From assembly GCA_002305585.1 (NCBI GenBank), contig DBPN01000056.1, positions 18,876-42,875 of the forward strand: a stretch of DNA of 24,000 bases, written 5' to 3'. This document shows positions 1 to 24,000 of this stretch, piece by piece; the first letter of the stretch is position 1; every line of letters begins with the position of its first letter. Made by a program: the position numbers and the translations under genes. Source of the stretch: Eggerthellales bacterium UBA1419. GTDB lineage: Bacteria > Actinomycetota > Coriobacteriia > Coriobacteriales > UBA8131. The notes beneath the pieces were generated by a model. It ran no database searches, was not told the DNA's origin, and worked only from the letters and a program-made list of their open reading frames with translations.

Positions 1-1686
1 GTGAGCCGGTATGACCACGAGGATGTGGTATGGCTTAATGGCGAAGACCAACGCATACACAACAGTATCGAGAAAGGGATTTTTTCTCAGCTGATCGAGA
101 AGCATGCCCTGTATGGCAACAACACTTGCGGTTTGCTGGTGATTGATGACCTACCGTTGTTGGACAGGGAGGCTGCCGAGCAGCTCTCAGACAGTTTGGA
201 CAGGATACTCGAAGCGGGCAGACAGATCATCATCACCACCACGCCCCTGCATGATGTGTTCGCTATCCTGCAATCTGACAGACTGCTGGTCTCTGGTCGC
301 GATATACTCCAATCGCGGGACATCGATACTGTAGGAACGATAGTACTACTTGACAACTTCTTCGAAGAGGCGCTTCCCTTCGAGTTCTCGCTGGCAGGCC
401 TGTTGATTGTGTTGATGCAACAGGGCAGCTTTGAGGATATGCGTTCTTTGGGCTATCTGATCCGCGATGATGTTCCGGCTTTACTGGATACCATCAGCCC
501 ACTATTCGGGATCGACGCATCTCGGCAACGGTTCTCGATGTGTGCCGTGGAGGCGCATCTGATCAAGGACCGTACCGAGTCCCTGTTATCCAAAGCGGCA
601 GAACCCAGCTACAGCATGGAGGGCGCTAGGGGTTCCAGTAGCTTCCAACAGTTGATCGCAATCGCGTCACTACTGTTCGATCACAATCAGAAACGGCGTT
701 CGCGCGAGTTGCTGGATCTGGCTGGTGAGTTGACCCTTGACGCGTCGTTGGCAACGCAGCCACAGGCGCAATCGCAACTACAGCCGCAGCCACAGCCACA
801 ACAACAGCAGCAGCCAAAACCACAGCCACAGCCACAATCGCAGCCACAACCCTGGCTGCCGCAAAAGGGCAACATCGCTCAACCGACTTCAACAGACGCC
901 AGCACCTGTGCCAGAGCCGCTGACAATCCGCCTTTATTACGCATCAAGCTGTTCGGTGACCTGGAGATCAGCTTGGGCGACACCATCTTGGAGGATTCGT
1001 TATGGAAACGCGGCAAGGTGCGTGTTCTGCTCATCCATCTGGCGTTGAACAACGGCAGGGGATTGGCTCGCGAGACGATCATGGAACAGCTCTGGCCAGA
1101 TATGGACATCAGGCATGCCACTGACAATTTCTACGTCACCTGGTCTAGGATGTGCAGGGCATTATCCGGCTCGGCCAACCATTGCCCTTATCTGGTGAGC
1201 AACGGCATGCTCTGCAGAATCGATAATCGCTTTGTGAGCACAGACATCGCCGAGTTCGAGAGATTATCCAAACAGGTTCTCTTTGAGCAGGGAAGCAAGG
1301 ACGAGCGCATTGAGGCTTTCTTGCAAATGGAGCGTCTTTACAGGGGAGAACTGCTCTCCGGCTGTATCTATGACGATCTCATCGGCGCGGCTCAGCAACG
1401 TTATCGCCTGCTGCTCGTTGACGCGATATTGGCTGGTTCGCAGTTATACAGCGAAATGGGGCATGATAACAACGCACTCTGGTTTGCGCGCAAAGCCTAT
1501 GAGATCGATCCCACTCGCGAAGATGTCTATCGCGTGTTGATGTACGTGCAGAATAGAGCTGGTCAGCGTACCTCGGCATTGCAAACCTATTTCGCCTGCA
1601 AGAAATATCTCAATGAGGAGTTGGGCATACTCCCATCGCAGCGTACTACAGCCTTGTATCAAGACCTGATATTGGATAAGCGTTGA
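1..1686 (+). CDS. Transcriptional regulator, 5'-truncated by the window edge. It has a MalT/STAND-like NTPase remnant, a Gln/Pro linker, an OmpR/SARP-type winged helix and a BTAD domain.
   Basis: The ORF is open from base 1, so the GTG at 1 is probably not the true start. The N-terminal part has a Walker-B-like stretch, LLVIDDLPLL...RQIIITTTP. The C-terminal part has LRIKLFGDLEISLGD...RGKVRVLLIHLALNNGRGLARETIMEQLWPD (winged helix). This is followed by LYRGELL...YRVLMYVQNRAGQRTSALQTYFACKKYLNEELGILPS (BTAD/TPR-like). Stop codon is TGA at 1684-1686. Confidence 0.75.
   Translation: MSRYDHEDVVWLNGEDQRIHNSIEKGIFSQLIEKHALYGNNTCGLLVIDDLPLLDREAAEQLSDSLDRILEAGRQIIITTTPLHDVFAILQSDRLLVSGRDILQSRDIDTVGTIVLLDNFFEEALPFEFSLAGLLIVLMQQGSFEDMRSLGYLIRDDVPALLDTISPLFGIDASRQRFSMCAVEAHLIKDRTESLLSKAAEPSYSMEGARGSSSFQQLIAIASLLFDHNQKRRSRELLDLAGELTLDASLATQPQAQSQLQPQPQPQQQQQPKPQPQPQSQPQPWLPQKGNIAQPTSTDASTCARAADNPPLLRIKLFGDLEISLGDTILEDSLWKRGKVRVLLIHLALNNGRGLARETIMEQLWPDMDIRHATDNFYVTWSRMCRALSGSANHCPYLVSNGMLCRIDNRFVSTDIAEFERLSKQVLFEQGSKDERIEAFLQMERLYRGELLSGCIYDDLIGAAQQRYRLLLVDAILAGSQLYSEMGHDNNALWFARKAYEIDPTREDVYRVLMYVQNRAGQRTSALQTYFACKKYLNEELGILPSQRTTALYQDLILDKR
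757..852 (+). repeat. Imperfect CAGCCA/CAGCCG hexanucleotide and CAA/CAG microsatellite inside the regulator gene, encoding a Q/P-rich linker.
   Basis: The DNA reads cagccacaggcgcaatcgcaactacagccgcagccacagccacaacaacagcagcagccaaaaccacagccacagccacaatcgcagccacaaccc. It translates to QPQAQSQLQPQPQPQQQQQPKPQPQPQSQPQP. Confidence 0.85.
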
Positions 1687-1947
1687 ACATGGGAGCCTTT
1701 CTGCGTATAAGACCCGATGAGAGGTTTGTGGAGAAGCGTTGTAAGGCTCCCGCCACATTTATGCGATTTGGCGACAATATCGTACAGAGGATAAAAAATC
1801 CAGGTGTCTGTGGTAGAGTTCTCAGGTGGCGAAGAAGCAGGCGATTGCGCTTGGTTCAACCGTCTTTCATCAGTAGTCGAGAAGACGGTCGACTTCACCG
1901 TAATAGTACTATCCTCAGTGGATATATAGAGAGGGTATATACAGTAG

Positions 1948-4722
1948 ATGGCTGGATTCCTATCAAGACTGTTGAACGCTGGCGAAGGTAAGCAACTCAA
2001 GGCCTTTGAGGCAACTGTCAAAGAGATAAACGCGCTGGAACCACAGATACAGGCACTTTCAGATGAGCAGCTCAAGGCACAGACGCAAAGCCTGCGCTCG
2101 CGTTATGCTGCGGGTGAGACACTCGACAGTCTGTTACCCGAGGCCTTCGCAACCGTGCGTGAGGCTTCTGTGCGCACGTTGGGCATGCGACACTTTGATG
2201 TACAGCTCATCGGCGCGATGGCTCTGAACTCTGGGCAGATCGCCGAGATGAAAACGGGTGAGGGTAAGACGTTGGTGTCTACACTCGCCGGTTATCTTAA
2301 TGCCATTGGCGGTGAAGGTGTACATGTGGTTACCGTCAATGACTATCTGGCTAAGCGCGACAGCGAGTGGATGGGCAGGATCTACCGTTTTCTGGGCATG
2401 AGTGTTGGCTTGATCCAATCCGGGATGAAGACTGCAGATAAGCTGCCGGCTTATCAGGCCGATATCACCTATGGTACCAACTCGGAATTCGGCTTCGACT
2501 ATCTGCGCGACAACATGGTCACTCGTCTTGCGGATAGGGTGCAACGTGGCCATGCCTACGCCATTGTCGACGAGGTCGACTCGATCCTTATCGACGAAGC
2601 CCGTACGCCGTTGATCATCAGCGGCATTGGTACTCGAGCCGCCGAGACCTACAACAAATTCGCACGCGTGATACCAACACTACGCCGTGATGCAGACTTT
2701 GAGATGGATGAGGCCAAGCACACTATCTTCGCCACCGAGAGCGGTTTGAAGAAGATCGAGAACATGCTGGCTATCGATGATATCTACGATGATCCTTCTG
2801 GCCAGCTGGTCAATCATCTGCAACAGGCCCTGCGTGCCGAGTTCCTCTACAAACGCGATGTTGATTACGTGGTTGCGGATGGTGAAGTGAAGATAGTCGA
2901 CGAGTTCACCGGTCGCATGATGGAAGGCAGACGCTATTCAGAGGGTCTGCACCAAGCGCTGGAGGCTAAGGAGCGCGTGCTGATCCGCGAGGAGAATCAG
3001 ACGCTGGCCACCATCACGCTACAGAATTACTTCAGGCTCTACAAGAAACTCTCCGGCATGACCGGTACCGCCATGACTGAGGACGCGGAGTTTCGCCAAA
3101 TCTACAATCTGCCCGTCATGGCCATCCCATCCAATCGACCGGTCATCCGCGATGATCGCAATGACCTGGTCTACCGCACCATCGAAGCCAAATTCAACGC
3201 TGTGGCAGAAGACGTAGTCGAACGTCACTACAATGGCCAGCCATCGCTAGTTGGCACAGTGTCCATCGAGAGCTCTGAACGTTTGTCCCGCTTGCTGGAG
3301 AAGCGCGGGATCCCCCATGAGGTGCTCAACGCCAAGCATCATGAGCGCGAGGCGCACATAGTCGCCCAGGCTGGTCGTGCCGGAGCGGTGACCATCGCTA
3401 CTAACATGGCTGGCCGAGGCACCGACATCTTGCTGGGTGGCAATCCAGATTTCCTCACCGATGAGTTGCTGATCAACCAAGGTATCGATCCCGAGGAAGC
3501 GAGCGAGGAGCAGCGTGAGAAAGCAACGCTGAAAGCCAGGCAGATCACCTCGGAGGAGCACGCTGCGGTTGTGGCAGCCGGCGGATTGGCGGTCATCGGT
3601 ACCGAGCGGCATGAGGCCAGACGTATCGACAACCAGTTGCGTGGTCGTTCTGGTCGTCAGGGAGACCCGGGTTGCACGCAATTCTATCTCTCACTCGAAG
3701 ACGACCTGATGCGTCTGTTTGGTGGCAATCGCATGGAGCGTATTGCCAACATCATGCTCCGTACCGATATGCCAGACGATATGCCCATCGATTCGGGCAT
3801 GGTATCAAAAGCCATCGAGAGTGCTCAGCGTCAAGTCGAGTCGATGCACTTCGAATCCCGTAAACACGTGCTCGAGTACGACGATGTGATGAACCGCCAG
3901 CGCTCGGCGATCTATAATGAGCGCAACGCGATACTGGAGGGCAAGGACATCCATCAGCGTGCCTTGGATATCATGCAAGACACGGTGGAGAAGGCCGTGG
4001 GAGAGTATTGCAGCGGGGTCAGCGATGACTGGGATTGGGATGGCCTGAGAATCTGGCTAACCGAACTCACTGGTCTCGATGATTTCGAGCCGAGCGACAT
4101 TGAGCATGACGATGATGAGGATAAGCTCATCGATGGATTGCTTACCTACCTTGAGGGAGTGCTGAACGAGAAGGAGCAGTCCATAGGTAGCGAGCAGATG
4201 CATCGACTCGAATCGCAGGTTATGCTGCGTATCATCGATACGCGCTGGATGAACCATCTGCAGGAGATGGATTATCTTAAGGCTGGCATTGGGCTGCGTG
4301 CCTTTGGCCAGCGCGATCCACTCACAGAGTACAAGAATGAGGCACACGCGGCGTTTGGTGAGCTTCGTGATTCGATGTATGGCGACTACCTGCGCACCAT
4401 ACTGCGTATCCAGATCGTCAGAGCAGAAGAGCAACCGGCAGCGCAACTGTCATCGGCGCGGTATTCGGGACCGTCAGAGAGCGTGCCCTCACTGATAAAC
4501 GACGCGCGACAGGGGCCGGCGCAGCAAAACGCCCCGCAGCGAGCGGGTGCGGCGGCGATATCCGCTGGCGGCAGAGCTACTGGAGCGCAGCCGGCTCAGG
4601 GCAAGACGGCGACTATAGTCAGGGATAAAGAGGATCCATTCGCCAACGTTGGCCGTAACGATCCCTGTCCTTGTGGCAGTGGTAGGAAATTCAAGAAATG
4701 CCACGGCGCCAACATCAGTTGA
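1948..4722 (+). CDS. secA: Preprotein translocase ATPase SecA
   Basis: 924-aa ORF. It has a motor Walker A (MKTGEGKTLV), a DEVD box (VDEVDSILIDEARTPLIIS) and TNMAGRGTDI. The C-terminal zinc-binding tail is CPCGSGRKFKKCHG. A GAGAGGG SD-like sequence lies upstream of the ATG at 1948. Confidence 0.97.
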   Translation: MAGFLSRLLNAGEGKQLKAFEATVKEINALEPQIQALSDEQLKAQTQSLRSRYAAGETLDSLLPEAFATVREASVRTLGMRHFDVQLIGAMALNSGQIAEMKTGEGKTLVSTLAGYLNAIGGEGVHVVTVNDYLAKRDSEWMGRIYRFLGMSVGLIQSGMKTADKLPAYQADITYGTNSEFGFDYLRDNMVTRLADRVQRGHAYAIVDEVDSILIDEARTPLIISGIGTRAAETYNKFARVIPTLRRDADFEMDEAKHTIFATESGLKKIENMLAIDDIYDDPSGQLVNHLQQALRAEFLYKRDVDYVVADGEVKIVDEFTGRMMEGRRYSEGLHQALEAKERVLIREENQTLATITLQNYFRLYKKLSGMTGTAMTEDAEFRQIYNLPVMAIPSNRPVIRDDRNDLVYRTIEAKFNAVAEDVVERHYNGQPSLVGTVSIESSERLSRLLEKRGIPHEVLNAKHHEREAHIVAQAGRAGAVTIATNMAGRGTDILLGGNPDFLTDELLINQGIDPEEASEEQREKATLKARQITSEEHAAVVAAGGLAVIGTERHEARRIDNQLRGRSGRQGDPGCTQFYLSLEDDLMRLFGGNRMERIANIMLRTDMPDDMPIDSGMVSKAIESAQRQVESMHFESRKHVLEYDDVMNRQRSAIYNERNAILEGKDIHQRALDIMQDTVEKAVGEYCSGVSDDWDWDGLRIWLTELTGLDDFEPSDIEHDDDEDKLIDGLLTYLEGVLNEKEQSIGSEQMHRLESQVMLRIIDTRWMNHLQEMDYLKAGIGLRAFGQRDPLTEYKNEAHAAFGELRDSMYGDYLRTILRIQIVRAEEQPAAQLSSARYSGPSESVPSLINDARQGPAQQNAPQRAGAAAISAGGRATGAQPAQGKTATIVRDKEDPFANVGRNDPCPCGSGRKFKKCHGANIS

Positions 4723-4785
4723 CCCTCTCAAGATGTTCCGGCAACAATACTAGGGTATTCCAGCATCAATAGGTAAGGGAAAAAC

Positions 4786-5907
4786 ATGATAGAGGATCTG
4801 ACAGAACAGCTTAAGGCATTGGAGAATCGCATCAGTGATGCTGAGGGCTATCTTTATCTTGATCAGAAGCGCAGCAAGTTAAATGAGCTGGAGGCACTGT
4901 CGCTCCAGCCGGGATTCTGGGATGACCAACAGCGCGCTCAGCAGGTATCCAAGCAGGCATCCGACCTGCGCAGTGAACTCACCGAGTTCGACAGTGTGCG
5001 CACAGCCTTAGAGGACGCCCTGGTAGCCAACGAGCTGGCAGTACTCGATGGTGATGAGTCGTTGGCGGCCGAGGTTCCCTTGGCGTTGAAGGAGCTCAAC
5101 CAGCGCGTTGATGCCCTGGAACTCTCATCCTGGTTCTCTGGGGAATTCGATGGCGGAGATGCCATCATCAACATCAATCCTGGGCAGGGCGGTCTGGAGG
5201 CGCAGGACTGGACCGACATGCTGTTCAAGATGTATCTGGGTTATGCCCAGCGCAACCGCTGGAAGGTAGAGGTGCTTGACGCACCTCCGGGCGAGGTGAT
5301 CGGCTTGGATCACGCGACCTTCATCGTCAGCGGTCGTAACGCCTACGGCATGCTCTCAGCCGAGCAAGGCGTGCATCGTCTGGTGCGTATCTCGCCTACC
5401 GATGAGAAGAAGCGTCGTCAGACCACGTTTGCCGGGGTCGAGGTGTTGCCGGTGTTGCCAGATGATATCGAGGTGGAAATCAATCCGGCCGATCTGCGCA
5501 TCGATGTCTATCGGTCGAGCGGCCCGGGTGGCCAAAGCGTTAACACCACCGATTCCGCCGTACGGATCACACATGTTCCCACCAATACCGTGGTAACCTG
5601 CCAAAACGAGAAGTCCCAGCTGCAGAACAAGGAGGCGGCGATGAAGATCCTCAAGGCCCGTCTCTATGAGCTGGAACAAGCTAAACGCGAGGCGGAGCTT
5701 GAGGAATTGCGTGGGCCCAGACATGATGCATCGTGGGGTAATCAGATCAGGAACTACGTCCTCTATCCCTATCAGATGGTGAAAGATGTGCGCACTGGAG
5801 TTGAGACCGGCAATGTTGATGCCGTGCTTGATGGCGACTTGGATCAGTTTGTGATCGCCTTCCATCGCTGGCGCACCGAACAGGAAGGAGCAGCTGCCAA
5901 TGGCTGA
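4786..5907 (+). CDS. prfB: Peptide chain release factor 2, encoded in a single uninterrupted frame
   Basis: 373 aa. It has an RF2-type N-terminus (PGFWDDQQRAQ), a GGQ motif (SGPGGQSVNTTDSAVRITH) and HRLVRISPTDEKKRRQTTF aligning to the RF2 SPF loop. The tail YVLYPYQMVKDVRTGVETGNVDAVLDGDLDQF matches RF2. An AAGGGA SD precedes the ATG. Confidence 0.95.
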   Translation: MIEDLTEQLKALENRISDAEGYLYLDQKRSKLNELEALSLQPGFWDDQQRAQQVSKQASDLRSELTEFDSVRTALEDALVANELAVLDGDESLAAEVPLALKELNQRVDALELSSWFSGEFDGGDAIININPGQGGLEAQDWTDMLFKMYLGYAQRNRWKVEVLDAPPGEVIGLDHATFIVSGRNAYGMLSAEQGVHRLVRISPTDEKKRRQTTFAGVEVLPVLPDDIEVEINPADLRIDVYRSSGPGGQSVNTTDSAVRITHVPTNTVVTCQNEKSQLQNKEAAMKILKARLYELEQAKREAELEELRGPRHDASWGNQIRNYVLYPYQMVKDVRTGVETGNVDAVLDGDLDQFVIAFHRWRTEQEGAAANG

Positions 5908-6850
5908 TCCCATCACTGACATTAAGAGATCTGCTGCCGATGATCCAGCAATCGATATCGCCGCTACGGCTGCAACCGCAACCGATGCTCTGGTCAAGAA
6001 GCAAGCTGCAGCGATGCGAATTGATCTCATCAAGATGATCACTGCTGCCGGCAGTGGGCACCCGGGAGGATCACTCTCGGCAACCGACCTGGTGGCTACC
6101 TTGTTCTTCGGCGGCACGCTGCGCTTCGATGCCGCTGACCCATCCTGGCCGGATCGCGACCGCTTCATCCTCTCCAAGGGGCATGCGGCGCCGGTACTGT
6201 ACGCGGCTCTGGCTCGCGCAGGTTATTTCGACACTGCGGAGCTTTTAACCCTACGCAAGTTTGGTTCGCGCCTGCAGGGACATCCGGATTCCCGGAAATT
6301 ACCGGGGGTCGAGGTCTCCACCGGCTCGCTGGGCCAGGGTCTCTCCATCTCTTCAGGGTTGGCTCTGGGGTTGGCGATGGAAGCCAAGAGCGCAGCCGAG
6401 AACGCCGCTGCAAAAGCCGCTGAGGCTATTGCCATCCCCGCCAAACGTGTCTTCGTATTGCTTGGCGATGGTGAATGTCAAGAAGGTCAGGTCTGGGAGG
6501 CGGCGATGTTCGCGGCTCATCACAAGCTCTCCAACCTCGTCGCTATCATCGATAACAACAACCTGCAGATCGATGGTCGTTGCAGTGATATCAATGACCT
6601 CATCGATCTGGCAGAGAAATTCGCTGCCTTTGGCTGGCATGTACTCAAGGTCGACGGACACGATGTCGGCGCCATCCAATCTGCGCTGGAAGAGGCGACA
6701 GCCTATGAACTGGGTCCAGTGGCGATTGTAGCTGCCACCACCAAGGGAAAGGGCGTCAGCTTCATGGAGAACCAATGCGGTTGGCACGGAAAGGCTCCGA
6801 ATGCAGAACAATGCGATCAGGCGCTGAAGGAATGCGGGGTATGCAAATGA
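5900..6850 (+). CDS. Transketolase, N-terminal (thiamine-diphosphate-binding) subunit of a split enzyme
   Basis: Motifs present are AGSGHPGGSLSATD, SKGHAAPVLYA, the TPP motif LLGDGECQEGQVWEA and NLVAIIDNNNLQIDG. The ATG at 5900 overlaps the prfB stop (ATGGCTGA). No alternative in-frame start exists before Met39. Confidence 0.92.
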   Translation: MADPITDIKRSAADDPAIDIAATAATATDALVKKQAAAMRIDLIKMITAAGSGHPGGSLSATDLVATLFFGGTLRFDAADPSWPDRDRFILSKGHAAPVLYAALARAGYFDTAELLTLRKFGSRLQGHPDSRKLPGVEVSTGSLGQGLSISSGLALGLAMEAKSAAENAAAKAAEAIAIPAKRVFVLLGDGECQEGQVWEAAMFAAHHKLSNLVAIIDNNNLQIDGRCSDINDLIDLAEKFAAFGWHVLKVDGHDVGAIQSALEEATAYELGPVAIVAATTKGKGVSFMENQCGWHGKAPNAEQCDQALKECGVCK

Positions 6851-7785
6851 GCGAGATGAAGGCAACCCGCGAAGCTTACGGAGCAACACTGCTGGAACTA
6901 CTTGAAGAAGGACATGATGTAGTGGCGGTAGATGCCGATCTCTCTGGCTCCACTACTACAGCTAAGCTCGGCAAGGTCGATCCAAACAGACTGGTGAACG
7001 TTGGCATCGCCGAACAGAACATGATGGGCATCGCCGCGGGGCTCTCGCTCTCAGGCAAGCTGGTCTTCACCGGTTCATTCGCGGTGTTCGCGACCGGACG
7101 CGCCTACGATCAGGTGCGCAACACCATCTGCTATGCCGGTCTCAACGTCAAGATCGCACCCACCCATGCCGGACTCAGCGTTGGTGCCGATGGCGGTAGC
7201 CATCAGATGATCGAGGACATTGCGCTGATGCGCGTGCTGCCCAATATGCGGGTATTGGTGCCGGCGGATTACACCAGTGCCAAGGCAGCCCTTCGCATTG
7301 CCGCGAATACTCCCGGACCCGTATATGTGCGTATGGGTCGCGCGCCGGTTCCGGTGCTCTATGAGGAGACTGACGGTTTCGAGCTTGGCAAGGCGCGTGT
7401 ATTGCGCGAGGGTAGCGATGCTACCATCATAGCCTGTGGTGTCGAGGTCGACTTCGCGCTTAAGGCCGCTGACCAGCTGGCAGAACAGGGCATCGATGTT
7501 GAGGTGGTCGATGCGTTTAGCATTAAACCTCTCGATGAGGACACCATCCTCGCCTCTATTCGAAAGACGGGCAGTGTGATAACCGCAGAAGAGCATTCAA
7601 TCATCGGTGGATTGGGGTCTGCGGTGGCAGAACTGATTGCCGAGAAGGCTCCTGATGCCTTGCGCACACCCATGCGCAGGATAGGCGTACAGGATCGTTT
7701 TGGCACTTCTGGGGATATGGATGAACTGTTCAGGGAATACGGACTCGATGTGCAGGCACTATGCGCTGCTGTGGTATCATTGTGA
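6847..7785 (+). CDS. Transketolase, C-terminal (pyrimidine-binding plus C-terminal domain) subunit
   Basis: Motifs present are GIAEQNMMGIAAGLS, FATGRAYDQVRNTI, GGSHQMIEDIALMR and IIACGVEV. I chose the ATG at 6847, which overlaps the upstream TGA (ATGA), rather than the ORF-track start at 6775 that lies inside the preceding gene. The ATG at 6841 is also possible. Confidence 0.9.
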   Translation: MSEMKATREAYGATLLELLEEGHDVVAVDADLSGSTTTAKLGKVDPNRLVNVGIAEQNMMGIAAGLSLSGKLVFTGSFAVFATGRAYDQVRNTICYAGLNVKIAPTHAGLSVGADGGSHQMIEDIALMRVLPNMRVLVPADYTSAKAALRIAANTPGPVYVRMGRAPVPVLYEETDGFELGKARVLREGSDATIIACGVEVDFALKAADQLAEQGIDVEVVDAFSIKPLDEDTILASIRKTGSVITAEEHSIIGGLGSAVAELIAEKAPDALRTPMRRIGVQDRFGTSGDMDELFREYGLDVQALCAAVVSL

Positions 7786-7834
7786 TGATTACTCCAGCAA
7801 ATAAATGCGTATTAAACGAACGGAGCGATTGAAA

Positions 7835-8788
7835 GTGACACAAGAAGACCGAAGCTGGGAGCCAAGGCATTCCCAGGCTTCTTCTGAGTTCGACAGGGTC
7901 GAACCCCTTCCTCAGAAGACCGAACCTGAGCTACTGCCGTTGCAGCAAAAACCTGGCACTATAGCAGGAGCCAGACTTGGCGACACATCTGGCCATATGA
8001 TGGGCGATCAACCGTCCTTACCGCCGCTGCAGAGAAACGATGTGAGGGCGCAGGCCGCTCCAGCTGCTACGCAGCGGGTCTTGGGTGCCAAACCGATGAT
8101 CAACTTCGAAAAGGTCACCAAGCTGTATGCAGCTCAGCCCAAGAAGCCAGCATTGAAAGATATCACGCTGCAGATCTATCCCGGTGAGTTCATCTTCCTG
8201 GTAGGACACTCTGGAAGTGGTAAATCCACCTTCATCCGGCTGATCAATCGTGAGATCACCGCGACCAGCGGTAAACTGACAGTTGCCGGTGAGGACCTCA
8301 CGCGCATGCGCACCTGGCGTGTGCCCTATCTGCGTCGCAACATCGGTTGCGTCTTTCAGGATTTCAAACTGTTGCCCAACAAGACGGCATTCCAAAATGT
8401 CGCCTTTGCTTTGGAGGTCATCGGCAAGTCGCGCCACATCATCCGTACACAGGTGCCCGAGGTACTGCGTCTGGTTGGTCTGGAGGATAAACAGGATAAA
8501 TATCCCGACCAGCTGTCAGGTGGTGAGCAACAGCGAGTGAGTATCGCACGAGCTATCGTCAATCGGCCTCCGTTGCTGATCTGTGATGAGCCCACTGGTA
8601 ATCTTGACCCGCAGACTTCATTGGGTATCATGCGTCTACTCGATCGGATCAATCGTACCGGCACCACCATCCTGGTGGCCACGCACGACCGTGAGATGGT
8701 CGACTCGATGCGGAAGCGTGTTGTTGCCTTGGAAAACGGATATCTGGTACGTGACCAGGATAAGGGGGTGTATGGGAACGATGCGTAG
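7835..8788 (+). CDS. ftsE: Cell-division ABC ATPase FtsE. The start is uncertain; the conserved core begins at the ATG at 8096.
   Basis: The core is [11 protein letters not shown]..., with Walker [10 protein letters not shown], signature [14 protein letters not shown] and Walker [13 protein letters not shown]. The frame stays open for 97 codons upstream of 8096. The GTG at 7835 has GGAG (7822-7825) 9 nt upstream. The ATGs at 7805 and 8096 have no obvious SD. Confidence 0.8.
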
Positions 8789-9686
8789 TTTTCTCTACTT
8801 CATCAAGGAAGCCCTGGTCAATTCCAGGAAGAACTTCTCCACCACCCTTGGTGCTGTGTTGACGATTTTCCTCTCATTGCTGGTGATAGGTGTGTTCCTG
8901 GTTGCCAGCTTGATCATCGATAAGATCATCCAGTCAGTTGAGAGTCAGGTAACCATTACCATCTGGCTGTCCGACGATGCGGTTCAAAGCGATGTCGATT
9001 CACTGCAGAGCTATATACAGGGCCTGCCCGAGGTCAGCGAGGTCGATTTCACCTCGAAGGAAGAGGCTATCGAGAAATACAAGGAGATGTCTAGCGCCGA
9101 GATCGTCGAGCAACTGGGAGATAATCCACTGCCAGCCTCTTTGGATATCAGCCTTTCCGATCCCGAGCAAGTCGAGGCTGTTGTGGAACAAATCAAGTCC
9201 CAGCAGACGTTTGAACAGGTGATCGATCGTCCGGACAACCCCGATGAATCGCTACGTTATGGTCAGAAGATCATCAAACAGCTGTTTTCGACTGCGGAGA
9301 TCATCCGCTATGTGAGCATCGCACTGGTAGCCCTGCTGGCCTTCGTTGCGCTGATCTTCATCAACAATACAATCCGCCTGGCTATCCTGGCCAGACGCAA
9401 GGAAATAGCGATCATGCGTCTGGTGGGAGCCTCTAACGGTTTCATCCGTGGACCGTTTCTGATGGAGGGTGCTCTGCAGGCTATTATCGGTGCTGGTTTG
9501 GCCTCGATCTCGGTGGCGTCGATCAGCCACTACCTGCTGCCGCAGGTGACGCAGACCATCTCCTGGCTGCCCATCGACTTTACCGGCATGCAGCTCTGGC
9601 AGATCTACCTGATGCTGTTCGCAGTAGGTCTGGTCATAGGCCTCTTTGGCTCAGCTTGGGCGATGCGTCGCTATCTGAAAGCCTAG
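8772..9686 (+). CDS. ftsX: Cell-division permease-like protein FtsX
   Basis: [27 protein letters not shown] is a typical FtsX N-terminus. It is followed by TM1, an extracellular domain and three C-terminal TMs ([29 protein letters not shown]). The start (ATG 8772 or 8781) overlaps the ftsE end and is preceded by a GGGGG SD. The ORF-track start at 8583 lies deep inside ftsE. Confidence 0.9.
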
Positions 9687-9691
9687 AAAAC

Positions 9692-11005
9692 ATGAAACCC
9701 GGAAGCAACGAGGACCGGGAGCAAACGGTAATGGAGATTACATCATCTTCAGTGATACCGCCAGCAAAGCCGCGCATCCGCAGTCGCATCATGGCTGTGA
9801 TTGCGGTTCTGCTGCTTTTCGGCCTGGTATTTGCAGCAGGTAACATCGCCTCGTATTTGGGAATCATCGATATCGGCGCGCAGTTGCGTCTTGTCGATCC
9901 CGATACCAAAGGCTCTGATAATCCCGAGGCAACCGCCCGATTCGAGCAGCTGGCAGCACGTCTGCGTGAGGTTGCGACCATCCTCGATGACGAGGCATTA
10001 GCGACGTTTGCCCAAAGCAGTCTTGATGCCGATACCACCACCGCGATCCGAACCCTGCTGGAATCCAGCGGAGACCAGTACGCGCGCTATTTCACCAAGG
10101 AAGAATACGCAGACTACCAGCGCATGACCAAAGGTGAGTACTACGGTATCGGTATCGTTTTGACCGCACAAGATGATCTGATACGCGTTTTGGATGTCTA
10201 TCCGGATTCGCCGGCACAGGAAGCCGGGATCGAACCTGACGATATCTTGGTAGCCATCGATGGCGTGCGTAAGCAGTGGGAGCTTTCTGAAGCTACTGAC
10301 GCTATCCACCGCGATGAGGGCGAACAGGTGACTATTGTCTGGCTGCGGGATGGTCAGGAGCAAACCACTGTGCTCACGCTGCGTAGCGTGACGGTGCCCA
10401 ATTGTACCTGGGAATTGAAAGACGATGTGGGCTATATCCGCTTGCTGCGTTACACGGAGAACAGTGCGGAAGAGATTCGCAATGCCCTCACTGAGCTGGA
10501 TGGATTGGGCGCGCAGGGTTTCGTCCTCGATGTGCGCGACAACCCCGGCGGGTTGCTCTCGCAGGCAATCGAAGTAACCTCTTTGTTCGTCGAACGTGGC
10601 ACCGTTGTGGAGATTGAGACCAAGAACGGGACCGAGCGAAAGCAGGTGAGTGGTAAGACAATAACCGATAAGCCGTTGGCCTATCTGGTGAACAGCAACA
10701 GCGCGTCGGCATCAGAATTAGTGGGCGCAGCTCTGCAAGACCATGGTCGTGCTACGATAGTTGGCGAGAGGACCTACGGGAAGGGTACCGTACAGGATAT
10801 GCGCGAGCTGAGCTTTGGCGGTGCTATAAAATATACCATCGCACACTACTACAGTCCTGACGGCACGGCTATCGATGGTGTGGGCGTCACTCCGGATATC
10901 GAGGTAGCATCTGGAGTCGATGACCCGCAACTGACCGCCGCCCTGAACGCGGTGAGAAACATGATCGATACGGATAGCGATAACACGAGCACGCAGATGG
11001 ATTGA
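9692..11005 (+). CDS. S41-family carboxy-terminal processing peptidase (CtpA-like), membrane anchored, with a PDZ domain
   Basis: N-terminal TM is IMAVIAVLLLFGLVFAAG. The PDZ domain reads GIGIVL...VYPDSPAQEAGIEPDDILVAIDG. The S41 core is GFVLDVRDNPGGLL, with the catalytic Ser in NSNSASASELV and Lys in YGKGTVQ. An alternative start at ATG 9731 has a GGGAG SD 9 nt upstream. Confidence 0.9.
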   Translation: MKPGSNEDREQTVMEITSSSVIPPAKPRIRSRIMAVIAVLLLFGLVFAAGNIASYLGIIDIGAQLRLVDPDTKGSDNPEATARFEQLAARLREVATILDDEALATFAQSSLDADTTTAIRTLLESSGDQYARYFTKEEYADYQRMTKGEYYGIGIVLTAQDDLIRVLDVYPDSPAQEAGIEPDDILVAIDGVRKQWELSEATDAIHRDEGEQVTIVWLRDGQEQTTVLTLRSVTVPNCTWELKDDVGYIRLLRYTENSAEEIRNALTELDGLGAQGFVLDVRDNPGGLLSQAIEVTSLFVERGTVVEIETKNGTERKQVSGKTITDKPLAYLVNSNSASASELVGAALQDHGRATIVGERTYGKGTVQDMRELSFGGAIKYTIAHYYSPDGTAIDGVGVTPDIEVASGVDDPQLTAALNAVRNMIDTDSDNTSTQMD

Positions 11006-11018
11006 TAGGTGAGGCTCC

Positions 11019-13247
11019 ATGGCGCACTCACGTAACAAGAAACGTCGTTTCAATCATACTGATGGCTCTATGGGCGTGATCCAGGTATCAAGACGTGGCT
11101 ACGGTTTTGTAACGACTCCTGAAGGGGAATACTTCATACCACGGGGCAGCATCCATGGAGCGATGCATGGCGACATGGTGGAAGTCGTGCGCATGCGACG
11201 TCTGGAAGAACGTCGTCGCAACCAGGCGAAGAAAGCTGCCGAAGGCCAACGCGATATGCTCGGCAGCGTGAAACGGGTAACCGAGCGAGCGCACACCATG
11301 GTTGTAGGTACACTTCGCTATCGCGATGGTCTTGGGGTGGTGACACCTTCCGACGAGCGGATCTGTCATGATATCTTCATCGACTCCCGCGCTGCAGGTG
11401 TGCTGGCTGAAGACGGCGATGTGGTGGAGGTACGGCTGACTACCTATCCAAGCAGGCTCGAGGCAGCCCAGGGCTATATCGAGGAGGTAGTGGGGCGTTA
11501 CGATGAACAGGGGATGGATATCGAGGTGATCATCCGCCGTCATAAACTGGAGACGGTCTTTTCTGCGGGTGCTCTGGAAGAGGCTGCTCGATTAGCGGCA
11601 ACTGGTGCCACGGTTATCGGCACAAACGCTGTGGCCGGTGAGGCTGCAACAACCATCGCAGCAATTGCTGGTGCGATGGTTGCACCTATCGATGAGTATC
11701 TGCCACGGCGCGACCTGCGCGAGCGGTTCGTCTTCACCGTCGATCCGTTCGACGCGCGCGATTTCGACGATGCTTTGTCGGTGGACTTCATAGAGGGACA
11801 GATGCTTTTAGGTGTACACATCGCTGACGTCAGCACGTTTGTCGCCTGGGATAGCTCGATTGATATGGATGCCCGGCGCAGGGCGACCAGCGTATATCTG
11901 CCCGATCGGGTGCTGCCGATGCTGCCGCCCCAACTCAGCGACGACCTCTGCTCACTCAAGCCCAACGTAGACCGTCTGGCTTTCAGCTGCGACATGCTGA
12001 TGCGCTCGGACGGAACGGTGCAGGGCTACGAGCTGTATCCTTCAGTGATTCGCTCTCGGGCACGTCTGAGTTATGATGAAGTGCAGGCTTTTTTCGATGG
12101 CGACGATACCGCAGCAGATTCCGTCATCCAATTCGATCCAGAGCTGCAAAACCGCTTGCGTGTGTTGGACCGTCTGGCCAAGAAGCTCATCCGGCGCCGA
12201 GAGGCCCGAGGTGCCATCGACTTCGAGAGCGTAGAGGCCAAAGTCAGTCTGGATGACGTTGGTAATCCCGTTGCTGTAACCTTGCGTGAGAAGAACGACG
12301 CCACTTCATTGGTGGAAGAAGCGATGATCCTGACAAACGAGGTCGTAGCCGACCACATGCTGACGCACAAAGCGGCGATGGTCTATCGCATCCACGAGGA
12401 GCCCTTCCAAGCGGCGTTGGAGCAGCTGTTGCCCACGTTGCATGAATTCGGCTTGGCAGATCAGGGAGCTCCGCAGACGGCCTTCGATATCCAGCGTATC
12501 CTGGACCAGAGCCATGGACGACCGGAGTATGCACTGATCAGTCAGCTGTTGCTGCGGGCGATGAAGCGAGCGGTCTATGCCCCGACCTTCATCGGCCATT
12601 TTGGTTTGGCATCCAAGGCATACTGCCATTTCACTTCCCCCATCAGACGCTATCCCGATCTGTTGGTGCATCGACTGCTCAAGCAGCAGTTGGCTGTCGA
12701 GGATGTGCTGAGGCAAGGGCAGAATGCTCAGACATGCTCGCGCAGCGGTTTATCTGAGGGGTCCTCCTCTCAGGCAAATCTGGCGTCGCGTAGCTCGCAT
12801 CCAACCCCTGCCCCAGTACTTGCGCCACCATCCATGATCAGGCAACTGCCCTGGCTCTGCGAACACTCGTCAGAGATGGAGCGCGAAGCTGAACAGGCAA
12901 GTCTCGAGGCGACTGCACTGAAGCTCTGCGAGTTCCTTGCTCCTTGTGTGGGTGAGCATTTCACCGGCATCATCACCGGCATCAACACCTATGGTTTCTA
13001 CGTACGCGAAGACAGTACTACTGCGGAGGGTTTTATCAGTCGCGATGATCTTCCGGAGGATATCATCTATGATGAGGCGCGACATCGATTCACGGGCGAG
13101 GACAGCGGGCGAGAATATCGCCTGGGGCAACGCATTGTTGTAGAACTCAGGGGCGTGGACTTGGCGCAGGCGCGGTTGGATTTTATTGTTGTCCAGGTCG
13201 GTGTGAAGGAAAACGGCTCCAGTTCCTATCCAACTTCGAGGGGCTGA
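11019..13247 (+). CDS. rnr: Ribonuclease R (RNB-family 3'-5' exoribonuclease)
   Basis: The cold-shock-like N-terminus is GVIQVSRRGYGFVTTPEGEYFIP. The RNB catalytic motif is FTVDPFDARDFDDALSV, with HFTSPIRRYPDLLVHR downstream. The C-terminal S1 domain is GEHFTGIITGINTYGFYV. A GGTGAGG SD precedes the ATG at 11019. Confidence 0.93.
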   Translation: MAHSRNKKRRFNHTDGSMGVIQVSRRGYGFVTTPEGEYFIPRGSIHGAMHGDMVEVVRMRRLEERRRNQAKKAAEGQRDMLGSVKRVTERAHTMVVGTLRYRDGLGVVTPSDERICHDIFIDSRAAGVLAEDGDVVEVRLTTYPSRLEAAQGYIEEVVGRYDEQGMDIEVIIRRHKLETVFSAGALEEAARLAATGATVIGTNAVAGEAATTIAAIAGAMVAPIDEYLPRRDLRERFVFTVDPFDARDFDDALSVDFIEGQMLLGVHIADVSTFVAWDSSIDMDARRRATSVYLPDRVLPMLPPQLSDDLCSLKPNVDRLAFSCDMLMRSDGTVQGYELYPSVIRSRARLSYDEVQAFFDGDDTAADSVIQFDPELQNRLRVLDRLAKKLIRRREARGAIDFESVEAKVSLDDVGNPVAVTLREKNDATSLVEEAMILTNEVVADHMLTHKAAMVYRIHEEPFQAALEQLLPTLHEFGLADQGAPQTAFDIQRILDQSHGRPEYALISQLLLRAMKRAVYAPTFIGHFGLASKAYCHFTSPIRRYPDLLVHRLLKQQLAVEDVLRQGQNAQTCSRSGLSEGSSSQANLASRSSHPTPAPVLAPPSMIRQLPWLCEHSSEMEREAEQASLEATALKLCEFLAPCVGEHFTGIITGINTYGFYVREDSTTAEGFISRDDLPEDIIYDEARHRFTGEDSGREYRLGQRIVVELRGVDLAQARLDFIVVQVGVKENGSSSYPTSRG

Positions 13248-13257
13248 CAGATCTGAT

Positions 13258-13827
13258 ATGGAATTCTTCACCAGCGACCTGCACCTGGGCCATGCCAATT
13301 CGATACAGCGTGACAATCGGCCGTTTGCTAACGTTGAACAGATGAATGAAGTGCTGATCGAGCGCTGGAACGCTCGAGTAGATGAAAACGACAGCGTCTA
13401 TCTGCTGGGAGATCTGATCTGCATGGGAGATAGGGCGTTTGCCCAAGAAGTACTGCAGCGTTTGAAGGGGCGCATCTTCTTGATCAAGGGGAATCACGAT
13501 GCTGCCTATCTGCGTAGCAAAGAGACAGCGGAACGCTTTGAGCTGATCGTGGATTATCTCGAAATTGATACGGAGTTCAGCGGCGTGCTCACGAAGCTGG
13601 TTCTTTCCCACTATCCCATCTTCATCTATCGTCAACGGCATCTGGGTGCCATCATGCTGCACGGACACGTTCACGATTGTGCAGAATACCGGTACTTGAA
13701 GAGGATGCAACGCGAATATCTGAACAGCTCCGCAGGTAATCCCATACATTGTGCTTTGTATGATACCTATTGCGGATTGTACGATTGGGCACCGGCTACA
13801 CTGGAGCAGATAGTGACGCGCCTATAG
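13258..13827 (+). CDS. Calcineurin-like metallophosphoesterase family protein
   Basis: The metallophosphoesterase motif series appears in order: SDLHLGH, LLGDL, GNHD, SHYP, HGHVHD. Length is 189 aa. Confidence 0.85.
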   Translation: MEFFTSDLHLGHANSIQRDNRPFANVEQMNEVLIERWNARVDENDSVYLLGDLICMGDRAFAQEVLQRLKGRIFLIKGNHDAAYLRSKETAERFELIVDYLEIDTEFSGVLTKLVLSHYPIFIYRQRHLGAIMLHGHVHDCAEYRYLKRMQREYLNSSAGNPIHCALYDTYCGLYDWAPATLEQIVTRL

Positions 13828-13887
13828 CCGTTCAAGTCGCTTTTTGTTATGCTGAAAAGTCGAAGCAAACCCCGAAAGGATATGACT

Positions 13888-14952
13888 ATGAAGAAGAAGG
13901 ACCTCGATTTTCTGCGCAACCTCACTGAAGCACCCTCACCCTCGGGCTATGAAGTGCCCGCAGCGGATATACTGCGTGAACGCCTGACTCCCGTTGCCGA
14001 TGCGATCGAGACCAATGTCCTGGGCAGCGTGCATGCCCTGCTCAAGGGAAAAGCCCAAGGCCCAAGTGTGATGGTCGCTGGCCACATCGATGAGATTGGC
14101 ATGATGGTCAATTACATCAGCGAGGATGGTTTCATCAGCTTTACCGCTATAGGCGGCGTTGATGCTGCGATTCTGCCTGGCATGCGGGTCAACGTTCATA
14201 CCACCGATGGCGTACTGCTGGGTGTGATGGGTCGCAAACCCATCCACCTTATCGAGCAGGACGACCGCAAGACGGTCACTCCTATCGACAAGCTGTTTAT
14301 CGATGTAGGGTTGGATGGTAAAGAAGCAAAGAAGCGAATCCGCATAGGTGACCCTATCACTTATGGCGTGGGTTTTGAGGAGTATGGCGATGGTTTTGCT
14401 GTGGCGCGAGCCTTCGATGACAAACTGGGCGTGTGGATCGCTGCCCGTGTGTTGGAAGAGGTCAGGAAAGCCGGTGGCGCAAAAGGTGATGTGATCGCAG
14501 CTGGCACCGTTCAGGAAGAGATCGGCCTGCGTGGCGGGACTACCTCTGCATATGGTATCGATCCAACGATCGGCATCAGCGTCGAGGTTGGCCACGCTAC
14601 CGACTATCCCGATATCGATAAGCGCAAGCATGGCGAGGCTATCTGTGGCAAGGGTCCGCTGATCGCCCGTGGGCCTAACATCAACCCTGTTTTGTTCGAA
14701 CGTCTGATAGACGCCGCGAAAAAGACTGGAACTCCTTATCAGATAGGCCCGGAACCACGCGCTACCGGTACCGATGCCAATGCCATCCAGATATCGCGAG
14801 GAGGTAAGGTAGCAGGACTGATCTCCATACCGCTGCGTTACATGCACACACCCACTGAGGTTCTCAAGCTGGAAGACCTGGAACATTCCGTTAAGATCGT
14901 CACCCAGTTCATCCTAGATCTGGACGAATCGGTGGATTTCACGCCCAGATGA
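13888..14952 (+). CDS. M42-family metallo-aminopeptidase (FrvX/YsdC/CelM-like)
   Basis: Motifs include LTEAPSPSGYE, VAGHIDEIGMMV, RAFDDKLG, VQEEIGLRGG and IPLRYMHTP. The start at ATG 13888 has an AGGA SD 8 nt upstream. The ATG at 13882 or the ORF-track start at 13849 are alternatives. Confidence 0.88.
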   Translation: MKKKDLDFLRNLTEAPSPSGYEVPAADILRERLTPVADAIETNVLGSVHALLKGKAQGPSVMVAGHIDEIGMMVNYISEDGFISFTAIGGVDAAILPGMRVNVHTTDGVLLGVMGRKPIHLIEQDDRKTVTPIDKLFIDVGLDGKEAKKRIRIGDPITYGVGFEEYGDGFAVARAFDDKLGVWIAARVLEEVRKAGGAKGDVIAAGTVQEEIGLRGGTTSAYGIDPTIGISVEVGHATDYPDIDKRKHGEAICGKGPLIARGPNINPVLFERLIDAAKKTGTPYQIGPEPRATGTDANAIQISRGGKVAGLISIPLRYMHTPTEVLKLEDLEHSVKIVTQFILDLDESVDFTPR

Positions 14953-15033
14953 ACCGTTTGACCTGAACACACGGGTACCCACCTGCTTGCAACGTGGGCG
15001 CCTGCAAGACCAAGCTGAAGTAAGGAAACAACC

Positions 15034-15510
15034 ATGACCGCCAAGAAGCCCGAGCGTGAATTCCTAGCCCGCAACCGTCGGGCGCATTTCGACTACACCA
15101 TCGACGAGGTTTTCGAGGCGGGAATCGCACTCACCGGAACCGAGGTACGATCATTACGTGAAGGTGGCGGCCAGCTGACCGACACCTTCGCGTTGGTGCG
15201 TGGTGGTGAAGTCTGGCTGCACGGTCTGCATATTAAGCCGTACAGTCATGGAAACCGCGCCAATCCCGAACCGGACCGCAAGCGAAAACTTCTGTTGCAT
15301 AAGAAACAGATTCGCTACCTGGAGGGCAAGGTGAGCAAGGCGGGTATGGCACTGGTGCCGTTGAGCCTGTATTTCTCGGATGCCGGGCTGGTCAAGGTGG
15401 AGATAGCTCTAGCCCGTGGTAAGAAGACATATGATAAGCGTGACAGCGTGGCTGCACGTGAGAGTAAGATCGACATCGAACGTGCGCTCAAGGAGCGCAA
15501 CCGGTCGTAG
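15034..15510 (+). CDS. smpB: SsrA-binding protein SmpB
   Basis: 158 aa. Sequences NRRAHFDYTIDEVFEAGIALTGTEVRSLR and RKRKLLLHKKQI are characteristic SmpB sequence. A TAAGGAA SD precedes the ATG. Confidence 0.96.
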   Translation: MTAKKPEREFLARNRRAHFDYTIDEVFEAGIALTGTEVRSLREGGGQLTDTFALVRGGEVWLHGLHIKPYSHGNRANPEPDRKRKLLLHKKQIRYLEGKVSKAGMALVPLSLYFSDAGLVKVEIALARGKKTYDKRDSVAARESKIDIERALKERNRS

Positions 15511-15618
15511 CCTTCGCGGCGACTCACTGGCTGTAAAGGCCGGCATAACGTTGTGTCTTGAAGCGTGGCGTCTTACAGTGCGTCGGCGCAGACAGTTAAT
15601 AGAGCAGAGGATGATGAA

Positions 15619-16062
15619 ATGAACTACGCAGACTTGCAAAACGAGATAAAGATGGCCCTTAAGGCCCAAGACAAGACCAAGCTCTCAATACTCAGGCAAT
15701 GGCATGGCGAGATCAAGAACATCGAAGTGGACGAGCGTCGTGAGATCACCGACCAGGATGTCGATGCAATGTGCAGACGGATGATCAAGCAGACTCGAGA
15801 GACGCTGGAGGGGTCGATAAAAGCAGCCAACGATGTTCAACGCACCGAGATGCTCACCCGTCAAGTCGGGATTCTTGAAAACTACCTCCCCAAGCAGGTG
15901 GAGGGCGAGGAACTTGTTTCGCTCATCGACAAGGTGCTGGCAGAGACCGGTGCAACAAACAAGAAGGAAATGGGTGCAGTGATGGCGGCACTCAACGCCG
16001 CTACCGGTGGCAATCTGGACAAACGTGCTGCTGCGGTAGAACTCGGCAAGCGTCTGAGCTGA
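15619..16062 (+). CDS. GatB/YqeY domain-containing protein
   Basis: MNYADLQNEIKMALKAQDKTKLSILR... and ...KKEMGAVMAALNAATGGNLDKRAAAVELGKRL match the YqeY pattern. The ATG at 15619 has a GAGGA SD 7 nt upstream. The ORF-track start at 15565 lacks one. Confidence 0.85.
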   Translation: MNYADLQNEIKMALKAQDKTKLSILRQWHGEIKNIEVDERREITDQDVDAMCRRMIKQTRETLEGSIKAANDVQRTEMLTRQVGILENYLPKQVEGEELVSLIDKVLAETGATNKKEMGAVMAALNAATGGNLDKRAAAVELGKRLS

Positions 16063-16090
16063 GCTAGATTCCATAATTCCTTAAATATTG

Positions 16091-16119
16091 TTGTTCCAGA
16101 TTGAGGCTAATGCTATCAT
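16091..16119 (+). promoter_or_regulatory. Candidate sigma70-type promoter for the downstream ABC/ExbB-like operon
   Basis: TTGTTC (16091-16096), a 17-nt spacer, then TATCAT (16114-16119). It sits in the only AT-rich intergenic stretch of the window. The -35 overlaps the first TTCCAGATT repeat copy. This is a prediction by eye only. Confidence 0.3.
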
Positions 16120-16185
16120 TGGACGTGCCTGGAATAAAAATAAAAACAATCAAGAATAGTCCTATTCCAGATTAATAGCTGTCAA

Positions 16186-16214
16186 AGCCCTCCCCGAGGG
16201 TTATTGGTTTTTGT
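16186..16214 (+). terminator. Short GC hairpin followed by a T-rich tract. It may be the yqeY terminator or a leader attenuator.
   Basis: CCCTC (16188-16192) pairs with GAGGG (16196-16200) around a CCC loop. The stem can be extended by G-U and A-T pairs. The tail is ttattggtttttgt, with TTTTT at 16208-16212. The short stem and the displaced T-run make this weak. Confidence 0.3.
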
Positions 16215-16369
16215 AAAGGGGTGTTTGGCAAATAGCTGGTTCAAAGGACACATACGCCTCTCTTCGCGCTGAAGTTGAAACGGTTGGCCCTGTCGTCGAT
16301 GCCTGTGACAAGACTGAGTCTGCTGCCTTAGAGGTTTTCTCGACCGAGCATGTACGGAAAAGGATCATC

Positions 16370-17437
16370 TTGCTGTTCTTCGCCCTCATGGGTGTCGCAT
16401 TGATCTCATTTGGACTTGGGCGCTATTTCGTCGCACCTGCGGAGATCGTTCGGGCGACGGGCGAACAGCTGCACCAGCTGACTTTGGACCTTGGCGCGTT
16501 TCTGCAATCCATCGCCAATTGGTTCGATGTCACCTTCAATGGTGCCAAGTCCGTTACGGCTCAATCACCCAGCGTCATCGTCGATCTTAAAGCCAACGCC
16601 GCTTTGTTCAACATCCGCTTTCCACGAATCGTCGTCGTGGTTCTAGTAGGTATGGCGCTTTCGGTTGCCGGCGCTGCATATCAGGGTATGTTCAAGAATC
16701 CGCTCGTGTCGCCCGATCTTCTAGGCGCTTCAGCCGGGGCATCCTTTGGTGCCTGCCTGGCGTTACTGCTGAACTATGGCAACGAACTTATTCAGCTGTT
16801 CGCTTTTCTCGGTGGTATGACGGCTGTCTTCTTGGTGATGTGGCTGAACAAGATGGTGCGTTCAGATGCGATACTTGGTTTGATCCTAGGCGGCATCCTT
16901 GTAGGCACGTTGTTCTCCAGTGGTACTTCGATCATCAAACTGGTGGCGGATGCCGATGACAAATTACCCGCCATCACCTTCTGGCTGATGGGATCGTTCG
17001 CCTCGATCACTGTTCGTGACATGCTGACCATCCTGGTGCCGATGTTGGCGGGGTTCTCGATACTGCTCAGTCAGCGCTGGAGCTTGAATGTGCTCAGCTT
17101 TGGCGAAGACGAGGCAAAGAGTCTGGGAGTCAATACAACCCGCACCCGCACGTTGGTGATCATTGGCGCCACGCTATTGACGTCATGCTCGGTGGCCATC
17201 GCCGGTGTGATCGGCTGGATAGGACTGGTGGTGCCACACCTGACTCGAGCTATCGTTGGTCCAAACTACAAGATATTACTGCCAACTACGATGCTGGTAG
17301 GGTCGATATTCCTTCTGCTCGTGGATAACTTCGCCCGACTGCTTTATTCCGTCGAGATCCCCATCGGACTGTTGACCTCGATATTGGGCGTACCGTTCTT
17401 CGCTTTCATCTATCGCAAGAACATGAAGGGATGGTAG
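16370..17437 (+). CDS. FecCD/BtuC-family ABC permease (iron-chelate, haem or cobalamin type)
   Basis: Motifs include FPRIVVVVLVGMALSVAGAAYQGMFKNPLVSPDLLGASAGASFG, GWIGLVVPHLTRAIVGPNYKILLP and VEIPIGLLTSILGVPFFAFIY. The TTG start at 16370 has an AGGA SD (16361-16364) 5 nt upstream. No other in-frame start occurs upstream after the stop at 16214-16216. The ATG at 16388 is an alternative. Confidence 0.9.
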   Translation: MLFFALMGVALISFGLGRYFVAPAEIVRATGEQLHQLTLDLGAFLQSIANWFDVTFNGAKSVTAQSPSVIVDLKANAALFNIRFPRIVVVVLVGMALSVAGAAYQGMFKNPLVSPDLLGASAGASFGACLALLLNYGNELIQLFAFLGGMTAVFLVMWLNKMVRSDAILGLILGGILVGTLFSSGTSIIKLVADADDKLPAITFWLMGSFASITVRDMLTILVPMLAGFSILLSQRWSLNVLSFGEDEAKSLGVNTTRTRTLVIIGATLLTSCSVAIAGVIGWIGLVVPHLTRAIVGPNYKILLPTTMLVGSIFLLLVDNFARLLYSVEIPIGLLTSILGVPFFAFIYRKNMKGW

Positions 17438-17443
17438 CGGAAA

Positions 17444-18325
17444 ATGGTGAGCTTTAAGAAGCCAGGTACTCAAGAACAGCCTGTTGAGGCTGAGGCGCCA
17501 GGCTTGCTGCAGGTACAGGAACTGGTTGCTGGCTATGGCAGGAAAGAGATCGTTCATGGTATCAGCTTCGAGATGGATCGTGGTGAGTTCGTCTGCATAA
17601 TCGGTGCGAATGGCTGTGGCAAGACAACAGCGCTGCGCAGTATACTCGGCCTGCTTCCAGTTATGTCGGGCAAGATATTCATCAACGATGTGGATACGGC
17701 GTCGATGTCCATTCGCCGTAAAGCCAGGCACTTCGCTTATATCCCTCAGGTGCACGTGCCGCCATTCCCGTTCAAGGTTGCAGATGTTGTGTTGCTTGGG
17801 AGAACGCCGCATCTGGCCAGTAGCGTGTCTGACGTCTCCAAGCGCGACAAGGTCATTGCCTATCAGGCCATGCAGCAATTATCGATTGAACATCTTGCAG
17901 AGCGGGAGTACACCGAACTTTCCGGTGGCCAACAACAGCTTGTCCTGATTGCCCGTGCTCTGGCGCAGGAGCCGGATATCCTGGTGATGGACGAGCCCAC
18001 GGCCTCATTGGATTTTGGTAATCAGCAACTGGTGCTGACCCGCCTGCACAAACTGTCTCGTGATGGTGTCTCTGTCTTGATGGTAACTCATGATCCCGAC
18101 CATGCGTTGTTCTGTGCCGATCGGGTTATCGTCATGGAGCAGGGTGTCATCATATGTACGGGTAACCCAGTCGATGTCATTACTTCAGAGATCATGCATC
18201 GGATATATGGTACTCACGTGTACGTCGCTGATGTCATGGTGGGCGATTGTCGAGCGGTAAGGACCTGCGTGCCGCTGATGGCGGCCGATACAGACGATCG
18301 GGAAACTGGTGGGAGGTACCTGTGA
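17444..18325 (+). CDS. ABC transporter ATP-binding protein (FecE/BtuD/HmuV type)
   Basis: Walker A is GANGCGKTT, signature LSGGQQQLVLIARAL, Walker B ILVMDEPTASLD and H-loop MVTHDP. It starts 6 nt after the permease stop. Confidence 0.93.
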   Translation: MVSFKKPGTQEQPVEAEAPGLLQVQELVAGYGRKEIVHGISFEMDRGEFVCIIGANGCGKTTALRSILGLLPVMSGKIFINDVDTASMSIRRKARHFAYIPQVHVPPFPFKVADVVLLGRTPHLASSVSDVSKRDKVIAYQAMQQLSIEHLAEREYTELSGGQQQLVLIARALAQEPDILVMDEPTASLDFGNQQLVLTRLHKLSRDGVSVLMVTHDPDHALFCADRVIVMEQGVIICTGNPVDVITSEIMHRIYGTHVYVADVMVGDCRAVRTCVPLMAADTDDRETGGRYL

Positions 18326-19530
18326 CCGAGAAACGAGCACATCTAGAAGTGCAATCAGGACACCCGGATATTGAGCAATCATGTGGGTCCAATCCAGCAT
18401 CGGGTTTCTCGCGTCGTGATTTCTCCAAGCTGATCGCCACCGGGTTCGTGGTCACGTTGGCAGCTCCAATGCTCAGCGGCTGTAAGGAATATGCCGACGC
18501 CGTGATACTTGGCAAGCGCACAGTGACAGACCATGCCGGGCGTGAGGTGGAGATCCCCACACCTGAGGGTATCAAAAGCGTCTTCTTCACATCGTCGCTC
18601 GCCCAGGTTTATATCACTTCGCTGTGCCCCGATCTCCTCGGCGGCACCGCCAGCAAGTTCGACGCCGGGCAGTTGCGCTTCATGCCGGCCGGAGTTGATA
18701 AGCTTCCCTATCTGGGTACCATCCATAACAATGGCGAGATCGACCGCGAGTCCCTGCTCACCGAGGATATCGACATCATGTTCTCGATCAGTGGTATCGA
18801 GCTCACGCAGCAAAACGTCTCGGAGGCCATAGGGTTACAGGATCAGACACATATACCTTGCCTGTTGGTGGATGGTTCCTTCGACAAGATTCCAGAGGCG
18901 TTCCGTTTCCTGGGCGACATCCTTGGACGCGAGGAACGTGCCGAGGAGCTGGCAAGTTTCTGCGAGCGCAGCTATACCAGTGTCCGCGATGTCGTGCAGA
19001 CCATACCCCAGGAAGAGCGAGTCAGACTGTATTACGCCGAGGGACCGGAAGGCCTGCAGACAGAGCCGGAGACATCACAGCACATGTTGGGCTTCCTCGA
19101 AGCTGGGGCGATATGTGTCGCTGATTGTGAGGAAACCTACGGCGGCGGTATGACCGATGTCTCGTTGGAACAGGTACTGACCTGGGATCCTGAGGTGATC
19201 ATCGCCTGGGATACCGAGCAACGCGGTGGCGCAGCCGAGGATATCCTCACCAATCCTGACTGGGCTCAGATCCAAGCAGTCAAAGAGGACCGAGTGTATG
19301 CGATGCCCAATGAACCGTGGGCCTGGTGCGATCGTCCTCCTGGCGTGAATCGGATCCTGGGTATCCACTGGGTGGCCAATCTACTTTACCCCGACATCTA
19401 TGACGTGGATATCAAAGAGATCATAAAAGAGTTCTTCAAGGTGATGTATCAGGTTGATGTCGATGATCAGACGGTAGAGGGGCTGCTGGGGAACTCCTAT
19501 CCACCACCACCACGTAAGGATAAGCAATAA
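18322..19530 (+). CDS. Class III (Peripla_BP_2-type) substrate-binding lipoprotein with a twin-arginine signal
   Basis: The GTG at 18322 overlaps the ATPase stop (GTGA), with a GGAGG SD 5 nt upstream. The signal is SRRDFSKLIATGFVVTLAAPMLSGC, combining a Tat motif and a lipobox Cys54. The body shows chelate-SBP features: VFFTSSLAQVYITSL, DIDIMFSISG, PEVIIAWD and VYAMPNEPWAWCDRPPGVNRILGIHW. Confidence 0.85.
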   Translation: MTEKRAHLEVQSGHPDIEQSCGSNPASGFSRRDFSKLIATGFVVTLAAPMLSGCKEYADAVILGKRTVTDHAGREVEIPTPEGIKSVFFTSSLAQVYITSLCPDLLGGTASKFDAGQLRFMPAGVDKLPYLGTIHNNGEIDRESLLTEDIDIMFSISGIELTQQNVSEAIGLQDQTHIPCLLVDGSFDKIPEAFRFLGDILGREERAEELASFCERSYTSVRDVVQTIPQEERVRLYYAEGPEGLQTEPETSQHMLGFLEAGAICVADCEETYGGGMTDVSLEQVLTWDPEVIIAWDTEQRGGAAEDILTNPDWAQIQAVKEDRVYAMPNEPWAWCDRPPGVNRILGIHWVANLLYPDIYDVDIKEIIKEFFKVMYQVDVDDQTVEGLLGNSYPPPPRKDKQ

Positions 19531-19531
19531 G

Positions 19532-21685
19532 ATGCAGACAAGAGGTTCATATCTGTCGCGCTGGTTGCGGACCATCCGGGATACGCTGGTGCTGTTCGTG
19601 GCCGTGCTGCTGATCATGACTCAGCTGCCATTGACCGCTCTGGCCGAAAGCGCGCTCGCAGACCCCGATCCCCAGCCGGTGGATGCCCAGGTGCCCAGCA
19701 TCTCCGTATCGCCTCTGAGCGCCTCCTACACCCAAGGCGACTCTCCGGCTGCATTGAATGTAGCTGCCAGTGTCAGCGATGGCGGAACGCTCTCCTATCA
19801 GTGGTATGGCAACAGCGTTGACAGCACAGCGGGCGGTTGGGCAGCAGGAAGCGGCACCTCATTGCTGCCTGCGACAGACACTGTGGGAACAACCTACTAT
19901 TATGTCGTCATCACCAACACCAACAGTCAGGCCACCGGCGCTCAGACTGCCAGCGCAACTACTGGCTTCGCTGCAATCACCGTCATCGCGCCTGCGGATG
20001 ATCCTTCTCCGATAGACACAGACCATGTGACTCAGCTGATATTGAAATACGAAGACCCCGACACTCCGAATAAGTACTATCCCGTTGGCGAAGATGGCGA
20101 TGCCAGCCATAAGTGGTTGCAGATCGATCAGAAGGGCGAGAAGGTTCAGCTTGTGGTCTATTACAAGACCGAGCAACATCCCTATAGCGAATTCTCTGCG
20201 GCCAATGGTTCTGAGAACCTCGGCGAGATACCTCTGGTTTGGCAATCCAGCGATAACAACATCGCAACAGTTGGTCCCGACGGTGTGGTCACTCCACGTG
20301 GCAACGGCACGGTAACCATCACGGCTACTGTCGGTCTTTCCGATCCCTTGAAATACGAGGGCACAGCTCCCTATCGAAGCGTTGTCATCATCTTTGATGG
20401 CCAGGATGGCGAATATGTGAGCGAGGTGACCATCATCGACGAAGAAGGCGTCGATATGGGTCGCAAAGCCGGGACTACTAAGCTGTTTGGCAAACTGGAT
20501 ACGCACTTCAAGTTCTATGCCCAGATCACCTGGACTGATGCTGACGGGAACACCCGTGTCGAGGATACTCGCAACGATAAACCCAGCTCGTCAGTCAAGT
20601 GGTCGATAGGCGGGTCGACGATACCGGCGTCGATCAATGAGGATACCGGTACTCTCACCCTCACCCAGTATTCTGGCAATGCCTATGTCATCTGCTCGGT
20701 TACCGGTGGCTTGTTTGGCGAAACCGTACGGGATTATGCTCAGTTCCAGCTGGATACCGGTCAATATGAATATAACCCCAGCGACTCCTTGACACTTAAG
20801 GTGGTCTATCAGGAGTATCCGGACAAGGTGGTGCAGGAGCATACATACAGTTACTCAGAATTGCTTGGCAGCCTGAGTTCTTATACCTACAACTATACGA
20901 TCATGCGCGGGTTTGACTATGGCTGCATCAGAGCCCAGGGCTTCCTTTTCAAGGATGTGATGGATCTGGAGGGTATCAAACTGGAAGAAGTGTATCAGTT
21001 CCGTTTTGGCACTATGGACGGTTATGATAACCCCGTCACCTATCAGCTATTGTACGGATCTGGGCCCCGTTATTTCTTCCCCAATCTTGATATCAGCAGC
21101 AAATCCGGCGCTACGGTTGTGCCGCCGATGCTGGCATATAGCAGTGCTACCGTCTGGAACCAGTCAGAAGTCGACCCCTCACTCGCTCTCGATGACGGGA
21201 CTCGGTTCAGATTGGTGTTTGGCCCTCTGTGGTCAGGAGAGACCAACTCCGCCTATCAGATCTACTACATCCATACCATCACCGTCGTCATGGCGGGCGC
21301 TCCACCAGTCACTCCAGGCGACGGCGACGATGATGGCGGCGGCGGTGGTACTGGAGATGAGAACAATGGCAGCGATCAAAGTGGCGATGGTCTAGCTGGC
21401 GTAAAAGGTGTCAATGGCTCAGCGGGAACAGAGCTGGTCGATCCCGGCGGAGCAGACAATGACGCAACCGATGAGAGCGGCGAAGGTGCCGCGGGTGCAC
21501 TTAGCGCAACTGATGGTGAAGGTCGTGGCTGGCGGGTCTATGAAATGATGAGCAAGGCACAGTCTCAGCTCGCGCCATTGGAGTACGACAATCCGCTATC
21601 GCCCTTTGCGGCACCGGTTGGTTTTGCAAGCGTGGCGGCAGGAGTCGGTTTCACGTACCTGGGATTTAAAAGGAGGCTGTTTTAA
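19532..21685 (+). CDS. 717-aa cell-surface protein with a signal peptide, Ig-like/Big_2-like domains, a C-proximal beta-rich module, a Gly/Asp linker and a C-terminal TM tail anchor
   Basis: The signal peptide is LVLFVAVLLIMTQLPLTALA/ES. One Ig-like module reads LSYQWYGNS...GTTYYYVVITNT. A Big_2-like module reads LVWQSSDNNIATVGPDGVVTPRGNGTVTITATV, and a second one reads VKWSIGGS...TGTLTLTQYSGNAYVICSV. The acidic Gly-rich linker is GDGDDDGGGGGTGDENNGSDQSGDG... The terminal TM is FAAPVGFASVAAGVGFTYLGF followed by KRRLF. There is no LPXTG motif. Confidence 0.85.
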   Translation: MQTRGSYLSRWLRTIRDTLVLFVAVLLIMTQLPLTALAESALADPDPQPVDAQVPSISVSPLSASYTQGDSPAALNVAASVSDGGTLSYQWYGNSVDSTAGGWAAGSGTSLLPATDTVGTTYYYVVITNTNSQATGAQTASATTGFAAITVIAPADDPSPIDTDHVTQLILKYEDPDTPNKYYPVGEDGDASHKWLQIDQKGEKVQLVVYYKTEQHPYSEFSAANGSENLGEIPLVWQSSDNNIATVGPDGVVTPRGNGTVTITATVGLSDPLKYEGTAPYRSVVIIFDGQDGEYVSEVTIIDEEGVDMGRKAGTTKLFGKLDTHFKFYAQITWTDADGNTRVEDTRNDKPSSSVKWSIGGSTIPASINEDTGTLTLTQYSGNAYVICSVTGGLFGETVRDYAQFQLDTGQYEYNPSDSLTLKVVYQEYPDKVVQEHTYSYSELLGSLSSYTYNYTIMRGFDYGCIRAQGFLFKDVMDLEGIKLEEVYQFRFGTMDGYDNPVTYQLLYGSGPRYFFPNLDISSKSGATVVPPMLAYSSATVWNQSEVDPSLALDDGTRFRLVFGPLWSGETNSAYQIYYIHTITVVMAGAPPVTPGDGDDDGGGGGTGDENNGSDQSGDGLAGVKGVNGSAGTELVDPGGADNDATDESGEGAAGALSATDGEGRGWRVYEMMSKAQSQLAPLEYDNPLSPFAAPVGFASVAAGVGFTYLGFKRRLF

Positions 21686-22476
21686 TGGGAGTTGAAGGTT
21701 TGACAACGTACGTGGCGGCAATATTGCACGGTGTGGCGCAGAATCTGATGGTACCGACGATGATAGTCCTGGTTCTCCTCATCGTCTTCGCGTTGTTCTG
21801 TGTTGGTTCGATCATCACCGAGATATTCACCGAGCGCAAGCATTTTAAAGCCAATGTACCGCGGATCATCAACGAGATCCATGACGTCGACTATAAGGAT
21901 GTAGAAAAGGTCGTGTCCCGTTCTGCCCTGCTCAATCCCCAGAAGCAGGCTCTGCTGATGATTGTACGCAACATGGGTCTTTCTGAAGATGACCTGTTCG
22001 CTTTAGCAAAAACCCAGATAGCCAAGGTCGATGATCGCTACAAACGCATTCTTTCCCACACGGAACAGGTGACCAAGATCGCACCGATGATGGGATTGAT
22101 GTGCACGTTGATCCCGCTTGGTCCCGGTATCGTAGCGATGGGACAAGGCGAAGTCACCCAACTTTCGATGTCGTTGTTGATAGCTTTCGACGGTACGGTC
22201 GCCGGTCTGGTTGCCGCTGTGGTCTCACTGTTGGTCACAGCCGTACGCAAGCGTTGGTACGCACATTACATGATCGTGCTGGAGGCTCTGATGACCAGCC
22301 TGCTGGATAAAGCCTCAGCCGCTCGTATCGCAGGAATCAAACTGCCGCATAACTACTATGAGACTGAAATGCATGCAACTGAATCCAAGGTAAGTAAAGG
22401 TATCCTGCCCGAGATCGAGACAGAAGAGTGCATCAAACGCGAGAGTGTTATAGAGCCACAACCTGCGAAGGGGTGA
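21685..22476 (+). CDS. MotA/TolQ/ExbB-family proton-channel protein
   Basis: 263 aa with three predicted TMs. The family signature is APMMGLMCTLIPLGPG (compare ExbB/TolQ xPxxGLxGTVxG). The last TM, LLIAFDGTVAGLVAAVVSLLV, retains the conserved Thr. The ATG shares its A with the upstream TAA (TAATG). Confidence 0.85.
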   Translation: MGVEGLTTYVAAILHGVAQNLMVPTMIVLVLLIVFALFCVGSIITEIFTERKHFKANVPRIINEIHDVDYKDVEKVVSRSALLNPQKQALLMIVRNMGLSEDDLFALAKTQIAKVDDRYKRILSHTEQVTKIAPMMGLMCTLIPLGPGIVAMGQGEVTQLSMSLLIAFDGTVAGLVAAVVSLLVTAVRKRWYAHYMIVLEALMTSLLDKASAARIAGIKLPHNYYETEMHATESKVSKGILPEIETEECIKRESVIEPQPAKG

Positions 22477-22943
22477 TGATCGTGGCACGTGATTTCAATT
22501 CGGGGATCTTCCTCAATGCCAGCCAAGATACCGCCGAGGATGTCGATCCGCGTATCGGCCTGGTCAATCTGGCCGATGTCATGTTGGTATTCGCCTGTGG
22601 ATTGATGCTGGCGTTAGTTAGCTACTGGAATCTCGATATGTCCAACCTGCAGGAGCTGGTGCAAAACGAACAAGTTGCCGAGGTCAGTGATATCGAGGAC
22701 CTGGAGGGGCAGCTCAATGGCATCGGTAGCGGTTACCAGGAACTGGGGATGGTGTATAAGGATCCAACAACCGGCAAGCTCTATATGCTCTCAGAGGATC
22801 TTGCCGGTGATGAGTCGGGTTCTGACTCGAGCTCATCAGGTGCCGCTTTAAGCTCAACGAACGATGTGTCGAGCTCGTCAGGTGCAGGCTCGGGCTCATC
22901 AGGTACGGTTTCGGACGTATCAGACACTGCAAGAGGGGAGTGA
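22476..22943 (+). CDS. Small single-pass membrane protein, ExbD/TolR-like (DUF2149-like), with a Ser/Gly/Asp-rich tail
   Basis: The ATG at 22476 shares its A with the upstream TGA (TGATG), and a GAAGGGG SD lies upstream. The TM region GLVNLADVMLVFACGLMLALV carries an Asp in a DVML context like ExbD/TolR (xxDVMLVLL). The C-terminus is GDESGSDSSSSGAALSSTNDVSSSSGAGSGSSGTVSDVSD. Confidence 0.75.
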   Translation: MIVARDFNSGIFLNASQDTAEDVDPRIGLVNLADVMLVFACGLMLALVSYWNLDMSNLQELVQNEQVAEVSDIEDLEGQLNGIGSGYQELGMVYKDPTTGKLYMLSEDLAGDESGSDSSSSGAALSSTNDVSSSSGAGSGSSGTVSDVSDTARGE

Positions 22944-22946
22944 GCC

Positions 22947-24000
22947 ATGCGTCGACCATCATCAGCTCTTAAGCTCGTTGTCTCGCTGCTTGTCGTGCTG
23001 TTCTGTTGTGGCTCTGTGACGGCTTTCGCAGCCGACAGCCAGGATGTTCACAGTGGAGATACCCTCACTTCTTCAGTACAGAGAGCGGGCGTTACCGTAC
23101 TTACAGACCCGATTTCTGGTAAAGACGTTGCTTTTTCCACTCCGCTGCAAACCCTTGCTGCCGGGGATCCCGATATCAGCTGGTATGACGATAGTCTAGA
23201 CTCCTTCACCCTTACCAAGGCAGAGCAGTTCCTGGGCTTATCGGTATTGGTTAACCAACAGCATAAAGATTTCACCGGTAAGACCGTGACGTTGGCCGCA
23301 ACTGTCAGCGGGGCCCCGGTCACACCGATTGGAACAGCGGAGCATCCGTTCAATGGAACATTCGATGGCGGCTATGATCGCAATAACTCCGTCAGTTACA
23401 TGTTATCGAATCTGACCGTCAACGCCACCAGTAAGTCCTATGTTGGAATCTTTGGCTACACGGGACCTGATTCTTCGATCAGGAACCTCTGGGTATACGG
23501 AGGAACGCTGAGCATCGATGAACAGGCGGCCGCAGGAGCGCAGATCAGCGATGTTGGCAGCATCGCCGGATATATGGGCGGTGACATCGATAACTGCGTG
23601 TCTTCGATGAACATCTCGATAACGAGCGAGCGCGAGGCAACTACCGATATCGTCGGCAATGTCTGCCGCGTTGGTGGCTTGGTTGGCTATCTGGCTGGTG
23701 ACATGCAGGGGTGCGCACGGGATATCAGCGACATCGCGATCGCCAGTGACTCGGATATACTGGAGAACATGCGCTACCTCGCAGGTGAGATCGGTGGGTT
23801 GGTAGGTGCACAAGGTGATACAAACGATATCGATATCGTGCCAACGATTAATGACTCCTTGAACAAGGGTAAGATCATCATGACCCTGACCGGTGCAGGC
23901 GGCAAGGATCGCTTTGGCGAACAGCTCTTCTCGGTCTCAGCCTGTGTGGGCGGAATAGTGGGGGCTACCACCGGAAGCGTCTATCGTTGTACCAATGAAG
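22947..24000 (+). CDS. Secreted surface protein with GLUG-type (GGLVG) beta-helix repeats, 3'-truncated by the window edge
   Basis: This ORF is not in the supplied ORF track. I translated it by hand from ATG 22947 (GAGGGGAG SD upstream), and it is open to base 24000. The signal peptide is LKLVVSLLVVLFCCGSVTAFA/AD. It contains HPFNGTFDGG...LSNLTV...YVGIFGY and repeated VGSIAGY, VGGLVGY, IGGLVGA and VGGIVGA motifs. Confidence 0.8.
   Translation, partial: MRRPSSALKLVVSLLVVLFCCGSVTAFAADSQDVHSGDTLTSSVQRAGVTVLTDPISGKDVAFSTPLQTLAAGDPDISWYDDSLDSFTLTKAEQFLGLSVLVNQQHKDFTGKTVTLAATVSGAPVTPIGTAEHPFNGTFDGGYDRNNSVSYMLSNLTVNATSKSYVGIFGYTGPDSSIRNLWVYGGTLSIDEQAAAGAQISDVGSIAGYMGGDIDNCVSSMNISITSEREATTDIVGNVCRVGGLVGYLAGDMQGCARDISDIAIASDSDILENMRYLAGEIGGLVGAQGDTNDIDIVPTINDSLNKGKIIMTLTGAGGKDRFGEQLFSVSACVGGIVGATTGSVYRCTNE

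Follow-up and report, generated by a model that had tools for sequence, protein, structure and literature searches.

What would a bacterium without an outer membrane do with a proton motor of the kind that, in Gram-negative bacteria, pulls nutrients through the outer membrane? The question is raised by a 24,000-nucleotide stretch of DNA from Eggerthellales bacterium UBA1419 (the whole stretch is called the window here), in which seven genes run along the + strand from 16370 to 24000 with intergenic spacings of -4 to +6 nt. A preliminary description had named these genes and placed their junctions; re-reading of the sequence bears out every junction, and Pfam profile matches agree with the gene identities, falling along the operon in the order FecCD, ABC_tran, Peripla_BP_2, an Ig-like surface protein, MotA_ExbB, DUF2149 and a GLUG protein:

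16370 to 17437, + strand: FecCD/BtuC-type permease of a type II ABC importer, 355 aa from TTG (FecCD 4.5e-81); its stop, TAG 17435-17437, is separated from the next start by a 6-nt gap.
17444 to 18325, + strand: ABC ATPase, 293 aa, from ATG 17444 (ABC_tran 3.7e-30); its TGA 18323-18325 overlaps the next start (GTGA).
18322 to 19530, + strand: class III substrate-binding protein (SBP), from GTG 18322 (Peripla_BP_2 6.8e-20), ending in TAA 19528-19530.
19532 to 21685, + strand: type I membrane protein of 717 aa and putative motor client, from ATG 19532 (Big_2 1e-4, weak); its TAA 21683-21685 shares an A with the next ATG.
21685 to 22476, + strand: ExbB-like stator subunit of a divergent MotA/TolQ/ExbB clade, 263 aa, from ATG 21685 (MotA_ExbB 3e-8); its TGA 22474-22476 shares an A with the next ATG.
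22476 to 22943, + strand: DUF2149 protein, ExbD/TolR-like, 155 aa with one transmembrane helix, from ATG 22476 (DUF2149 5e-10), ending in TGA 22941-22943.
22947 to 24000, + strand: secreted GLUG-motif protein, from ATG 22947 (Glug 3e-8), represented by its N-terminal 351 of 1361 aa and running past the window end.

The permease TTG is the first canonical start past an in-frame stop at 16214, and this start is uncertain because the in-frame residues upstream (..VRKRII) resemble the usual basic N-flank of TM1. Terminator-like sites within the operon show no excess (5 found, 5.4 expected by chance), and the evidence that goes beyond chance is synteny in 80 related loci. By its sequence affinities the host is a Coriobacteriales-type monoderm, in line with the monoderm context proposed earlier: the nearest relatives belong to Coriobacteriales, Eggerthellaceae and Eubacteriales Family XIII, and CW_binding_2 repeats occur in the adjoining surface proteins of the window, LPXTG-type signals in those of relatives. 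The reported absence of TonB and beta-barrel receptor genes also holds, both in the window locus and in all 80 related loci.

The two motor proteins retain residues that are hallmarks of proton-conducting stators. The ExbB-like protein matches Pfam MotA_ExbB at 33.9 bits (cut-off 22.9), and the invariant T141 and T171 fall on pore residues T148 and T181 when its profile is aligned by hhalign with E. coli ExbB (E 1.8e-4), the E. coli sequences in these motor comparisons being approximate. Its partner scores 40 bits against DUF2149 (cut-off 27.1); the transmembrane Asp34, within NLADVMLVF, is at least 95% conserved (n=79 sequences) and mirrors the IDVMLVL of ExbD, and outside the membrane follow a hairpin motif, G-x-V-Y-x-D-P-x-T-G-K-L-Y, and a Ser/Gly-rich tail. 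Because the pore threonines and transmembrane Asp are conserved, the pair looks like a functional proton stator. A 2025 survey terms the incomplete Ton systems of monoderm Actinobacteria 'likely non-functional' (PMC12204202), and the pair could accordingly be read as a vestigial Ton remnant, its neighbour's C-terminal module being a mere sorting or anchoring signal, for instance for a sortase-like enzyme. Decay of the motor genes is argued against by the 40-80% identity among relatives and the several paralogous loci per genome; invariant catalytic residues and strict adjacency to DUF2149 and client also speak against a remnant, which we consider very improbable.

The 717-aa protein comprises a signal peptide, Ig-like domains, a conserved cofactor-fold domain, a disordered linker and a C-terminal anchor. 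It had been called tail-anchored; the C-terminal helix stands, while the N-terminal signal peptide makes the protein type I and not a strict tail-anchored one. Three of its segments are:

20774 to 21316, + strand: conserved ectodomain (residues 415-595, pLDDT 94.4) whose predicted fold is PruR-like, of the degenerate SUOX (Moco/pterin-binding) type.
21317 to 21496, + strand: Gly/Asp/Ser-rich disordered linker, residues 596-655 (pLDDT < 50).
21497 to 21682, + strand: conserved C-terminal module, G-W-R-V-Y-E-M-M-S ... D-N-P-L-S-P-F, a Gly-rich transmembrane helix and a KRRLF tail.

The low-confidence stretch spans residues 596-673, its remainder past 655 falling in the module segment. A PDB fold search with the ectodomain model gave significant matches to PruR pterin binders only (7rkb, 7kom and 7kou), all at probability 1.0 and with target-normalised TM scores of 0.58-0.63. 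The match is moderate (TM 0.5-0.63, 10-14% identity) and Pfam Oxidored_molyb gives no hit; cofactor binding by this predicted PruR/SUOX-like fold is putative. Both proteins are extracytoplasmic, the window domain differing in its low identity, in its lack of a Pfam match and in being one part of a large protein anchored to the membrane, and PruR partners a c-di-GMP enzyme and not a transporter. As PruR serves as a sensor of pterins, motor and client might by analogy form a surface sensor in which ligand binding regulates genes or the importer, as PruR does with DcpA. However, genes for regulators, kinases or c-di-GMP enzymes do not recur in the 80 loci, and the client's cytoplasmic tail has only about 5 residues, so that we give a sensory role the faintest probability of the readings considered.

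The module (consensus W-x-V-Y-E-M-M ... NPxxP, one transmembrane helix, basic tail) is found in 47 of the 80 related loci, every time at the extreme C-terminus, and the ectodomain in 56, as well as in L001, a Logan contig with copies of the ExbB-like gene and neighbours identical to the window's. In a reverse check, the module fragment P0243 adjoins MotA_ExbB and DUF2149 genes. Looser versions end four further proteins beside the same motor: a secreted CobN-like protein in L088 (..RAYEIYS..TM..KK), one with a CobN domain in L085, one of 2917 aa in L089 and a DUF6591 protein in L086. Such distant clients are out of reach of the module HMM, and the likeness of their C-termini was judged by eye. 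The three-part layout is also that of a wall-sorting signal (motif, hydrophobic stretch, basic tail), and NPxxP resembles the sortase B motif NPQTN, as the remnant reading would have it. Against that, no sortase gene recurs in the 80 loci, and adjoining GLUG proteins of the same loci use LPXTG.

Gene neighbourhoods indicate which of these associations is constant. DUF2149 directly follows the ExbB-like gene in 78 of the 80 loci, the two exceptions being contig ends. In 42 loci the flanks reach 5 kb or more on each side; 30 of these have ABC genes beside the pair and 26 the complete permease-ATPase-SBP set, in at least six gene orders across the related loci, some with the motor genes between those for SBP and permease. 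The linkage of motor and importer proposed earlier thus persists through rearrangements. No ABC genes were detected in the other 12 of these loci, so not every motor need be tied to uptake. In 13 loci the pair is present and none of the window's ABC, 717-aa-type or GLUG proteins was detected; in 8 of these an adjoining large secreted protein bears the C-terminal module, and others have a similar C-terminal anchor. On this comparative evidence, the genes of the motor pair are locked to one for a secreted protein whose C-terminus consists of a conserved juxtamembrane strand, a single transmembrane helix and a basic tail; usually they are linked as well with genes for a type II ABC importer and for a GLUG protein held at the wall. 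The constant partner of the motor is the C-terminally anchored protein and not the importer, and contact between motor and client is a prediction from their co-occurrence.

The full 1361-aa GLUG protein, on L001, carries three CW_binding_2 repeats, which lie beyond the window and anchor it to the wall. Across loci, GLUG neighbours end in LPXTG, CWB2 or Lys-rich tails and the client keeps its single module. Wall-bound neighbours carry two or three copies of the client ectodomain, including two in a downstream CWB2 protein.

Upstream of the operon lie two further features:

16084 to 16173, no strand assigned: intergenic repeats AATATTGTTGTTCCAGATT / AATAGTCCTATTCCAGATT and inverted CTGGAATA/TATTCCAG, a candidate operator.
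16186 to 16212, + strand: terminator-like hairpin and T-run.

The hairpin probably terminates the upstream gene (15565-16062) and leaves a leader of about 155 nt before the operon. The repeats are possibly an operator and match no DtxR, Fur, MntR or Zur consensus; no riboswitch or known metalloregulator box was found upstream of the operon or in 41 related loci. L088 and L075 each have a cobalamin riboswitch immediately 5' of the motor operon, and L089 has a Moco riboswitch there, the ExbB-like proteins of these three loci being 39-40% identical to the window's. Such predicted riboswitch control in relatives shows that motor operons of this kind are regulated, a further point against a remnant.

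These observations also bear on the possibility that the motor serves surface proteins, moving, assembling, tensioning or shedding large adhesin- or S-layer-like proteins in the manner of GldLM, AglRQS or Tol-Pal, with the ABC importer as an often present neighbour of separate function. The 13 loci without ABC genes, most with a giant secreted protein beside the pair, would fit, as would the adhesin-like domains (Ig-like, LRR, Flg_new, GLUG, CWB2) of clients and GLUG partners. Proton stators of the 5:2 type with clients besides TonB or the flagellum are known in GldLM, AglRQS and ZorAB, but these are other subfamilies (gliding, type 9 secretion, phage defence) whose partner genes are absent from the window locus, and genes for motility or secretion do not recur across the 80 loci. 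Since motor genes sit inside ABC operons flanked by SBP and permease genes, cofactor riboswitches govern three of the relatives' motor operons, and the conserved client domains are cofactor-type folds (SUOX-like or CobN-like), this explanation seems unlikely.

The importer itself is of the family shared by MolBC-A (HI1470-72) and BtuCD-F, with FecCD permease, ABC ATPase and class III SBP. Its earlier label of chelate importer holds at family level only. Every NCBIfam equivalog model scores far under its cut-off. The SBP is a lipoprotein, as had been proposed, on account of its Tat motif SRRDF (SRRDFSKL) and lipobox LSGC. Its best PDB match is 4pag (8e-55), for which we know of no ligand, and not MolA, which matches over almost full length (6.6e-24). 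Among solved proteins with a ligand known to us, MolA, a molybdate/tungstate binder, is nearest to the SBP profile; BtuF gives no match, and the window operon has no cobalamin riboswitch. The layering of wall receptors, near-membrane protein, lipoprotein SBP, and FecCD permease with ATPase recalls the Gram-positive haem relays Isd and HtaA-HmuTUV. Those relays are passive affinity cascades built on NEAT or HtaA domains, without a proton motor; the window has a motor, and a Pfam search found no NEAT domain in its proteins.

A further parallel exists in Bacteroidota, where HmuU is annotated as MotA/TolQ/ExbB and HmuV as DUF2149, their function being uncharacterised, and where the adjoining HmuS is secreted, C-terminally anchored (PMC13227078) and acts on a metal cofactor (PMC10434189, PMC11681262, PMC12583661, PMC13227078). 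The HmuY-R-S-T-U-V system thus shares the motor pair beside a secreted, C-anchored protein. The window differs in lacking CobN-like HmuS, HmuT (a putative permease, possibly DUF2162-like), HmuY and HmuR, and in having a SUOX-like client domain, a full ABC importer, wall-anchored GLUG/CWB2 proteins and a monoderm host. The clostridial loci L085 and L088 are intermediate, combining secreted CobN-like clients with SBP and ABC genes. The link of ExbB-like/DUF2149 pairs to metal or corrinoid uptake, raised in the preliminary description, holds in Firmicutes (L075, L085, L088) and, by literature, in Bacteroidota (PMC10434189, PMC11681262). HmuTUV is presumed to move haem or iron across the inner membrane in Porphyromonas, as the P. 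gingivalis literature assumes for haem (PMC12094164, PMC13227078), and the pair could likewise be part of a membrane translocation route for ligand or metal and no force generator. A gene for a polytopic DUF2162 protein precedes the pair in L088. The window locus, however, has a complete ABC importer and no DUF2162/HmuT gene, the conserved residues match proton-conducting stators, and we know of no MotA/ExbB-family member that translocates a substrate. Translocation is therefore judged quite improbable.

The TonB-ExbB-ExbD system of diderms offers the remaining comparison. In both, an ExbB-family subunit carries the two pore threonines, its single-pass partner has a transmembrane Asp within DVMLV, and another single-pass protein extends outward by a long flexible linker; the tie to nutrient uptake and a class III SBP/FecCD importer is shared as well. 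The window differs in having no TonB, TonB-dependent receptor or outer membrane; its partner matches DUF2149 and not Pfam ExbD; its putative transducer is C-anchored, with a signal peptide and a ligand-type domain of its own; and its ExbB-like profile is too divergent to match solved ExbB or TolQ chains, a sequence search of the PDB matching no ExbB, TolQ or MotA chain.

We give an even chance to the reading that the window locus encodes, in a monoderm, a system for nutrient capture that is Ton-like but has no TonB. Driven by the proton-motive force, the ExbB-like/DUF2149 complex would pull on the 717-aa protein at its C-terminal anchor, or twist it there, and this protein would take TonB's role with inverted topology. 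Force would pass along a flexible linker of roughly 75 residues and reach the ligand-binding ectodomain, with its PruR/SUOX-like fold, and the wall-bound proteins that partner it, the GLUG protein and the downstream CWB2 protein, and a tightly bound ligand would be freed or passed inward to the lipoprotein SBP, from which the ATP-driven importer would take it up. The preliminary description stands in its observations and in part of its interpretation: force on a wall-spanning receptor, its first option, is favoured over adhesin movement because the constant partner is a C-anchored protein. The ligand is probably a metal cofactor or metal complex, the motor operons of relatives being associated with cobalamin or Moco. 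For the window subfamily, the MolA-like SBP and predicted SUOX-like fold lean weakly towards a Mo/W or pterin-type ligand, with an iron chelate or haem as the alternative. A Gram-positive, gut-type bacterium whose Gram-negative-type proton motor is tied to an importer and to surface proteins anchored in membrane and wall would suggest that nutrient capture without an outer membrane can be powered in a manner not yet described.

The operon at 16370-24000 comprises seven consecutive + strand ORFs on inspection of the window, and all six junctions lie where the preliminary description had placed them (in order, the genes lie 6 nt apart, overlap by GTGA, lie 1 nt apart, twice share a single base of stop and ATG, and lie 3 nt apart). 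The protein families that it had named were recovered by Pfam profile searches as FecCD (4.5e-81), ABC_tran (3.7e-30), Peripla_BP_2 (6.8e-20), MotA_ExbB (3e-8), DUF2149 (5e-10) and Glug; the Big_2 match in the 717-aa protein is weak. The features needed here are as follows.

16186-16212: terminator-like hairpin, followed by a leader of about 155 nt before the operon
18322-19530, + strand: substrate-binding protein (SBP)
19532-21685, + strand: 717-aa protein, the proposed motor partner (client)
21685-22476, + strand: ExbB-like protein
22476-22943, + strand: DUF2149 protein, with the ExbB-like protein the presumed proton stator
22947-24000, + strand: GLUG protein, running off the window

No operon-internal terminators above chance were found, and the upstream part of the window is housekeeping (SecA, RF-2, transketolase, FtsEX, S41 peptidase, RNase R and SmpB). 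In L001, a Logan contig with an identical ExbB-like gene and neighbours, the last operon gene is complete, encoding 1361 aa with three terminal CW_binding_2 repeats, and is followed by a gene for a 719-aa CW_binding_2 protein.

Several observations concern the flanks. The leader region holds a 19-nt direct repeat in two copies (16084-16173), each ending TTCCAGATT, and the inverted repeats CTGGAATA/TATTCCAG; these may form an operator, and comparison with a set of metalloregulator consensus sequences gave no match. In the permease ORF, neither ATG nor GTG nor TTG occurs 5' of TTG 16370 (16214-16372), the in-frame residues before that codon (..HVRKRII) resemble the usual basic flank of TM1, and permease homologues have N-termini 30-40 aa longer than the window's, so the gene may have a non-canonical start or a shortened N-terminus. 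An ORF entering from the left edge (1-1686) encodes a product with a BTAD transcriptional-activator domain. The motor locus is preceded by secA and prfB both in the window (1948-5907, about 10 kb off) and in Caldanaerobacter (L085 1-2653, directly adjacent), which is probably ordinary conserved synteny.

The motor pair retains the residues expected of a proton channel. The ExbB-like protein matches MotA/TolQ/ExbB (PF01618) at 33.9 bits (cut-off 22.9, E 3e-8), and hhalign of the family alignment with the E. coli ExbB sequence (E 1.8e-4) places T141 on T148 and T171 on T181, both threonines of the ExbB-like protein being invariant in 18 sequences. Established structural work has shown that T148 and T181 of E. 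coli ExbB line the channel around ExbD Asp25. The DUF2149 protein (PF09919; 40 bits, cut-off 27.1) has a single N-terminal TM with NLADVMLVFACGLM, in which Asp34 of NLADVMLVF is at least 95% conserved (79 sequences) and is the counterpart of ExbD IDVMLVL, and its external part retains a G-x-V-Y-x-D-P-x-T-G-K-L-Y motif. In Pfam DUF2149 was its sole match, with none to the ExbD profile, and BLASTP against the E. coli ExbD sequence gave no meaningful alignment. The ExbB-like profile found 1199 clusters at E<=1e-3 and 855 at E<=1e-10 among 1.84 billion cluster representatives, and against PDB sequences it recovered no chain of ExbB, TolQ or MotA at E <1; these few clusters and the lack of a solved match mark the clade as small and distinct within the superfamily. 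Ton genes of monoderms have been regarded as 'likely non-functional' remnants (PMC12204202), and ExbB/ExbD-type homologues in monoderms as untested (PMC9389320). Judged from sequence, the remnant view is disfavoured by the pore threonines, Asp34, the external DUF2149 motif and the strong conservation. The locus would belong with the Ton-like 5:2 stator systems, as a variant with a proposed mechanism.

More than 1000 ExbB-like relatives exist, the named ones coming from Coriobacteriales, Gordonibacter and Clostridiales Family XIII. When a single genome of each species was scanned, 448 were returned, and the best 80 of these were taken as the related loci; nearly all of the 80 are from Coriobacteriia (Eggerthellaceae, Gordonibacter, Slackia, Denitrobacterium and Senegalimassilia) or Eubacteriales Family XIII, and several genomes carry more than one motor locus. 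The hosts did not prove to be diderm: relatives lie in Coriobacteriia and Clostridia, and neighbouring proteins carry CW_binding_2 repeats and LPXTG anchors, which fit a monoderm envelope. Five loci (L014, L029, L032, L033 and L045) sit on contigs with 'cleanbin' assignments to Phocaeicola dorei, Bacteroidaceae, Akkermansia muciniphila, Methanomethylophilaceae and Agathobacter rectalis; they are 48-60% identical to the window's locus, mostly in the same gene order, and are probably mis-binned Coriobacteriia.

The proposed association of motor and importer was borne out when the seven window proteins were compared with six-frame ORFs of the 80 loci. DUF2149 directly follows the ExbB-like gene in 78 of the 80, the two exceptions being contig ends. 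Forty-two loci have 5 kb or more on each side; ABC components were present in 30 of them, and the full set of permease, ATPase and SBP in 26. Gene orders include perm-atp-sbp-client-exbB-duf-glug (12 loci), sbp-exbB-duf-perm-atp (6), exbB-duf-perm-atp-sbp-client-glug and others. As the linkage outlasts rearrangement, with the SBP and permease genes in some cases flanking the motor genes, a shared function is well evidenced. Clustering of ORFs across the 80 loci gave the ExbB-like protein in 80, DUF2149 in 76, the SBP in 59, the 717-aa type in 54, GLUG in 52 and the permease in 44; the ATPase was also recurrent, its cluster being fused with spurious ORFs. No TonB, receptor, CobN or regulator family recurred, and a gene for TonB or a TonB-dependent beta-barrel receptor, already missed in the operon, is absent from the seven window proteins and from the recurrent families of the 80 loci. 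The linkage is conserved well beyond chance, and its parts come from known families. A P-loop NTPase_1-like protein of about 240 aa lies 3' of the operons in seven loci (L001 7964-8674; L011 16919-17653; five others).

[quoted passage not shown] It ends in a module of strand, TM helix and basic tail, GWRVYEMMSKAQSQLAPLEYDNPLSPFAAPVGFASVAAGVGFTYLGFKRRLF. In the first search, 13 loci carried the pair without detected window-type ABC, 717-aa-type or GLUG proteins. Most of these ABC-less loci have a secreted protein of 1000-1700 aa adjoining the pair, and eight such proteins terminate in ..PGARWT..(about 20 aa)..NPFAP, a TM helix and FRRQ, the same module as in the client; several other ABC-less neighbours end in a looser strand, helix and basic tail. 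The module HMM matched in 47 of the 80 related loci, at the extreme C-terminus every time. Against a 5.8-billion-protein database the profile found only 12 short fragments, the word prefilter being limiting for short queries, and one fragment adjoins MotA_ExbB and DUF2149.

A vestigial system in which the module is a sorting signal could be envisaged. The module carries NP(L/F)xP(F/Y), not the LPXTG or NPQTN of sortase substrates, and no sortase families recur in the 80 loci. Moreover, GLUG neighbours have at least three anchor types (LPXTG-type in Gordonibacter and Eggerthella loci, CWB2 repeats and Lys-rich tails), and it is this variety which argues that the module goes with the motor rather than serving as a general signal for wall sorting. 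Another rival explanation is that the motor moves or assembles surface proteins.

In the AlphaFold2 model of the client (pLDDT 70.6; 32-sequence alignment), confident Ig-like domains accompany an alpha/beta domain (residues 415-595), a disordered linker rich in Gly, Asp and Ser (596-673) and a terminal helix (690-716). Compared with the PDB, the full-length model gave only generic Ig-tandem matches to S-layer proteins and cadherins, a difficulty resolved by modelling the conserved domain separately. Residues 415-595, which contain most of the invariant positions, then reached pLDDT 94.4 and pTM 0.89, and the sole significant fold matches were to PruR (7rkb/7kom/7kou; E 2e-4 to 5e-3, probability 1.0, target-normalised TM 0.58-0.63; next match E 0.35). 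[quoted passage not shown] Pfam gave no Oxidored_molyb match in this domain even at E 10. An HMM of the SUOX-like domain matched L001 as well as 56 of the 80 related loci, including clients of loci without ABC genes, and wall-bound neighbours carry two or three copies. Just past the 3' end of the window, L001 (5462-7672) encodes a 719-736-aa CW_binding_2 protein with two PruR/SUOX-like copies and a weak NCBIfam match to 'GEGP motif-containing diheme protein' (4e-5). At the other end of the client, residues 41-160 (window 19650-20010) form an extra N-terminal Ig-like domain with a YQWY motif that is absent from most orthologues; its 40-55% identity to domains of unrelated SLH/S-layer and fibronectin-type proteins (Paenibacillus and others) suggests domain shuffling.

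With a FecCD permease, an ABC ATPase and a Peripla_BP_2 SBP all present, the importer is of the type II class (BtuCD-F/FecBCDE). Both a twin-arginine motif (SRRDFSKL) and a lipobox (LSGC) are present in the SBP. Its profile best matched 4pag in the PDB (8e-55), for which no ligand is known, and matched MolA at 6.6e-24 over nearly its full length; MolA, a molybdate/tungstate binder, is the nearest solved protein of known ligand. The profile reached IsdE at only 7e-6 and FhuD at only 8e-5, and BtuF gave no match in the PDB search. NCBIfam transporter equivalogs all fell under cut-off, and no NCBIfam model fits the client or DUF2149. Rfam searches found no relevant riboswitch in the window (gathering threshold throughout; E up to 10 over 15900-16600), none was found in 41 related Coriobacteriia-type loci, and for DtxR/IdeR, Fur, MntR and Zur boxes 5' of 16 orthologous operons the best matches, with 6-12 mismatches, amount to noise. 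A Moco core pattern matched in L089, a distant clostridial relative, and nowhere else. A corrinoid ligand for the window was rejected on the weak negative of no riboswitch and no BtuF-like match. The MolA match, the SUOX-like fold and the Moco riboswitch of L089 lean weakly towards a Mo/W or pterin-type ligand; the chain is loose, since the L089 client has no detectable SUOX-like domain, and an iron chelate or haem is also plausible.

Distant members of the family occur in Clostridia, with ExbB-like proteins 39-40% identical to the window's in L075 and L089. In Calderihabitans (L088), DUF2162, ExbB-like and DUF2149 genes are followed by a CobN-like protein of 1345 aa that has a signal peptide and ends in '..RAYEIYS..TM..KK'. 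In Caldanaerobacter (L085), a secreted 369-aa CobN-domain protein ending '..VVYEIS..TM' precedes the ExbB-like gene and a 70-aa DUF2149-like gene, after which come ChlI/D, FecCD, an ABC ATPase and BtuR. L086 (Lachnospiraceae) has an ExbB-like gene, a C-anchored DUF6591 protein and a DUF2149-like gene, and L089 has ExbB-like, DUF2149 and a 2917-aa C-anchored GLUG/Flg_new protein ('KVFELV..ENPLL..TM..KKRF'). The module and SUOX-domain HMMs did not match the clients of L075, L085, L086, L088 and L089. Directly 5' of the motor operon, Rfam placed a cobalamin riboswitch in L088 (8942-9135) and in L075 of Emergencia timonensis (9418-9609), and a Moco riboswitch in L089 (9768-9907).

Two of these regions hold further elements. 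In L075 (5237-9300), a second cobalamin riboswitch precedes three secreted proteins, one with DUF4430 and another with fn3 and a weak toroid match of the squalene-hopene-cyclase type. The set resembles transcobalamin-type corrinoid binders, and its operon lies immediately 5' of the motor operon that the other riboswitch controls. In L089 (6725-7947), a second Moco riboswitch, on the minus strand, precedes an SBP_bac_11 (ModA/TupA-like) gene and adjoins the Moco-riboswitch-controlled motor operon and three Peripla_BP_2 genes, an arrangement suggestive of an island for Mo/W acquisition.

Bacteroidota have the same Pfam pair, under the annotation HmuU/HmuV, in the iron- and haem-induced hmuYRSTUV operon, where HmuS is a secreted CobN-like dechelatase with a C-terminal TM helix and HmuT, HmuU and HmuV are uncharacterised (PMC10434189, PMC11681262, PMC12583661, PMC12094164, PMC13227078). 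The likeness of the window to Hmu S-T-U-V through this pair rests on annotations quoted in PMC11681262. A CobN-like HmuS is absent from the window and the 80 loci, whereas L085 and L088 have CobN-like neighbours. Nor does the window have a polytopic HmuT-like gene, DUF2162 being the family to which we assume HmuT to belong; in L088 such a gene stands before the pair. What Coriobacteriia, Clostridia and Bacteroidota have in common is a stator and a large extracytoplasmic C-anchored metal-cofactor protein, often with a type II ABC importer. A translocation role for the pair, as assumed for HmuTUV, is an alternative to force transduction. Literature searches found DUF2149 only in Bacteroidota annotation tables, nothing for Eggerthella lenta with TolQ or for PF09919, and, in the library searched, no description of such a system in monoderms.

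Comparative genomics supports the main inference of the preliminary description, a motor with a non-TonB client in a monoderm, and client and coupling module can now be named. On the model that we consider most economical, proton flow through the ExbB-like/DUF2149 stator would exert force on the C-terminal module of the client, which would act as a TonB analogue of inverted topology, and the linker of about 75 residues would allow the ectodomain to reach into the wall. The force could alter the affinity of the SUOX-like domain, or of homologous domains on wall-bound partners, and the lipoprotein SBP would receive the ligand and pass it on to the ABC importer. More speculatively, the conserved strand of the module could beta-augment with a DUF2149 hairpin. 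Motor and client could instead constitute a sensing system.

A wider reading, which we put forward tentatively and consider rather doubtful as yet, is that HmuU/HmuV-type stators provide widespread TonB-independent force transduction, with a C-terminal module (basic-x-V/I-Y/F-E/Q-M/I strand, TM helix and basic tail) plugging exchangeable extracytoplasmic cofactor traps into the motor. The traps would be SUOX-like in the window, CobN-like in Clostridia, HmuS in Bacteroidota and giant repeat proteins elsewhere, and the SUOX-like trap and MolA-like SBP would make the window a Mo/W or pterin/Moco scavenger of gut Coriobacteriia. If so, PMF outside the cell would stand in for the ATPases that drive cofactor handling inside.

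Motors of the ExbB/ExbD type are textbook energisers of the outer membrane. If the proposed mechanism is true, such a system in Coriobacteriia and Clostridia, conserved, present in several copies and regulated by riboswitches, would extend proton-driven force across the Gram-positive wall, and HmuT/U/V of the abundant gut Bacteroidota haem system would gain a testable role in powering HmuS, a periplasmic ATP-less dechelatase. The coupling module, now defined, is a mutable target. Eggerthella, Gordonibacter, Slackia and their relatives are gut bacteria which metabolise drugs and polyphenols and have a heavy dependence on Mo/W and other cofactors, and the route by which such hosts are supplied with cofactors is of practical interest.

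Follow-up and report, generated by a model that had tools for sequence, protein, structure and literature searches.

The window, by which we mean the whole 24,000-nucleotide stretch of DNA that we analyzed, holds a run of genes that begins with an ABC importer and leads through a 717-aa surface protein to an ExbB-like/DUF2149 pair and a giant GLUG-motif protein (Table 1). We found that the stop codon of the 717-aa protein gene and the start codon of the MotA-like gene overlap in the sequence TAATG and that the MotA-like and DUF2149 genes overlap in the sequence TGATG. Joined by these 1-nt overlaps, the pair shares an operon with a FecCD-type ABC importer, the binding protein of that importer, and large surface proteins. 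The coordinates and residues given for the pair in a first-pass annotation of this DNA were correct.

Table 1. Coordinates of genes and protein features at the locus
Feature	Coordinates	Strand	Evidence
FecCD-family ABC importer permease, first cluster gene	16370..17437	+	Pfam FecCD, E 4.5e-81
ABC transporter ATPase	17444..18325	+	Pfam ABC_tran, E 3.7e-30
Substrate-binding protein, siderophore/heme/B12 class	18247..19530	+	Pfam Peripla_BP_2, E 7.9e-20
717-aa surface protein	19532..21685	+	Signal peptide, Big_2, C-terminal anchor
Domain X of 717-aa protein, residues ~400-622	20729..21397	+	Iterated HMM, blastp
C-terminal anchor module of 717-aa protein	21512..21682	+	Anchor HMM
MotA/TolQ/ExbB-family A subunit, 263 aa	21685..22476	+	Pfam, AF2, Foldseek, alignments
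DUF2149 B subunit, 155 aa	22476..22943	+	Pfam PF09919, conservation, alignment to ExbD/TolR
DUF2149 extracytoplasmic beta-hairpin, conserved	22746..22787	+	Conservation, AF2
Ser/Gly/Asp-rich tail of DUF2149 protein, variable	22797..22940	+	Alignments; pLDDT <50
GLUG-motif giant surface protein, N-terminal portion (truncated by window end)	22947..24000	+	Pfam Glug

The only useful output of a promoter and terminator scan was a terminator-like hairpin (16186-16211) of the gene preceding the FecCD permease gene. No regulator site was recognizable, and no riboswitch, including the cobalamin riboswitch, was found in the window at gathering score or in positions 15900-16500 at an E value of ≤1. The binding protein had weak NCBIfam matches to ferrichrome, IsdE, and enterobactin binding proteins. 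Its sequence bears a Tat-like SRRDFSK motif and an LSGC lipobox, and translation probably begins downstream of the TTG listed as its start. The complete GLUG protein could be followed in the full locus (L001), where it is 1361 aa long and carries CW_binding_2 repeats. Immediately 3' in L001 is the gene for a 719-aa CW_binding_2 protein, and the ORF of this protein (736 aa as called in the domain X search) contains two copies of domain X.

The ExbB-like subunit and its DUF2149 partner

We found that the A subunit passes the Pfam threshold for PF01618 (33.9 bits versus a cutoff of 22.9; E value, 3e-8). It has three membrane helices, at approximately residues 22-48, 131-153, and 160-187. The AF2 model of the A subunit had a pLDDT of 88.5, and in a Foldseek search with this model, the best matches were to ExbB (5zfp, 5sv0, 6tyi, and 9ddo), followed by TolQ. 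As modeled, the A subunit has the ExbB/TolQ fold, with three membrane helices and long cytoplasmic helices.

The GLMCT motif contains Thr141 (codon 22105-22107), and the FDGTVAGL motif contains Asp169 (22189-22191) and Thr171 (22195-22197). In alignments, Thr141 and Thr171 fell exactly in the columns of E. coli ExbB T148 and T181. Both were invariant in 30 of 30 homologues, and Asp169 was kept in 29 of the 30. The first-pass annotation had assigned these Thr and acidic residues to the channel positions of ExbB and TolQ. This proved right for the two threonines but not for Asp169, which lies outside the column of ExbB E176 and TolQ E173. That column is occupied by Ile166 in the A subunit, and Asp169 aligns with ExbB L179, three residues (one helical turn) past the canonical Glu column on the same helix.

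The DUF2149 partner starts at ATG 22476, with a 1-nt overlap with the TGA of the upstream gene. In agreement with this start, its homologues share the same M-x-RDF beginning. The partner matched PF09919 over residues 28-104 (40 bits versus a cutoff of 27.1; E value, 5e-10), and PF09919 was present in 120 of 120 homologues among the matches listed. The partner is a member of a catalogued family and no novel oddity; DUF2149 is named HmuV in Bacteroidota, and its likeness to ExbD has already been noted (PMC10100974). A conserved cytoplasmic EDxDPRxG motif is followed by the sole membrane helix (approximately residues 28-51; 22557-22628), and Asp34 (22575-22577) lies in the sequence LADVMLVF. Using hhalign, we found that Asp34 shares a column with ExbD D25 and TolR D23 in their xDVMLVLL context, as had been proposed. 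These alignments were weak (E values, 0.004-0.03) and covered only 19-24 membrane-helix columns. The presence of Asp34 is not due to chance: the residue is invariant in 60 of 60 diverse DUF2149 representatives. Profile alignment thus puts Asp34, Thr141, and Thr171 at the positions of ExbD D25, ExbB T148, and ExbB T181.

Pfam gave DUF2149 alone for the partner, with no match to the ExbD/TolR family PF02472 even at an E value of ≤10. The partner lacks the ExbD/TolR periplasmic alpha/beta domain (approximately 90 aa). This is what the first-pass annotation had claimed, and both the PF02472 result and the restriction of the hhalign matches to helix columns agree with it. PDB sequence searches with DUF2149 profiles returned only ExbD helix peptides (E value, approximately 2) and the beta-hairpin repeat of a designed propeller. 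The AF2 monomer of the partner was poor (pLDDT, 61; tail, <50), and this model proved too weak for a fold search to give any meaningful match.

Past the helix, the partner has approximately 56 residues and then a 48-aa tail (residues 108-155) with 17 Ser, 8 Gly, 6 Asp, and 2 Glu residues. A divergent extracytoplasmic part had been annotated, and these two segments are indeed there, but the tail is not a conserved output. It is lineage specific, its length and sequence vary, and it is absent in many relatives; members of the family are usually 100-115 aa long. Because it is unconserved and often missing, the Ser/Gly/Asp tail was ruled out as the output domain. The conserved outer element of DUF2149 is a 14-residue beta-hairpin (G91-M-V-Y-K-D-P-T-T-G-K-L-Y-M104), in which G91, Y94, D96, T99, G100, and Y103 are invariant or near-invariant. 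AF2 placed its strands at residues 93-95 and 102-104 with modest confidence. Alone, the hairpin is too small for an output domain.

Distribution of the pair and its neighbors

We found the order FecCD permease, ATPase, binding protein, ~700-aa Big_2 surface protein, MotA-like protein, DUF2149 protein, and GLUG protein in Coriobacteriales and Clostridiales Family XIII; this order is kept across two phyla, Actinomycetota and Bacillota. The FecCD permease gene holds the same position in loci L007, L008, L009, L028, L036, and L038. The MotA-like gene is directly 5' of the DUF2149 gene in the window and in all the related loci examined, and distant DUF2149 members have the same trio of MotA-like, DUF2149, and anchor proteins. 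The neighbor families follow an uptake theme (Peripla_BP_2, FecCD, ABC_cobalt/CbiQ, and a Shr-like hemoglobin-interacting domain).

The host appears to be a Coriobacteriales-like bacterium, and its envelope would have a single membrane because CW_binding_2 and SLH proteins are among the neighbors. Neither TonB nor a TonB-dependent receptor was found by Pfam in the approximately 20 window ORFs scanned or in the downstream genes of L001. A recent survey considered Ton components in monoderms to be probably nonfunctional (PMC12204202). The pair might likewise be a vestigial or nonfunctional Ton remnant in a single-membrane lineage, and the lack of any sign of an outer membrane, a TonB-dependent receptor, or TonB in the window or flank is consistent with this. 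However, the key residues do not vary in hundreds of clusters, the gene order persists in both phyla, the genes overlap by 1 nt, and the reading frames are intact. Decay of this kind is hardly credible.

Giant surface proteins are also recurrent neighbors of the pair. The GLUG protein cluster (cluster 4) occurs in 28 loci, in which a protein of 1100-2000 aa precedes or follows the pair, and Big_2 proteins flank it. The motor might therefore serve the display, retention, or conformation of GLUG/Big_2 proteins through the proton-motive force and not nutrient import. SiiAB and the adhesin SiiE in Salmonella provide a model for a motor that serves a surface protein, and some loci have no nearby transporter gene. 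In contrast, the same operons repeatedly hold ABC/ECF importer genes and binding proteins, the characterized context of the family (hmu) is nutrient acquisition, and no type 1 secretion genes were seen. We consider service to giant proteins unlikely and prefer a role in uptake.

An anchor-bearing surface protein beside the pair

The 717-aa protein has an N-terminal signal peptide, a Big_2 Ig-like domain (approximately residues 236-268), a Gly/Asp low-complexity linker, and a C-terminal anchor. Its cluster (cluster 6) occurs in 23 loci, mostly adjoining the pair or one gene off. An iterated HMM of domain X matched 163 proteins in 80 related loci. By blastp, domain X matched clusters 8, 0, 63, 11, and 12. 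It turns up repeatedly in these gene clusters, in proteins that are bound to the wall, bound to the S-layer, or anchored in the membrane. PF00174 weakly matched 8 of 20 domain X members (best E value, 4.8e-7), which suggests a distantly Oxidored_molyb-like fold; the domain X profile had no match in the PDB.

The anchor module of the 717-aa protein consists of GWRVYEMMSKAQSQLAPLEYDNPLSPF, then a membrane helix with a conserved Gly, and last KRRLF. The shared pattern is WRVYEM, NPxxP, a membrane helix, and a basic tail (RRR). In 60 of 82 DUF2149 loci, we found that an anchor HMM matched an ORF on the same strand at its C-terminal end, and about 41 of these 60 ORFs end ≤100 nt from motA. Divergent anchor forms were present in at least 11 further loci. 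In nearly every locus, a surface protein beside the pair ends in this combination of juxtamembrane motif, membrane helix, and basic tail. Several of the 22 unmatched loci have a divergent helix only, and in some the binding-protein gene adjoins the pair instead. The reverse search, by anchor pattern alone (narrow alignment, metagenomes), gave 4 loci, with MotA and DUF2149 in 3 of the 3 informative ones. An anchor profile search of a 5.8-billion protein set gave 3 short matches only, and because this larger search yielded almost nothing, the reverse association rests on 3 loci.

A motif, a helix, and a basic cluster also make up known tripartite sorting signals (those of sortase and exosortase substrates), and NPxxP before the helix recalls the sortase B-type NPxTx motifs. 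The module could thus be a mere sorting or anchoring signal and the pair independent of it, for example, an accessory ion channel of the transporter. Against this, the clusters have no conserved sortase-like gene, NCBIfam has no matching model for the anchor module, a second conserved motif (WRVYEM) sits approximately 20 residues upstream of the helix, and the module accompanies the pair in three protein clusters that have no other relationship. A sorting role alone therefore seems quite improbable. We propose, by analogy, that the anchor of the 717-aa protein is a candidate docking element and that the protein may be a TonB-like third component. A neighbor-encoded third protein with a conserved C-terminal anchor is a likelier output than the DUF2149 tail. 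The direction of the anchor helix is outside to inside, opposite to that of TonB and TolA, and the docking analogy may fail for this reason.

A proposed motor and its relation to known systems

The residue placement, the invariance, the ExbB/TolQ fold, and the tight conserved pairing together fit a working ion-driven motor. We lean toward the view that the pair belongs with ExbBD, TolQR, and MotAB as a proton-driven motor, in a DUF2149 (HmuU/HmuV type) subtype, and that it powers an uptake-linked surface protein. Proton conduction and motor activity are predicted here from homology. The first-pass annotation had suggested an ion-driven motor with a different output; the invariant residues, fold, and tight coupling suit the motor part of that suggestion, but the tail is not the output.

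By analogy with the ExbBD and TolQR complexes of known structure, two DUF2149 helices would be ringed by five A subunits. Movement would come from Asp34 as it gains and loses a proton against Thr141 and Thr171, and Asp169, in the outer half of the final helix, may help to form the entry path. The 717-aa protein would dock on the motor through its anchor helix, in the manner of TonB and TolA, and the DUF2149 hairpin may hold the WRVYEM strand. Movement would then cause a conformational change in domain X, the putative ligand-binding domain of the surface protein, and a tightly held ligand would then cross the wall and reach the binding protein and the ABC importer. The ligand is most likely an iron chelate or tetrapyrrole, e.g., heme or a corrinoid. 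A wider proposal, which we offer tentatively, is that Coriobacteriia and many Clostridia may own a three-part Ton counterpart (ExbB-like ring, DUF2149 axle, and anchored receptor) in which the proton-motive force frees tightly bound iron chelates or tetrapyrroles or relays them past the cell wall to ABC/ECF importers, with Bacteroidota HmuTUV as the double-membrane version.

The usual explanation for Ton, Tol, and the flagellar stators is that an outer membrane or a rotor has to be energized. The ExbB-like/DUF2149 pair, which is strongly conserved, lies in importer operons of gut and sediment anaerobes that have a single membrane, and a surface protein with the anchor is its recurrent companion. 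If the pair is a working motor, uptake could be energized across a thick wall without an outer membrane, and HmuU/HmuV of abundant gut Bacteroidota would gain a testable mechanism. We name Asp34, Thr141, Thr171, Asp169, and the partner motif as mutation targets; genetic tools exist for Eggerthella and Gordonibacter (PMC9734109). We found no described single-membrane ExbB/DUF2149 system in the literature. What is new is the genomic context of the pair; its function we infer.

In the hmu operons, which are regulated by iron and heme, DUF2149 is HmuV (PMC10434189, PMC11681262, PMC10100974), and HmuU/HmuV sits in a metal/tetrapyrrole acquisition operon (PMC11681262, PMC10100974 Table S4, PMC13227078), with examples in P. 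gingivalis (PG1555/PG1556) and B. thetaiotaomicron (WP_008763053/WP_008765016). HmuU/HmuV of the Bacteroidota hmuYRSTUV operon has the same PF01618 and PF09919 in the same adjacent order as the pair. In contrast, the locus lacks HmuY, the TonB-dependent HmuR, the CobN-like HmuS, and the multi-helix HmuT; we found no HmuY, HmuR, or CobN-like HmuS in the window or 10 kb downstream and no CobN among the Pfam-scanned representatives of recurrent neighbor clusters. The host here has a single membrane, and the pair is accompanied by a FecCD ABC importer, a binding protein, and C-terminally anchored surface proteins.

As in Ton and Tol, the A subunit fold matches ExbB/TolQ (Foldseek TM, 0.55-0.68), a Thr/Thr/Asp triad occupies the T148/T181/D25-equivalent positions, and a putative third protein has a single helix near the motor and a distal domain at the end of a long low-complexity linker. 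An iron-type importer linked to the pair is a further likeness. Unlike in Ton and Tol, the ExbD/TolR periplasmic domain is missing from the B subunit, the last helix carries its acidic residue three positions further along, and the putative third component is C-terminally anchored, with a reversed helix and no TonB/TolA C-terminal domain. Further differences are the lack of an outer membrane and of a TonB box partner.

MotA-MotB, PomA-PomB, and ZorAB belong to the same superfamily and conserve the Asp of the B-subunit helix, but the structural matches of the A subunit to flagellar stators and ZorAB were weaker than those to ExbB/TolQ. There are no flagellar genes here, and the pair had no Pfam match to the OmpA-like peptidoglycan-binding domain found at the MotB/PomB C terminus. 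A Zorya-like or other defense motor was rejected; PADLOC gave no match for the pair or the 717-aa protein.

In the Isd relay, wall- and membrane-bound proteins share one type of ligand-binding domain, and a Peripla_BP_2 protein and a FecCD permease act downstream. We take the locus to resemble this heme relay of Gram-positive bacteria in its shared domain type and importer. It differs in having neither NEAT domains nor a sortase and in having a putative proton motor, which Isd lacks.

Gene cluster encoding the putative stator pair

Every real gene in this chromosomal stretch lies on the + strand. A terminator scan found a terminator-like hairpin that precedes the start of a tightly packed gene cluster (see the table). 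The last three junctions of the cluster are TAATG, TGATG, and a 3-nt gap, an arrangement that implies a single transcript with coupled translation. The other genes encode a BTAD regulator, SecA, a peptide chain release factor (PCRF and RF-1 domains), a split transketolase, FtsE/FtsX, an S41 peptidase, RNase R, an M42 peptidase, SmpB, and YqeY. The left-edge ORF, which ends in a BTAD transcriptional activator domain, is as far as can be seen unrelated to the cluster. No tmRNA or other Rfam family was detected across the whole 24-kb window. In the binding protein, a twin-arginine-like SRRDFSK followed by the lipobox LSGC suggests a Tat-exported lipoprotein. With the listed TTG as its start, the gene would overlap that of the ATPase by 79 nt; the true start is probably farther downstream.

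Features of the cluster and its flank (window coordinates)
Feature	Position	Strand	Remark
ORF with BTAD domain	1-1686	+	left edge
SmpB gene	15034-15510	+	
Terminator-like hairpin	16186-16211		precedes cluster
FecCD permease	16370-17437	+	first gene of cluster
ABC ATPase	17444-18325	+	second gene
Peripla_BP_2 binding protein	18247-19530	+	third gene
Big_2 surface protein, 717 aa	19532-21685	+	fourth gene
MotA/TolQ/ExbB protein, 263 aa	21685-22476	+	fifth gene
DUF2149 protein, 155 aa	22476-22943	+	sixth gene
Giant GLUG-motif protein	continues past window end	+	seventh gene

Predicted channel residues and the outer part of the partner

The first-pass annotation had proposed that the MotA-like protein and its small partner keep the residues expected for proton conduction. 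We found Thr141, Asp169, and Thr171 in the former and Asp34 (gat, 22575-22577) in the latter, as it had said. We then aligned both proteins with ExbB, ExbD, TolQ, and TolR of E. coli MG1655, to which the literature numbering was verified to apply. By both phmmer and hhalign, Thr141 aligns with ExbB T148 and Thr171 aligns with T181, which places them at the conserved channel Thr positions. In contrast, Asp169 does not occupy the canonical acidic column assigned to it: that column (ExbB E176) holds Ile166 in this A-subunit family, and Asp169 lies opposite L179. Because the T-x-x-G-L-V-A-A match is strong, no gap can be placed here, and the alignment indicates a genuine shift of the acidic residue by three positions, about one turn, farther down the same helix. 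The residue remains on the outer half of this last membrane helix. Both Thr residues are invariant in 30 of 30 homologues, and Asp169 is kept in 29 of the 30, the sole exception being Asn. The A subunit is modeled with confidence (pLDDT, 88.5), and its best structural matches are ExbB (5zfp, 5sv0, 6tyi, and 9ddo), followed by TolQ and then by MotA, PomA, and ZorA; 9ddm is also among the matches. No defense-system profile matched.

Homologues support the ATG at 22476, not the upstream GTG, as the start of the partner. Its single membrane helix spans about residues 28 to 51. When DUF2149 alignments were compared by hhalign with ExbD and TolR, Asp34 fell opposite D25 and D23, respectively, as predicted. 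The aligned region covers 19 to 24 columns, all within the membrane helix, so that the similarity to ExbD is limited to one helix. A PDB profile search with DUF2149 matched only ExbD helix peptides, weakly. Pfam identified DUF2149 at 40 bits (cutoff, 27.1), and the ExbD model gave no match even at an E value of ≤10, which bears out the proposed absence of the usual periplasmic domain. The outer part had been described as about 60 residues plus an acidic Ser/Gly tail of about 45; we measured about 56 and 48, the tail having 17 Ser, 8 Gly, 6 Asp, and 2 Glu residues.

A profile search of 1.84 billion representatives found 526 DUF2149 clusters (E ≤ 0.001), usually 100 to 115 aa long. Among 60 diverse representatives, only Asp34, Leu37, and Gly91 are invariant. 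The conserved outer element is G-x-V-Y-x-D-P-x-T-G-K-x-Y, which AlphaFold models as a beta-hairpin with modest confidence. We rejected the tail as a conserved output domain because its length and composition vary and many relatives lack it. Taken together, the original observation is confirmed with two corrections, and its interpretation is partly supported: Asp34 and both Thr residues pass the alignment test that the first-pass annotation had set as its refutation, Asp169 strictly fails it, and the tail is not conserved. The window's hairpin (22746-22787; G-x-V-Y-x-D-x-x-T-G-K-x-Y) is weakly similar to the blade hairpin repeated in the designed "Cake" beta-propellers (G-T-I-Y-V-G-S-N-D-G-H-L-Y; PDB 6tjc/6tjb), probably only as a generic hairpin signature.

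Conserved neighborhood and an anchor-bearing, putative third component

The nearest relatives come from metagenome-assembled genomes of Coriobacteriales and Clostridiales Family XIII. In these groups, which represent two phyla, the seven-gene order FecCD-ATPase-binding protein-Big_2 protein-MotA-DUF2149-GLUG is identical. Scanning one genome per species gave DUF2149 loci numbering at least 578, of which the best 80, nearly all from Coriobacteriia and Clostridia (including Eggerthellaceae, Anaerovoracaceae, Oscillospiraceae, Pelotomaculum, and Syntrophomonas), were used for calling and clustering ORFs. MotA and DUF2149 are adjacent in every one of these loci. Around the pair, FecCD/ATPase/binding-protein sets recur, as do ECF-type ABC_cobalt/CbiQ sets, SLH proteins that carry a Shr-like hemoglobin-interacting domain, and small Oxidored_molyb-like proteins.

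The window's pair is followed by a 1,361-aa GLUG and CW_binding_2 protein and then by a 719-aa CW_binding_2 protein; together with the SLH-domain proteins of related loci, these point to a single-membrane envelope. We saw no TonB, TonB-dependent receptor, or CobN gene in the window or 10 kb downstream. The pair may be a vestige in a single-membrane lineage, as a recent survey suggested for Ton parts of such bacteria (PMC12204202), but its conservation and synteny argue strongly against this. By analogy with SiiAB and SiiE, the motor may alternatively manage the giant GLUG/Big_2 surface proteins.

Some loci differ in context. Three contigs labeled Phocaeicola dorei, Akkermansia muciniphila, and Methanomethylophilaceae (L019, L023, and L024) have the window's gene order and a DUF2149 gene 50 to 60% identical to its own; they are probably mis-binned contigs in metagenome-assembled genomes, not real occurrences in those taxa. 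In two Gordonibacter genomes (L005 and L022), the Peripla_BP_2 gene comes after DUF2149. L005 encodes a 2,527-aa protein with a terminal LPXTG-like sorting signal (LASTGD), along with two short proteins of 222 and 172 aa, MotA, DUF2149, and the binding protein; the anchor HMM described below finds no match in this locus. L022 has an anchor-bearing 710-aa ORF directly upstream of motA. At Clostridia loci such as L034, L039, L055, L066, L068, L073, and L077, the pair lies amid ECF-type genes (ABC_cobalt, CbiQ, and a double ATPase), a Crp/HTH_17 regulator, and SLH purple-acid-phosphatase-like proteins. Small membrane and secreted proteins there look FMN-binding- and 4Fe-4S-like by eye, which hints at an extracytoplasmic redox step.

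Proteins of three unrelated clusters adjoining the pair (the window's 717-aa type, a 460-aa Big_2 type, and a 1,000-aa type) share their last ~55 residues. This anchor module consists of W-R-V-Y-E-M, ~12 residues, (D/E)-N-P-x-x-P, a membrane helix with a near-invariant Gly, and (F/Y)-R-R-R. Its HMM matches a same-strand ORF in 60 of 82 nonredundant loci, the best match always 0 to 14 residues from the stop codon. The ORF ends ≤100 nt from motA in about 41 loci and directly follows DUF2149 in about a dozen; of the 22 loci that gave no match, at least 11 were judged by eye to have a divergent anchor in the same position. A profile search for the module in a set of 5.8 billion proteins gave 3 short, uninformative hits. 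Independently of the pair, we searched metagenome contigs using a peptide pattern of the anchor alone. Four loci were found, and all three with flanking DNA, on which this reverse association rests, carry MotA (E values, about 1e-73 to 1e-75) and DUF2149 (about 1e-36) some 4 kb downstream on the same strand. The same trio occurs at distant DUF2149 members. The module may be a sorting or anchor signal only.

Anchor-bearing proteins also share a ~200-aa domain X (about residues 400 to 622 of the 717-aa protein). We detected it in 163 proteins from the 80 loci, some wall-bound, others S-layer-bound or membrane-anchored. It distantly resembles Oxidored_molyb, and we found no solved structure matching it by sequence.

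Proposed mechanism and relation to Hmu, Ton, and Tol systems

Our data back the homology and fold of the proteins, the conservation of their residues, the structure of the operon, and the association of the three genes. Beyond these, we infer as the most likely mechanism that the pair would assemble like ExbB5-ExbD2 or TolQ5-TolR2, with proton passage via Asp34 against Thr141/Thr171 driving movement. The anchor helix of the surface protein would dock on the ring in the manner of the TonB and TolA helices in the 2025 structures (9ddo and 9ddm are among the structural matches above). More speculatively, the hairpin of DUF2149 and the WRVYEM strand may pair, and the acidic cytoplasmic EDxDPR stretch of DUF2149 may contact the anchor's basic tail. 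The output of the motor would be to change the conformation of domain X and thereby pass a tightly held ligand on to the binding protein and FecCD importer. Our guess of an iron chelate or tetrapyrrole draws on the kind of importer, the binding protein's weak matches to ferrichrome and IsdE-type proteins, the nearby Shr-like domains, and the hmu relationship.

In Bacteroidota hmuYRSTUV heme operons, the combination of MotA/ExbB and DUF2149 goes by the name HmuU/HmuV; the papers on these operons term it ExbB/ExbD-like and assume that it energizes HmuR via TonB (PMC11681262, PMC10434189, and PMC10100974 with Table S4). The partner therefore belongs to a catalogued but uncharacterized family, of which the pair is a new member. 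Across 4,488 Bacteroidota species, the co-occurrence of HmuT, HmuU, and HmuV is much more constant than that of HmuY, HmuR, or HmuS, and TUV occurs alone in 337 (PMC10100974 Table S5). This suggests that HmuTUV is a stand-alone core in Bacteroidota, where the third component may be HmuT. What is new here is the setting: a single-membrane host, an ABC importer, and a conserved anchor-bearing partner, whose helix is oriented opposite to that of TonB. This setting makes the pair a new variation on the Ton/Tol theme that merits experimental follow-up.
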